Assembly (NCBI GenBank): GCA_964016885.1
Contig: OZ024740.1
Span: 227,106,001-227,170,000, forward strand
Origin: Eledone cirrhosa
Lineage: Eukaryota
Direction of reading: 5' to 3'
Length of the DNA: 64,000 nucleotides
Shown here: positions 1-64,000 of the stretch, piece by piece
Layout of the letters: each line of letters begins with the position of its first letter
Position numbering within the stretch: position 1 is the first letter of the stretch
Made by a program: the position numbers and the translations under genes
Notes under the pieces: model-generated
The model's database searches: none
Told to the model about the DNA's origin: nothing
Seen by the model: only the letters and a program-made list of their open reading frames with translations

Positions 1-459
1 GCATACAGGAAATCGGAACTAAAAAATCAGAAAGAAAAAATGCTCTGCATTCAAAATGCATATTAGGGAAAGAAAAAAAAGGATAAAAAAGTTATTCTGC
101 TTTTATAAGATTAGTTGTGGTAGTATTTATCAGTTTGTCCTATGGAATTGAATTTCATATTTTGGGAAGCATTATTTTCCTTTGCTATGTTATTATGCTT
201 TTCAGCTCAGTTACTATTTGACGAGTATATTCCCGAGGCAAATTGATTAAATTGGTTTATAATATACAAGAAAGATATTCATGTTGAAATTATTTGGGTT
301 ACAATTACAATTTGGCCTTCTATCTCACACATTTGAACTTTAAATTATTATTTATATAAAACTTCTTGTTTGGGATGTCTTTTATTAATATGAACTGAAT
401 GAATATTAAAATATTAACCTCCTAGATATTACATTCTATTTGGTTCTATTTATCATTAG

Positions 460-810
460 AGTGCATGGCTTAGTGATTAAAGATTACAGTGTTGGGCTTA
501 CAATCATGATGTAGTGAGTTTGATTCCCAGACTGGGTTGTGTGTTGTGTTCTTGAGTAGGACACTTTATTTCACATTGCTCCATTTTACTCAGCTGTAGA
601 AATGGGTTGCAATGTCATTGGTGCCAAGCTGTATTGGACTTAGCCTTTCCCTTGGACATCATTGTTCATGCAGAGAGAGAGAGAGGAGGCTGGTATGCAT
701 GGGCGACTGCTGGTCTTCAACAAACAACCTTGCTTGGACTTGTGCCTCGGAGGGCAACTTTCTAGGTACAAATCCCATTGTCACTTGTGACCAAAGGAGG
801 TCTTTACCCT
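460..810 (+). mobile_element. tRNA-derived SINE, family B (CORE-like central domain)
   Basis: A-box-like GCATGGCTTAGTG, B-box-like GAGTTTGATTCC, then TTCTTGAGTAGGACACTTTATTTCACATTGCTCCA...CTCAGCTGTAGAAATG, shared with many copies in the window (e.g. 25231, 53529). Confidence 0.75.
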
Positions 811-2782
811 TATATATTTAATTCTTTCTGTGTCCAAAACACATTCGGACATCTTTTACTTCTCACCCATTATGTACCAAAGATTTTCTGGTACGTTTTT
901 TTCGAGTTTGTGAAACACAAACTAAATAACGTAAATTTCATCCAAATATTTATTTTATTTTCAATTTTAATAAGGTTTTGAAAAATGCAAAATATAACAT
1001 GTGATCCCAGCCTGGGGTAGGAAACTACCTAAAACACTGGAACTCAAAGAATTAAGTTTCTGTTGAAATTTTATTTAAGTAAATGTCAAAGAATTTTACA
1101 TAATCTTAACTCATAAAAATTGCACAGTCATCATCATCATCATTGATTAACATCCGTTTTAATTGCTACCAAGGGTTGGACATGTCGCCAGAGACTAGTC
1201 AATGCTCAAGCTGAGCTTCTGATCTCTAAGTGAGCCTGGGACTGACATAGAATCCCAGCAGACCCAAGGTTTTTTAGATTGCAAAGAATAAGCTTCCATT
1301 AAATAATAATTTTTAATCTTAAGTAGAAGGGAAAGGACTGATTGGACATGGTCTTGTATTACAAACTCATAGGACTTGAGTTTCAATCCATTGCAGGCAT
1401 TTTTGGGGTACTTTGGTTTTATATTTAATATGAAATGTGTACCATATATATTTATGGAATAAGTCACATCTTTTCTTATGAAAATATGATGTGAAAAACT
1501 ACCATGTAACTTATCTACCTGGCCTACAAAACCTCAATTCTAAATATATGGTACATTATATATGTTGTATGTAAAATAAAAGTGTGACATGAGTATATCT
1601 AGTAATTTGCTTATTGAATAAAGCTAACAAATCATCTGGGAATATTACCTGTGATAAACTATACTAGATTCCTATCCAAAGGAAGATTTATTATTTGCTC
1701 ATGGCGATTGTAGCTATTTACATTTACATTTTTACAGTTGCTGTTCACATATTCATCACAGCAACCAGACTGAACGAATAACTTACATAAAAATAATCAA
1801 TGTATTAATTAATTTAGAAGATAATTTCAGCATATGACAAAAACAGTCTTTCATTTATGACACACACATACACCAACAGATATTGGTTTGTTGTTCAATA
1901 TTCACAACAGAGAAATTTTATTAAAATTATATAAATCCAACATTAGTATTGATGGAAGTTATAGAAAGAGCTGAGAAATCTAATTTAGAAGTAGAAAGAT
2001 AAATCGAATAATAGTTTCTAGCATTCCAGGAATTAATGCATACCAGCAGAATATGAAATAATAGTAATATTTCTCGTCTACTCTAGTTTCAGCATTCTCT
2101 TCTCCTTTTCTATAGCTCTCCTCTTTCTGTCAGAGCAGAAATCAAGCAGATTAAAGTAGCAATAGATTGAAATATAAAAGTAGTAGAACTAAGACATAAC
2201 TGTTACCTAGAAAAGTTGAATTCGCTGAAGCAACTAAATATAAGACAGAGGAGATCAAGAGTTGACGAATCTTCAGAGTGTCAATCTTATATTAAGGTAT
2301 CACACTGGGAGAAAATGAATTCTCTTAATGGATATTTAAAGAGAGGAAGACGAAATAATTTGGACTCCATTGCTTCTTGAAGTGAGATACTGTAGTTTGA
2401 GATGGTCAGAATAAAGCAAGTAGACAACAGCAGCCATCAAACATTTCAAAGGCAACAGAGATACTCATTGGTGCAGCAAGGCAGAGAAAATAAGCTCAGT
2501 GTCAGTGAAGCCATCTATGATAAGTGTGAATGAGATGCATCTGGCATTCAGAGAAGCATCACCTCACAAAATTTGAAGATGAGCAATAGCAGCCGACCAT
2601 CTACACTTAAGATCTTGAAACTTGTCATTATTATCATTTCTGTTGTGAATGTCTATATCAACTTCCATTTCCTCTTCTCCCCTCCCTCCCTGTCTTCATC
2701 ACCACCATCATCATCTTCATAACTGTCCTCAAGAAAAACTTCATACTTCTAAAGTGGATATAAACTTCATTCAGTATTATGA

Positions 2783-2969
2783 GTGGATTGGCAGTATCGG
2801 TGGAGGGTCGGACGCCATGCTTTCAAGCATAGTTACGTCCCTTTACGATCTGAGTTCAAATCCCGCCGAGGTTGACTTTGCCTTTCATCCTTACGGGGTC
2901 GATAAAATAAAGTACCAGTAATGCACTGGGTAATTGCTGGCCTTGTGCCTAAAGTAGAAACAAGTATTA
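2783..2969 (+). mobile_element. tRNA-derived SINE, family A (young copy)
   Basis: GGCAGTATCGG...GAGTTCAAATCCCGCCGAGGTTGACTTTGCCTTTCATCCTTACGGGGTCGATAAAATAAAGTACCAG...GGCCTTGTGCCTAAAGTAGAAAC; near-identical copies at 8632, 14878 and 35856. Confidence 0.85.
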
Positions 2970-3102
2970 TGAAGAAATGTTATAATTTAATGCAATTCAC
3001 ACTATTTACCATATTTTCAAATATTCAGTGCATAACATCATCATCATCATTTTACGTCTGCTTTTCCCTGCTTGCAAGGGTTGGATGATATATATATATA
3101 TA

Positions 3103-3690
3103 CTAGTGGCCTCCCGGCTTTGGCCCCAGTTTGTACTGTGCTCAAATCTATTTATAAGGCACTTATTGTAGTCTGTCATAGTGTCCATTTTCATTAGAAT
3201 AAAAGATGTAAAAGGTAATTAAATATTGCATAAAATAATTTTTTTTAATTATTCAGAATATCTATATGCAGACTGTAGTAAAGAAAACATTTACAGATCT
3301 TCAGTATATACAATGTTTGTAACATTTTTCTTTGGGGATATATGAAGAGTTTGTGGGGATCTTCCTAGTCTGGAATGACCTACATACAATGGACTATGTG
3401 AGAAACAGCCTTCTTCTAAATGGAGACTGACAACCTGCAGGGTTGGGCCTTGGGACTTGTTAATAGCCATTGCATAACTGACTCTCACTGGGAATTGCAG
3501 TATTTGAAATGAAAGGGGACATCTGTTGGTATTAGCAGCATTCTAGGTATAAATGTGATGTCTCCTTTACTGCAACCAATGAGGATTTTGGCTTCAATAA
3601 CATGAGGCTGTAGTTCAGTCATAATCATACACGTCCCATTGTGCAATCTTGTCTGATCCAGGTTTTTGTCTAAAGCGAGACATGCTAGTG
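3103..3690 (-). mobile_element. Helitron remnant: RepHel PIF1-type helicase C-terminus plus 3' terminus
   Basis: Minus-strand translation [11 protein letters not shown]...HVIEAKILIG...GDITFIPRMLLIPTDVPFHF, frameshift, QFPVRVSYAMAINKSQGPTL...FSHSPLYVGHSR matches the PIF1/Helitron helicase motifs. A GC-rich hairpin followed by CTAG|T at 3103 ends the element in a TA tract. Confidence 0.85.
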
Positions 3691-3765
3691 TGGAAGATAG
3701 ATGTTAAACGATGATGATGAGGAGGAGGATATATATATATGTGTATATATATATATGTCTGTGTA

Positions 3766-3850
<85 letters not shown>

Positions 3851-4132
3851 GGAGGTATGTAACCTAGTGGTAAGGGTGTTCAAATTACAATAAAAATGTT
3901 GTGGGTTCGATTCCTGGGCTGCGTGTTGTGTTCTTGAACAAAACACTTCATTCCACGTTGCTCCAGTATACTCAGCTGAAAATGAGTACCAGCAATAGCT
4001 GGGGTTTAACCCTGCGATGGACTGACGTCCTGTCCAGGAGGTAGTCTTGTACTCTCAGTCGCTCCACACCATGAAACCGGGATAAGCACCAGACAAATGA
4101 GCCTTCTGGCTTAAGACAGACTTTAGACTTTA
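3851..4132 (+). mobile_element. SINE family B variant
   Basis: tRNA-like head (CCTAGTGGTAAGG...GGTTCGATTCC) plus the TTGAACAAAACACTT...CTCCAGT core; paralogs at 11607 and 33500. Confidence 0.75.
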
Positions 4133-4153
4133 AATGTATATATATACAGTATA

Positions 4154-4679
4154 TCTATATATATAAAGTTGTAGTTCCTGTATATATAAAGTTGTAGTTC
4201 TATATATATAAAGTTGTAGTTCCTCCTATGATTTTGGAGATAGACCCCCATAACCATATATATTCTAAAACTACATTGCCCAGGGTACTTGGATAAGTAT
4301 ATTTCATTTTAATCAAAGGGTTCCCCGGGGGCACAAACCTCCGCTGAAAACCTCTGCTGAAAGTTTTTTCCCTTCGATTTATATGAAATTAAACCATAGG
4401 TGACAAGATATGATGCCTATTCACAAAAGTTTTGAATTGATATTTTGAAAAAAATTATTTACAAGAAACAAAATAAGAATAAGATTTAATAATGTAATTT
4501 TGATTTGATATATTACAAAAAATAATGTTTACCAATTTTTCATGCATTACATTTTACATTGCATAAAGCTGAAATGCAAAGTTTTTCTCCATAAATTATA
4601 TCACTGATTTAAAATCAATCATAATTTTCTTACAAAAAAAAATGTGTGAAACGCAGCAAAGCACGGGTAATTTGGCTAG
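4154..4679 (+). mobile_element. Non-autonomous Helitron
   Basis: 5' TCTATATATATAAAG start (triplicated) and 3' subterminal hairpin-like ACGCAGCAAAGCACGGGT followed by CTAG|T; inserted between A and T in a TA tract. Confidence 0.7.
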
Positions 4680-4744
<65 letters not shown>

Positions 4745-4823
4745 TAGCGAAATTACCCGCGCTTATATATATATATAGAATGGAAAACGAAAAATCAGTG
4801 ATGCATCAGAACACAATTTATTG

Positions 4824-4913
4824 TGTGTTACAATTGTTTCCCCGGCAAACAGCTTGAGGTGCGATCTGTGTGTGGATCAACCTGACTCTGGACTCGCAGG
4901 TTCCTCGGACACA
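4824..4913 (-). ncRNA. Variant or degenerate type I hammerhead ribozyme
   Basis: Minus strand: TGTGT-CCGAGGA-(~61 nt)-GAAA-CAATTG-TA-ACACA. Stem I TGTGT/ACACA and palindromic ACAATTGT are present, but the core is CCGAGGA instead of CTGANGA and stem II is poorly defined. Confidence 0.45.
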
Positions 4914-4989
4914 TCTATTGATTTCGGAGTAGGAGCATAGAGTGGTCAACCAGCATACCACCTATGAAGCATCTTAGCTACCATTAGAC

Positions 4990-5145
4990 ATCATCATCAT
5001 CATCATCATCATCAACGTTTAACGTCCGTGTTCCACGCTTGCATGGGTTTGGACGGGGGTAGTCCCACTTGAGGCAAGAGTGATTGTCTTGCTCGCATAG
5101 GACTGTCTGGCAGGTTTTCTACAGTTGGATGCCCTTCCTAACACC
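4990..5145 (-). mobile_element. 5'-truncated RTE LINE 3'UTR with (GAT)n tail
   Basis: Reverse complement matches 43860-44010 (GTGTTAGGAAGGGCATCCAACTGTAGAAAACC...CCCATGCAAGCGTGGAACACGGACGTTAAACG...GATGATGAT). Confidence 0.85.
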
Positions 5146-5252
5146 ATTTTCCACACTATATCTATATCTATATATATCCATCCATCTCTCTCTCTCTTTC
5201 TTTCTCTCTCTCTCTATATATATCTATATATATATATATATATATTGTATAA

Positions 5253-5345
<93 letters not shown>

Positions 5346-5384
5346 TATATGTACATATATACATATATATGTATATATATTTAT

Positions 5385-5420
<36 letters not shown>

Positions 5421-5499
5421 TATATATATAGAGAGAGAGAAAGAAAGAGAGAGAGAGATGGATGGATATATATAGATATAGATATAGTGTGGAAAATGG
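5144..5499. repeat. Inverted duplication centred on a (TA)n array
   Basis: CCATTTTCCACACTATATCTATATCT...CTCTCTTTCTTTCTC...ATTGTATAAAT is mirrored by ATTTATACAAT...GAGAAAGAAAGAGAG...AGATATAGTGTGGAAAATGG. Confidence 0.85.
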
Positions 5500-5566
5500 A
5501 GGTTAAACAATGATGATCATATATATATATACATATAGAGTATATATATATATATATATATATATT

Positions 5567-5870
5567 GGGCTTGCAATCAAAAGGTTGTGAGTTCAATTCT
5601 CAGACCGGGCGATGTGTTGTTTCCTTGAGCAAGACACTTTATTTCACATTGCTCCAGTTTACTCAGCTGTAGAAATGAGATGATAGGGACTGGGATCCAT
5701 ATTATTCCACTGTAAAGTGGTCGTGGAGGTGCCACACCAAATAAGCACCCAGCACTCACTGTAAATGAGGTTGGTGTTAGGAAGGGCATCCAGCTGTAGA
5801 AATCAAGGCAGAATCAGTTCCCGTCCCACCCTTGCAAGCAGGGAAAAGCGCTCGTAAAATGATGATGATG
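5567..5870 (+). mobile_element. SINE family B with RTE-related 3' part, 5'-truncated
   Basis: Nearly identical to 53550-53870; ends in GGAAGGGCATCCAGCTGTAGAAA...GATGATGAT. Confidence 0.85.
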
Positions 5871-5902
<32 letters not shown>

Positions 5903-5950
5903 ATGAAATGACAGGAGGCTGGATTTGTGTAAATCCTTGAAAGGTTTATT

Positions 5951-6008
5951 ATACTATGATCATTTCAATGACCGGGTTCCGTATGAATCCGGTGATATCA
6001 TCAGGTAT
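5951..6008 (-). ncRNA. Minimal type I hammerhead ribozyme
   Basis: Minus strand: ATAC-CTGATGA-tatcACCGGattc-ATACG-gaacCCGGTcatt-GAAA-TGATCA-TA-GTAT. Intact core boxes, stem I ATAC/GTAT, palindromic ATGATCAT in stem III, UA cleavage site. Confidence 0.75.
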
Positions 6009-6365
6009 TCAAAATATAATAAGTGAATGTAATAGATAAAATCCATGGGGCTGAAAATCAAAGACCCAAGGGCGACCGCCATCCAGCATCTTCTACCTTT
6101 GCCGGTCGCCCTATATATATATATATATATAGGTGTATGTGTGTGTGTGTACATAATTTATTTCATTAGAAAATGTGCTTGTCCTATGGAAGTAATTTCC
6201 ATCTGGAATACAATATGTAACCCATCTACTTAATGTATTGAGTACCTTATTTAACTGTAGTCTCTTTCTTTTCCTCTTTCTCTCTCTCTCTCATATATAT
6301 ATCCATATATAAATCTCCATTTATATATATATATATAAATGTAAATATATATATATCTCCATATA

Positions 6366-6424
<59 letters not shown>

Positions 6425-7189
6425 CATTTAAATTTTAGTTTGTTTTTCTTTGTTGTTGTTTTAAAGAACAAAATTATGGCTTCGACAGGGAGGAATTCTT
6501 TTACACCAAATTGAAATTAAATAATTTAGCCATACTCAGAAATTTATTACTTATATTTGTAACTAATATGATAGAAGATGCAACACAACACGAACACTGT
6601 TTCCTTGAATTACTATGAGGTATGTGATGTACCTCTTTGAGAAGTTAATGGCAAGTGATGGATGTGGTGACAAAGGAGAGGAGAAGGGATGGGAGAGGAT
6701 GTGGCATGAGAGAGGTGGAGGGATGGGAGATGATGTAGCTAAGAGAGAGATAGAGATTTAAGTAATCTCAAATAACAATATTGTTCATCTTGTAAACAAG
6801 AATAGATGTGTTGTTGTTGTTATTGTTGTAGATCTTACCGACATTGTTGTTGTTTTAAATACTGTATTTCATAGTCTGTTTTATTTCAAGATATTTATTT
6901 TGTTTTACTATATATTATTTCATTTATTTTATATATTTCATTTTATTTATCTTATTTTATTTATTATTTTATTTTATTTATTTTATTTTATTTATTTTAA
7001 TTTTAATTTTAATTTTATTTATTTATTTTATTTTATAGTATTTATATTTTTGGCTGTGTTTTGTTTTAAATGTAACAATGTTCGTGTCAATTATAAAGTT
7101 ATTACTGAAGCTGCTGTTCCTTCTAATATCAATTGTAAGTGGAGGGAATTGTCTTTTAAACTTGATATTTTAACAAAAAGAATTTATGA

Positions 7190-8389
7190 CTGAATGTCTG
7201 TCTATCTATCTGTGTGTCTGAGTAGAAAGAGTGTGTGTGTATGTGTAGTGTGTATGTGTGTCTCTGTTTGGGTAGAAAGAGTATATGTGTATGTGTATAT
7301 AGTGTGTGTGTATGTGTATATAGTGTGTGTGTATGTGTATATAGTTTGTGTGTCTGTGTGTATGTCTGTCTGCCTGTCAATGTGTTGGGTGTTGGGCAGA
7401 AAGAGAGTCTGTGTGTGTGTGTGTGTGTATGCGTGTCTATCTATGTAGTGAGTGTGTGTATGTATGAAAGAGAGAGAGTGTGTGTATGTGTATGTATGTG
7501 TATGTGTGTGAATGTGTGCATGTGTGAGAGAGTGAGTTAGTGTGTATGTGTATGTGTGTATATCTGTCTGTGTGTATCTATATAGTGAATGTGTATGTGT
7601 GAAATAAAGTGATTGGGTGGGTGTTGTAGAGCGTGTGTGTGTGTGTGTGTGAGAACAAGAGTGTTTTTATATGGTTATGTGTGTTTGGGTATGTGAGTTT
7701 GGGTATGTGCATGAGTATATTTGTGTTTACATGCCATTACGAGCGTATGTGTGAAGTGTGAATATGAACACATCTGTGTTTGTAATGTTAGTGTGTCTGT
7801 GTGTGCAACAGAAGTTCTTGTGGTGTGTTTGTACATGGATGTATATGTGTATGTGTATGTGTGGATATGCGGATGTGTGGATGTGTGGATATGTGTGTCA
7901 GTGAATGTTTGTCCAGAGATATGTATGCGTAGATGTGTGGATGTGTGTCTGTGTAAAAGACTTTATTTAAAAGAAGTGAATGAGATGAGAGAAAGAATTT
8001 AATGGGTGGTAGGGTGAGTGAGGTGGGGTGGGGTGGAGTGAAATGAAAAGTGGAGCTGTGTAACAGAATGAGACCACAATAGAAGACAGACGGACAGATA
8101 GAATAGAAGGAAAGAAGGAAAGAAGGAAAAAAGGTAGAGAAAGTCCGAAAGAGAAAAGATTGCATGAAAAAATGAGAGAGTGGGGGAGAAAGAAAGAAAG
8201 AAAGAAAGAAAGAGTGTATAATAGGGTTTTGTGTACAGTAGAAAGAAATATGTGAGAAGGAGAGGGGGAGAGAAGAATTACAATAATAGAGATAAAGAAT
8301 ATATGAGAAAGAGAGAGAGAGGAAGAGAAAGATATACAGAGAAATAGGGGGAAATGTAATTGAGGGAGAGAAATAGACAGAGTATGCAG

Positions 8390-8442
<53 letters not shown>

Positions 8443-8560
8443 TATATACACACACACGCGCATATACACACACATGCGCATATACACACACACACACACA
8501 CCCCTCACACACACGTATATATATATATATGTGTGTATGTGTATGTATGCGTATATATAG

Positions 8561-8614
<54 letters not shown>

Positions 8615-8891
8615 TAATATATATCATATATGGCGGTGGATTGGCAGTATCGGTAGAGGGTCGGACGCCATGCTTTGACGCATAGAGTTACGGCCCTTGC
8701 CATTCTGAGTTCAAATCGCGCCGAGGTTAACTTTGCCTTTCATCCTTACGGGGTCGATAAAATAAAGTACCAGTAATGTACTGGGTAATTTCTGGCCTTG
8801 TGCCAATAGTAGAAACATATATATATATATATATATGTGTGTGTGTAGGGGGGGGGTATGTGTGTGTATATGCGCATGTGTGTGTATATGC

Positions 8892-8971
<80 letters not shown>

Positions 8972-9014
8972 TAATATATATCATATATATATCATATATA
9001 TATATATATGTATA

Positions 9015-9070
<56 letters not shown>

Positions 9071-9130
9071 TGGAGCAAAAGAGAGAGATAGACAGGGAAA
9101 GAATGAGGGAGAGATGGTGACAGAGAGATA
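7190..9130. repeat. Compound microsatellite block (GT/GA/TA/CA)
   Basis: Directly visible dinucleotide and tetranucleotide repeats; they generate the spurious YI/CV/HT ORFs. Confidence 0.9.
8632..8817 (+). mobile_element. SINE family A, full length
   Basis: Same consensus as 2783-2969; inserted in a (TA)n tract. Confidence 0.85.
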
Positions 9131-9661
9131 AACAGAAAGAGAGAAAGTTGGTACATATACTAAGAGAGCTTGTCAGTTTTCAGACACACTCATGTATCCC
9201 ATTTCATTACTTGATAGCTTTTAACTTTTCAAGACTTAAATTTCTACTGAATAATTATCCGATATTTTCATTTCTTGATTTAAAATCTTGACATCTCAAG
9301 AGACATGTCAGAATTTGCTTCACTTCCACATTCCCATCAAAACTTTACACACCTACCTACATATATACACGCATGCATAAATATGTACGCACATACATAC
9401 ATATGATTTCAGATCCAAATGTTCTGATATTGTTAAACACATGTAAAGACAAATATACACAATATACACTTTAAATGATGATAATGATGATGATGGTGAA
9501 TTGAATTCCACAGATATGTTGCAAATACTACACACACACACGCAGACTTATATATATCATATATATATATATATATACATAGCGTTTGACACTAGCTGTT
9601 GAAACGGCAAGAGTTTGGCCGTTGGGACCCCAACTCTTTCATATATATATAAAGAGTACGT

Positions 9662-10013
9662 CACTGTGTAGTGCCAAAGGTCCCATCTTTCACATTGAGA
9701 ATAAGGAGCAGATATTTCAATAGCCTGGGGTTCAAAGGCCCTCAACTCTTCAACAAGCTGCCAAGAAATTTGAGATATCTGCATAGTGTGGACGTTGATG
9801 TTTTCAAGAAACATCTTGACACTCTGCTATCCAGGATCCCGGATAAGCCCACAACACGGTACAAAGGTAACCTAAGGGCAGCAGCAACGAACTCCCTCTT
9901 ACACCAATGGCCAGCAAATACAAGCTGGAGATAGAATGTGTAGCAACAAGGGCGGTGTCCCAGCATGGCTTCAGCCAGATGGCTGGAACAGGTAAAAGAG
10001 TAAAAGAGTAAAA
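9662..10013 (+). mobile_element. 3' fragment of a CR1-group LINE (ORF2 C-terminus plus short tandem tail)
   Basis: Peptide RYFNSLGFKGPQLFNKLPRNLR...VFKKHLDTLLSRIPDKP...RAAATNSL resembles CR1-group ORF2 C-termini; ends in (GTAAAAGA)n. Confidence 0.7.
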
Positions 10014-10166
10014 GGATACATACATATATACATACACACATACATACATACTTGCATGTATACATGCAACCATGCATGTATGCATACATGTATGCATACA
10101 TGTATGCATGTATGCATGTATGCATGTATGCATGCATATTAGGATTTATGGGGCATTGAGAGAATT

Positions 10167-10438
10167 TGAAATTTGAAAATATAAGCGATCTAAATGCAGA
10201 AAATGACTGTAATAATAGTCAGTCACTATAAATAATGGTTGAAAAAGACAGTAAAAAATGAACAGAAGGGCCTATGATAACTACCTACTAGGATTTGTAT
10301 CCTTGTAGGCACTTTTGATCACTTTTTGATCTGTTTTTAAGTGTATTTTATCAAATTTCCTTAAATAATATCTATAGTGACCAACTGTTGTTAGTCAGTC
10401 ATTTTCTGCGTTTGTAATAGTTATATTTTCAAATTTCA
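10167..10438. mobile_element. Fold-back / MITE-like element
   Basis: Imperfect long TIRs TGAAATTTGAAAATATAA..AAATGCAGAAAATGACTG..GTCACTATA versus TATAGTGAC..CAGTCATTTTCTGCGTTT..TTATATTTTCAAATTTCA; central hairpin CCTACTAGGAT/ATCCTTGTAGG. Confidence 0.6.
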
Positions 10439-10563
10439 TAAAATATATATATGGAAACAGGCCAAAGGACATCTGGAAAAGTCCAAGTGCTGCCAGGAAA
10501 AATTAGAGGTTTAACTCCTCTACTTTTATTATAATTGTTTCTGACTGTAAAGGGATGTAACAG

Positions 10564-10682
10564 TCTGAGTTCAAATCCCGCCGAGGTTAACTTTGCCTTT
10601 CATCCTTACGGGGTCGATAAAATAAAGTAGCAGTAAGGTACTGTGTAATTGCTGGCCTTGTGCCTAAAATAGAAACAATTAT
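10564..10682 (+). mobile_element. SINE family A, 5'-truncated
   Basis: TCTGAGTTCAAATCCCGCCGAGG...AGAAACAATTAT. Confidence 0.85.
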
Positions 10683-11606
10683 AATAAAAGTAGAATGCTA
10701 GAAGTTAAGGGCCAAAATAATTCTCTGAAGACTTTCTGTTGTCCAGCTCTCCTGAGAGTTTCTTACCACCTATATATATTCTGTAAACAACTTTGCTAGA
10801 GTCAAGGCTATGATAAAATGCATCCAGTTCTCTTTGTGGTGTAGTTAATGTTAGGACATGCATCCAACCATAGAAACAAGGTTAAAATGGAACATTTTTT
10901 AGTGTGATGCGGTTACGCAATATGACTAAGAGAACAGTAGCACTGATAAAGTATTAACTGGGTCTGTAATGAATCATCCAACCTATACCAGCATAGATAA
11001 ACTGATGTAGAATGATAATGATGATGATAGTTGCATTATATTACCAAGCAAAGCTTTTAATACTGCTAGCCTAAGTATAATTCCATCAACAGATTTATAC
11101 TGATAAAGTTCATTACTAGTTTCCTTGATTGTTTTACCTTGTAATATTTATTGTATTGTAATTTCATATGAATAACATTAACAAAGTTAAACTAAAGAAT
11201 TTGTAATATTTTACCAATAATCAAAGCAACTTACCCAGGCTTAATATATCACCATACATACTATAGAGTAGGAGCGGGGGACATTTTTATTGCCAGTACA
11301 TTTTTATTGCCAGTGTAACAAGTACAGAAAAACCTGTAGTGGTATATCTGTCTTGAGAAAAATAATAAAACTTTAATCTTCAAATTCATAGGTATGCAGT
11401 TAATATTGAATTACTATTTTGGTTTTAAGGATTAAACTATATATTTTATAAAAGAATTTTTGAGACATGGTTTCAAATTGAAAAATAAGGTGATCCTCAC
11501 TCATGCTATAAATAGATTGAATCTATTTTCATTTTATATACAAAGACCTTCTCATAACTTCATAATTCTTCACTTTACTATTTACATTTATGTAAACCTA
11601 TATGGA

Positions 11607-11880
11607 AGTGGAGGCACGTGGCCTAGTGGTAAGGGTGCTGGACTTACAATCATAATGCCGTGGGTTCAATTCCTGGGTTGCATGTTGTGTTCTTGAGCAA
11701 AACACTTCATTTCACTTTGCTCCAGTATTCTTAGCTAAAATAGCTGGGAGTTTAACCCTGTGATCTACTGGCATCCTGTCTAGGGCGGAGTCTTGTACTC
11801 TCAATCGCTTCACGCCATGAAACCAGGATAAGCACCAGCCAAATGAGCTTTCAGGCTTAAGAGAGAATTTAGACTTTAGA
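11607..11880 (+). mobile_element. SINE family B variant
   Basis: Paralog of 3851-4132 along its length. Confidence 0.75.
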
Positions 11881-13010
11881 AACCTACATGTAAATATCAT
11901 GTTATATTTTGTCCCATTAAACTGATTTAATTACAAATTTAATTTTGAGTATGCAATGGGAAGGGAAGTTACCAGTGAGCTGATGGCTCAATCTTAGTGT
12001 CAGTTCTCAGCCATGATTATCTTTCTTCACTTCACTTCCTTTTACTTACTACTTTGTAAAGCCATGAATGTTACATAATGCCATTTAACTTTCCAGACCA
12101 TCGAAGACTGAAGTGTAGGAGGGTTCCGCTTCAATGGCCGTTGAGCATGGGTCAGTTGCTCCTAAACCTTGTACAAAAGACATTGGATCCATTGTCAATC
12201 AAAATCAGACAATAAAAATCTGATACTCTGTGTCAAAGCAAGAAATCAATTTAGTTTCTGATTTATTTCCCTATTAACTATTCTGTCAAAGTAGCCATCA
12301 CATTTTCCATGCTTGACATGCATACACATGTGTATGCATGTTTATGCATATACATGTGTATGCATGTTTATGCATATAGAAGCGTGTATATACACACAAA
12401 TATATTTTGATGTACCTGCACGTGTGTGTGTGTTTATGAGTGTAAAACTGATTAACAACACAAATGTTTTATAACATCTTTTTATGTGTATGAGCGTGTG
12501 TCATATGAAATATTAATGACTGCTTCAAAGGATCATATTTCAGAAGTTATCTTAGCAACAACTACATTGCTTTAGCAGCAGCAACAGCAACTGCAACTGC
12601 AATAACATCTGAACTATGGTGTTGTATAGATATAGTGGTGTGAATCTTTCATGGCTTAGGAATATATATGCTGGTGAATGCTTCTGCATGATAAGTTTAT
12701 CATGGAATGTTCTGTTGCTCTTTAACCCTCAATCACATGCAGTTCAGAATCAAAGCCACAGTCTCTGATTCAAGTCAAGCAAAGATGGTTGAGGTCCTTT
12801 AGTTTGATGTTGAGTATTGGAGTTGATTTTACATAAAGAGATGACCCACAGCACTATAACTGAATTAACCACTCATCAATTTTACAGTGCTAACACTGCT
12901 TACAGTTGTGACTTGTTACTACTGTTCAAACCATCCAAATTCTTGATTTTTTCAAATTTACTTTTCATTGGAATTACGATAACAAAACAGATAAAATTCA
13001 TGGTTGCTAT

Positions 13011-13245
13011 GTTAACCATTCCATTACCATATTTCTAATGAAAGACATTGCCTATGATTGTAAGGTAATTTTTAAAATAACTAAGAAGTTGGAAGGATTT
13101 AATAATGTAAATAAGCTTGAAACATAAGAAATATTTTAAAATAATATAATGATAGAAGGTTTTTATATAAATATAAACACATTCAAATGAAAACTGTTAC
13201 ACCATAGAACCAGGGGCAGTTTCAGATGGTTTTGGAAGAGGTTAT
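13011..13245 (+). mobile_element. piggyBac-like non-autonomous element (TTAA/CCC-type ends), degenerate
   Basis: TTAACC(A)TTCCATTACCATATTTCT...CATAGAACCAGG...GAGGTTA; related copies at 14550-15320, 15365-15615, 34361-34591 and 61487-61708 with TTAACCC/GGGTTAA-like ends. Confidence 0.5.
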
Positions 13246-13314
13246 TGGAGGAGTGGGCTAGGCATTCTTTTTATTAATAAATACTCAGAGCAAACTTTTG
13301 TTGCTTATTTTAAA

Positions 13315-13580
13315 ACTTATTGTGTTAGTGCATGCATGGTCCTGTAAATCCCAAGGGAATCGTAAGGGCCCCATATTGACCTACAGCATTTCTTGGAGCA
13401 TTTATAAACCTGGCAGAGCCCATTCCTCTCCAGGTCTGAATACAGCAGATTTCTTCCATTGAAGGATAGCGAGAGAGAGAGAATGAAAATGAGAAAAATA
13501 TATAGAAGAATTTACTCCACTACTAGATTAGTACTTTTTTATCGTCCTCGAATAGATGAAAGGCAAAGTGGACCTTGGAT
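13315..13580 (-). mobile_element. SINE family A derivative with an alternative 3' tail
   Basis: Paralogous to 27660-28005: shared CTCCAGGTCTGAA(T/C)ACAGCAGATTTCTTCCA segment adjoining a reverse-oriented family A core. Confidence 0.6.
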
Positions 13581-14666
13581 TTTATTAGTAGTGTCTTCCA
13601 AATGTGTTAAAATAAATTCAGCTAAATTTTGTGGTTCTTGCTATTTTCCAAGGTTGCAAACTGTGTAAAGTTTTGTAATTTTAACTGACTTAGAGTAAAA
13701 GTCGCTACAATAACAATTCCAAGAAGCCTAAACTCATTACAGTGCCAGTAATCTTGGGAGATTTTAGAATATCAAATTGACCTCTTGTTGCTCTCAGTAA
13801 TCAGCCCTTCAAATAAATACTAAATGCTTTCCACCCAGCATTAATGAATTATATTTCAAGTATAAGCACTGTTGTCTTCTCTGCTCACTGCTACTTTAAT
13901 TCTTTCAGTATGGTTTCAACACTATTCCTTTGCTTTCACTACTACCAACACATTCTTTGACCTTTAATCACTTTCCTGATTTATTCCAAAATTACCCATA
14001 AACTAAACCTAAATGGGAAGCTGCACCTAATTATGTTTCAATGAAAACGTTTCAAATGCTATGTGATATTGTACATGTGTGTGTTTGTGTGACAGAGAGA
14101 GAAATATGAATGTATATCTATGTATACATATATACACACATATTTATACAAATACATACACATACACACATATACATATATACACACTTATTTATATGAA
14201 TACATACACATACGCACATGCACTCACATACACACACACACTTTATATATATATATAAATACACATACATACACAAATAAATATACTTGAATAGAGAAGG
14301 AGTATGGAAGTATGGAAGAGGGAATGGGAAAGAGAATGAAGAAGAGAGGAAGAGCTTGTAATCTTGTGTTAAATGATAGAAAGAGCAATAATAATCATTG
14401 TTGGTAGAATGTTCAAGAGAATGAGCAATTGGTCAGTCTGATCAGATACATCAGTTTGTCAGGCTAAGGGAAACTGCCATACACTTCAATTAGTCTGTAA
14501 TATACTTAATATAAATTGTTCGGAGTCAACAAGTTGCTCCCCTCTATTTTTAACCCTTTCATTACCATATTTCTAATGTAAAACATTGTCTATAATTTCA
14601 GATAATTTTGAAAATAATCAAAAATCTTAAGGGATTTAATAGAAAAATTAACATTCACATTATTAA

Positions 14667-15176
14667 GGTGTAATGGCAGAATCGATAGAGCATCGGACAC
14701 CATGTGGCATAGAGTTACGGCCCTTTATATTCTGATTTCAAATCCCATTGAGGTTCGCTTTGCCTTACATCCTTATGGGGTTAATAAAATAAAGTACCCG
14801 TAATGCACTGGGGTCGATTTACTTGACTTTCCTCCTCCACAAATATTGTTGACCTTGTGCCTAAATCAGAAACCATGATGGATTGGCAGTATCAGTAGAG
14901 GGTCGGACGCCATGCTTTCCAGCATAGTTACGTCTCTTTACGATCTGAGTTCAAATCCCACCGAGGTTGACTTTGCCTTTCATCCTTACAGGGTCGATAA
15001 AATAAAGTACCAGTAATACACTGGGTAATTTCTGGCCTTGGGCCTAAAGTAGAAACAATTATTAAAATCCCGTCGAGGTTGACTTTGCCTTTCATCCTTA
15101 CGGGGTCGATAAAATAAAGTACCAGTAATGCACTGGGTAATTGCTGGCCTTGTGCCAAAAAGTAGAAACAATTATT
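14667..15176 (+). mobile_element. Tandem cluster of three SINE family A copies nested in a piggyBac-like element
   Basis: Copies at about 14667-14875, 14878-15063 and 15066-15176 (partial); flanks continue the TTAACCC element that starts at 14550. Confidence 0.75.
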
Positions 15177-16066
15177 AAGTTGATGTTTTGACTCGAGCTT
15201 AACAAAAGTTCTTATATATAATTATGATTGAAGTTTTTTTAATAAATGTGAACACTTTAAAATAAATAGAATTATAACATAGAACCAGGAGTGGTCTCAA
15301 GCAGTTTGGTAAAATAAAGTTTGGCTAAATAAAGCCAAACTCAAATTTATCTATTTTTCATAGCATAATCCTTTTGATATCAAACTTCCTGAAATTGTCA
15401 CTAGTCCTATCATACAAATCTCCCCTTTCGAAGTGTTTATATTTATATTAAAACATTCTATCATAATTTTATAAAAGAACTATTTGTTACATAAAGTTCC
15501 AAACTTAATAATAAAGTCTTTTTACTAAATCCCTAAAAATTATTGATTATTTTCAAAACAAACTGAAGTAAATTTTCTGTGAATTTCACTGGAAATATGG
15601 TAACAACAGGGTTAAATGAATATGATGTGAAACCAATATTCTCATGTATAAGAAGCTAGTCCATCTGAAGAAGATCTAAATCAATATTGTTGTACAAAGA
15701 AATGTAGAGTGCTTGATTCAAAATCAAAGGAAACTTTGAAGAAGAAAACCTAAGCAAATGTGGAATGATGTAGTGAAGGCAAACATCATGTAGCTGAACC
15801 TCACAAATATAAATCTTATTTGTCATCATGAATATATATGTGTGTGTGTGTTTGTGTGTGTGTGTACTGAACAAGGAAAGTAAAACAAAAGTCAGAGATA
15901 GGTAGTTAATTAGTTCATTGTTTTACAATCGTTTCAGAGGGTTGAATGATTGTGGTAGATTAATATATCATCTAGCAGGTAGTGGTTCCATTGCTACCTT
16001 CTTCTAGTCTAAAAATCACTGATCAATCCAACCGTCTGCCAAAGATAAAGTGTTGCAAATGATAAT

Positions 16067-16232
16067 AATTTGGGGGCAGAGGAAAGTCGATTAAATCGAC
16101 CCCAGTACATTACTGGTACTTTATTTTATCGACCTCGTAAGGATGAAAGGCAAAGTTAACCTCGGTGGGATTTGAACTCAGATCATAAAGGGCCATAACT
16201 CTATGCTGCAAAGCATGGTGTCTGACGCTCTA
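16067..16232 (-). mobile_element. SINE family A
   Basis: Reverse complement of the family A consensus (CTGGTACTTTATTTTATCGACC..GTAAGGATGAAAGGCAAAGTTAACCTCGG). Confidence 0.8.
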
Positions 16233-16285
16233 GATTTCTAATATTAATGTTTGCCCAACCCATGAGAGCAAGGAAAAGTAGACAT

Positions 16286-16321
<36 letters not shown>

Positions 16322-16657
16322 GTGATGGTGATGATAATGATGAAGAAGAGAGGGGGAAAGGTTAGGGAGATGATGAGGAGGAGGAGGAGGAGGAGGAGGA
16401 GGATGACAACGACAACAAGTAAGAAGAGGGGGTGATAAAGTGGGTGACAAATTGATATTTAATGGCTAACATAACATCACAGTGAATTTGAAAATGCCTG
16501 GATTCAAACTTTGCAATGGAATATTAAATTTTCTTTACAGACAAGAACACTTTCATGTTATTCCTATTTATATGTGTTGTGGGTGTGTGTACATGTGCTT
16601 CTATGTATATATGTGTGTGTAAACTTACATTTACCTTTTCCTTTTATTCTTTTTCAG

Positions 16658-16690
16658 GTGAGTATTTTGCAATTAATAAAGAAACAGGTG
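16658..16690 (+). CDS. Candidate 33-nt coding microexon (EYFAINKETG, cadherin-repeat-like), possible recursive-splice exon
   Basis: Strong polypyrimidine tract TTTACCTTTTCCTTTTATTCTTTTTCAG, then a 33-nt frame-preserving segment, then GTAAGT donor. The phase-1 reading xGT-GAG-TAT-TTT-GCA-ATT-AAT-AAA-GAA-ACA-GGT fits the cadherin F-x-I-x-x-x-T-G motif. Confidence 0.45.
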
Positions 16691-16797
16691 GTAAGTGAGA
16701 AACAAATTATTTATATCTATACCTCTGTCTATGTGCATGCATGTTTGTTATTGTATATATACATACATATGAATATATGTATGTATATATAGAGAGA

Positions 16798-16845
<48 letters not shown>

Positions 16846-17020
16846 GAGAAGAAAGAAGAATACTGCGTGGTTTACACATGGGTTACATATGATAAAAATA
16901 GTCCTTCGTCAGTGATTTTCCAACCATCATTGGTATTTCATCGCATTAAAAATCAGATACCTCAGGCTGGTGCGAGCAATAACTAAAAAAAGTTATTGGG
17001 ACCAGAATTCGCGTAAGGCG

Positions 17021-17108
<88 letters not shown>

Positions 17109-17271
17109 TTGATTATTCTATCTATGGTTATGCAAATACAAAAACCTTTTGTAGTTATATATATTTTTATAAACCCTAAATAGTGGTAGGCAGTAATATA
17201 CTACTACCTTATTACCAGTAAGTTAAATAGCTCAATGTAATAACATCAGATGATTTACAGAGCAGTTATAA

Positions 17272-17322
<51 letters not shown>

Positions 17323-17324
<2 letters not shown>

Positions 17325-17507
17325 GGTCCCTATCATTACACTGCAAAGTTGTCGTGGAGGTGCCACACCAAAAAAGCACCCACCACTCACTGTAAATGAG
17401 GTTGGTGTTAGGAAGGGCATCCAGCTGAAGAAATCAAGCCAGAATCAGTGCCCATCCCACCCTTGGAAGCAGGGAAAAAGTGGACGTAAAATGAAATGAT
17501 GATGATG

Positions 17508-17508
<1 letters not shown>
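17323..17508 (+). mobile_element. 3' part of RTE-tailed SINE family B
   Basis: Matches 53680-53870. Confidence 0.8.
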
Positions 17509-17538
<30 letters not shown>

Positions 17539-17558
17539 CTTGTATATATACATATACG

Positions 17559-17606
<48 letters not shown>

Positions 17607-17972
17607 GAGAGAGAGAGATAGATAGATAGATGTAGATATACATTTTGAAATGGCAAAAGCTCAGCCGTCAGGTCCCAACTCTTTATAATATAGCCATACT
17701 CTACTATCCTATGTATCGAGTATTCTGTTGAGTAATGATCTAACTAGTTTTAAACTGGTTTTGTCTTGATATATATAGAGAGAAATGTCAACAACCTGGC
17801 AACTCAGCAATGTCTCATCATATGAAATGATAATTCTAATTGGTTTAGTTATTGCCCTCACACAGCAGAGTTTGCAGTCATGTAGAACAACAGCAGAGCA
17901 TGCACATCATGGAAGAGCATCTAGCAATAGCAGGCATACAAAATTGCATATAAACCCATGCTAGCGTGGAAG

Positions 17973-18133
17973 ATAGACATTAAACGTTGATGATGATGAT
18001 GATGTATGTATATATATATATATATATATCTATATATATATATGTTAATTCAAAATATTAATAAATATAGACATTAAACGTTGATGATGATGATGATGAT
18101 GTATGTATATATATATATATGTGCATCTAACTA

Positions 18134-18215
<82 letters not shown>

Positions 18216-18250
18216 AATTCAAAATATTAATAAATATAGACATTGAACGT
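17973..18250 (+). repeat. Tandem duplication of a retroposon-tail/(GAT)n/(TA)n junction
   Basis: ATAGACATTAAACGTTGATGAT...TATGTTAATTCAAAATATTAATAAAT occurs twice, plus the start of a third unit. Confidence 0.8.
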
Positions 18251-18257
18251 AATCAAA

Positions 18258-18329
18258 ATATATTTTATTATATATATTTCGGAGGTACTGTGCTGTTTTT
18301 TCAGTACGTCCTCATCAGATAAAATATAT
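18258..18329 (-). ncRNA. Minimal type I hammerhead ribozyme (family 1)
   Basis: Minus strand: ATATATTTTAT-CTGATGA-GGACGTACTG-AAAAAACAGCA-CAGTACCTCC-GAAA-TATATA-TA-ATAAAATATAT. 11-bp stem I, stem II, palindromic AUAUAUAU stem III, UA cleavage site. Confidence 0.85.
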
Positions 18330-18349
18330 AAATTGATGTGTGACATACC

Positions 18350-18414
18350 TCAACTGTGCTGATGGTTCAATTCCAGTCCTGCCAAGACTGGAATTGAACC
18401 ATCAGCACAGTTGA
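18350..18414. repeat. Perfect 29-bp hairpin within the ribozyme-bearing element
   Basis: TCAACTGTGCTGATGGTTCAATTCCAGTC / GACTGGAATTGAACCATCAGCACAGTTGA with a 7-nt loop. Confidence 0.9.
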
Positions 18415-18515
18415 TTAATATTAATAACTCCAGAAAACTTTTACTGTTGAGTGCTTCTAATCTATTGTAAAACTATATTCATTGATTAATCAATGAACCT
18501 TGTTTAACTTTTGGT

Positions 18516-18572
<57 letters not shown>

Positions 18573-18655
18573 CTATATATATATATATATATATGTATAT
18601 GTATATATATATATGTATATATATATATATGTATATGTAAATATTTATGTATATA

Positions 18656-18730
<75 letters not shown>

Positions 18731-18765
18731 CTGATGATTTCTAAAGAATGAAACAGTTCTAGTCC
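18731..18765 (+). ncRNA. Hammerhead core lacking its 5' stem I strand (remnant)
   Basis: CTGATGA-TTTC-TAAA-GAAT-GAAA-CAGTTC-TA-GTCC directly after a (TA)n array; a degenerate paralog lies at about 20443-20482. Confidence 0.45.
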
Positions 18766-18879
18766 TGTAGAATCTCATCTATATTAAAACTTTTATACTC
18801 TACAATGTATTGAGTACCTTACTTACTGTGGTTACCTTCGATTCAACCCGGAATAACGTATATATATATATATATATAT

Positions 18880-19093
18880 CTGCAAAGTGGACGTGTAGGC
18901 GCTACGGAAAAAAAGCACCCAGCACTCACTGTAAATGAGGTTGGTGTTAGGAAGGGCATCCAGCTGTAGAAATCAAGCCAGAATCAGTTGAGCAAGGAAT
19001 GGTCAGCCGACCGGACACTGCCCACAACAGACAACCCGTCTAACCCATCTTAGCGTCGAAGAACGGACGTAAAATGGCGATGATGATGATGAT
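18880..19093 (+). mobile_element. RTE-tailed retroposon 3' fragment
   Basis: AAAAGCACCCAGCACTCACTGTAAATGAGGTTGGTGTTAGGAAGGGCATCC...GGACGTAAAATGGCGATGATGAT. Confidence 0.75.
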
Positions 19094-19195
19094 ATATAAT
19101 ATTTATATATATATATCCCATGCAACCATGGAAAATATAATAGATGATGATGATGAATGTGTATTTCTTTAAAACAGTGAATGTAATTTGAAATT

Positions 19196-19408
19196 TATGA
19201 GAAAGTAAGAAACCTCATTGAATTTATTTTACTATGGAGAAATAGTCTAACTATTAAGTCATATAAGCTCCCCTAATGGAAAAGATGGGAATTAGTCCTG
19301 TAGGTGCTAATGTCCATTGCTTTTGTTAGTTGAGCTTATATACCCTATTATTTAGACTATGTCTCCATAGTAAGATAAATATTTCCATGATCTTCTAAAT
19401 TTCTCATA
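19196..19408. mobile_element. Fold-back / MITE-like element
   Basis: Imperfect arms TATGAGAAA...TTACTATGGAGAAATAGTCTAA...ATATAAGCTC versus GAGCTTATAT...TTAGACTATGTCTCCATAGTAA...TTTCTCATA. Confidence 0.6.
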
Positions 19409-19474
19409 TCTATAAATATATATATATATATACAATATATTAATAAATGGAAACTATATTTATAAAACCATAAT

Positions 19475-19540
19475 TATTTTATTATATATATTTCAAGGGC
19501 GACCAAGGTAAATTATGGTGTGCTTTCATCAGATAAAATA
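19475..19540 (-). ncRNA. Minimal type I hammerhead ribozyme (family 1, left arm)
   Basis: Minus strand: TATTTTAT-CTGATGA-AAGCACACCA-TAATTTACCT-TGGTCGCCCTT-GAAA-TATATA-TA-ATAAAATA. Confidence 0.8.
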
Positions 19541-19647
19541 CAGATTTGTTTTATAAATAAATATTGACATACTGGAAAAAAGAGAACCTCAACCGTTGAG
19601 GATGTCTTTTTTCCAGTATGTCAATATTTATTTATAAAACAAATCTG

Positions 19648-19713
19648 TATTTTATCTGATGAAAGCGCACCATAATTTACCTTGGTCGCCCTTGAAATAT
19701 ATATAATAAAATA
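19648..19713 (+). ncRNA. Minimal type I hammerhead ribozyme (family 1, right arm)
   Basis: Plus strand: TATTTTAT-CTGATGA-AAGCGCACCA-TAATTTACCT-TGGTCGCCCTT-GAAA-TATATA-TA-ATAAAATA. Confidence 0.8.
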
Positions 19714-19847
19714 ATTATGGTTTTATAAATATAGTTTCCATTTATTAATATATTGTATATTTACTCCACTAAACTGTTGAGTGCTTTATATCAGTTATAA
19801 AAATGTTTAAGCTTGTTGAATCTCAACAAATTAAATATAACCTCTGC

Positions 19848-19910
<63 letters not shown>

Positions 19911-20068
19911 GATATGGGATAACAAGTTATAGGTAATCCAGTTAGAGGTGTGAGTACTCTGCGCCGTGGATAGTTTTAACGTACGGCTTTGTTTGACTCA
20001 ACAAGAGGTTTCCATAGATATGCAGCGAGTTCGCGGTAATTCCTATACAGGTTATACTTGGAGTAATA

Positions 20069-20319
20069 ATAGTGAAAGAATGAAGAGTAACATGGTTGGC
20101 TGTACAACAAGGGGCTTTATTTCAGGTATTGACAATTGTTTCATTGATCAGGTGAGTCTAGAGGTTGTATTCTAATGTGTTGATCAGAGGTAAATAATGT
20201 AATGGAGATCAAGTGACACAACTTCAAGCGATTAGCGACCTTTAGACTCACCTGATCAATACCTAAAATAAAGCCCCTTGTTGTACAGCCAACCATGTTA
20301 CTCTTCATTCTTTCACTAT
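20069..20319. repeat. Inverted repeat with a half-hammerhead bulge
   Basis: Arms 20069-20165 and 20238-20319; the left arm has an extra GACAATTGTTTCATT (minus strand contains GAAA-CAATTG-TC). Confidence 0.8.
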
Positions 20320-20325
20320 ATATAT

Positions 20326-20356
<31 letters not shown>

Positions 20357-20952
20357 AGGTACACAAATTGTGTCTGGAGTAACCACAGTTAGTAAAGGTA
20401 CTCAATATGTTGGTAGTAGAGTATAGGCATCTTTATTATATATGATGATTTCATATGAATAAAGCAGTTCTAATCCTGTAGAAGTTATTTATATATATAA
20501 TATATATATATACTTATATGTGCCAGCATGTAAATCAGATATAAAACGAGGAGGAGGATTGTGATTTGTTGAAAATTCAACTGATAGAAAGTTCTCGAGT
20601 TAGATGTGATCTTTATACAGTATTTAAGAATTACAGATGCTATTTAGGTTCCATGCTAAATTGGCTGGTAATGTTCTTTAAAATAAATAACACATCCTCA
20701 CTGTTGATCTATAATCTTAAGGCAGATTCAAAATATACACCCATTTAAGACATGTGGAAACACAGCTCTAACTTCCTTTTTTCGCAGTTGTGTCATGTCA
20801 TTTAGATTGTATTTTATGGGGAAAAGCAGATATATGCTAGTGAATAAGGTTTCTCTCAAATGGAAGAAGTTATCTAATATTAAAGGCTTACTAAATTGTG
20901 TAAGAACGCTTAATATATTTCTATAAAATGCTTCTATGTATTGCAATTTTGT

Positions 20953-22660
20953 GATGAAATGCAGTTCGGGTTTGTGTCAGGTAAAAGTACCACAGACGCT
21001 CTTTTCATTGTAAGACAACTACAGGAGAAGTACCTAGCTAAAAGTAAACCCCTATACTTAGCTTTTGTTGACTTGGAGAAAGCCTTTGACAGAGTTCCAC
21101 ACCCCATTATCTGGTGGGCTCTCAGAAAACTAGGTGTTGATGAATGGCTTGTGAGAGCTATACAAGCAATGTATAAAGAAACAGTCAGCAAGGTTAGAAT
21201 TAACAATGAATATAGTGAAGAGTTTAGCGTAAAAGTTGGTGTTCATCAGGGCTCCATCCTTAGCCCCCTCCTATTTATTATTACCCTTCAGGCTATAACA
21301 GAGGAGTTCAAGACCGGCTGCCCATCGGAACTCCTATACGCAGATGATCTAACGCTCATAGCTGAATCAATGGCTGAACTAGAGAAGAAATTCCAAACAT
21401 GGAAGCACGGCCTAGAATCAAAAGGCCTTAAAATTAACCTGTCTAAGACTAAAGTTCTAGTTTGTAGGAAGGAAAATAGGGCACTGGTCCCATCTGGGAA
21501 ATGGTCATGCTCAGTGTGTAGGAAAGGAGTAGGCAAAAACTCCATTTTATGTCCCAAATGCAAAGTATGGGTGCATAAAAGATGTAGTGGGATAAGCTAA
21601 CTAAGAATATAGATTTTATATGTGGCCGGTGCTCTGGTGCACTAAGTAGCAGCAAGTGCCCACAAAATCTAGCTCATTCCATTGCACTGATGGTTCTATA
21701 GAAATAGTGGACACCTTCCGTTACCTGGGTGACAAAATCAGCAGTGGTGGAGGGTGCTCTGAAAATAAGGTATCTAGAGTCAGAACGGGATGGAAAAAGT
21801 TCAGAGAGCTTATACCCTATTGGCCGCTAAAGGTTTCTCTCTAAAAATAAAAGGCAGATTGTATGATGCCTGCATACGAACCGCAATGTTACATGGCAGT
21901 GAGACTTGGGCATTGTGTGCAGAGGATATATACGCAGACTGGAGAGGAACGAAGCTTGCATGCTCCGTTGGATGTGTAATAGTAATATAGGTGAATGGTA
22001 AAGCAAAAATGAAGTGAGAAATTAGGAATAAGAGGGATCAGATGCTGTTTACTCGAGAGAAGACTACGTTGGTATGGTCACGTGATGCGTATGAAAGACG
22101 ACAGCTGTATAAAAAAGTGCAGGGCGATCAAAATAGACGGTAGCCATGGAGTAGGTAGACCCAGAAAAACCTCGGACGACTTGATAAATTCCAACCTGAC
22201 ACACTTACACCTCTCCAAGACAATGTCACTGGACTGAGATCTTTGGCGCTACACAGTAATACAGAAGACCTACCTTGCCTAAGTACAAAGTGAAACCTAC
22301 AGTCAGTAGGCATCTCTTAACAAAAATACACCCCCGTCCCACTACCTCCACCCCATCCACACCACCCCTTTCGATGTAAAGTTATGTTGGTACCACAACA
22401 TCCAGTCCTAAATAAATGAGGTCGTGTAGGTGTCACGACAAAAAAAACACACAGTCCACGCTGTAATGTGGCCATGTAGGTAACACGGTAAAAACCTCCC
22501 AGTCCACACTGTAAACGTGGTTGGTGTTAGGAAGGACATCCAGCCATAGAAAACCCGCCAGACAGTCCTATACGAGCAAGACAACCAATCTTGCCTCAAG
22601 TGGGAAAATTCCCGTCCAAACCCATGCTGGCGTGGAAGATGGACGTTAAACGATGATGAT
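20953..22660 (+). mobile_element. 5'-truncated RTE-clade LINE, frameshifted (reverse transcriptase plus 3'UTR)
   Basis: QFGFVSGKSTTDA, FVDLEKAFDRV, GVHQGSILSPLLF, YADD and RYLG RT motifs; several indels; (GAT)n tail; closely similar to 42193-44012. Confidence 0.95.
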
Positions 22661-22699
22661 TATCTTTCCTTGTATATGAAGGTTTATAGTTTGCATTAG

Positions 22700-23035
22700 G
22701 TTTTATGCACATGATTTAGGTGGTACATGGCAGGCTTCCTACATGAACATCTTGGCACTCTATATTTAACTTGTTTGCTAGTGACAAACGTTATATTAAT
22801 AGTATTGTAGTAGTTGATTCTATATCAAGTGTCTCCAACTTGCAGGTCATGTCATGAGAGTCAATGAACTTGCTTCAAAACTTTTACTATGGGAGCCCAC
22901 TAATATGAAAAACAAATGCAGAAAACCTGTAAAGACATTAAAGATAGTTATTGAGGAAGATACAGAATTATCTGTTGAAGAACTGAAGCAGTTAATGTTG
23001 AGAGATGGAAAGGTTTTATCATGTCACCACAAAGA
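22700..23035 (+). mobile_element. Degenerate LINE ORF2 C-terminal fragment (RTE-like)
   Basis: AGHVMR..ELASKLLLWEP...RKPVKT...EDTEL resembles 49981-50226 (GHAHRHPE...LWEP...GRPRLT...TDTGL). Confidence 0.6.
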
Positions 23036-23530
23036 GGAGGAATTTAGTATCATCATCATCATCATCATCATTTGATAGTTAGTAGTAATTAATTTTCACA
23101 CAAAATATGGCTCCATGCCTCATCAATGAAATATAATTTGCTTATTTTCAAGCTTAATGTAAAAATTCTGTTTCATATGTCTCCCTTTTTTCTGTTTAAA
23201 TTTATTTTATTCTGTTTATACATCTTTTACTATTATATTTTTATTATTTGATAGAAAATATTTTAACATATATAAAGAATGATATGCTCATGCACAGAGA
23301 TGCTATAAAATAGATTATTAAATAGAGTGAAGAACCTTTTATAGGCTATTTAAAGCATCATCATGCATGAGCACATTATTGTTTATCATTACTTTATTTT
23401 CTCAGCATTTCAAGAGTCCAAGAGATCAGCTATGTATATATAATGTTTCTTTGTCAACATACAGTGTCTGTTGATATCTGAAAGCTGTAATTCAGCTATC
23501 TATCAAATTTAAGAATGTAACATCTGTCAT

Positions 23531-23605
23531 GGTCCCTTGGCTCAATGGTTAAAAGTGCCTAGCCGATACCTGAGAGATATGGGGTTTGATTCCTCATAGA
23601 AACCA
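23531..23605 (+). pseudogene. tRNA-like sequence (pseudo-tRNA or SINE head; GAT at the anticodon position)
   Basis: GGTCCCT-TGGCTCAATGGTTAAAAGTG...CCGATAC...TGGGG-TTTGATT-CCTCA...AACCA. A/B boxes are present but the acceptor and anticodon stems are mismatched. Confidence 0.5.
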
Positions 23606-24498
23606 AAGGCAATTTCTTTTTCCGTCTTTTACAGATCTTAATCCTACTTTCTTACACAAGCACATCATTCTTTATATTAACTTTATCTTCTCAGTGTTTT
23701 AAAAGTTTGAGAGATTGGCTATGTATACACAATTTTAACATATAGTTTTAAAGAAAGATAATCTTTATAATGCTATGAATCTGATCATTTGAGAAATGCT
23801 TTCTAATTTTAGAATAAGTGCTACAATCAAATTCTAGAAATTAAATCTTCTGTGTCTCAAATTGGTTCCACTGGGAAGTGCTTAAGTGACATAAGTTATT
23901 TCTGAACAATTTACTTATAAACATAGTTATTTCATCTAAATTTCTTCTGAAATACACATTATTTCAGGGAAAATCCTATGATTTATTTAATAAACATATT
24001 TCTTTGGGAAAACTTATATACAATAATTATTTTATAGCAGTTATTTATAGATATGATGAACAAAATTAAACAGATCGGAATATATTGTACATCATTTTTC
24101 TTCATTTGTGAGAATTGATAATTTAGTGGGGGAGGGGTCTTTGGTAATCTCGTTTGTTTAATTTTCTTATTAGAGAGAACATGACATTTATTTTAATCTA
24201 TTAATAAGAAAATTAAATAGAATATTATCAAAAACAAATTATCTCTACCCAAATTATTTCATCATTCTATTTTAATATATTTCACCATGGAAATTCATAA
24301 AAACTGGTGAGACATTCATTAGTAAGGGTGAATAAAACCACTATCTGTTGTGTTGTAGAAATAATTCTACCATGCAGCCATGATCCTTCTCCTACCAACA
24401 AACTGTTTATAGTCAAAATTGGTGAAGAACGTTTGTGTACTTTTATTTTCTGATTAGGAATGATGTCTGACCTTTTCTTATTGCTAATATATAGTTTT

Positions 24499-24619
24499 AT
24501 TCTGAGTTCAAATTCTGCCGAGGTTAACTTTTCCTTTCATCCTTACGGGGTCGATAAAATAAAGTACCAGTAATGTACTGGGTAATTGTTGGCCTTGTGC
24601 CAAAAGTAGAAACAATTAT
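24499..24619 (+). mobile_element. SINE family A, 5'-truncated
   Basis: Matches the family A consensus from the B box to AGAAACAATTAT. Confidence 0.85.
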
Positions 24620-25230
24620 ATATCATCCCTATGCCTTGTCATTTTATTGTCTCATCTACCCTTCCAGCTAGTAGAATGGTTTACATTTTTTTAAAAGATA
24701 GAAGTACTTGTTTATTATATAATTTATGTATATTTTTTACCTGCAAAGTCTTGAGCAAGGTTCAATTCTAGTTAAAGTTAAGTATTCTATATTGTTGCTT
24801 CTTTTCTTTTCTATCATCTATATATCCTCATCATCATCAAAAGTTGGACGGGTCTACATAGAACAAGTCAGTTCTGAAGCAAGACTACTGACTTCCCAGA
24901 CAGGCCAAGGGGTCTGTATCCCCCTAACAAAAGGTCATATTGAGGGCAGAGGAGACGTTCTTATGTCTTTTGACCTATCTGTTTCAATATCTTTATATCT
25001 CATCAGTAGAGCTCAAAATTAATTAGATTTACAATATATTATTAGTGAATTTAAGTTATAGTTATGTATATAAACCATATATGTGCAGGAAAGATATAAC
25101 AAAAAAGGAAGGGAACAGCAATGTCTTTGCCTGCCAATCTGTTGGCATACTAAAGCTTAACAGGATTTAAATGTTCTTACTGTAATTCACATTAAACAAT
25201 ATATAAATGTTTCTACATTACTGACCAACA

Positions 25231-25495
25231 GGTGCATGACTTAGTGGTTAGAGTGTTGAGCTTACAATCATGAGGTTGTGAGTTTCATTCTCGGACCAGA
25301 TAATGTGTTGAATCCTTGAGCAAGATACTTTATTTAATGTTGCTCCAATACACTCAACAGTAGAAATGAGTTGTGACATCACTGGTGCCAAGCTATATCA
25401 GCCATTGCCTTTCCATTGGACAACATCGGTGGTCTTCCACAAACAACCAACTTGTGCCTTAAAAGGGAAACATTCTAAGTGCAAATCCCATTATA
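25231..25495 (+). mobile_element. SINE family B
   Basis: Paralog of 460-810. Confidence 0.7.
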
Positions 25496-26246
25496 TCTTT
25501 ATATTACCTTTACCTTTATTGACCAACAACAAAAGAATTTTTTTTTTTAAATCATATGAGATGGAAGACAGTAGTAGAGAAAACATAAAATAATGTAAAT
25601 GATACAACATATGATATATTCCTTTATATATTTCTTAGAACAGTCTATAAAATATTAGCATGTACATCTTGAGTATTTATAAAATATTGAAATATTTATA
25701 TAAATAAATTCATTCTAATTGGAGACATAAGTTAAAGAAAAAAAATGATATCCAAGAAAAAAATGGAAATTTAATTATTGTAAAACTGCCTTTATAAAGT
25801 TACTTGACTTGAAAATGAAAATTAAAATAGTCCTAATTCTATTAATGAATAATTTTATTAGTTGAAAATATTTTTTTTTATTTCTTACATCAGAAAAATA
25901 TCTAATTTTCTCATTTCTAATTTCAAAAAGTATTTTACATACATACATAAACAAACTCACACACACACACGCACACACATACACACATACACATATATAT
26001 ATAAATATATACAATATATATATATACACGTAAAAGGTAAACAGAAATAACAACACAATCGGTACAGTATATTGGGTTAACGCTTGATATACTCCTACAT
26101 TTATTCATTTTGCTTTTATATATATATATATTAATAAAAGGAATTCCAAGTTTGTCTGATTTACTTGTTTTATTTACAATCCTTTAAAATTTATAATGGT
26201 ATTAGAATGAAATAGTATGGTAGAATGCTAAATGCTAAGTGTTAAT

Positions 26247-26285
26247 TGAACAAGTACTTTCATGCTTTCGCAATCTTCAGGTTCA
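26247..26285 (-). ncRNA. Minimal type I hammerhead ribozyme (family 2, left arm)
   Basis: Minus strand: TGAAC-CTGAAGA-TTGC-GAAA-GCAT-GAAA-GTAC-TT-GTTCA. Stem I TGAAC/GTTCA, GNRA-capped stem II, palindromic AAGTACTT. Confidence 0.8.
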
Positions 26286-26350
26286 CATTCTGTGGTGACA
26301 GTCAAGTTTGCAATTTTCAACTGTGCAAACTTGACTGTCACCACAGAATA

Positions 26351-26389
26351 TGAACCTGAAGATTGTGAAAGCATGAAAGTACTTGTTCA
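26351..26389 (+). ncRNA. Minimal type I hammerhead ribozyme (family 2, right arm)
   Basis: Plus strand: TGAAC-CTGAAGA-TTGT-GAAA-GCAT-GAAA-GTAC-TT-GTTCA (CpG to TpG change in stem II retains a U-G pair). Confidence 0.75.
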
Positions 26390-27193
26390 ATTAACACTTA
26401 ACATTTAGTATTCTACCATACTATTTCATTCTAATACCATTATAAATTTTAAAGGATTGTAAATAAAACGAGTAAATCAGACAAAGTTGGAATTCCTTTT
26501 ATTAATATAATCTTCTATACACAATCATACACACCTGTGTATATTTATATATATATATATATATATATAGTATTAGTTATATATATATATATCAATATGC
26601 TTCAAGGCAAACTTTACTTTTTAGTATTTTTAGGAATGTAGAAGCCAGTTGTACCAGTTACTACATGCCAAAATATACTCATAACATTTAATCCTATTAG
26701 ACTGGCTACTCCATTAGTGAGTCTCTTTACCCCTTTTGGAGGTCATAGTAGCAACAACGAATTATGCATCTCCATTCTTTAATTACTGTATAACCTGAAA
26801 TATATAACTGCAATCTTATGAAATACACATGAAGCTTACAATACAGCCTCGTTATCTATTTGCATCTAGGTTAATGGCTGGAATATTTGAGAGACAGCAG
26901 CCTTAGCCACAAACAAAATACACTATTTCTAGCAGGATATAACCAGGCAACCTCTTAGCAACCACTATCCCATCAATTTGGCCAACAATGATGTAGATAC
27001 ATCATATGCAACCAACTATATATATATATATATATATATGTGTGTAATATATATAGTTCAAGAATAGACAAGACATACAGGGAGATGCAAAAACATAGTC
27101 TTATTACTTTCACACTTAGGAAGATATATATATATAGTATATATACATATATATATACATATATATATATATATAGTATATATTTATACATAT

Positions 27194-27298
<105 letters not shown>

Positions 27299-27659
27299 GT
27301 TGGTAAAATTCATAAAATAGGTTCACAGAGCATGAGGAGAATGAGTTCTGCCATATTTTGATAATTTTGGCAGCCAAAGTATGCTGTGCAAAAGCATCAA
27401 ATCTCATCTATCGTCATGGCACAAAAACTTGTATCATTTTATGAATATTTTAAAATATTTCTAATGATGCAAACCATTATTAGATTCCTCGGACTCTTGT
27501 GTTTTTTCTCTTTGATATATTTTTACTAGTTTTATATTGTTAGTATAAAAAAAGAATAGAAAATTTAATGATATGTTAATAAAGTGAATATATATTTCCA
27601 ATTGAGAAAAATCAATGTAAATTACTACTTAGAGTTTTTATTGTGGGAATGGTCTATAT

Positions 27660-28005
27660 ATACATGCATGCATGGTCCCATGACTCCTGAAAGAGACTTA
27701 GAGGCAACATATTGATGTACATCATTTCTAGGGCATTTTTAAACCTGGTGGCGCCCGTTTCTTCTCCAGGTCTGAACACAGCAGATTTCTTCCAAAGTAG
27801 GATAGAGAGTGAAAGAAAGGAAGTGAGAAAGAAACACAGAGGAAGAATTGACTCATGTACTTGACTGGTACTTTTTTTATCAACCTCGGATGGGTGAAAT
27901 GCAAAGTTGACCTTGGCATGTTTTGAACTCAGAGAGCAGGGAGTTAAAACATACAGCAAAGCATTCTATCCAACATTCTCTCAACTCTGCCAATTTTCCG
28001 CCCTG
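27660..28005 (-). mobile_element. SINE family A derivative with an alternative 3' tail
   Basis: Paralog of 13315-13580. Confidence 0.6.
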
Positions 28006-28455
28006 GTCTCAATATAAAACACAGTAAAAGTTGTACATATTTAATATACCTAAACAAAGAAATTTTAGGTGGCTTTAGAAATGTATCTTACTCACTTGGA
28101 AATATTCTGCTTGACTATGTATTCTCCATATATTTGTATATGTATACATATGATTGTTGAATATACCATGATAAAATGTGCTCAGACCAAACTGTAAAAT
28201 AGAAGTGTGGGTGCTATGAGGTGGAAGTTGTAGTGCCACAATAAAATACACACAGCACATGCCATGAGGGGGTAGGCAATTCTAGAAACCATGCATTAGC
28301 TTCATAATGTGACAACCTGTCTCATGCAAACATGGAAAATAGATATAAAATGGCGAAACATATATATGATAGCCTCTCCTGTCGATTTTGACATATGAGG
28401 ATCCAAGATGTAGACACCTTCTGATGAGACCCCAATAAAGGGTAAAAACTCAATT

Positions 28456-28612
28456 TGTAATTTTCTTTGATTTTTCAAGTTACACAAAAGTATGTGTAAC
28501 ATACTTGCATATCAATATCAATATATTCAATGTGTAATTTTCTTTGATTTTTCAAGTTACACAAAAGTATGTGTAACATACTTGCATATCAATATCAATA
28601 TATTCAATGTGT
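28456..28612 (+). repeat. Perfect 77-bp tandem duplication
   Basis: TGTAATTTTCTTTGATTTTTCAAGTTACACAAAAGTATGTGTAACATACTTGCATATCAATATCAATATATTCAATG occurs twice. Confidence 0.9.
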
Positions 28613-28699
28613 ATATTTCTATACACATTATATGCATTAATCCAGTTTTGGTTGATACTGTACTGTATATATATGTGTAGTATATGTATATACATCTAA

Positions 28700-28926
28700 A
28701 GCCTGGAGGTCCATCGAGCCAGTGATTATCCTGGTTTCATGACATGAAGTGACTAAGAGTAAAATACTTCCTACTGGAAAGGATGCCTGTCCATCACAGA
28801 GTTAAACCTATTGCATGAAATGAAGTGTCTTGCTCAAGAACACAATACACAACCCAGTCCAAGAATCGAACCCACTAAATTATGATCATAAGTCTAACAC
28901 CCTTACCACAAGACTATGCGCTTCCA
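28700..28926 (-). mobile_element. SINE family B variant
   Basis: Reverse complement of the 3851/11607 type (AAGTGTCTTGCTCAAGAACACAA...AATCGAACCC). Confidence 0.7.
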
Positions 28927-29761
28927 TATGTATATACATCTAAATACAAAAATACTCTAACAAACATTCACACATATATGTATTCAAACACACACTTCTT
29001 TATAAATTTATATATTGTGACAATATGTGTGTCTATGCCATATAATAGTCTGCTAGTTTGCATGCTAAAATTTAACATATTCTCTATAATATCGAGAGAC
29101 TAACATGATGCTTCCAAGAAGTCTACCAATTCCTAATTCTCTATTAATATTTTATATTCTATACATATTTTGATATTTTGTATACAATTCACAGGTTCTT
29201 CAATGCATATGAAAGTGCATTGTACACACAAATAACATGCTTAATATAATAACATATAGCATATACCCAATATTAACATATATATATATATATCACATTT
29301 ACATCATCAAATAATATCAAGCACATACACACACATAGATATACATATACACACTGATATTGTTCTTCAAGATTGTGAAAATATATTGAAAGTCTTTGTG
29401 AAAAAGCATTGTTAAAGAACTGCTAAGTTGATTGTTATTTATTATTATAGCACATCCCTGTACATTGGTATATGTGAGGTATTTAGGATAGTAGTAGTAG
29501 TGGTGGTGGTGATGATAGTAGTAGTAGTAAAGGTTGATAGTACTTTATCTAAAAGCATTTCAGAATTCAGATTCTTTGGTGGGCTGTGGGATTTTACAAT
29601 CACTGCATATTTCCATTTATATTATAGGACAGCTAGCAAATGGGACTGGTGTCTAAGCACATTATCCATCTACATTTCAAAATACAGCCTATGTATAGAC
29701 CATTAATATAGTTTCACATAGTATACACAGTATAGTAATTGAGAAGATCCAAGCACTGCAA

Positions 29762-29884
29762 CACTGATGGAAAATGTGTGTGGACCACAACGGGATTATG
29801 TTGAAAAATAAAAATAAACCTCATTTGGGCACATTCTGTGAGAGTATCTTGGTCAGCCTATGAACTTTTCAGCTGACCTTCATA
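29762..29884 (+). mobile_element. Mariner transposon 3' end remnant
   Basis: WKMCVDHNG/DYVEK* resembles the mariner transposase C-terminus. TIR CAGCCTATGAACTTTTCAGCTGACCTTCATA is complementary to the 60786 sequence. Confidence 0.7.
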
Positions 29885-30507
29885 ATTGAGGGGAGCAAGA
29901 GATATTTTTTATGTTTTCTAGAGTGTCAGGGCAGCAAACTTAAGAACCATCCTGGACAGCAGAAATTCTAGCAATTTTACTGAGTTTATAGTGAAATTAT
30001 TAATACATTTTAATAATTTTATATACCTTTATATACTGGTAATGTCACTTACACTCATATGGATTTTTACGTAGCTGTAAAACTATACAATACTTTTGTA
30101 CAGTACTTTCTGTGCTGGTTCTCCTCACACAAATACTTGAACACTGCTTACAAAATAAAATAAATGCAACAAGAGATAATATAACTACATTAGTTGTGAG
30201 TAACCTTGTGTCAGAGAGCAGAACATCAATGACCTTCATATAAGAAAGAAAGATTTGTAAGCTCTCAGTCTCCAAATACAATGTCATATTTTTATTCAAA
30301 GTTGATGGTACAGTTATTTGCATGCAGACAAAGCTAACGGCCCACTCCATGGTCCATAAAACATATAGATCATCTGGAAACTTTGCGTGTTTTCTGGTAT
30401 TTTTCACTCATTCCCGCCTCTACATCCTGCAAAAAGTGGTGGAGTGGGGACGGGATGGAGAATTTGGTAGATTTTCAGATGTCAGGATTTCGGCTAAAGG
30501 ATTACTT

Positions 30508-32250
<1,743 letters not shown>

Positions 32251-33499
32251 AGCTGATAGCTATAGAAGCAGCAAGTAACATATATGTCAATTTATAAGTT
32301 ATGTTCAGGATAAGAACTTGAAAGCCTGATAACAAATTAAAGCTAGCAAAAGGATTTTGTCCAAAGCAAACTTGCCATTGCTATCAGATTTATTTTGACA
32401 TTTCTTATCCAAATCTAATTTCTTGAATCCATTACATTCTACATATTAAAGCCTTGAAATAATTCAATTCAAAGAAAATCTTGTAAGATTCGGCCATTTT
32501 TAGTCTGTTCATGTGACACAGTGGAGATCAGTTTAATTCTGATTTTCTTGCTGAATACAAAGAATCCGCTGGAGTAAAGATGTATCTTTGTGTCTGAATA
32601 AGAAAATAGATGCTAAACAGTATTTGAATAAAAAGCTGATCATAGTAATAGAGTACCATTGTGTGTAATAGAATTCCACAGAATGAAATAGAGTTGAAGG
32701 AGAGATTGAGTTCTAGCATCAACAGCAACAAAAGCAACAAACATTTTTTATGATTTTTTCCCCAGCTATAGTAAGGGTTAATCATGCAGACCTATAATTG
32801 GGTCTACACTCATCACAAGGACTTTTTTTAGGTAATATTTTACTGTCAGATGCTCTCCCTAGCATTAGCCTTTCTTGACACTGACTCTACCTGGCACCAG
32901 CATTTCCTGATCAACTCCCCCCCCCCTCCCAACTGCTACTGATGGTACTCATTTTAAAGCTTAGTGGACTGGAGTGATATAAAATAAAATTCTTTGCTCA
33001 AAGACACAATGCACTTTCCAGTCCAAGCAGCAGTTTTGCAATCATGATCCTATTGTAAAAAAAGCAACAGTACTATCTGCTAATGTTGAATATTTGCAAT
33101 GATGAGAATTCAAAGTTTAAAACCATGAATACAGCATTAGACTGGAGGTGATATTTGAATCATTGGTGACTCTTTGGTCACCAGGAAAACCTGAATATGT
33201 TAAAGTGGGAGAAGAAATAACAAGAAATACTAAAATAAATTTGTTAAAACTTTAAGAAACTAAAGTGTATGTGCAGACGTGCACATTTTGAAAATCTCTA
33301 GATTATATTTTTATTTAATACCCCAAAATAAATTAAATGTTTTATGCTTGTGTTTAAATAATATTTATTGTTTTGAGTCAACTTTGGCTTCCATCCTTCT
33401 CTTGTTGATAAAATAAAGAAGCAAACATGTAATGAGCCAAGTTAATTGAATAAACCTTCTCTCAAAATGTTTAGTTTTGTGCAAATGTTGGAAAGTGAA

Positions 33500-33770
33500 A
33501 AAGCATGCTTAATGGTTAGGAAGTTTGATGTATGATCATAATGTTGGTTCAGTTACTGGACTGGGTTGTGTGCTGTGTTCCTGAGCAAAACATTCTATTT
33601 CACTTTTCCCCAGTACACTCAACTGTGAGTAGCAGCAGTACCTGGGGAGTTAAACCTGTGATAGACTGGCATCTTGTCCAGGGAGAGTTTTGTACTCTCA
33701 GTTGCTTTAAGCCAGGGAAACCTGGGATAAACACTGGCCTCGTGAGCCTTCAACTTAGAACAGACTTTAA
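33500..33770 (+). mobile_element. SINE family B variant, diverged
   Basis: Paralog of 3851 and 11607. Confidence 0.65.
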
Positions 33771-34360
33771 CTAACTAACTTATGTTAGAAAATATTATTT
33801 TTCTGTAACCATTACACAATGCTTGTCACATAAAATTCAGTACTTTAAATAAAATTTATCTTGTTTTTGGGGTTTTTTTTTTCTGAAATACAAATTTATA
33901 TTTTTGAAGAATATATTTAACATGAAAAAAAATGTGTCTCTTTCATATTATTAGAAAAATATGAAAATGAATAAAACAAAAAATAAAATCAAAAATATTT
34001 TAATCAGTAAATTGTTTTAAAATACTTCTGAAGACCAGAGCTAAAGTGATAGCAGAAAAAAAATTTTATGTGAAAATCGTTGGACAGGTCAGAAAGTATT
34101 AAAATACAATGTCAAGACCTCTGATGTTCGATTAACTATCCCTCCAATCAAATGTGATGAAATTCTAATCATTCCATGTTCACACTTGTATAGAGTTTCA
34201 AATGATTTCTGTTTTAGTGAAGTAAACAGCTCCAAAAGAGACAATGAAGACTATAAACAAGAATGAACGTTGTGTAATATCAGACAGAACTGGAGGATAA
34301 AGCTTTTCATGAAATTACTCTGTATTGATAGTTAATTAGCAATGATTTCAAAAAGATCAT

Positions 34361-34591
34361 TTACCCTTTAGTTACCAACCCAACCAAAACTAGCTCTGGT
34401 TCTATGAAATAAAGTCACCCATTTTTAAGGTTTCCAATTTAAATTAAAACATAATTTCATATAAGAACCTTACATTAAGTTACTATCTTAGTAATGAAAT
34501 AATTAATAATTTCAATGAATCCCTCGAAATTCTTCATTAATTAATTAAAATAGAGTGTATTTAATTAGAACTGCAGTCATGAAAGGGTTAA
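34361..34591 (-). mobile_element. piggyBac-like non-autonomous element
   Basis: TT(T)ACCCTTT...GAAAGGGTTAA ends; internal CTGGTTCTATG motif shared with the 13011 and 14550 copies. Confidence 0.5.
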
Positions 34592-35855
34592 GCTTTTTTC
34601 TTTCTAAATTTCAATTCCTTGATATATTTATAGATTACATAGAGACATTTTTATTAAACTAGTGTACTTTAGTCATCAAATATTATGACAATTTTAGTAA
34701 TTAACCCACTTGAAATCATCAGTATTTACCTTCCATTTTATTTTAAAAGTTATTTTTGTTATGCATCAATTTAATAATGAAAATTAAGTATTTTGCTAAA
34801 TTGTTAAAAACTCTTACATAGTTTTCAAAATTATTTGAAGCATATAGACAATGTATTTCATTAGAAACCAAGAAACAAAAGCTTTAAATGATATATATTA
34901 AGTAGGACTATGTTGTGCAACAGTCATGAATGCTAAGTCTGCAAATAATTATGAGTTTGCATTGAAATTTGAGATGTGATACTCAGCTTTGCCTTCTGGT
35001 TTAATAAGCAGAAAGATCAAATTTAAAAGAATTAACTAGCATTAAATTCAAGAGAAAATTTTTATTTCATTGACTAAATGTCATGTTTAAATAAATAAAA
35101 TTAGAAACTATTTTTTCTGAAGAAAATATTGAATTTTATTTTATAAGAAATATTTCTTTTCAGGAATACAAAGAACAGCATGTTTATTTTGTTGTGTGTC
35201 TAGGCTCACAGAATGGCATTTGAAATCAAATCAGCTATAAGTTAGCTTGAAATCAATGAAGCTTGTTGCCTTTATTAGTCTAAGAAATACTTTTGCCACA
35301 AGTTATATTGCCAGCATTTATGTTAGTATGACAGTGAAAACTAATATAGGCCTATTGATTATCAGCAAAGTTTCCAATAACAATGAAACTATATTCATTA
35401 CACTTGCCATTGTTTTCAGTGACTCAGCTAAATAAAGTCTATTTATTTCCTTTGTTCACACACCATAGATCACCTTCCTTTAAATATCACTTTAGCAAAA
35501 GCCTCAAGTTTCAAGGTGCCAACTGTAAATAATAACCTGGAATAGAGTGAAGATGCTGGGTAGTCTAAATAGATGAGAAAACCTAGTTAATTTACAAGGT
35601 TGAGAAAATGGTGTATTCTTTGTTATGTCAAATATTAGATCAATTGTTTGTGTATCTCTCAACCAAATAGGAATATAATTAATCTACAAATACTACTGGT
35701 ATTTGGTTGATAAATTAAGTACCAGTCAAGGTATGTAGGGGATTTAATTGAGCCATCACCATCATTTTGTGTTTGTGCATTTATGTTAGATCCTGTTATT
35801 CTAATTATTATTGAGACTGTCAACCCACCCACCCATTATTCTGGAATCAACGTTA

Positions 35856-36037
35856 TTGGCAGTATCGGCAGAGGGTCGGACACCATGCTTTGACGCATAG
35901 AGTTACGGCCCTTGCCATTCTGAGTTCAAATCCCGCCGAGGTTAACTTTGCCTTTCATCCTTACGGGGTCGATAAAATAAAGTACCAGTAATACACTGGG
36001 AAATTGCTGGCCTTGTGCCAAAAGTAGAAACAATTAT
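35856..36037 (+). mobile_element. SINE family A (young copy)
   Basis: Near-identical to 8632-8817. Confidence 0.85.
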
Positions 36038-37157
36038 ATTACTTTACACCATTGCTATAGTCTAAGGTATTGCCCTGATTTTTGTAAAGTCAGAAATTTC
36101 TTATCTTTTTCTCAAGTTTAACTGATGAATATCTTTTATATTTTCAAGTCATTTTTGTGTCGTATCAAACTTGGCTGTGTCTTTGCTGGTCTTTAGTTTC
36201 TATGTTTTTCTGTGAGTGTGTGTGTTCTGTGAGTGTGTGTGAGAGAGATGGAGCTATTATTTTACATTCTAAAATTGATACTGTACTTCGTTTTGGATTG
36301 TGCAAAATATGTACCAGTAGTATTTGTAGATCAATTTGTTCAAATAAAAATTATTTAGAGACTGATCAAAATTGACTAATAATATGTAAACATTTATATA
36401 GGGTAGTTCATATTTTGGTTTAAATTATACAAACTTGTTTGTGGTGGAAAATCTTCCCTCTTTGACCACCAAACCATCTCCTCTCTATTCAGTTCAATTA
36501 TGATTGAGATAGATAGCTATCCACAAGAACAGATCCCCCAGCATAGAGTGGCCCTTTCAGTGCTTTATGGTAACACATTCACCATTTTGTCCTACCACTC
36601 CTCACACTCAGTTACATTGATTGTTCCTTAATATCTTATTCCATTTATCTTCTCAACATTCATCACTGCCTCTATTCCCATCATCCTTGGCAATTCATTG
36701 TTCATCTTCTCTCTGAGTAATACTCTGAAGGGACAAAATCAAAAATAAACCTTCAACATATTTATTGTCTTGGTTGTTTCATTTCTGCATTTCATTTCAT
36801 AATTGATCCTGCTAGCATTATCCATGCTAAGTTATAATTTGAGGATACATGAAAGAAAGAAATATAATGCTAAACACCATAAATTTGTCAGAATTTAAAT
36901 GTATTTTCATCTTTTTGAATTATTTCCCCACTCTATATCACACTTAATTTGTATAGAAAAATATACTTAAGTTCAGAAAGCAAAATATATAATTGGTTTT
37001 CAATTCACAAGTGTTTCATTAATCTAAAAATTTTGTTTTACCAATATTTGTGATAGCTGCAGCAAAAAACGGGATTTTCACTTTTGGAATTCATATAAGC
37101 ACTAAATAACATCAGTAGAAACTCTAAAATAAAACACCTCACACACATATATATATT

Positions 37158-37254
<97 letters not shown>

Positions 37255-37389
37255 GATAATATGAATATATATATAAATAAATATATATATAATATGAATA
37301 TATATATATATATAATATGAATATATATATATATATAATATGAATATATATATATATATATAATATGAATATATATATATATAATATGA

Positions 37390-37422
<33 letters not shown>

Positions 37423-37427
37423 TAATA

Positions 37428-37498
<71 letters not shown>

Positions 37499-37914
37499 TA
37501 TATATATATGTGTATGTGTGTATGTATATATTTCTATATATATGTGTGTATATATATATTTCTGGTCTTTGAATTATGACATAAGCAAGAAGCAACAATA
37601 TATACACACCCCACCCACCCCCACCCCCAACAACAGCAACAACAACAATAACACAATAACAACTACAAAAATTGCTATAACATATGGAAGATAGAAAACA
37701 ATTTCTGCTTGAAGAATCGTTATCAATTTTATGTGTAATCCTCTAGTAAATGTTAGGAATTATTGGAAGAATAAATCAGGAAATATATAAACATTGGATT
37801 GCAAACTGTAGAGAAGCAGAAGAAAATAAATTGACAAATTTGTTTCCAATTCTTATTGTCATTTATAGTTCATAAATAATAATAATGATGATGATGATGA
37901 TAAAATAGGTCTTC

Positions 37915-38315
37915 TGGTGGTGGTTGAGGTGGTGATTATGTGGATAACATGGGTGATGGTGATGGTGATGATAATGATAATGATGAAGATGCTGATGATG
38001 ATGGTGGTCGTGGTGGTGGTGGTGGTGGTGGTGACAGTGGTGGTGGAGGCAGTGGTTGTTGTGCTGGTGGTGGTGGTGGTGATGATGATGACAACGATGA
38101 TGATGATGATGGTGGTGGAGGTGGGGGTAGTAGTGGTGGTGGTGGTGGCAGTGGTGGTGGTGGTGGTGATAGTGATGGTGATGGTGGTGGAGGTAGTGGT
38201 TGTGGTGGTGGTGATGATGATGATGACAACGATGATGATGATGATGATGGTGGAGGTGGGGGTGCTGGTGGCAGTGGTGGTGGTGGTGGTGGTGGTGGTA
38301 GTGGTGGTGGTAGCA
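37915..38315. repeat. (GGT/GAT)n trinucleotide array with an internal duplication
   Basis: Directly visible; GTGGTGATGATGATGACAACGATGATGATGATGATGGTGG..GAGGTGGGGGT occurs twice. Confidence 0.9.
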
Positions 38316-39886
38316 GTAAACAAGAGGAGAAGGAAATTGATAACGGTATTAGCAATATGAATATATCCAGGTTTCATTGAAACAAATTAAAGAAATGTTA
38401 TATAAGATAGGATAGAACAATCCAGAAGACCATTTTCTATTTTTGTTTTATTATATTCTTTTACAAAGGGTAGTAGGGAGAGGAGGGAGGATTAAACATA
38501 ACAAAATCAGTTGCAATAACTTAGAAGAAACAGCAGAAGGGGCAGGAGTAGTAGAGGGAGAGGCATGATGATGATGGTGGTGGTGGTGGTGGTGGCGGTG
38601 GTGATGATGGTGATGGTGATGATGATGATGATGATGAAGAGGAGGAGGAGAAGGAGAAGTAATGCCAGGTATTTTGTAATTGCCTGCAAGCGTTAACATA
38701 TCAATGTTGGCCTTCCTACCTTCCTTCTTTCTTCAATAGAGATTCTTTCATAAAAAGAAAGTTGTCAGAGAATAAATGTTTGCTTTTCTTGAATATATTT
38801 CAAAGAACGAAAATGGTAAGAAGCAGAAAAAAGGCCAAATCAATATGAGGAATATTTCGTTATACTAACAACAACAAGAAAGAAAAAAATCTAAAATCTC
38901 AGAACAAAATCTTCCTTCCTACTCATTAGTTAGCTCAGAGTTTCGTGTCTATCTAAAAAAAAAAAAGCCATTATTACTATTATTATTATTGGTGAATGTG
39001 TGTGTTGGATCTCTGTCAGTTCTGATGATGAGTGTTCTAGTTGTTTAAATGAGAGAAGAGCCTACTTGTGAAGCTAACATGCAAGTGGCTGGGCTGACCA
39101 TTTCTCTGATGCATACAAAAGTAACATAATTCTCAGAAAGATTCAACATGACATAGTCTACTTCTTTTTGGGTCCACAAGGGTGTTAGTTTCAAAGCTAG
39201 GCTAGATGTGGTTCCAGCATAGCTGAACACATTGCTGTCCTTTCTCATTAAGCTCTGCCAAGTCCAAAGCTGTGCAGGGGTGTTCCAGCAGGGGGGCATA
39301 AGACAAGGCTGATACAACTCATTTTTAACAAGTGAATGGACTGGAGGAATGTAAAATAAAATGTCTTGTTCCAAAGACACAGCCCATTGCAGGGAATCAA
39401 ACTGATGACTTGACATCTAACCACTGAACCACGCACCTTTACATTGGTAAATAGCATAATATAGGTAGTAGTCATGTGGGGAATTGATTCCTCAAAATGG
39501 TTTTAGGCCTTCACCAGAAACGTATGAAAATCTCATATCAATGTTCCATTTTCCAAACCTTATAAATTGTTTGACATTGTAAGAAAATCTATTATTGGCA
39601 GACTGGCAGAATCATTAGACAGTCAGACAAAATGTTCTGGCTCTTTCCCTTGAACATCAAATTTGTGTTCAAATCTCACTAAGATCAACTTTGCCTTTCA
39701 CCCTTCTGCGATGGGTAAGGGAGAAGTGGGAAATAAATTATAATACCAGTCAAGTAATGTGATTGACTTAATCAACTTTTGCCACCACACTCTCCAAATT
39801 ACTGACCCTGTACCTAAAATGTTTGATGATTCAGCGAAGAAGAAGAAGAAGAAGGGGTAGTAGTAGTAGTAGCAGTAGTAGTAGTA

Positions 39887-39917
<31 letters not shown>

Positions 39918-41499
39918 GAGGAGGAGTACCTAAATTATAAACAACTATTATTTGATTCTTTACTTTTTGAGTTCAAATCCTACTGAATTCAGTTTGCACT
40001 TGATTCTTTCTCTGGCAACAAGAATTAACATTTTGATCAGGAACACACTGCAGTGTGTATGAAGACTTAATCAACCCTTCAACAAGTAGTCCAATACACA
40101 GTTATTTTCTCTTTGTTATAGCAGGCTTGCACATTATAACAAGCTCATAGTAGTTTCTAACTACAAAAGCTGTCCTCAATTTCAAGGAAAATCAATTATT
40201 CATTTAACTTTTAACAAATGCTATCTCATGATCTTGTTGTAATCTAATTCCATAAAATTTAAATGATATGAAGAAACCTTTACATAAATGCCTGTCATAT
40301 TGCATGCAGTTTTAAATGTTAAAAGTTGAGGAAAAAGGCAAAATTGAAAGAAAAAACAAGGACTATGTTAAAAACGATTTTTGTTATTGGTGTAATCGAT
40401 TTTGTGTATATTTGTACATATATGTGTGTGTGTATAAACATGTGTGTATGATTGCATGTATGTATGTGTGTGTGTGTGTATGTATGCATGTATGTGTGTA
40501 TGCATGTAGGTGTGTATGTATGAATGTATGCATGTATGTGTGTTTATATGTATGTATTTATGAATGTATGCATGTATGTGTGTTTATTATACTTGGTTTG
40601 GTTTCCGTGAATGCAGTTAGTCCACTGAATGCTTTGCAGTATTCTTTACAGATATTTGTGATCTCTGAATTTAAATCCCTCCAAAGTCAACTTTGCCTTT
40701 CATCCTTTCAAGATTGATAAAAAAAAGTACTACTCCAGTACTGGGGTTGATTCTTCCTCTAAGAATCTCCTTCTCACTTTCTATTTCTCTCGCTCCCTCT
40801 CTTCCCACTCCCCCTTCTTCTTCTTCTTCTTCTTCTTCTTCTTCTTCTTCTTCTTCTTCTCTGGAAGCAATCAGCTGTGTTCCAACATGGAGAAGGGATT
40901 GGCTTAACTAGAATGTCAAAAAGAAATCCAACTCAAACTCATGCCAACACCAACTGCAATTCCAATTCTACAATCACCCCTACCCTAAAAACTGTGCCAC
41001 ATCAGCCAAAGATTAAATTCAACTATGTCCGTCAAAACAATACACCAGCCCTCTCAGCCAAACAACAACCAGTTTGCTTCAAGTTTGGTGTTGCTGCACA
41101 TCATCAGGCTACAGCTATCATATTACATAGTTTCTGTATTACTATATACATACACAGCTATATCCTTCATTGTTGTGTATTTGGCGCTGTTAGTGATGAC
41201 AATCATTTATGTCTCACATAAAAAAACGTCCTGCTGTGCAGTGGCTCAATGTGTGGAGATCAGTAGCTGATTAAAACACACACACAACTAAGAAAACTGC
41301 CTCAAAATGTTTTATCCAACCCATGCTAATAAGAAGAAAAAGGAATATAGAAATGGTGATCATTACGACAATGATAATGATGATGATAGTAATGATGAAG
41401 AGGAAGTGGACGAGTAGGATACACACACAGACACACACACACACACACAGACACACACACACACACATTTATTCATAATACTCATTTTATCATGTTAAC

Positions 41500-41663
41500 T
41501 TACATTTACAATAAACACACGTACATACACAAACACACATACATACACAAACACACATACATACAAACACACATACATACACAAACACACATACACACAC
41601 ACATATGTACACACACACACATATATACCTACGTAGACACACACATAAATATATGCATACACC

Positions 41664-41718
<55 letters not shown>

Positions 41719-44700
41719 ATCCACACACACAAACACACTCACACACATATATATACACCCATATATACATACACATACACATACACCCACACACATACAT
41801 ATATATATACACATACATCCACACACACAAACACACTCACACACATACATATACACCGATATATACATACACATACACCCACACACATACATATATATAT
41901 ATATACACACATACATCCACACACTGAAACACACTCACACACATACATATACACCCATATATACATACACATACACCCACACACATACATATATATATAC
42001 ACACATACATCCACACACTCAAACACACTCACATACATACATATACACCCATATATACATACACATACACCCACACACATACATATATATATATACATAC
42101 ATACATCCACACACTCAAACACACTCACACATATACATATACACCCATATATACATGCACATACACCCACACACATACATATATATATATATGCCCTAGA
42201 TAGGAGTAACTATAGAGGCTTAAATTAATCGACTAGGTCATGAAGGTCACGGAAAAAGTAATAGCGCAACTAATCAGAGAGAGAATTGATCTAGATGAAA
42301 TGCAGTTCGGTTTTGTGTCAGGCAAAAGTGCCACAGACGCTCTTTTCATTGTACGACAACTACAGGAGAAGTACCTAGCTAAAAGTAAACCCCTATACTT
42401 AGCTTTTGTTGACTTGGAGAAAGTCTTTGACAGAGTCCCCCGTTCCATTATCTGGTGGGCTCTTAGAAAACTAGGTGTTGACGAATGGCTTGTGAGAGCT
42501 ATACAAGCCATGTAGAAAGAAACAGTCAGCAAGGTTAGAATTAACAACGAATATAGTGAAGAGTTTAGTGTAAAAGTTGGTGTTCATCAGGGCTCTGTTC
42601 TTAGCCCCCTACTATTTATTATTGCCCTTCAGGCTATAACAGTGGAGTTCAAGACCGGCTGCCCATGGGAACTCCTATACGCAGATGATCTAACGCTCAT
42701 AGCTGAATCAATGGCTGAGCTAGAGAAGAAATTCCAAACATGGAAGCACGGCCTAGAATCAAAAGGCCATAAAATTAACCTGGCTAAGACTAAAGTTCTA
42801 GTTTGTAGGAAAGAAAATAAGGCGCCGGTCCCTTCCGGGAAATGGCCATGCTCAGTGTGTAGGAAAGGCGTAGGTAGAAACTCCATTTTATGTCCCAAAT
42901 GCAAAATATGGGTGCATAAAAGATGTAGTGGGATCACAGGTAAGCTAACTAAGAACATAGATTTTACATGTGGCCGGTGCTCTGGTGCAATAAGTAGCAG
43001 CAAGTGCCCACAAAATACTAGCTCTTTCAATTGCGCAGAGGGTTCTATAGAAATTGTGGACAGCTTCCGTTACCTGGGTGACAAAATCAGCAGTGGGGGA
43101 GGGTGCTCTGAAAGTACAGTAGCTAGAGTCAGAACTGGATGGAAAAAGTTCAGAGAGCTTATACCACTATTAGCTGCTAAAGGGTTCTCCCTAAAAATGA
43201 AAGGCAGGTTGTATGATGCCTGCATACGAACAGCAATGTTGCATGGCAGTGAGACCTGGGCATTGTGTGCAGAGGATATACGCAGACTAGAGAGGAACAA
43301 AGCTTGCATGCTCCGCTGGATATGTAATAGTAATATACGTCAACGGCAAAGCATAAACGAACTAAGGAAAAAATTAGAAATAAGAGGGATCAGATGTTGT
43401 TTACTCGAGAGAAGGCTACGTTGGTATGGTCACGTGATGCGCATGAAAGACGACAGCTGTATAACAAAGTGCAGGGCAATAAAGATAGACGGTAGCCACG
43501 GAGTAGGCAGACCCAGAAAAACCTGGGACGAGCTGATAAATTCCGACCTCACACACTTACACCTCTCCAAGACAATGTCACTGGACCGAGACCTTTGGCG
43601 GTACTCAGTAATAGAGAAGACCCGCCTTACCTAAATACAAAGTAAAACCTACTACAGTCAGTAGGCATCTCTAACAAAATACACCCCCGTCCCACCACCC
43701 CCACCCCATCCACACCGCCCCTTTCAATGTAAAGTTATGTTGGTGCCACAAATGAGATCGTGTAGGTGTCACGACAAAAAAAACACACAGTCCACGCTGT
43801 AATGTGGCCGTGTAGGCAACACGGTAAAAACCTCCCAGCCCCACACTGTAAATGTGGTTGGTGTTAGGAAGGGCATCCAACTGTAGAAAACCCGCCAGAT
43901 AGTCCTATGCGAGCAAGACAACCACTCTTGCCTCAAGTGGGAAAACTCCCGTCCAAACCCATGCAAGCTTGGAACACGGACGTTAAACGATGATGATGAT
44001 GATGATGATGATATACACATACATCCACACACACAAACACACTCACACGCATACATATACAGCCATATATACATACACATACACCCAGACACAAACATAT
44101 ATATATATATATATATACACATACATCCACACACACAAACACACTCACACACATACATATGCACCCATATATACATACACATACATCCACACACTCAAAC
44201 ACACTCACACACATACTTCCACACACTCAAACACACTCACACACATACATATACATACACATACACCTACACACATACATATATATATACACATACATCC
44301 ACACACACAAACACACTCACACACATACATATACACCCATATATACATACACATACACCCACACACATACATATATATATACACATACATCCACACACTT
44401 AAACACACTCACACACATACATATACATACACATACACCTACACACATACATATATATATATACACATACATCCACACACTCAAACACACTCACACACAT
44501 ACATATACACCCATATATACATACACATACATCCACACACAAACATATATATATATACGCATACATCCACACACACAAACACACTCACACACATACATAT
44601 ACACCCATATATACATACACATACACCCAGACACAAACATATATATATATATATATACATACATCCACACACTCAAACACACTCACACACATACATATAT

Positions 44701-45760
44701 ATATACACATACATCCACACATTCAAACACACTCACACACATACATATACACCCATATATACATACAGATACACCTACACACATACATATATATATATAT
44801 ACATACATCCACACACACAAACACGCATACATATACACCCATATATACATACACATACACCCACACACATACATATATATATATATATATACATACATCC
44901 ACACACACACAAACACACTCACACACATACATATACACCCATATATACATACACATACATCCACACACTCAAACACACTCACACACATACATATACACCC
45001 ATATATACATACACATACATCCACACACACTCAAACACACTCACACACATACATATACCACCCATATATACATACACATACATCCACACACTCAAACACA
45101 CTCACACACATACATGTACACCCATATATACATACACATACACCCACACACATACATATATATATATATACACACATACATCCACACACACTCAAACACA
45201 CTCACACACATACATATACACCCATATATACATACACATACACCCACACACATACATATATATATATATACACACATACATCCACACACACTCAAACACA
45301 CTCACACACATACATATACACCCATATATACATACACATACACCCACACACATACATATATATATATATACACACATACATCCACACACACTCAAACACA
45401 CTCACACACATACATATACACCCATATATACATACACATACACCCACACACATACATATATATATATATACACACATACATCCACACACACACTCAAACA
45501 CACTCACACACATACATATACACCCATATATACATACACATACACCCACACACATACATATATATATATATACACACATACATCCACACACACTCAAACA
45601 CACTCACACACATACATATACACCCATATATACATACACATACACCCACACACATACATATATATATATATACACACATACATCCACACACACTCAAACA
45701 CACTCACACACATACATATACACCCATATATACATACACATACATCCACACACACATATA
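41500..45760. repeat. About 100-bp compound (CA/TA) minisatellite array interrupted by an RTE LINE
   Basis: Unit CACATACATCCACACACACTCAAACACACTCACACACATACATATACACCCATATATACATACACATACACCCACACACATACATATATAT is repeated on both sides of the LINE, with 100-bp periodicity at 45100-45720. Confidence 0.9.
42193..44012 (+). mobile_element. 5'-truncated RTE-clade LINE (RT, PHD-like finger, C-terminal domain, 3'UTR)
   Basis: NYRG, QFGF, FVDLEK.FDRV, GVHQGS.LSP, YADD, RYLG and RRLRWYGHVMR...GRPRKTW motifs. Open from 42240 to 43634 except one stop (TAG at 42513, TAT in the paralog); (GAT)n tail. Confidence 0.95.
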
Positions 45761-45984
45761 GACATAGATACACCAATGCACACACATACAGATACACAGA
45801 CACTCATGTGAAATTTATTTATTCATTTATTTTTGTATTTATGTTCAATTTACATGATGGCTATTTCTTCCAGTATTGCCAATATCCCAACTCCTACACT
45901 CACTTTCTGGAAAGTTCCATTAACTCATACATATGTTGTTTCTCACTCTGCTTGCATAGCGAGCAATGAAGTCTTATAGTAGTA

Positions 45985-46760
45985 TTGCACCACCACCACC
46001 ACCACCACCACCACCACCACCACCACCACCACCACTAACATTGTGACCACCACTACCACTGCCACCACCAACACCATCATCATTAACACTACCACTACCA
46101 CAACCTTTGGCACCACCAACACTACTACCCATTACCCCCCACCCCCCACCACCCCCCACCCCGCACTACCACCGCCACCACCGCTACCACTGCTACCACT
46201 GCCACCACCAACAACACCATAATCATTAACACCATCACTACTGCTACCACAACCTCTGGCACCACCAACCCTACTACCCATTACCATCCCCACCCCGCAC
46301 TACCACCACTACTACCACTGCCACCACCAACACCATAATCATTAACACCATCACTACCGCTACCACAACCTCTGGCACCACCTACACTACTACCCATTAC
46401 CACGTAAAACCACCACCACCACCAACACCATCATCATTAACACCATCACTACTGCTACCACAACCTCTGGCACCACCAACACTACTACCCATTACCACCC
46501 CCACCCCGCACTGCCACCACTACTACCACTGCCACCACGAACACCATAATCATTAACAACATCACTACCACTACCACAACCTCCGGCACCACCAACACTA
46601 TTACCCACTCTGCACCACCACCACTACCACTGCCACCACGAACACCATAATCATTAACAACACCACTACCACTACCACAACCTCTGGCACCAGCAACACT
46701 ACTACCCTTACCACCCCCCACCCCGCACCACCACCGCTACCACTACCACCACAAACATTA
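45985..46760. repeat. C-rich minisatellite, unit of about 100-120 bp
   Basis: CCACTGCCACCACCAACACCATAATCATTAACACCATCACTACTGCTACCACAACCTCTGGCACCACCAACACTACTACCCATTACC repeated about 6 times. Confidence 0.85.
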
Positions 46761-47069
46761 CCACCACCACCACCACAAACATTACCACTACCACAACAAC
46801 AACAAAACTTGCCATAACAACAACAACAACAAAACTTGCCATAACAACAACAACAACAGCAACAACTACGCACATTAACAACAGCAACAACACCAACAAA
46901 AATGTACAACACCAACAACACTCACAGCATCAATGATAACAAACAACAATAACAACAACAATAACAACAATAACAACAACAGCGATACGCAAACAACAAT
47001 ATCAATAACAACACTAACAACAGACAACAAAAACAAAATACGATGATGGCAACAACAACAACAACACTA

Positions 47070-48765
47070 ATAACACCAACAACACACTAATACAACACTA
47101 CATCTCCAACACCAACAACACACTAATACAACACAACAACACAACCTCTCCAACACTGACAACACACTAACACAACAACAACACTACATCTCCCACACAA
47201 CAACACACTAATAACACCAACACACTAACACAACAACAACACTACATCTCCAACACAACAACAACACTAATAACACCAACACACTAACACAACAACAACA
47301 CTACATCTCCAACACTGACAACACACTAACACAACACAACACTACATCTCCAACATCAACAACACACTAATACAACACAACAACACTAATAACACCGACA
47401 ACACACTAATACAACAACAACACTACATCTCCAACACTAACAACACACTAATACAACAACAGCACTACATCTCCAACACTGACAACACACTAATACAACA
47501 ACAGCACTACATCTCCAACACTGACAACACACTAATACAACAACACTACATCTCCAACACTAACAACACACTAATACAACAACAGCACTGCATCTCCAAC
47601 ACTAACAACACACTAATACAACAACAGCACTACATCTCCAGCACTGACAACACACTAATACAACAACAGCACTACATCTCCAACATTGACAACACATGCT
47701 AACTCAACAACAAAACTAATAACACCGACAACACACTAATACAACAACAACACTACATCTCCAACACTAACAACACACTAATACAACAACAACACTAACA
47801 ACACACTAATACAACAACATCACTACATCTCCAACACTAACAACACACTAATACAACAACAACACTAACAACACACTAATACAACAACAGCACTACATCT
47901 CCAACACTAACAACACACTAATACAACAACAACACTACATCTCCAACACTAACAACACACTAATACAACAACAGCACTACATCTCCAACATTGACAACAC
48001 ATGCTAACTCAACAACAACACTAATAACACCGACAACACACTAATACAACAACAACACTACATCTCCAACACTAACAACACACTAATACAACAACAGCAC
48101 TACATCTCCAACACTAACAACACACTAATACAACAACAGCACTACATCTCCAACACTAACAACACACTAATACAACAACAACACTACATCTCCAGCACTG
48201 ACAACACACTAATACAACAACAACACTACATCTCCAACACTGACAACACACTAATACAACAACAACACTACATCTCCAGCACTGACAACACACTAATACA
48301 ACAACAACACTACATCTCCAACACTGACAACACACTAATACAACAACAACACTACATCTCCAGCACTGACAACACACTAATACAACAACAACACTACATT
48401 TCCAACACTGACAACACACTAATACAACAACAACACTACATCTCCAGCACTGACAACACACTAATACAACAACAACACTACATCTCCAACACTGACAACA
48501 CATGCTAACTCAACAACAACAGCACTAATAACACCGACAACACAACAGCACTACATCTCCAACACTAACAACACACTAATACAACAACAGCACTACATCT
48601 CCAACACTGACAACACACTAATACAACAACAACACTACATCTCCAACACTGACAACACATGCTAACTCAACAACAACAGCACTAATAACACCGACAACAC
48701 AACAGCACTACATCTCCAACACTAACAACACACTAATACAACAACAACACTACATCTCCAACACA
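47070..48765. repeat. 42-bp minisatellite
   Basis: Unit CTACATCTCCAACACTGACAACACACTAATACAACAACAACA; gives the 14-aa CCQCWRCSVVVVLV periodicity on the minus strand. Confidence 0.9.
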
Positions 48766-49527
48766 GTTGCCACATTTATTATTATTCTTTATCAAGCTCA
48801 TCTCACCCAGATACATTCTATCTTGCTGCACACGTAGCATCGAGTGCCATGCCATACCTGCAGCATTTCTTGGATGACATGCACATCCACATGCATATTC
48901 ACACACTCACAAACAAGCTTTCCATATATACACACACAGACATATACACATACATAATCTCTATCAAACACACATACATACATACATACATGCATACTAC
49001 ACATACGGACATAAACTCACACTCTGACGCATACATTCAAAACACACACACATGACATAATGGATATAAAAACATGGATATATATATACGCAAACGCACG
49101 TATTCAGACTTGCATATTACACATGCAAACACACAGAAGTGCTTATTACATAGACATACACAAAAACACATGCATACTACAGGTAGATACACAAACATAT
49201 GGGTATATAGATACTCTAACATACATTAATATAATAGATATATCCTTATTACTTCCCAATATCACACATAGAGCCTGTGAATTGCTCATAGTAAATTTTA
49301 TATCAGAGAATATTCACGTATTGCAAAGTGATGGGCAAAAAAAACACAAAAGATGGATGAAATAAAATTAGGAACAACAGCAACAACAACAATAGCAACA
49401 ACAACAAACATCAACATAAAATATAAAAATAGCAAGGTGTAAAGTTTCATACAGGCTTAGATTGCTCCTAGGAGATTAATATATATATTATGTGTGTGTG
49501 TGTGTGTGTTTGTATATGGATATATGC

Positions 49528-49568
<41 letters not shown>

Positions 49569-50226
49569 TTGTTTTAGTCTCATTCATTCTCAACCCCACA
49601 CTCATCGACGCAGTCTCAAATCCTCTGCCTCCTTCACTGTATTTGTCACCAAAACTATGTCGTCGGCAAATTCACCATCTGATACCTTTCTCGCCTTAAC
49701 TCTGCTGCTCTGAGCCAGTGCTACGTTAAAGCCAGAGTCCTGGTGTTTCTCCAGTGCAAGGAGCATACAATAGTCCACTACGATGATAAAAAGGTAGGGA
49801 GCCAATGTATCTCCCTGGAGCACTCCAGCCAGTATCTCAAAGAACTCTGTCATCCCATCAGGTGTGATGACTTGGGCTTTGGTGTTGGTGTAGAGCAGTG
49901 ATATCAGGTCCACTATCTTCTTGGGGATTCCATAAGCCTGTAAGATCTTCATCAGGCATTGACGGTCCACAGAATCAAAGGTGACACAGAGGAGACTGAG
50001 GTTAACTGGACATGCTCACCGACATCCAGAGTTGACATTGCACTCAGTGTTCCTGTGGGAGCCCCTACATAGACACATTGGAAGAGGAAGACCAAGGTTA
50101 ACGTATGTTGATGCCCTAAGGACAGACACTGGTCTGTTGGAGACGCAGGACATGGCAGCGATAATGAGGGACAGAGACCGCTGGAGAGAACTCGTCCATG
50201 GATCTCGGGAATTTTACCCGCCCTAG
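49569..50226. mobile_element. 5'-inverted LINE (RTE-like) insertion
   Basis: 49569-49980 (-) encodes RT (FDSVDR...GVLQGDTLAPYLF...FADD...VGLRMNETKT); 49981-50226 (+) encodes the ORF2 C-terminus (RRLRLTGH...GRPRLT...DRDRW). Confidence 0.85.
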
Positions 50227-50256
50227 AAAAAAATATATATATATCCAGGCCGAAAC

Positions 50257-50504
50257 AAATGAGGTCGTGTAGGTGTCACGACAAAAAAACACACAGTCCA
50301 CACTGTAATGTGGCTGTGTAGGTATCACAGTAAAAACCTCCCAGTCCACACTGTAAACGTGGTTGGTGTTAGGAAGGGCATCCAGCCGTAGAAAACCCAC
50401 CAGACAGTCCTATACGAGCAAGTCAACCAATCTTGCCTCAAGTGGGAAAATTCCCGTCCAAACCCATGCTAGCGTGGAAGATGGATGTTAAATGATGATG
50501 ATGA
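50257..50504 (+). mobile_element. 5'-truncated RTE LINE 3'UTR
   Basis: Near-identical to 22414-22660. Confidence 0.9.
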
Positions 50505-50679
50505 TATATATATGTATGTATATATATATATTTATATATATATATATATGTATATACATATATATATATATAAATACAGAGAGAGAAAGAGTTTACAAGC
50601 TGAAACTGCTTATGCTCATGTGTGAATGGCAACACTACATAGAAGTAGAAGTAAGAGTTGGGCTTTGTGTATGGATTAC

Positions 50680-51025
50680 CTATGGAGATTGGAAAGAAAT
50701 AAGATGAGCATTCTCCGATTGATGTGTAATTGTAGTGGACATTGAACATTGAAGTGTCAATGAGCTGAGGGAAAAACTGGGCATAAGAGGGATTAGATCC
50801 AGCATGCTTGAGAGAACACTGTGATGGTATAGACATGTAATGAAGTGGAGGATGTCAGCTGCTTAAACAAATGCAGGGTGCTCAAAATTGGAAGAACCTG
50901 TGAAAGAGGTAGACCAAGGAAAATTTAGGATAATGTGGTGAGGGATTACCTAACTACAGATGTGACAGCCCTACTAACCCATACAAGCATGGAAAATGGA
51001 CATTAAACGATGATCATGATTATGA
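50680..51025 (+). mobile_element. Old degenerate RTE 3' fragment
   Basis: GAGCTGAGGGAAAAACTGGGCATAAGAGGGATTAGA...GGTAGACCAAGGAAAA...CCCATACAAGCATGGAAAATGGACATTAAACGATGAT aligns with 43290-44000. Confidence 0.7.
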
Positions 51026-51036
51026 TGATAATGTAC

Positions 51037-51067
<31 letters not shown>

Positions 51068-51071
51068 TATA

Positions 51072-51358
51072 AGCAAAAGGGATATTTAATTTGTTGGTAA
51101 TTCAACAAATATAAATATTTATAACTGATTTGAAGCACTCAACAAGTTTTCTGGAGTATAATATTCAATGATATTAAATAAATGGAAACTATATTTATAA
51201 AACCATATTTATTCTATTATATATATTTCAAGGGTACCAAAACTTTGGTACACTCTCATCAGATAAAATACAATGTTTGTTTTATAAATATTGACATATC
51301 CAGGAAGAAGATCTTAACGGTTCAAGTTAAGGAAAAACTTGAACCGTTAAGATCTTCT
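51072..51358 (-). mobile_element. Hammerhead-bearing element, family 1
   Basis: On the minus strand: 23-bp hairpin (51306-51358), ribozyme, spacer and the same tail as 19760-19848, ending in (TA)n. Confidence 0.75.
51210..51270 (-). ncRNA. Minimal type I hammerhead ribozyme (family 1)
   Basis: Minus strand: TATTTTAT-CTGATGA-GAGTGTACCA-AAGTTT-TGGTACCCTT-GAAA-TATATA-TA-ATAGAATA (G-U wobble in stem I). Confidence 0.85.
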
Positions 51359-51689
51359 GGGATATCGAACCAACTGGGATATCGAAATTTGATAGAAGTA
51401 TCGGCTCTTCAGGGGACCATCTTAAAGGAAGAGATATCTTCAAGTGACCACTGCTTATAATTAGCAAGTTACAGGAGAGCTAGGAAAAGATCAATTTTCA
51501 AGCCTAGTTTTACTCAACCACAGGGAGTATAGAACAAATTATCAAAGATATATATTATACAAAGAAATTGAGCAGTTGTGGTGTTTGTATTTGACAAAGA
51601 CACCAAACAATGATCACATAAGAGTAATGGTTCTTCTAAGGAGATAATTGATTCTAAGATAAATTGTGGTGGTGGTATTAGTGAATTAA

Positions 51690-52410
51690 ATGGACACCAG
51701 TACTTGACTAGTATTTAAGTTTATCAAAAAGATGATAGACAAAGTTGACTTCAGTAGGTTTTCAACTTCGAAAATAAAATCGATAATGTAATACCACAAT
51801 ATGTTTTTTCTGACATACTAACAATTTTACATACCTCTACCCCATTTCTAACATAGGCAGAAGGCCAGAAATTTGGTGAGAAGGCGTTAGTCAATTAAAG
51901 TGCCCTCATTATTTGACTAATACTTGATTTTATTGACCTCAGAAGCATGAAATAATAAGTTAACTTGGGCAAGATTTAACCCTTTAACATTTGCATTACT
52001 TTATATTTACTATTGTATTTAAATGTAATAATGTTTCTACTTTTGGCACAAGGCCAGCAATTTGAAGGGAAGAGGAAAGTCAATTAAACTGACCCTAGTG
52101 TGTTACTTATATTTATTTTATTGGCCTCGTAAGGATGAAAGACAAAGCTATCTTCAGCCGCATTTGAACTCAGAAAATAAAGGGCCGTAACTATATGCCA
52201 AAAAGCATGTTATCTGAGGCTCTACCCATATTGCCAATCCACCAAAATAATTCTTTCTACTTTTCGCACAAGACCAGCAGTTTGATAATTATTGGTACTT
52301 TATTGCCCTCGTAAGGAAGAAAAGCAAAACTATCCTCAGAGGGATTTGAACTAAGAACGTAAAGGGCCATAACTATATGCTACAAAGCATATTGTCTGAT
52401 GTTCTACAGT
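51690..52410 (-). mobile_element. Cluster of diverged SINE family A copies
   Basis: Several reverse-oriented TTTCTACTTTTGGCACAAGGCCAGCA...GTAAGGATGAAAG..ATTTGAACTCAG segments. Confidence 0.7.
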
Positions 52411-52845
52411 TGTAAATAACTGTCAGGTGAAATGGATAGCAGACGGGCTTATAAAGAGAAACTCTACTCAAGCAAATGTTTCAGCCCAGAACCTGTAATC
52501 CGCCGCCCTAAATGCAATAATAATTTCTTATTAAAACATATTTGGAAGTATTATAGAATTGCTTCATCAAATGATATTTTAGCAGAAATGTGTTTGATTA
52601 TGGAATTTTAATAGTCTTTATGTTTAAACAGATTTTTCATATCTTAGAGCAGTGATAGTTTTTTTAAAGTTAATATATGTAAATGTATATATGCATGTGT
52701 GTATAAACCAAATAGTGTATGCCAGTGACAGCATCCTTTCATGAATACATGTATGTACATACACCATTTTAATAAGCATATATACATATGTTTCAGTAAA
52801 TGAAACATATGTATATGTTTCAGTAAATCTATCTATCTATCTCTC

Positions 52846-52935
<90 letters not shown>

Positions 52936-53072
52936 TATATATGTCTGTGCATATGCATGTCTATGAATATATACATGTGTGTGTATATATATTCGTGTAT
53001 ACATTATACATATGTGCGTGTGTTTGAGTGTGTGTGGTGTAGTGTGTGTATCTGTATATTATATTACAATAA

Positions 53073-53236
53073 AAAAAAAAACACATGCCTATTTCAGTCA
53101 CATACTCTTTTCTTATACATCCATGTAATGCATCCATATAGTGTATATACATATATATGTATACACACTATATGGATGCATGTAATGCATGTATAAGAAA
53201 AGAATATGTGACTGAAATAGGCATGTGTTTTTTTTT
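53073..53236. repeat. Inverted repeat centred on TACATATATATGTA
   Basis: AAAAACACATGCCTATTTCAGTCACATACTCTTTTCTTATACAT versus ATGTATAAGAAAAGAATATGTGACTGAAATAGGCATGTGTTTTT. Confidence 0.85.
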
Positions 53237-53276
53237 ACACACTATATATATATATATGTGTGTATATATATATATT

Positions 53277-53318
<42 letters not shown>

Positions 53319-53324
53319 CATATG

Positions 53325-53426
<102 letters not shown>

Positions 53427-53448
53427 CATATACATACATATATATGTA

Positions 53449-53528
<80 letters not shown>

Positions 53529-53529
<1 letters not shown>

Positions 53530-53868
53530 TGGAGGCACATGGCTTAGTGGTTAGAGCATTGGCCTGGCAATCGAAAGGCTGTGAGTTCAATTCTCAGACC
53601 GGGTGATGTGTTGTTTCCTTGAGCAAGACACTTTATTTCACATTGCTCCAGTTTACTCAGCTGTAGAAATGAGATGATAGGGACTGGGTTCCATATCATT
53701 CCACTGCAAAGTGGTCATGGAGGTGCCACGGAAAAAAAGCACCCAGCACTCACTGTAAATGAGGTTGGTGTTAGGAAGGGCATCCAGCTGTAGAAATCAA
53801 GCCAGAATCAGTTCCCGTCCCACCCTTGCAAGCAGGGAAAAAGCGGACTTAAAAACGAAATGATGATG

Positions 53869-53870
<2 letters not shown>
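53529..53870 (+). mobile_element. Full-length SINE family B (tRNA head, CORE-like body, RTE-related tail)
   Basis: TGGCTTAGTGG A box, GAGTTCAATTC B box, CCTTGAGCAAGACACTT core, GTTAGGAAGGGCATCCAGCTGTAGAAA segment and (GAT)n end; inserted in (TA)n. Confidence 0.85.
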
Positions 53871-53941
<71 letters not shown>

Positions 53942-56900
53942 TATGTATGTATATGTATATATATATATATATATATTTACATACATATGTGTGTGTATGT
54001 ATGTTTAATGGCTTCTACTATGTTTTTATATAACTGTGAATAACTTTTTTCAGATTCCTAGGCAGTTGTTAGAACAGCTAGGATATATAATTGATATTAA
54101 TATACATTAGCGACCTATTAGACAATTTAGCACATATGTAATGAAAAATCATTTCTATAACGTATTTGTGTTAATGTGTATGCAGATGCATACACATTCA
54201 TGCAATCATCCTTATAAGCATATATAGACATGCATGGATTGCATATAAGCATTCATACTTGAAAAGATCCATGAATACATACATATATACATTCATCCAT
54301 TCATACATACAACATACATGTATATATATGTACATGCATATATATATATACATATATACATGCATACATATGTACATGTATGCATTCATACACACATACA
54401 TACATACATGCATACATACCTACATACATACATGCATACATACATATGTGCATATATACATACATACACATACATACACATACATATATACATACATACA
54501 TATGTAGACATACGCATGGTGAGAAACTGATAGACAGGCAGACAGAGCTACATAAAAGCATGCATTTATATATATTACTGAAATGCATAAAAAGATATTC
54601 AATATAATATTAAACTTTTTGAAATATTTATTAAAAAAAAAAAAGAAGCACGTGAATTTATTTTGTGATTTTGACTTTGGCAGCTTTGCAATAAAAAATT
54701 AATGTTTGTAATTTAAGTGGTATTTAGCCTGATTCTAACCTTACCAAGTTGGCATTAGCAAGAAATTCTGTAACATTTCTCTTGGTATTTTATGAATATG
54801 ATAACAATAACAACAACACAACAATGATAATAATAAAAATTTCTTTATCAGATACACAGGGCTCACATTAAGGAAACATTAAAAACAGTACAGGATGATA
54901 CAATTTGGGTTTTTTGTGTAAAATAAAATTTATAACAGAGACTAAGAAAAAGTACCCCAAAGATATTATACAATATATTAAGATGCATAATTTTTTGTTT
55001 GATTGCACAAAGAAATAAATGAATATCAGAGATAGTGTTGGTGCCACAATAAAATGCACCAATACACTTTGTAAAGCAGTCAGTGATCAAACAGATTCAA
55101 TGAAGGATATAACCTCTGTAGAGCTGGTGTGATAATAAAATGCACCCACTACATTCTGTAAAGAGGTTTGTTTTAGGCTGGGCATCCAGCCATAGACAGC
55201 ATTCTAGAACATTTTCAGGTGAGATATGGTCCTTTCATCCATCTATGAGGATACCACTCCAACTGTAACAACCCATCCACTTCATGTCAGCATGGAGGAC
55301 AGGCATAAAACGATGATGATAATTAAATGGAAATAAAAACAACATAAAACATACAAAACAGTCTCTCCACACATGTCTGAGGAGCCTCACCTGGGTTTCA
55401 TAAGGAAACACCATGACACCAACAATCGTGCTCTTCCAGGTACTGAAAATTATCAATACCCCCCCCCCCCTGCCATAAAGAAAAGCCCATAAGCAACTCT
55501 AGTATTGGAATGGATAAAAAAAAAATGGCCCACATATTTCTGGTAGTTAAGGTATAAATTCACTAACACATCTAAATATAGGGGTTTGTTCATTCTTACA
55601 TCAAAAAAACACATACAAGCTAAATATCAATACATCTGCATTCTGTTTTAATTTTTTTTTTTTTTTTCATAAAGGTTTGGCCCACACAAAATTACCCTAT
55701 ATACATGTATACATGTCACAGTGATGGATAAGTTACAACTCCTTTGTGTTTATAATATTTTGGCTTCAGTGTTTGACCCACACATAAGAGTAGTTTTTCA
55801 AACCTGATCTTTTAGTAAAAGGCCTGCAACTTATCTCTAAATATGTACAGTATGTTTAAAACTTTCCTTGTTTTCCTTTTCTTCCTATTGTTTTTATGTC
55901 ATATAACACAATTGGGAGAGTCTATTAGGTCTCCATTTTTGTGCTAGAAAATCAAAAGCCTAATCTCTGCAAAAAAATACTCACTTTTATTTACCTATTA
56001 AGATTCAAACATTTTTTTTTGCTGAATTTTAACTAATAACACCAATATTTTGGGGGAATTTTATTAGACTATAGTGCCATCTGTTTTAGTGTAGCAGCAT
56101 CAGTAAGCATTATATTCGATGGGTTAGTATTTAAATACTTCCTTCTTAAATATCAGTACTGATGCTTGCAATATCTTTTCTCTTCATCTTCATTGATCCT
56201 TTTGCAGTTCTAAATCTATCAAATTCTGCACTAAGTAGACCAAATAAAAGATAAATACTATCTTTTATTAGGCCTACTTGTTTTGAATTTCATTTCTTAC
56301 TATTCACAATGCTTTTTTTACTTTGATCACGAGAGAAATTCCTACATTACCATTTTAAAACTACTTCTTGCTCTCTTTTTTTAAACTTTATTCTCAGTAG
56401 CTTTAATATCAACTCTCACTATTTTTATTTTTAGTTTATCTGATGCTCATCTAGTCATATTCCTTTCATTTCTTTCTGCTATTTTGAAATCGTCTTTGTT
56501 ATACTTTCTAAGCAATTTCTTACACTATCTGCATTACAAAACAAATACAGACAAAAGACTTCTAAAGTTTTGCCTGAAACAATTTCAAATTCTATAACAT
56601 GCTACGCCAACAGTATTTTTTACATAATATTTCTCACAATTGTAGTCAAATAACAATTTCACCATTCTTTTCTATTTTTCCTGTTTCTTTTAATGATTAT
56701 TTTTTTTATTTTTCATAAAATTAAATACAAATTTATAATAAAAATAGATATAATCAAAGACTAAAATCATACCTAAAAACAGAGAAGATGAGAGATAAAG
56801 AAAATGAGGAATTTATATCCAATATAAAAATTTACAAATTGATATTTATGACAGTTTAATTCAAAGAAAAAAAAATTAACTATTTGTTTATATGCATTCT

Positions 56901-58169
56901 AGGGTATGATACATGTAAAGCCTTTGTTCTTCTTGTTGTAACCTAAAACTCTGCATACACTTATTCTTTACAAATCAACTTGGTAGAATCTCATCTCTAT
57001 GATATTTACATTCTTAGCAGATCACAGATATTTAACCTATGAGCAGACTTCTCTTTTTCTAGTTTCTTTTCTCTGAAAATATTGGCACGAGATTTTATCA
57101 AAAGGCTATTACAAGCCTGAGTGGCATTGTTGTGTTAAGGTCAGTAGAATCACTCATATATATTTTTCTTTTCTTTCATCAATAATATATGATTCTTCTT
57201 GTCCAAACCAGAACTTCCTAAAGGTGTGTTTATCATTCAACATTAGTTTTTAGATGGCTGGCATGCCATCTTACTTCTTTGACTCACAATTCTCAGTAAG
57301 TTCTTCAAAAGTAACACACGAGCACACAAACTGATGCCAACATACTTTCTCTTTTTTCCTCTTTCTCCAAGAATATCTCTGTGCTAATAAAATTCAACAG
57401 AGTTGCCAGACAATCATAATGAATACCAATATTTTCTTCACTTTCTAACTATGTGTGCAGTAAAAATCTGCTTAGAATTGCATCAGTGCAGATCTATTCA
57501 TTTCTGCTTAATGCAAGCATTTTTGCTCAAATCTAATATATTTCATTACAATATCTTTATCATTAATACAGTAAAGTTTGCTTGCTTGCACAATGCAGAG
57601 ACTCCTAAAATGTCTTACAAATGATAAAAGCACGTTATAAATGTAAACAGAATTTCCTTTCCCATTATACTAAATAACAATTCTAAGCCACAATTATTTT
57701 TTTGGTGGTATATTTTATAATATGTTTGTGTGTATGTGTGTGAGAGTGAGAGTTTATAGCAAATTTTCAATAATTTATATATATGTAAATAGAAAATCTG
57801 AAATGATTTAAAACATATACTCAAAGCATTTTACCATCTTAAATCTATACTCAGAGGATAATCATGTTTTCAAAACATTAACTGGCATGTTTAGCTCAAT
57901 TCCTTGCATTCAATTATTATTCTAACATTAGCACATTGTTTACACCCCATTACAGATAACATTCCATCACCCTTCATTTTATCTTTTAAAATTATCCGAG
58001 TAAAGGAAGGCTGAAGTTTTTACCTATTGTCATATTTGTGCAACATAGGATGGTTTACACTTAGCTTAAGAAAATATTTGCTACATATGCAATGCACACA
58101 TTATTTACACCAGCAATCTGTGTCTTGCTTGTTGTTTATTAATGGATAGTTATACTACCTTGAAGATAT

Positions 58170-58635
58170 GCCTGCACAACACTGTCATACTATCAATGGT
58201 ATTATAAAGATTATATAGAGGCAAAACTTTAAGGATGACAGCAAAAGTTGTTAAGGAAGTTTTGTTTCCATCAACAGTGCCTGTGCAACATCTACAAAAT
58301 TCATGGTATAATTGCATAAGAAATTAAGAAATTCTCTGAAGGTCCCGCTCCAAACCCTTGTGGTGTACTGTGGTCGAATGCCAGTTCCAACTGCTTGAAC
58401 ACACCTTATGGCTCTTAGAAACCAGGAATGCAAAGACAGAAATGTGTTGAACCCCACCGTATGGTAAATAGAAGAGAAGGAGACCCAAGATGAATTGGTG
58501 CAGAACATTCCAGGTGAATCTGCAGATGGTAGACATCAACTAGAAAGTTGTGGAAACAAGAGTAAATAATAATTTGAAATGGTGGAAGCTTGATGCCTGA
58601 TGTGCCAAACTGCAAAGGAGAACCTAAGACCAAGT
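58170..58635 (+). mobile_element. Degenerate RTE-like LINE 3' fragment
   Basis: Decayed FHQQCL..I.KI, ..FQLL.HTL and TPPYGK.RR.RPKM.W motifs typical of RTE ORF2 C-termini. Confidence 0.55.
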
Positions 58636-59814
58636 TATGCTGAACATGTGATACTCAAGGGTTTGGGCTATAGATACAGCAAATTGCTTGTAACATGAAT
58701 CAAAGCATCATGTCTTGGTAAATGGTAGCTCTCTTATTACTTAGCTAGTTACATTTGTTTTAATCTGCCAGTGAACAATCACTATTTTATTAAATGTTAA
58801 AGTCTCTCCCTAGCCCTGACGTTCATCAGGCTGGATCTAGCATTAATCAACTGAGAGTAAAAGACTTCCCCCTGGATGCACTACCAGCCCATTGTCGAAA
58901 TAACTCCAAGCTACTGCAAGTGAATTTGGAGAAAATATAATGTGGAGTGTATTATTCAAAGACACAATGCACTGCCTGGGCCAGGAATTGAACTTACAAC
59001 TTTACAATTGTGAGTCCCGTCATCCTAACACTAATGACTTAGCCAGCTGTGAATGAGTAATCAATATTTTATAGAGATATAAAATTTATGGTGCCTCTTA
59101 AGAGGAAATAAACTTGTTTGCAGAAATATTTTTTTTTTTATTGTAATTATAGTTTTATATGATATTATAAAAGATATTAGGCAATGTAACTGCTGAAATC
59201 ACAATTTATTTCAGGCAAGATGCAGAATTATTTTCACCTCTATTATTAGCAAATAGTATTTATTTTATCAAATAAAATACCAGTAAAAGGAAGAGTTAAG
59301 TATTATTTTTTTGAACGCTGACAATCCAATAAGTCTGACTATATTTATTGATGTGCTGAATCACAGAATAGTCGCCATTTACTTATGTCTAGATTTATTT
59401 CATTTTGTTTGCTTTTAAGTAGTTGACAAAAAAAAAATTCCCAAGACACATAAATTAAAGTGATTTGTTGACTTTAATCATCAATATTATCTCATAGTTT
59501 TTCTCTTAAGATGTCTATATCACATAAATAAATTATAGTGTCTCTTAAAATATTCATCAAGAAAATAAAACTATTTTATCACAAATAACTTCATATTTCA
59601 CCTTTATAACACTCAAAACTTTCAATGCTTGCTTCATTCAAAGTTTCTGTTGTGATGTTAAACTGCAATCACATAAGATGCTTTATGTCAAAATGTAATT
59701 TCTATAACTATTGTAATATTTGTAGTTTGAGTCATAAGGTTGAAAATGCCAAAAGACCAACTATTAAACAAGTATTACCAAATGACAAAGCTGACTGCTT
59801 GAAAGACCAAAAAC

Positions 59815-60200
59815 AATAGTTTCAAATTTAGGCACAAGCCAACAATTAGCAGGTGAAGGGAAAGCCAATTACTTTGTCCTCAATAGTTGACTGGTATCTT
59901 TTTGACCCTGGAAAGACCAAAAACAATGGTTTCAAATTTAGGCACCAGGTGAGTGGAAAGCCAATTATATTGTCCTCAGTAGTTGACTGGTATCTTTTCA
60001 ACCCTGGAAATAAAGGCAAAGTTGACCTCGGCAGGATTTGAAATTAAAAAATAAAGAGCTGAAACAAATGTCACATAGCATATGAATGACACGTTAATGA
60101 TTCTGCCTACCCAATGCCCATTTTCCCGAAAATAATGGCTTTTAATTTAGTTATAAATCCAGCAATTTGTGAAGAAGAAAAGTCAAATATATCAACCTCA
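59815..60200 (-). mobile_element. Tandem partial SINE family A copies
   Basis: Duplicated GAAAGACCAAAAACAAT.GTTTCAAATTTAGGCAC...GTTGACTGGTATCTTTT units followed by AAAGGCAAAGTTGACCTCGGCAGGATTTGAA. Confidence 0.65.
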
Positions 60201-60489
60201 GTACTTAACTAGTACCTTATTTATTTCTATTTTGTCTATTTTTTCTATCTTTCTGTTTTTAAATATATACATTTGCTACTATCAAATTAAGTTATATACA
60301 TATGACCAGAAGCATAACTAGGGAAAATAACACCTATGATAAGCAGTGAAATTGCACCCCTGCCCAACACTGTATTTTTCCCTATGGGCCTAATAATTTA
60401 TATAAATGGTTTAATGATCCAGCCAGCATAGTGTTCTCACCCATGATAATCAGAGACAGATCATGCATCTGAAGTACTGGGGGTCAATT

Positions 60490-60702
60490 TACCATATATA
60501 TTCAAACATAAGCCAATCCAAATATAAGCTGACCCCCTCCCTTTCTATTTTATGTCTGAGAATTGGGCAAAAAATCCAAACCCCATTTATAATCTGAGGC
60601 AGCTAATCAACACATTTTATTTAGATGGTGAATATATGCCCCCTACCCATTTTACCATCGATTTTGGTCACCTACTTGGCTTATATTCGAGTATATATAG
60701 TA
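60490..60702. mobile_element. Tc1/mariner-superfamily (pogo/Tc2-like) MITE nested in a SINE A remnant
   Basis: TA-CCATATATATTCAAACATAAGCCAA versus TTGGCTTATATTCGAGTATATATAG-TA terminal inverted repeats. The flanks rejoin into AGTACTGGGGGTCAATT..TTGCACCTAAATTAAAAACAATTATT. Confidence 0.6.
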
Positions 60703-60785
60703 ATTGATATTTCCTTTCCCATAAATTATTTGTCTTGCACCTAAATTAAAAACAATTATTGGAATTTAGACAAACCACTCCCATA

Positions 60786-60960
60786 TAAAGGTGGGCTGAA
60801 AAATTCATAGGCTGTTTATGAAGGAGTGATGCTAGAGCTGTGAAATCTTGTAAACATCAATATCAAAATATTGCTTTGAATTGACTGTCTGGTCAAAGAA
60901 AATACTCTTCACTCAATCATACCAGACTACACATTTCTCATGTTCAGATACCGTGAAAGA
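60786..60960 (+). mobile_element. Mariner 5' TIR remnant
   Basis: TAAAGGTGGGCTGAAAAATTCATAGGCTG is complementary to the TIR at 29853-29884. Confidence 0.55.
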
Positions 60961-61145
60961 CATTCTAAAATTATATAACTATATGATTATAAACACATAA
61001 ATTTACCAAATTGCATACTTCATAGAATTAAAAAGTTGTAAATATTAAGTAAATTGCACATTACTGTGAATGTTATGTGACAGTTTCATGAAAATAAATT
61101 AAGTATTACAGAATATATGACAAAATAAATTAGTCATTTTATCTT

Positions 61146-61288
<143 letters not shown>

Positions 61289-61719
61289 GTGTATATGTAT
61301 TTATATATATATGTATATGTATGTATATATATATATATGTATATGTATATATATGTATATATAAATATGAATATGTATATATATGTATATGTATATATAC
61401 ATATATATATGTATATATGTGTGTGTGTGGTTGTGTGTGTGTGTGTGTTTGTAGCTAATTACAGAAGAGATAAATCAGTCACACTTTAATCTTTTCTAAT
61501 GAAATACATTAAATATGTGTTTCAATTCATTTTGAAAATAACCAAGAATTTGGATGGACAACTGTGTTGTTCATTTAGGTGTTTGGTACATAACAGGACA
61601 AAAGGTTTTCCACAAAATTAAGATGGAAAGTTTTTAAATTAAATTTAGAATGAAAGGTTTTGCATTATAGAACCCTGTGTGGTCTCAGTTGTTTTCAGAT
61701 GGGTTTAACCAATATTTGA

Positions 61720-61890
61720 GGATCAGATACTATGCTTTACAGCATAGTTACGTCTCTTTACGGTCTGAGTTCAAATCCCACCAAAGTTAACTTTCTTTAC
61801 CTTTCATCCTTACGGAGTCGATAAAATAAAGTACCAGTAACACACTGGGATAACTGCTGGCCTTGTGCCAAAAGTAGAAACAATTATTAT
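61720..61890 (+). mobile_element. SINE family A
   Basis: Matches the family A consensus. Confidence 0.8.
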
Positions 61891-61941
61891 AAAATGGTTT
61901 AAGCCAAACTTAGAAATACCTATTTACAAATTTCTGTTATA

Positions 61942-62280
61942 ATCATCATCCTTTTTAATGACTGCTTTTCCATGTTTCCATGGGTTGGACAGGTTCTCTT
62001 TAAAATAACATCTCCCCATTTGTTGCATTCTTTTATTATCGCCTTTGTTAGGTTCAGCATTCTATGATTAGTTTTTACCACTTCTGTTCACATCTTGCTT
62101 GGTATTCTTCTTCTTAGAACTCCTGGCAATTCTTTATCTAACTGTCATTACCCATACATATTACATATTCATACCAATACAGTCCTTTCTCTTATGAGCG
62201 ACATCAAATTCCTTTTATACCCAGATTTTCTCACAACTCATTGGTGCTTCATGATTCATGCATACTAATGTTACACATAC
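61942..62280 (-). mobile_element. Old RTE 3' fragment
   Basis: (ATC)n tail plus TTTTCCATG..CATGGGTTGGAC; upstream decayed ELRENLGIKGI...LYWY homology. Confidence 0.6.
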
Positions 62281-63633
62281 AATATATAATTGTTAATATA
62301 TCTAATAAATATAATTGGAAATGCAAGCAATTCAAAAGTGACTTTTATGTCAATACAAAAATTACAAATAATAGTTTGAAATATATATTAAAATATTTCC
62401 TCATATCTTTATTCGTAAATTGCAGATCATTTTGCTAATAGCTTCCTGAATACCTGTTCAGTAAAATAGCCAAACTTTCACTATTTACTTCATCGATTTT
62501 GACTGGAATTCCTTGTCATTGTATTTGAATTATGCATTGGTCTATTAGTATGTGCCTGCAGTGATGAAAGCTGAACATTCCAGAGTTTATATCACAAAGT
62601 GTATTAGTATATTCAGTTCATTGTTTTCTTAGATAGCCTGTCTTCTGTTAGATACAGTATCAGTGGTGAATGTTATAGTGATGTGGGAGGAAATAATGTA
62701 AAGTGGTATGAGGGATTCATCGGAAATTACACAGGAATTATGGAGCTGGGATCTTTTGTAAATTAGAAAAGAAAAGTACATGGCCAGAAGGGAATCTAGT
62801 ATTTCCCAAGTGTCCGTATTTGTCCAATTGAGTCTACTGCCAGGAAATGCATTACAGCATGGCGGTCTGATGTATTTCCATGAAATAACAGTGTTACAAA
62901 CACACTAAGAACACACACTTTACATGCTGCCAAATTTCAATGTTTACATTTGCCCACTACAATAGGAAGTATTAACATAGACATTTGCATGCAAGGAACT
63001 TGCATGCATGCAGACACAAACACACATGCACATAAAAATACACATACATATACATATGTTCAGACAGAAGTTGTTCTATTATTCTAAGCCTCATTCCTTA
63101 CTGCTGTAATCGCAGGTCACCTAAGGGCAAGAATGGTGTGTTCACTGTTGAAGTATTACTCTTCTACATGAGCTCCTCACATCAGACATATATATATTAT
63201 TCCTGCAATGTCGAAACTTAAAAGAGATCAGTTATCATATGTCCTTAAGTAAAATAAACTCCAGCTGCTTTATCCTTTGATATGATGCTGTAATGAAGTA
63301 ATTTCCTAGACTCTGTATTTAAGACATCTAAACCCTCCCCCACTTTATAGTGTATTTTTCCAGACAGCTCAAGTCTGTACCTTAAAGAACATGTCACAAT
63401 TATTTTTAGCGTCTACAAATCAAAATTATAGAAAATTAAACTAGAATTCTTCCCCAAATGATTCTCGTTTTCAATTTATTTTTATATTTCTTTAAGTTAT
63501 TTGTTTTGTCTTTTATCTGTATTTTTTCTGATCTTTGTCAGAAGAGAATTTTTCTTTTGTAAAATGTTTACATTATTACATTGTAACAATCCTTAAATTT
63601 CATATAACATTGATGATAGTGATTAAAATAAGG

Positions 63634-63845
63634 GTTTCTGATTTAGGCACAAGGCCAACAATTTTGGGGTGTGGAAAGTCGATCAAATCTACCCCAATGT
63701 GATACTGGTACTTTACTTTATTGACTGTCATAAGGATGAAAGACAAATCTAACTTTGGCAGGATTTGAACTCAGAACATAAAGAGACATAACTATATGCC
63801 ACAAAGTATGTTGTCCGACGCTCTACCGATTCTACCAATCCATGG
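63634..63845 (-). mobile_element. SINE family A, diverged
   Basis: Reverse complement of the family A consensus including the head (GTCCGACGCTCTACCGATTCTACCAATCC). Confidence 0.75.
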
Positions 63846-64000
63846 TAATTAAAATAATAATATGCAAATGATAACAAAACTGAAAAGAAAAGCATGTGAT
63901 ATTGTTACTATTTACTCCTTCAAACTGAAACATCCTCCCTATCCTTGAATCCTTTGGTGCTTCAAATCAGTTAACAGACAGCAATCCAGCCAGATCAGTA

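Follow-up and report, generated by a model that had tools for sequence, protein, structure and literature searches.

The element at 18211–18515 lies in a 64,000-nt window of the Eledone cirrhosa genome (contig OZ024740.1, positions 227,106,001–227,170,000, forward strand). It is flanked on both sides by (TA)n tracts, 18149–18210 on the left and a (TA)n-rich tract at 18516–18728 on the right, and encodes no ORF. Alignment to the terminal repeat (pLTR) of an ORF-bearing locus, L131, divides it into two arms in opposite orientation. The short, tail-less arm (18211–18378, minus strand) corresponds to +9 to +173 of the pLTR, counted from the inferred transcription start. It contains a type I hammerhead motif with stems I, II and III (18259–18328, minus strand), predicted to cleave between 18269 and 18268 (+116/+117), and a splice-donor-like GTATGT at +39 (18343–18348, minus strand) that may open a putative 5′-UTR intron. 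The long arm is on the plus strand and consists of two pieces. The 5′ piece (18379–18414, +2 to +37) is identical to the L131 pLTR at 36 of 36 positions, and the 3′ piece (18414–18515) runs from +166 to the long end at about +267 to +270. The last ~95 nt (18422–18515, plus strand) form a "tail" between two fixed 3′ ends. This tail holds two hairpins, a weak stem-loop at 18432–18458 and a palindromic 8-bp hairpin at 18478–18497, and a sequence motif at 18427–18456.

The 5′ ends of the two arms overlap from +9 to +37 and form a perfect hairpin at 18350–18414, with 29-bp arms (18350–18378 and 18386–18414), a 7-nt loop and a fold of z = −14.4 against shuffles. An earlier note, made from the letters alone, had described a hammerhead on the minus strand, a tail on the plus strand and a perfect 29-bp hairpin between them, and all three were recovered in the sequence and by a core scan. 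In the alignment to the L131 pLTR, the long arm lacks +38 to +165, a stretch of 128 nt that includes the sense hammerhead. The ribozyme appears inverted relative to the tail because the long arm lost the 128 nt holding its own hammerhead copy. The right arm of the hairpin and the tail both come from the long arm, of which they are separate pieces, and the hairpin would therefore be the remnant of a longer palindrome, likely left over after that loss. The loop bases are long-arm sequence; therefore the hairpin in its present form is not a snap-back of the short arm. In this single copy, the 128 nt may either have been skipped by the reverse transcriptase (RT) or deleted afterwards. Descent from a subfamily with a shared deletion was rejected, since look-alikes (L002–L014 and L030) differ in the start of the long arm (+135 to +166). 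Three other contig sets contain the family and many different junctions, and none of them spans this locus.

The hammerhead core matches at 18277–18318 in the core scan of the window, with the minus-strand sequence CUGAUGA..GAAA. It is predicted to fold with a 10-bp AU-rich stem I, a 9-bp stem II with a conserved C-C mismatch and a minimal palindromic stem III. The fold of the hammerhead region has z = −3.7 against shuffles, and the opposite strand is similar (z = −3.9). An Rfam scan of the whole window returned nothing at the gathering threshold, hammerhead included. The exact 43-nt core has 295 matches in the 3.0-Gb genome and a looser hammerhead pattern has 13,322 exact matches; the control patterns each gave 0.

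The three window copies that the earlier note assigned to a "family 1" represent three subfamilies, and their quoted stem II sequences were found as given. Six of the nine Watson-Crick pairs of stem II (pairs 1, 2, 3, 6, 9 and 10) changed on both sides among these subfamilies and the C-C mismatch was kept, in a comparison that allows a one-base bulge in one subfamily and represents about six events in three lineages. The claim of structure-level conservation of stem II thus holds. Because the search pattern dictates the core and inner stem I, covariation can be judged in stem II alone. Across 31 distinct hammerheads, 87% of cells are paired. The covariation that had been proposed as a check was seen in the number of cells with two-sided changes (33, compared with 10.9 for shuffles and no more than 8 for slid controls) and not in the number of pairs with such changes, where the observed 8 fell within the shuffles (49 of 500). 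With its core, three stems and stem II covariation, the motif is classed from sequence as a type I hammerhead. It resembles the minimal type I hammerheads of Penelope-like elements (PLEs) described by Cervera and De la Pena 2014 (PMC4209133) in its long stem II, tiny palindromic stem III and covarying families. Those hammerheads likewise lie mostly in truncated copies, with some opposite-strand pairs 100–700 bp apart. The motif here differs from them in a longer AU-rich stem I, in the conserved C-C mismatch and at position 10.1-11.1, which is often not G-C in two subfamilies.

By alignment, the element is the terminal repeat of a Hydra-type Penelope-like retroelement, with ORF-bearing parents present in the genome. 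An upstream sequence common to many copies leads through ~1.1 kb of non-coding DNA to broken frames for an RT and a putative C-terminal endonuclease. The RT frames contain YRDD and match Pfam RVT_1 with E = 8.4e-6 and 26.1 bits, below the curated cut-off of 29.6. Twenty-two homologs of 414–769 aa have 30–47% identity, and those of ~700 aa align over the entire ORF region. A VY..YIG..R-like motif in the C-terminal region aligns with the homologs. The family fragments gave no Pfam GIY-YIG match, and a neighbouring related element scored E = 0.018. Loci L130, L131 and L127 have the order pLTR-ORF-pLTR, with the pLTRs arising by partial tandem and the ORF beginning ~60 nt past the long end. The full order in L131 is an inverted truncated copy, a partial pLTR, the ORF, a 3′ UTR of roughly 1.1 kb and a pLTR, giving a unit of ~3.8 kb; L130 and L127 are alike. 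A fragment of a second, related Hydra-type PLE ORF (L106:162–1714, minus strand) follows immediately downstream of a family copy and is ~45% identical over the endonuclease region. Asn-rich stretches lie between the RT and endonuclease in the ORF regions of L106, L131 and L130; such stretches are known in rotifer Penelope elements (PMC3846280).

Hydra-clade motifs in the frames include SDKT and the CxCX5C linker, present as CNCRRKSEC. CxxC occurs as CNVC before E in L088, CxH occurs as CIH in L110, and no CCHH was seen by eye. The RWK position reads RWC in L131, is altered in L130 and is RWK in homologs P0002 and P0005. Insertion is into (TA)n, with TA runs after nearly all ends among those listed. 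Together with the TA targets, the motifs SDKT, CxCX5C, CxxC and CxH agree with the PMC8557442 definition of the Hydra clade, an assignment made by setting motifs and target against published clade definitions. Hydra elements in that source share the DKT, CxCX5C linker, CxxC and CxH, pLTR hammerhead and (TA)n targets with the family here, and have a C-terminal endonuclease, which is predicted for the family. They are generally <3 kb, against the ~3.8-kb unit, and have RWK where L131 has RWC. Membership in the Neptune clade was rejected because the linker is CxCX5C and not the CX2-5CxxC plus CCHH of that clade definition. A non-LTR retrozyme was also rejected, as the parent is ORF-bearing and none of the 93 loci surveyed below contains a head-to-tail array of short units. 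Animal non-LTR retrozymes (bioRxiv 10.64898/2026.07.22.740005) similarly carry a PLE-related type I hammerhead in non-coding repeats. As described there, they are defined by head-to-tail tandem units, whereas the family here is solo or inverted and part of an ORF-bearing element.

Coordinates on the pLTR were set with +1 at the point where arm 5′ ends pile up. A TATA motif lies ~30 nt upstream and TCACT spans +1, a pair also described in a rotifer pLTR (PMC3846280). RNA presumably starts at +1 from a TATA/Inr promoter of the upstream pLTR; a search of sequencing runs for the sequence listed no RNA run. GTATGT follows at +39, the hammerhead core at +67, predicted cleavage after +116 and the ORF start near +326. 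Arms terminate at two fixed 3′ ends ~95 nt apart, the first at +173 and the second at about +270, and both close in AT-alternating bases that merge into the (TA)n target. The donor-like GTATGT at +39 is accompanied by an acceptor-like TTTAG just past the long end (L131:6300–6320, minus strand). A 5′-UTR intron starting at +39 is a guess; its putative splicing would take out the hammerhead together with the two RT start sites and several upstream ATGs. One exact pattern for a spliced genomic copy, with +38 joined to the downstream acceptor, gave 0 matches.

Arms were counted at 93 loci on contigs C1–C4. These were picked by ribozyme core alone, from the first 100 of the 295 listed exact 43-nt core matches after removal of 4 second arms and 3 others; the exact core favours younger copies. 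Automated parsing found 46 short+long pairs, no short+short pairs, no long+long pairs and one pair with an interrupted arm. The remaining loci have single arms, comprising 31 solo short arms, 13 solo long arms and 2 unclassified solos. Were arm ends independent, the chance of 46 heterotypic pairs in 46 would be at most 1.4e-14. Three loci scored as solo (L072, L076 and L115) are short+long pairs by eye. In sister subfamilies, 10 of 10 pairs are short+long by eye. Two sister-subfamily insertions are in the window. One, at 19425–19850 on the plus strand, has both arms intact (short arm 19425–19597, minus; long arm 19591–19850, plus). The other, at 51070–51358 on the minus strand, has a long arm at 51070–51330 and an inverted piece of only 23 nt (51336–51358). 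A second hammerhead family has 9 short+long pairs by eye, including the window copy at 20341–20500, and 1 long+long pair; 2 more run off the locus ends. Both arms of the exception (L170:1729–1905) end at the long site, and it is the only long+long pair seen; the short+long rule is therefore not absolute.

Among arms lacking upstream sequence and beginning at +1, 21 of 42 have G at −1, against C at −1 in 53 of 55 copies that continue upstream and a local G background of 8.4%. With 5 arms excluded because their partner may have provided the G, the count is 16 of 37 (p = 1.5e-8 against 8.4%; p = 0.012 against 25%). Both arms of L093 carry the extra G. Untemplated 5′ G in L1 and SVA insertions has been ascribed to cap copying (PMC3287187). 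The extra G here points to a capped sense RNA that would be unspliced at +39 and uncut at +116.

Within one insertion the two arms carry the same variant at 281 of 298 subfamily-diagnostic sites (94%), compared with 62% (maximum 75%) in 1000 shuffles; arms are 97.0% identical within insertions and 93.5% between them. This set comprises 60 pairs, 20 of which come from a similarity-biased first search. The concordance could also stem from hairpin repair or conversion. At L131:6311–7286, the hammerhead variant of the inverted short arm is that of the 5′ pLTR and differs from that of the 3′ pLTR, 3.8 kb distant; the pattern looks like use of the upstream repeat's short site on a read-through RNA.

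These pairings and variants bear on the number of templates. Two separate RNAs, held by protein or a ribozyme dimer and each primed once on one target strand, are a distinctly unlikely source. Two independent RNAs predict homotypic pairs and mixed variants. The uniformly heterotypic pairs and the arm concordance would be unexplained unless both RNAs come from one locus and the dimer is asymmetric. Consistent with two RNAs are the predicted dimer of a PLE protein (PMC11167929), the proposal that minimal hammerheads act as dimers (PMC4209133), the single long+long pair of the second family and the match of the L131 short arm to the 5′ rather than the 3′ pLTR.

The element consists of two head-to-head pLTR copies in (TA)n, probably produced by an RT/endonuclease that copied one capped RNA from two fixed start points, one primed by each target strand. 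The RT/endonuclease would nick both target strands, with one capped, unspliced and uncut RNA as template. One target 3′-OH would prime at +270 and the other at +173. Each RT would stop independently, the outer one displacing the inner cDNA, and the two cDNA ends would be joined through short homology or small insertions. In the window copy, both cDNAs would have reached the 5′ end (+9 and +2), and +38 to +165 of the long arm would then have been skipped by the RT or later deleted. The same start sites are present in the 5′ pLTR of the mRNA, where priming would yield cDNAs of 170–270 nt extending up to the cap. With short cDNAs drawn from the mRNA's own 5′ pLTR, a separate non-autonomous master is unnecessary. 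Two-site priming of one RNA is favoured because it accounts for all the counts, with 5′-pLTR priming accounting for the short copies.

A stricter form of this mechanism is evenly balanced between right and wrong. PLE insertion would then be an obligately asymmetric double priming, in which a dimeric RT-endonuclease engages both tail ends of one RNA at once, with one site per strand and strand displacement. If true, one event would account for the inverted copy and the one-sided tail as well as for the pLTR-only stubs, which number in the thousands, and the question of sense versus antisense template, left open in PMC3846280, would be settled.

Junctions between arms were compared in the 39 pairs without upstream sequence. 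The short (inverted) arm extends >10 nt further 5′ in 18 of these, including two three-piece cases of which one is the window copy; the long arm extends further in 12, and the two are within 10 nt in 9. The 39 pairs have 37 distinct start pairs, so the junction would be made at insertion, as the earlier note had suggested from its differing position between copies. Junctions are blunt, share 2–6 nt or contain short insertions. Across the 46 pairs, the arms share no sequence in 5, where the long arm begins beyond +173. Recombination between long arms can, by reasoning, flip the spacer and blur which arm was longer.

Arm ends were mapped against the predicted cleavage site, as that note had proposed. 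They cluster at +1 to +12 (41 of 78) and not at the cleavage site, with 2 of the other 37 at +115 to +119 and 5 of 37 at +113 to +125, at most a weak excess. A pile-up of arm 5′ ends at the cleavage site was thus absent in the 39 pairs examined. In the preferred reading the hammerhead is a passenger of the pLTR, with cutting predicted only as a dimer or with protein help. A further cluster, 6 of 37 at +88 to +96, is consistent with short homology to the 5′ end.

Self-primed fold-back, put forward in the earlier note as the general origin of these junctions, is unlikely in that role. A cDNA primed at the long end would fold back and copy itself to +173, the endonuclease would resolve the product, and asymmetric copies would be later deletions. 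Self-priming on an antisense template was proposed in PMC3846280, where an unspliced sense template was left open. Fold-back would naturally yield a short arm paired with a long one, matching variants in both and a perfect palindrome where they meet, and the 21 of 39 pairs in which the long arm is longer or within 10 nt are roughly compatible with it. It requires the inverted arm to be nested in the tail-bearing arm, and the 18 inverted arms that extend further 5′ and the 5 pairs without overlap contradict this, as does the predominance of short arms among single forms. Short arms with the extra G start exactly at +1 beside truncated long arms in L052, L081 and L071, and fold-back would require deletions ending exactly at the cap. 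The same loop also occurs on either arm (window copy versus L018 and L023). Small snap-back pieces do exist, as short local snap-backs in L113 and L014. For the window copy alone, fold-back followed by deletion could also produce the structure.

A fold-back or MITE-type DNA transposon, or a self-replicating palindromic unit copied whole, is very improbable. Long inverted arms, TA flanks and many near-symmetric copies resemble such elements. The variable centres, the one-sided tail and the extra G do not, nor does the continuation into an RT-endonuclease ORF. Double priming of one RNA remains the preferred reading, with some additions. Three-piece arms like that of the window copy occur in L003, L010, L014, L025, L046, L092, L104 and L113, and suggest that snap-backs, jumps or later deletions contribute besides double priming.

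The architecture is already known as a textbook PLE insertion, and the element joins a known clade. An inverted 5′-truncated copy and a one-sided tail are established for endonuclease-bearing (EN+) PLEs (Craig et al. 2021, PMC8557442; Arkhipova et al. 2013, PMC3846280). As described in these sources, EN+ PLE insertions share with the family a pLTR with TATA and TCACT, partial tandems, Asn-rich stretches in the ORF, a head-to-head inverted copy, a tail at one end and a palindrome at the junction. The tail here is ~95 nt rather than 30–40 nt, the ORF starts downstream of the tail rather than inside the pLTR, and most sampled copies are pLTR-only, unlike the published ones. The data here speak for a capped sense template rather than the antisense self-priming put forward in 2013 (PMC3846280).

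In vitro, the Poseidon_Ac PLE protein nicks and extends both strands, begins RT at two internal positions and accepts uncleaved RNA as template (Frangieh et al. 2024, PMC11167929). The two internal start sites bounding the tail, the AT-rich target and the uncleaved RNA template are alike in both systems. The start sites here differ in lying ~95 nt apart and upstream of the ORF. The parts of PMC11167929 examined do not tie the two sites to the inverted structure and describe no one-of-each pairing.

In LINE-1 twin priming, both target strands prime and an inverted 5′ part results. In the family, unlike in twin priming, the position of the second start is fixed, and overlap between the two cDNAs is usual.

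Neither a one-short-one-long rule nor an extra G was found stated for PLEs in the literature covered. The family adds a countable record of PLE insertion, in the form of short+long pairing, arms truncated independently of each other, a fixed start marked by an extra G, and variants common to both arms. These counts tie the in vitro result of two RT start sites and extension of both strands to the long-unexplained inverted structure of PLEs, and argue against self-priming on an antisense template. The >13,000 hammerhead motifs in the genome would be mostly by-products of 5′-pLTR priming and not an independent ribozyme replicon.

Other features of the window include a 79-nt block, containing the outer end of the short arm (+140 to +173), that is duplicated to the left of the element at 18002–18080 and 18171–18249 with 95% identity. 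The duplication apparently came about because the arm and an adjacent host repeat share ~15 nt by chance. The second hammerhead family, with a related tail stem, is found at 18729–18860 (plus strand) and 20341–20500. The latter copy shares the anatomy of the element at 18211–18515: its short arm carries the ribozyme, and its long arm, in the opposite orientation, is truncated. Other families are represented by further hammerhead-like cores at 24982–25006 and about 5970–6010, both on the minus strand. A repeat search of the window was dominated by TA microsatellites, and 44000–50000 is a strongly strand-skewed low-complexity tract with a GC skew of about −0.85.

Follow-up and report, generated by a model that had tools for sequence, protein, structure and literature searches.

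A hammerhead palindrome of Eledone cirrhosa belongs to a Penelope-like family with two fixed arm ends that point to probable twin priming of both target strands

A 333-bp palindrome with a predicted hammerhead ribozyme on each strand lies within a 64,000-nt stretch of the Eledone cirrhosa genome (assembly GCA_964016885.1, contig OZ024740.1, forward-strand positions 227,106,001–227,170,000; hereafter the window, numbered from its first letter). Judging from its sequence, it was inserted into (TA)n as a 5′-truncated copy of a Penelope-like element (PLE) that carries an ORF and shows motifs of the Hydra clade. This PLE represents a new family within a type already described, and the layout itself is already in print; what is new is mechanistic, as read from genomic copies: two fixed arm ends (Z and T), near-exclusive pairing of Z with T, and arms that are not nested one in the other. 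We consider it probable that the head-to-head arms arise by L1-like twin priming of both target strands on one uncleaved RNA, at two PLE start sites, and, with slightly more reserve, that these PLEs normally integrate in this way, from two fixed sites.

Results

Structure of the palindrome and of its hammerheads

The insertion and its borders have the following components:

19416..19432, (TA)n target tract on the left, of which the final 5 bases could belong to either target or element
19428..19593, minus strand, Z arm, an inverted pLTR copy that ends at the family's fixed tail-less end (Z)
19475..19540, minus strand, predicted minimal type I hammerhead, core at −19532, predicted cut between 19483 and 19482
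19589..19599, junction (centre 19594), inside a 5-bp mini-palindrome that the family naturally has; microhomology common to both arms
19595..19847, plus strand, T arm, a 5′-truncated pLTR plus tail, lacking the upstream ~20 nt that carry the commonest 5′ stop of the family
19648..19713, plus strand, predicted minimal type I hammerhead, core at 19656, predicted cut after 19705
19761..19847, plus strand, tail, ~90 nt from site Z to site T
19848..19874, right (TA)n target tract, then (AG)n up to 19912

The arms (19425–19593 and 19595–19763), of 169 nt each, are 98% complementary and separated by a 1-nt spacer, with mismatches at 19427, 19521, 19584 and 19586; the 333-bp core centred on 19594 (19428–19760) contains three mismatches in 166 bp, in agreement with the near-perfect arms reported in the preliminary description of this DNA, which had also rightly placed (TA)n (19848–19874) after the tail (19761–19847). 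The tail, described there as unique, is instead sequence of the whole Penelope-like family; in full-length copies it continues into the ORF, whose ATG lies ~57 nt past T. Target-site duplications are unreadable at these insertions because of the (TA)n target.

It is extremely improbable that the palindrome is a MITE/TIR DNA transposon or an assembly fold-back artefact. The inverted arms do lie within TA and no listed contig spans the whole stretch, but the MITE/TIR candidate was rejected because the ends are unlike (Z vs. T) and the centres variable, and arms of the family extend into the RT ORF. The three arm mismatches also speak against these readings, as does an 81-nt contig from run X1 that crosses the palindrome centre (19554–19634) with 0 differences, even if X1 may be the assembly's own sample and, hence, not independent. 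Additionally, the identical layout at dozens of loci, with differing centres, makes an artefact unlikely.

Motif reading gives the same hammerhead build on both strands, with an 8-bp stem I, a bulged stem II and a 2-bp stem III with a palindromic loop, so that the proposal of a hammerhead on each strand stands as a prediction, with type I cores at +19656 and −19532. Rfam returned no hammerhead at gathering score in the whole window, nor up to E 10 in 19000–20600, with weak hits far below gathering scores, and the support therefore consists of motif plus covariation. Among the four hammerheads of the window, 59 of 60 cells are paired and four of the five stem II pairs are changed on both sides, a score that was equalled in 2 of 500 shuffles for a set of only four sequences, two of them the palindrome's own arms. 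In the available text of PMC4209133, minimal hammerheads with a palindromic loop in PLE pLTRs are dimer-dependent and of weak activity, and opposite-strand pairs of such motifs, 100–700 bp apart, had already been noted. Since the two ribozymes of the palindrome are on opposite strands, they would not provide in cis the dimeric arrangement that minimal hammerheads seemingly require (PMC4209133).

A conformational switch between rod and hammerhead had also been suggested for transcripts of the palindrome. Both folds can be drawn and the cores are intact on both arms; nevertheless, the minimum free energy of the whole plus-strand transcript is −259 kcal/mol, compared to −157 kcal/mol with the hammerhead forced (a gap of 102), and forcing costs 99 kcal/mol in the minus-strand transcript and 3.4 in a single arm. 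As the arms are head-to-head, the antisense copy is transcribed before the ribozyme in either direction and, in predicted folding, 109 of 112 right-arm bases are already paired back once the cut site emerges. Likewise, the layout is not conserved, because centres differ from copy to copy and, of 50 insertions with two arms, only 20 carry a complete hammerhead on both. Lacking comparable folds and a kinetic window, the switch did not hold up, and we give almost no credit to a functional RNA that alternates between rod and active hammerhead; rather, the ribozyme of the palindrome copy is predicted by the folding models to be locked off in the rod within any read-through RNA. The long frames of the window included no recognised host exon, only simple repeats and fragments of LINE-type reverse transcriptase frames (20914–21597, 42516–43631 and 49605–50015, named by eye).

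An ORF-bearing family with Hydra-clade motifs

Using the right arm as query against the 3.0 Gb genome, we obtained 2,710 first-look candidates, 40 of which were scored and were 96–100% identical. The family comprises about two thousand copies, and no fewer than 2,015 of its tail ends lie in (TA)n. Tracing longer copies upstream revealed a 3′ UTR and an ORF, and then whole units (pLTR-tail-ORF-UTR-pLTR) of 3.9–4.4 kb with a long 3′ UTR; direct pLTR repeats flank the ORF in the four long copies examined (L141–L144). The family also includes the inverted 5′-truncated copy and the tail (~90 nt) at a single end. Insertion in (TA)n is not only found where our end patterns demanded TA, because most partner arms also have TA at their far, unanchored end. 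Some copies show an expansion, to ~3 kb, of a 26-bp minisatellite of the 3′ UTR (L032, 4700–7600; L006; L045).

These comparisons agree with the previous assignment of the palindrome to a Penelope-like element with an inverted partial pLTR, which can now be linked to an ORF for an RT and a putative GIY-YIG endonuclease, and with its presumed youth: the insertion is fairly young, with an arm divergence of 1.8% and best relatives 96–98% identical. It had also been considered non-autonomous, which is correct for the palindrome copy alone and incorrect in the sense of a dedicated short element, as it is a 5′-truncated copy of an ORF-bearing family.

Copy L143 has an uninterrupted 741-aa frame, but with substitutions at conserved RT positions, and its product has 20 homologues of 31–38% identity. 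No RT or GIY-YIG match was found with Pfam on seven proteins, nor any match in a PDB sequence/profile search with the ORF. The structural model of the L143 product (pLDDT 82) gave TERT as the top fold match (3du5, E 1.4e-8), with other RTs near behind. In the putative endonuclease region, a bipartite Y...YxG pattern and R, E and N positions are conserved in the alignment; the fold search covered the whole ORF. The ORF contains the motifs RWR (RWK in most of the 20 homologues) and DKT, a CxCx5C linker, and CxxC and CxH around the conserved E and N, with no CCHH.

Based on sequence motifs and on the (TA)n target, the family matches the Hydra clade as it is defined in the available text of PMC8557442. 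Hydra-clade PLEs, such as Penelope-13_HM and Hydra-1_Obim, share with it RWK-type/DKT motifs, CxCx5C and a C-terminal endonuclease, putative in the present family, with CxxC and CxH, as well as a hammerhead in the pLTR and the (TA)n target, and supplement S1/S2 of that work includes a 5′-truncated inverted copy of Penelope-13_HM with a hammerhead on both strands (PMC8557442). Conversely, Hydra elements are 'generally' <3 kb with a tail of 30–40 nt according to the same text, whereas those described here reach 3.9–4.4 kb, with a long 3′ UTR and a tail of ~90 nt. The hammerhead sequence is unlike the one listed for Hydra-1_Obim (PMC8557442), indicating that both families are distinct. Our first guess, the Neptune clade, was dropped once the motifs fitted the Hydra definition. 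Non-LTR retrozymes also carry a minimal type I hammerhead with a palindromic loop 3 and are related to PLE pLTRs, but they are head-to-tail tandem repeats without an ORF (as far as covered in the texts of bioRxiv 10.64898/2026.07.22.740005 and PMC4209133), and were rejected because the arms of the locus face each other head-to-head and an ORF is present in its family.

Other palindromic and hammerhead elements

Next to the palindrome lies another family that shares its two-end layout (window 19914–20319), having a TA end at 20319 and another arm with its tail towards 19914; we found 3,244 first-look candidates for it, the best 12 loci having identical ends, and saw no canonical hammerhead core in its arms. 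Directly to the left of the palindrome there is an older inverted repeat (19196–19408, 75%). A 383-bp hammerhead palindrome at 26127–26509 (95%; cores at +26356 and −26280), with TA on the left and a short extension on the right, is probably another PLE family. Two related elements are on the minus strand: one at 18210–18515 (core at −18318), which combines an inverted arm made of tail alone with a short hairpin and a Z-type arm, in the same layout as the family under study, to which the other, a tail-ended element at 51070–51400 (core at −51262) with a short 5′ snap-back hairpin, is 83% similar. The 356-bp inverted repeat at 5144–5499 (91%) has a (TA)n core and is otherwise largely built of simple repeats.

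Elsewhere, locus L031 (G000:C2) contains at 4191–10000 an array of 310-bp tandem repeats, 99.9–100% identical and each with a hammerhead core, which flips orientation midway to form a palindrome >5 kb; its two halves meet head-to-head, and it resembles a retrozyme array of very recent origin. The flanks of L106, L124 and L132 carry a sister hammerhead family, in which stem I is the same and the palindromic loop 3 is GC-rich. Finally, the pairs L096/L097, L120/L121 and L245/L246 are near-identical insertions with common flanks, ~0.9–1 Mb apart on contig C1, which suggests that they are segmental duplicates or haplotypes left uncollapsed.

Two fixed end sites and the pairing of Z with T

Exact end patterns abutting (TA)n were counted genome-wide (controls, 0), resulting in 2,015 T ends and 1,691 Z ends; exact read-through matches numbered 1,004 past Z and only 13 past T into the ORF. 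Sites Z and T are ~90 nt apart, and each is a short UA tract, located upstream of the ATG and able to pair with (TA)n.

For the T-anchored set, we took the first 90 of the 100 T ends listed, in order along contig C1, and examined 30 loci with 1.5 kb and 60 with 4.8 kb inward; one duplicate was dropped, leaving 89. Arm coordinates were curated by hand and are accurate to ±2 nt near the pLTR, being rough for long arms. An abutting partner arm was present at 59 of the 89 loci, ending at Z (50), at T (2), elsewhere (4) or out of view (3), while 30 had no scorable partner (solo, interrupted or unresolved). Pairing was thus Z with T in 50 of 52 cases, vs. T with T in two (L189 and L199). None of the partner arms of these T-anchored loci ended in loop 3 of the hammerhead, whose UA tract is longer, indicating that microhomology alone does not fix Z. 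When loci were anchored on Z, the first 30 included 14 with a T end within 1.5 kb (one duplicate and several common to the T set) and 0 Z–Z pairs, and a second set of 40 loci, picked to avoid those seen before and of which 39 were distinct, had a tail-bearing partner in 22 of 39, with one doubtful Z–Z.

Among the 50 Z–T pairs, the Z arm reaches >10 nt further 5′ than the tail arm in 37, about the same in seven and less in six (37/43, p = 1.6e-6), the corresponding split being 17/2/2 for the 21 pairs scored in the second Z-anchored set. Twenty of the 50 tail arms share no overlap with their Z arm, four loci have tail arms as short as ~8–17 nt, and kilobase Z arms face short tail-arm partners in L031, L032, L045, L087, L158 and L244. 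Each arm usually holds sequence that the other lacks, and neither can therefore be a fold-back copy of the other, barring later deletion. The palindrome at 19428–19760 falls in the near-symmetric class (7/50).

Source, age and 5′ ends of the arms

In 23 insertions, the arms agreed in 93 of 100 allele comparisons over five subfamily sites, and in 10 of 13 at a sixth, and differed from each other by 3.5% vs. 5.4% from other copies. The concordant alleles indicate that both arms derive from one source, and gene conversion could have contributed to it. Priming from two separate RNA molecules, each giving one cDNA, would produce overlapping arms without strand displacement and would account for the discordant alleles (7/100). 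We nonetheless deem it quite improbable, because T–T or Z–Z pairs would then be frequent and we found 50 Z–T vs. 2, and because of the allelic concordance itself, which two RNAs from a single source locus would still fit.

The base just outside Z is A in the Z arm facing eight of the nine tail arms that have G, suggesting that the bases outside Z in Z arms derive from the (TA)n target; this A-vs-G difference fits wobble-pair priming, without being decisive. The 5′ ends cluster at an Inr-like A located ~20 nt upstream of the palindrome centre (20/50 Z arms; 19/80 T arms within −20..−13), and this commonest stop, which the palindrome copy lacks, is likely the transcription start. Tail arms, solo arms included, show a second hot spot ~45 nt from T (16/80 within 12 nt). 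Only one of 50 Z arms and none of 80 T arms ends at the ribozyme cut, which suggests that the hammerhead seldom sets where the template's 5′ end lies, although the solo arms L106 and L107 finish in a TA run that might mask such an end.

Fold-back versus twin priming

The inverted repeats of PLEs have been attributed to self-priming on an antisense template (PMC3846280, in the portion available). In our case, a T-primed cDNA, or such a template, would snap back and copy itself up to Z, being cut or joined there, and later deletion, in a palindrome that is unstable, would generate the asymmetry. We view this as unlikely on the whole, yet it deserves serious attention. The junction at 19594 is a natural mini-hairpin, the arms carry common alleles, seven of 50 pairs are near-symmetric and six nested, and short snap-back hairpins do exist. 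A Z-with-T pairing is equally expected under fold-back, and divergence was 1.8% in tail-only insertions (n = 18) vs. 1.3% in overlapping ones (n = 20), in the direction that later deletion predicts, although not significantly (p = 0.12). Indeed, for the window locus alone snap-back fits as well as twin priming, and the near-symmetric copy with its junction in a natural mini-palindrome counts against the latter, as do the short nested 5′ hairpins (L146, L233 and window 51340–51390) and the two T–T palindromes.

Across the family, however, fold-back demands one-sided deletions of up to ~3 kb, nearly always in the tail arm (37 vs. 6; 17 vs. 2), that would moreover have to halt at the hot spot shared by solo arms. 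Solo Z arms end at Z, as do four of four full-length copies, which have an inverted tail arm upstream; Z would thus also have to be a start of first-strand synthesis, so that fold-back needs two roles for each of Z and T.

The twin priming that we favour would proceed as follows, all its steps being inferred from genomic footprints. The RT-endonuclease would nick both strands of the (TA)n target; one nick would prime on the short UA tract at T and the other on the Z tract ~90 nt upstream in the same RNA, most template RNAs not having been cut by the ribozyme. When the T-primed cDNA stalls inside the tail, as would often occur, an L1-like inversion would result; when it passes Z, both cDNAs would copy one pLTR and yield a palindrome that carries one hammerhead per strand. 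Microhomology would serve to join the cDNA ends, and overlapping arms would require strand displacement on a persisting RNA. PLE reverse transcriptases are not known to have RNase H.

Discussion

The proposal of one nick priming at T and the other at Z combines L1 twin priming (PMC2837659) with the two start sites and the extension of both strands described in PMC11167929 for PAc, a Poseidon element of Anolis. In vitro, both strands of the PAc target are cut and extended, with starts at two sites flanking the tail on uncleaved RNA (PMC11167929). PAc and the family described here coincide in having two sites, one on either side of the tail, where RT starts (here putatively), and in an AT-rich target, but PAc starts are within the ORF and without homology to the cut DNA, whereas here they are UA tracts upstream of the ATG; in the available text of PMC11167929, two-site priming is not tied to inverted insertions. 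In L1 twin priming, the second target strand likewise primes internally on the RNA, leading to a head-to-head inversion, although this is a variant route whose priming site and deletion are both internal (PMC2837659, in the part available); here the second site does not vary and serves in the majority of insertions, and the arms may overlap into palindromes. Our literature search, within the texts at hand, found no proposal of twin priming for PLEs, and the available portions of bioRxiv 10.64898/2026.07.22.740005 and PMC12910113 do not address the mechanism of PLE inverted repeats.

The palindrome locus is in itself ordinary, being one of thousands of truncated PLE copies with a layout that is drawn in PMC8557442. 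Its family bears, nonetheless, on how the inverted repeats and tails of PLEs arise, a matter that the preprint of PMC8557442, in its available part, states to be unresolved, ascribing the tail to endonuclease resolution and calling the process undefined. The ~2,000 end-defined copies constitute an in vivo footprint matching the biochemistry of PAc (PMC11167929). If twin priming is correct, the tail at one end only, the inverted pLTRs and the hammerheads paired on opposite strands would all follow from one step, and PLEs would routinely prime both target strands, seeding genomes with long palindromes.

Follow-up and report, generated by a model that had tools for sequence, protein, structure and literature searches.

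Structure of the palindrome

The window, which is the whole 64,000-nt stretch of DNA analyzed here and derives from a 3.0-Gb animal genome, with a microsatellite-rich context that suggests an octopod, contains a palindrome at positions 26127-26509, centered on 26318. Its arms (26127-26312 and 26324-26509) match at 180 of 186 positions, with six mismatches, and flank an 11-nt loop (26313-26323). An earlier note on this DNA had described a 383-bp palindrome with 186-bp arms and an 11-nt loop, and its description of arms and loop stands. The symmetric 383-bp limit does not, since the right arm runs on into a 38-nt tail. The predicted RNA fold of the palindrome has an energy of -286.9 kcal/mol (z = -44), which none of 100 shuffled sequences equals.

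As argued below, each arm is a copy of the pLTR of a Penelope-like element (PLE). The untailed arm (26127-26324, minus strand) spans -162 to +37 on the L065 reference; it begins with ACAG (26324-26321), where transcription is inferred to start, and stops at the family's inner end point. The second arm (26324-26509, plus strand) lacks the first 11-12 nt of the pLTR, and base 26324 is common to both arms. The loop is no mere spacer; it is the unpaired 5' end of the complete left arm, absent from the right one. The junction consequently consists of a 1-nt overlap with 11-12 nt lost from one arm, and it differs from the ACWGT type described below. The tail of the family (26510-26547, plus strand), found on the right arm only, makes the unit asymmetric. 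It is predicted to fold as an AC-rich stem-loop bounded by two TA-like sites, and corresponds to the 'tail' of PLE insertion units as defined in PMC8557442 and PMC11167929.

(TA)n flanks the palindrome on both sides, which upholds the proposed insertion into a TA tract. The border of the arm with the left tract (26118-26126) is blurred by TA microhomology, and within the right tract (26548-26570) a target-site duplication is indistinguishable inside the microsatellite. Contigs from three sequencing runs show the repeat, none of them covering the whole palindrome. A repeat search over the whole window is dominated by microsatellites, and a tblastn search of the window with PLE proteins returned no PLE coding sequence.

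The parent element

A 25-mer of the arm has 7,245 exact copies in the genome and the 33-nt hammerhead sequence has 5,654, with none for the reversed controls. Besides this estimate of copy number, the earlier note had proposed searching for direct-repeat copies and for copies linked to a Penelope ORF. Both searches succeeded, the latter for this family (family 2) and also for family 1, discussed below. Three of the 30 best copies extend at least 1.5 kb upstream into a GIY-YIG frame. At L031 the architecture of the window recurs in enlarged form, a 775-nt inverted copy with the tail facing a 2.6-kb copy. At L065 two hammerheads lie in direct tandem with a period of 4,202 bp around an open frame of 775 aa, and this full-length frame is open in 8 of 20 fetched stretches (L064-L069, L078-L082 and neighbors).

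The L065 frame (L065:5318-7642) matches GIY-YIG with an E-value of 3.2e-6, at a score that passes the cut-off, and RVT_1 with an E-value of 2.9e-6 (27.6 bits, under the cut-off of 29.6). A DKG motif is visible in the protein, as is a C-x4-C-x2-C linker of the type given for Neptune and Nematis in PMC8557442. The CX2-5CxxC linker and the (TA)n preference are as in Neptune, the linker being common to Neptune and Nematis. At E ≤ 1e-20 the protein has 506 relatives, and those with names come from molluscs. Of the traits of canonical EN+ PLEs, the element has an RT followed by a C-terminal GIY-YIG endonuclease, a pLTR with a hammerhead, a partial tandem arrangement, an inverted 5'-truncated copy and a 38-nt tail on one end. 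Because copies of the arm continue into RT and GIY-YIG frames, and given the tandem unit and the linker, each arm is read as the 5'-truncated pLTR of a young PLE. We are highly confident that the palindrome joins, head to head, two 5'-truncated ends (pLTRs) of an abundant Penelope-like retrotransposon with RT and GIY-YIG domains, inserted in a (TA)n tract; this confidence refers to its identity as inverted PLE ends. Such head-to-head pLTR palindromes belong to an insertion type that is already published.

The full element departs from the canonical single ORF in having two overlapping frames. ORF1 (L065:3981-5411, 449 aa from the ATG) overlaps the RT-EN frame (L065:5318-7645) in -1, and within the overlap a T TTT TTA heptamer lies in frame. 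Three related elements (L231:1330, L232:586 and L235:915) have this heptamer in frame at their overlap too, and it is absent from L306. The conservation of this sequence makes it likely that an EN+ PLE lineage uses programmed -1 frameshifting. The legend to Fig. 1 of PMC8557442 permits a frameshift-separated ORF1, with the clade unstated in that legend.

Two observations on related sequences may be recorded here. Near-identical full-length copies with open frames are found at G000 C1:147231501-147245500 (L064, L065) and in L066-L069, in tandem plus inverted arrays, and this family looks recently active. Several PLE proteins (L305-L358, P0006, P0010, P0068) are filed under bacterial genomes or symbiont names; these are likely host DNA in those assemblies.

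Hammerhead motifs and their predicted activity

Each arm carries one copy of a 39-nt motif, TGAAC-CTGAAGA-TTG(C/T)GAAAGCAT-GAAA-GTAC-TT-GTTCA, and both copies are oriented outward, just as had been noted. The motif of the untailed arm (26285-26247, minus strand) has the family-majority sequence, with a predicted cut between 26252 and 26251. In the right arm (26351-26389, plus strand) the cut is predicted after 26384 (CUU), and a C-to-T change at 26366 weakens stem II. This T is the minority state, with C found in 98 of the first 100 copies listed. The core elements CUGANGA, GAAA and UH are present together with a helix I that closes the ends, and the core is intact in 78 of 94 arms. Helix III is a single A-U pair around GUAC, resulting in a self-complementary AGUACU, and a U-U pair closes stem II.

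The assignment as a minimal type I hammerhead relies on a custom descriptor that requires a palindromic helix III besides the core and helix I; it detects seven such motifs in the window and none in the reversed control. An Rfam search gives no hammerhead match, even at E-values up to 10, and yields microRNA-type hairpin matches only, all under the cut-off. The isolated motif is predicted to fold no better than its shuffles (z about 0). In model energies, the monomer with a 1-bp helix III lies at +0.3 kcal/mol vs -5.0 kcal/mol without it, and the AGUACU duplex at -4.8 kcal/mol, values that bear out the dimer-type helix III proposed before. By these models, the hammerhead in the full element would act only as a dimer via AGUACU, probably with the help of protein.

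The view of the palindrome as an unusual two-ribozyme device is not supported. With one motif on each strand, a single transcript holds one hammerhead and its antisense, and opposite-strand pairs have already been published (PMC4209133). Since the palindrome transcript is predicted to fold into a long hairpin, with a stem I probability of about 1e-45, it is likely unable to cleave itself. Helix I has a predicted pairing probability of 0.0 in the isolated start-site transcript as well. With helix I unable to form in its own transcript and with arms that have no TATA box, the locus is likely inert; it is ordinary retrotransposon debris.

The U-U pair at the base of stem II is indeed non-canonical, as had been pointed out, replacing the G10.1-C11.1 pair; it is not unique, being found again in three related elements (L233, L241 and L305). 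U17 likewise recurs in five relatives. Judged by this recurrence, U-U and U17 are lineage traits rather than decay. The U-U variant of stem II also shows that in such genomes thousands of hammerhead motifs escape both the standard descriptors and Rfam.

The expectation that the motif would be conserved above its flanks holds in part. Private substitutions over 94 arms are equally frequent in core (19/1222), stems (35/2444) and flank (162/9962), as expected of dead copies, and by this substitution count the core is under no selection after insertion. The core is kept between subfamilies and also between distant families. None of the 17 subfamily-diagnostic columns falls inside the 39-nt motif, a count that is weak taken alone. 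Of 42 related loci from other samples, six had less than 250 nt downstream of the ORF and were too short, leaving 36. In eight of these a type I motif with palindromic helix III follows the ORF in sense orientation, vs none in antisense and none in 720 shuffles. We infer that the pLTR carries the hammerhead as a passenger and that the templates of the palindromes were uncut.

Ends, tails and junctions across the family

An ordered sample was assembled by fetching every one of the 100 exact anchors that come first along the genome, as 87 stretches. The 5' ends of 51 of the 100 copies fall at -165 to -150 of the anchor, with the mode at -162; 31 lie further in, some through internal deletions, and 18 further out, two of these limited by the end of the stretch. 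A TATA box begins 31 nt above -162 in all four long loci examined, which represent two subfamilies, and CCAAT boxes lie further upstream. Over the whole genome, 384 TA-flanked starts on the minus strand fall at the -162 site, vs 3, 22 and 14 in three other 13-position intervals. The start stretch also resembles a 3' splice site (it ends in TTACAG), and only 2 of 100 copies begin right after ACAG. A 3' splice site as the cause of the pile-up is not favored, because the copies keep ACAG.

Removing 6 duplicate stretches from the ordered sample and adding the window gives 82 loci (L107, L108 and L110 are one insertion). A head-to-head partner is present in 42 of these and a tail-to-tail partner in none, where partners more than 1.5 kb away would be missed; a partner within 2 kb would arise by chance with a probability of about 0.002. 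Seven of the 42 pairs were dropped (five stubs, one internal inversion and one junction between full copies). The tail is on exactly one arm in 33 of the remaining 35 scoreable pairs (p = 2e-8). The exact center TTTTCA-ACWGT-TGAAAA is common to 582 loci, of which 40 new ones formed a second set. There, 26 loci have one tail, one has both, none has no tail and 13 are unscoreable, giving 26 of 27; for the two sets combined, the tail is confined to one arm in 59 of 62 scoreable pairs. In 14 of 26 cases the tailed arm supplied the central base of ACWGT (p = 0.85), a choice that is random between the arms, and the ACWGT center is found on all subfamily haplotypes.

Within the second set, overall divergence between the arms is 1.7% within a locus vs 5.0% between loci. 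For the ordered sample, the difference at diagnostic sites is 11% between the arms of one locus vs 45%. In the second set, the arms differ at three to five diagnostic subfamily sites in 3 of the 40 loci (L372, L383 and L394). Junctions vary widely among loci and several hold short templated duplications of junction sequence. Either arm may be the longer; a rule that the tailed arm is always longer proved false across loci, including the long-arm cases. In a very young array at L069:5020-5332 (L108), the inversion center begins at the predicted cut, on a short imperfect palindrome just below it.

A second, mild excess of 5' ends is seen at the predicted cut (-90/-89), where nine TA-flanked starts compare with 8 in the 13 positions upstream (p = 1e-4) and 21 in the 13 downstream (p = 0.014). 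In the ordered sample, four of 30 are independent loci of this kind. As a sign of cleavage this is a hint only, because shared TG sequence at compound microsatellites (microhomology), a pause of the RT at helix I or deletions that follow insertion could each produce it. One arm that seemed to end at the cut site (L135) was rejected as an internal deletion.

Origin of the inverted arms

The palindromes were likely made anew, from two RNA copies per insertion. The element's enzyme would cut both strands of the (TA)n target, and each target 3' end would prime reverse transcription inside the 5' region of a sense RNA, starting in one case at the far boundary of the tail and in the other at the near boundary, both of which are TA-like. 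Each cDNA would run off where the RNA begins, about 31 nt below the TATA box. At their 3' ends both cDNAs would carry ACTGT, which is nearly self-complementary, and these ends would then anneal or join by microhomology and be filled in, with the central mismatch of annealed ACTGT ends repaired either way, or the ends joined with small losses as in the window. Two annealed run-off cDNAs are favored by the 5' pile-up below the TATA box, the one-tail rule and the random center base across subfamilies. The proposal also matches, by analogy, the in vitro behavior of the PLE protein of PAc (PMC11167929). This protein cleaves both strands and extends them, initiates internally from two sites on either side of an AC-rich tail, and works with uncut RNA.

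Several points count against the two-cDNA model. The transcription start is placed by promoter spacing alone. Arms of the same subfamily are equally explained by a single template, and the discordant loci could be products of gene conversion. The junction in the window is itself not of the ACWGT type. In vitro, moreover, both start sites are used on both strands, with no coupling reported in the parts of PMC11167929 covered here, and the one-tail rule therefore requires an additional asymmetry. A fuller version of the model, which we offer tentatively as somewhat short of an even bet, is that an asymmetric dimeric complex with two sense RNAs, possibly paired through helix III, primes the strands of the (TA)n break from two fixed sites; the run-off cDNAs would anneal at the near-palindromic transcription start, and a small share of the templates would be hammerhead-cut.

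The strongest competitor derives the mirror arm from one template, a single cDNA or antisense RNA snapping back on its 3' end and being copied, with the hairpin opened at integration. Antisense self-priming is a published proposal (PMC3846280), the arms of one locus mostly carry one subfamily haplotype, the transcript 5' end is a predicted hairpin, and the short templated duplications at several junctions would suit such a process. The commonest exact junction would, however, require a 2-bp hairpin with a 1-nt loop. A single first strand should also fix both which arm has the complete end and which arm is longer, yet the complete end belongs to either arm equally (to the tailed one in 14 of 26 cases) and either arm can be longer. 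The three loci of 40 with arms of different subfamilies, and a pile-up 31 nt below a sense TATA box, which suits a sense template, weigh in the same direction. We consider snap-back from one template unlikely, and on the number of templates we lean moderately toward two rather than one.

Copying of the palindrome as a whole, as a MITE-like or retrozyme-like non-autonomous unit whose hammerheads release its RNA, is largely refuted and very improbable. One exact center in 582 loci, near-fixed arm lengths and a high copy number would all be natural for such a unit. A master palindrome would nevertheless tie center, tail side and subfamily together, and the data show no such tie, the center occurring on every subfamily background and its central base being unlinked to the side of the tail. 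Nor do the variable junctions, the 40 of 82 loci without a partner, arms that reach kilobases, the lack of tandem arrays of the short unit, a hammerhead locked in the transcript hairpin and a core without selection after insertion agree with it. The fixed structure from a master copy that marks MITEs and fold-back elements is not seen, given variable junctions and a center that is unlinked to the tail side and occurs in all subfamilies, and neither are the direct tandem repeats with same-strand hammerheads of retrozymes, the short unit being single or inverted.

An assembly artefact from fold-back reads, or a chance hammerhead match, deserves hardly any credence: the Rfam result, the z of about 0 for the isolated motif and the absence of a public contig covering the palindrome would fit it, but the arms differ at six sites and by the tail, hundreds of loci have varied junctions, and chance does not account for 8 of 36 related elements with a sense type I motif vs none in antisense or in 720 shuffles.

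Should the fuller version of the two-cDNA model be true, the family would be a genome-scale read-out of how PLEs make inverted ends, and hammerhead-cut templates would be genomic evidence of a U-U minimal hammerhead cleaving in vivo.

Family 1 and other repeats in the window

A second palindrome, of family 1, lies at 19425-19763 and has one tail, of 87 nt; a first look gave 2,712 candidate copies. Its link to PLEs comes from reading family 1's own frame, as the family 1 loci give no tblastn match to family 2 proteins. Long copies (L359) end in a frame with CxCX5C, IVY..YVG, CxxC and CxH, which are given as Hydra-clade marks in section 11 of PMC8557442, and the frame matches GIY-YIG with an E-value of 7e-4, under the cut-off. 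By these sequence marks, family 1 is a Hydra-clade Penelope element. The earlier suggestion that the common architecture of the two families reflects a common mobilization mechanism gains support, since both are PLE ends, and it implies two PLE clades sharing one insertion chemistry. Family 1 (window 19425-19850) additionally has a 26-nt minisatellite in its 3' region and a 5' pile-up of its own.

Three more type I motifs with palindromic helix III (ATATATAT or ATGATCAT) occur in TA-flanked repeats at 51262, 18318 and 6004, all on the minus strand; these repeats are likely pLTRs of further PLE families. The window also contains two copies of a LINE-type RT fragment (20953-22663 and 42294-44000) that are 91% identical. 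Another TA-flanked palindromic repeat, of about 270 bp, is present in the flanks of fetched loci (L002:760-1030, with similar ones in L025, L027 and L021).

Comparison with known systems

Among the features searched for in the literature, the start-site pile-up, the one-tail count and the random center base are undescribed in the open-access text passages covered. PMC8557442 describes the (TA)n bias of PLEs and states the origin of their tandem and inverted structures as open, and PMC3846280 describes head-to-head inversion with junction palindromes. It is because this origin is named as open that the family matters. A single genome with thousands of young copies and with intact frames makes the question of inverted ends countable, in the form of one tail per pair, a random center base and a start-site pile-up, and provides a ready substrate for in vitro work with two RNAs.

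Non-LTR retrozymes (bioRxiv 10.64898/2026.07.22.740005; PMC7229834) share with the palindrome their non-coding, PLE-derived nature and a type I hammerhead. They form direct tandem arrays with same-strand hammerheads, whereas the arms here are inverted and not copied as a unit.

Metazoan PLE hammerheads are described as minimal and dimer-type, with low activity and with opposite-strand pairs 100-700 bp apart (PMC4209133); dimeric PLE hammerheads are also attributed to Luense et al., as cited in PMC6765202. The motif resembles those of PMC4209133 in its core (CUGANGA/GAAA/UH), 5-bp helix I, small palindromic helix III and predicted dependence on dimerization. It differs in the U-U that replaces the conserved G10.1-C11.1 pair, and in a stem II of 3 bp with a GAAA loop, vs 7-8 bp in Schistosoma.

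The Poseidon element PAc in vitro (PMC11167929) shows the same two internal starts bounding an AC-rich stem-loop tail, the use of both strands and uncut RNA. In contrast to PAc, which initiates at a site non-homologous to the cut DNA, both end points here are TA-like and match the (TA)n target. The ORF here begins 83 nt below the inner end point, whereas in PAc it begins inside the hammerhead. The promoter of PLEs has been located in the pLTR (PMC2377424).

EN+ PLE insertion units consist of a pLTR, an adjoining inverted 5'-truncated copy and a 30-40 bp tail on one end (PMC8557442; PMC3846280). Unlike these units as described there, the present family shows a sharp 5' pile-up below the TATA box and a dominant ACWGT junction, as well as palindromes in which both arms are about 200 nt and two frames with a likely -1 frameshift. 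In inversion, single tail, partial tandems, 5' truncation, (TA)n target, pLTR hammerhead and linker, it corresponds to the canonical EN+ PLE units of both papers.
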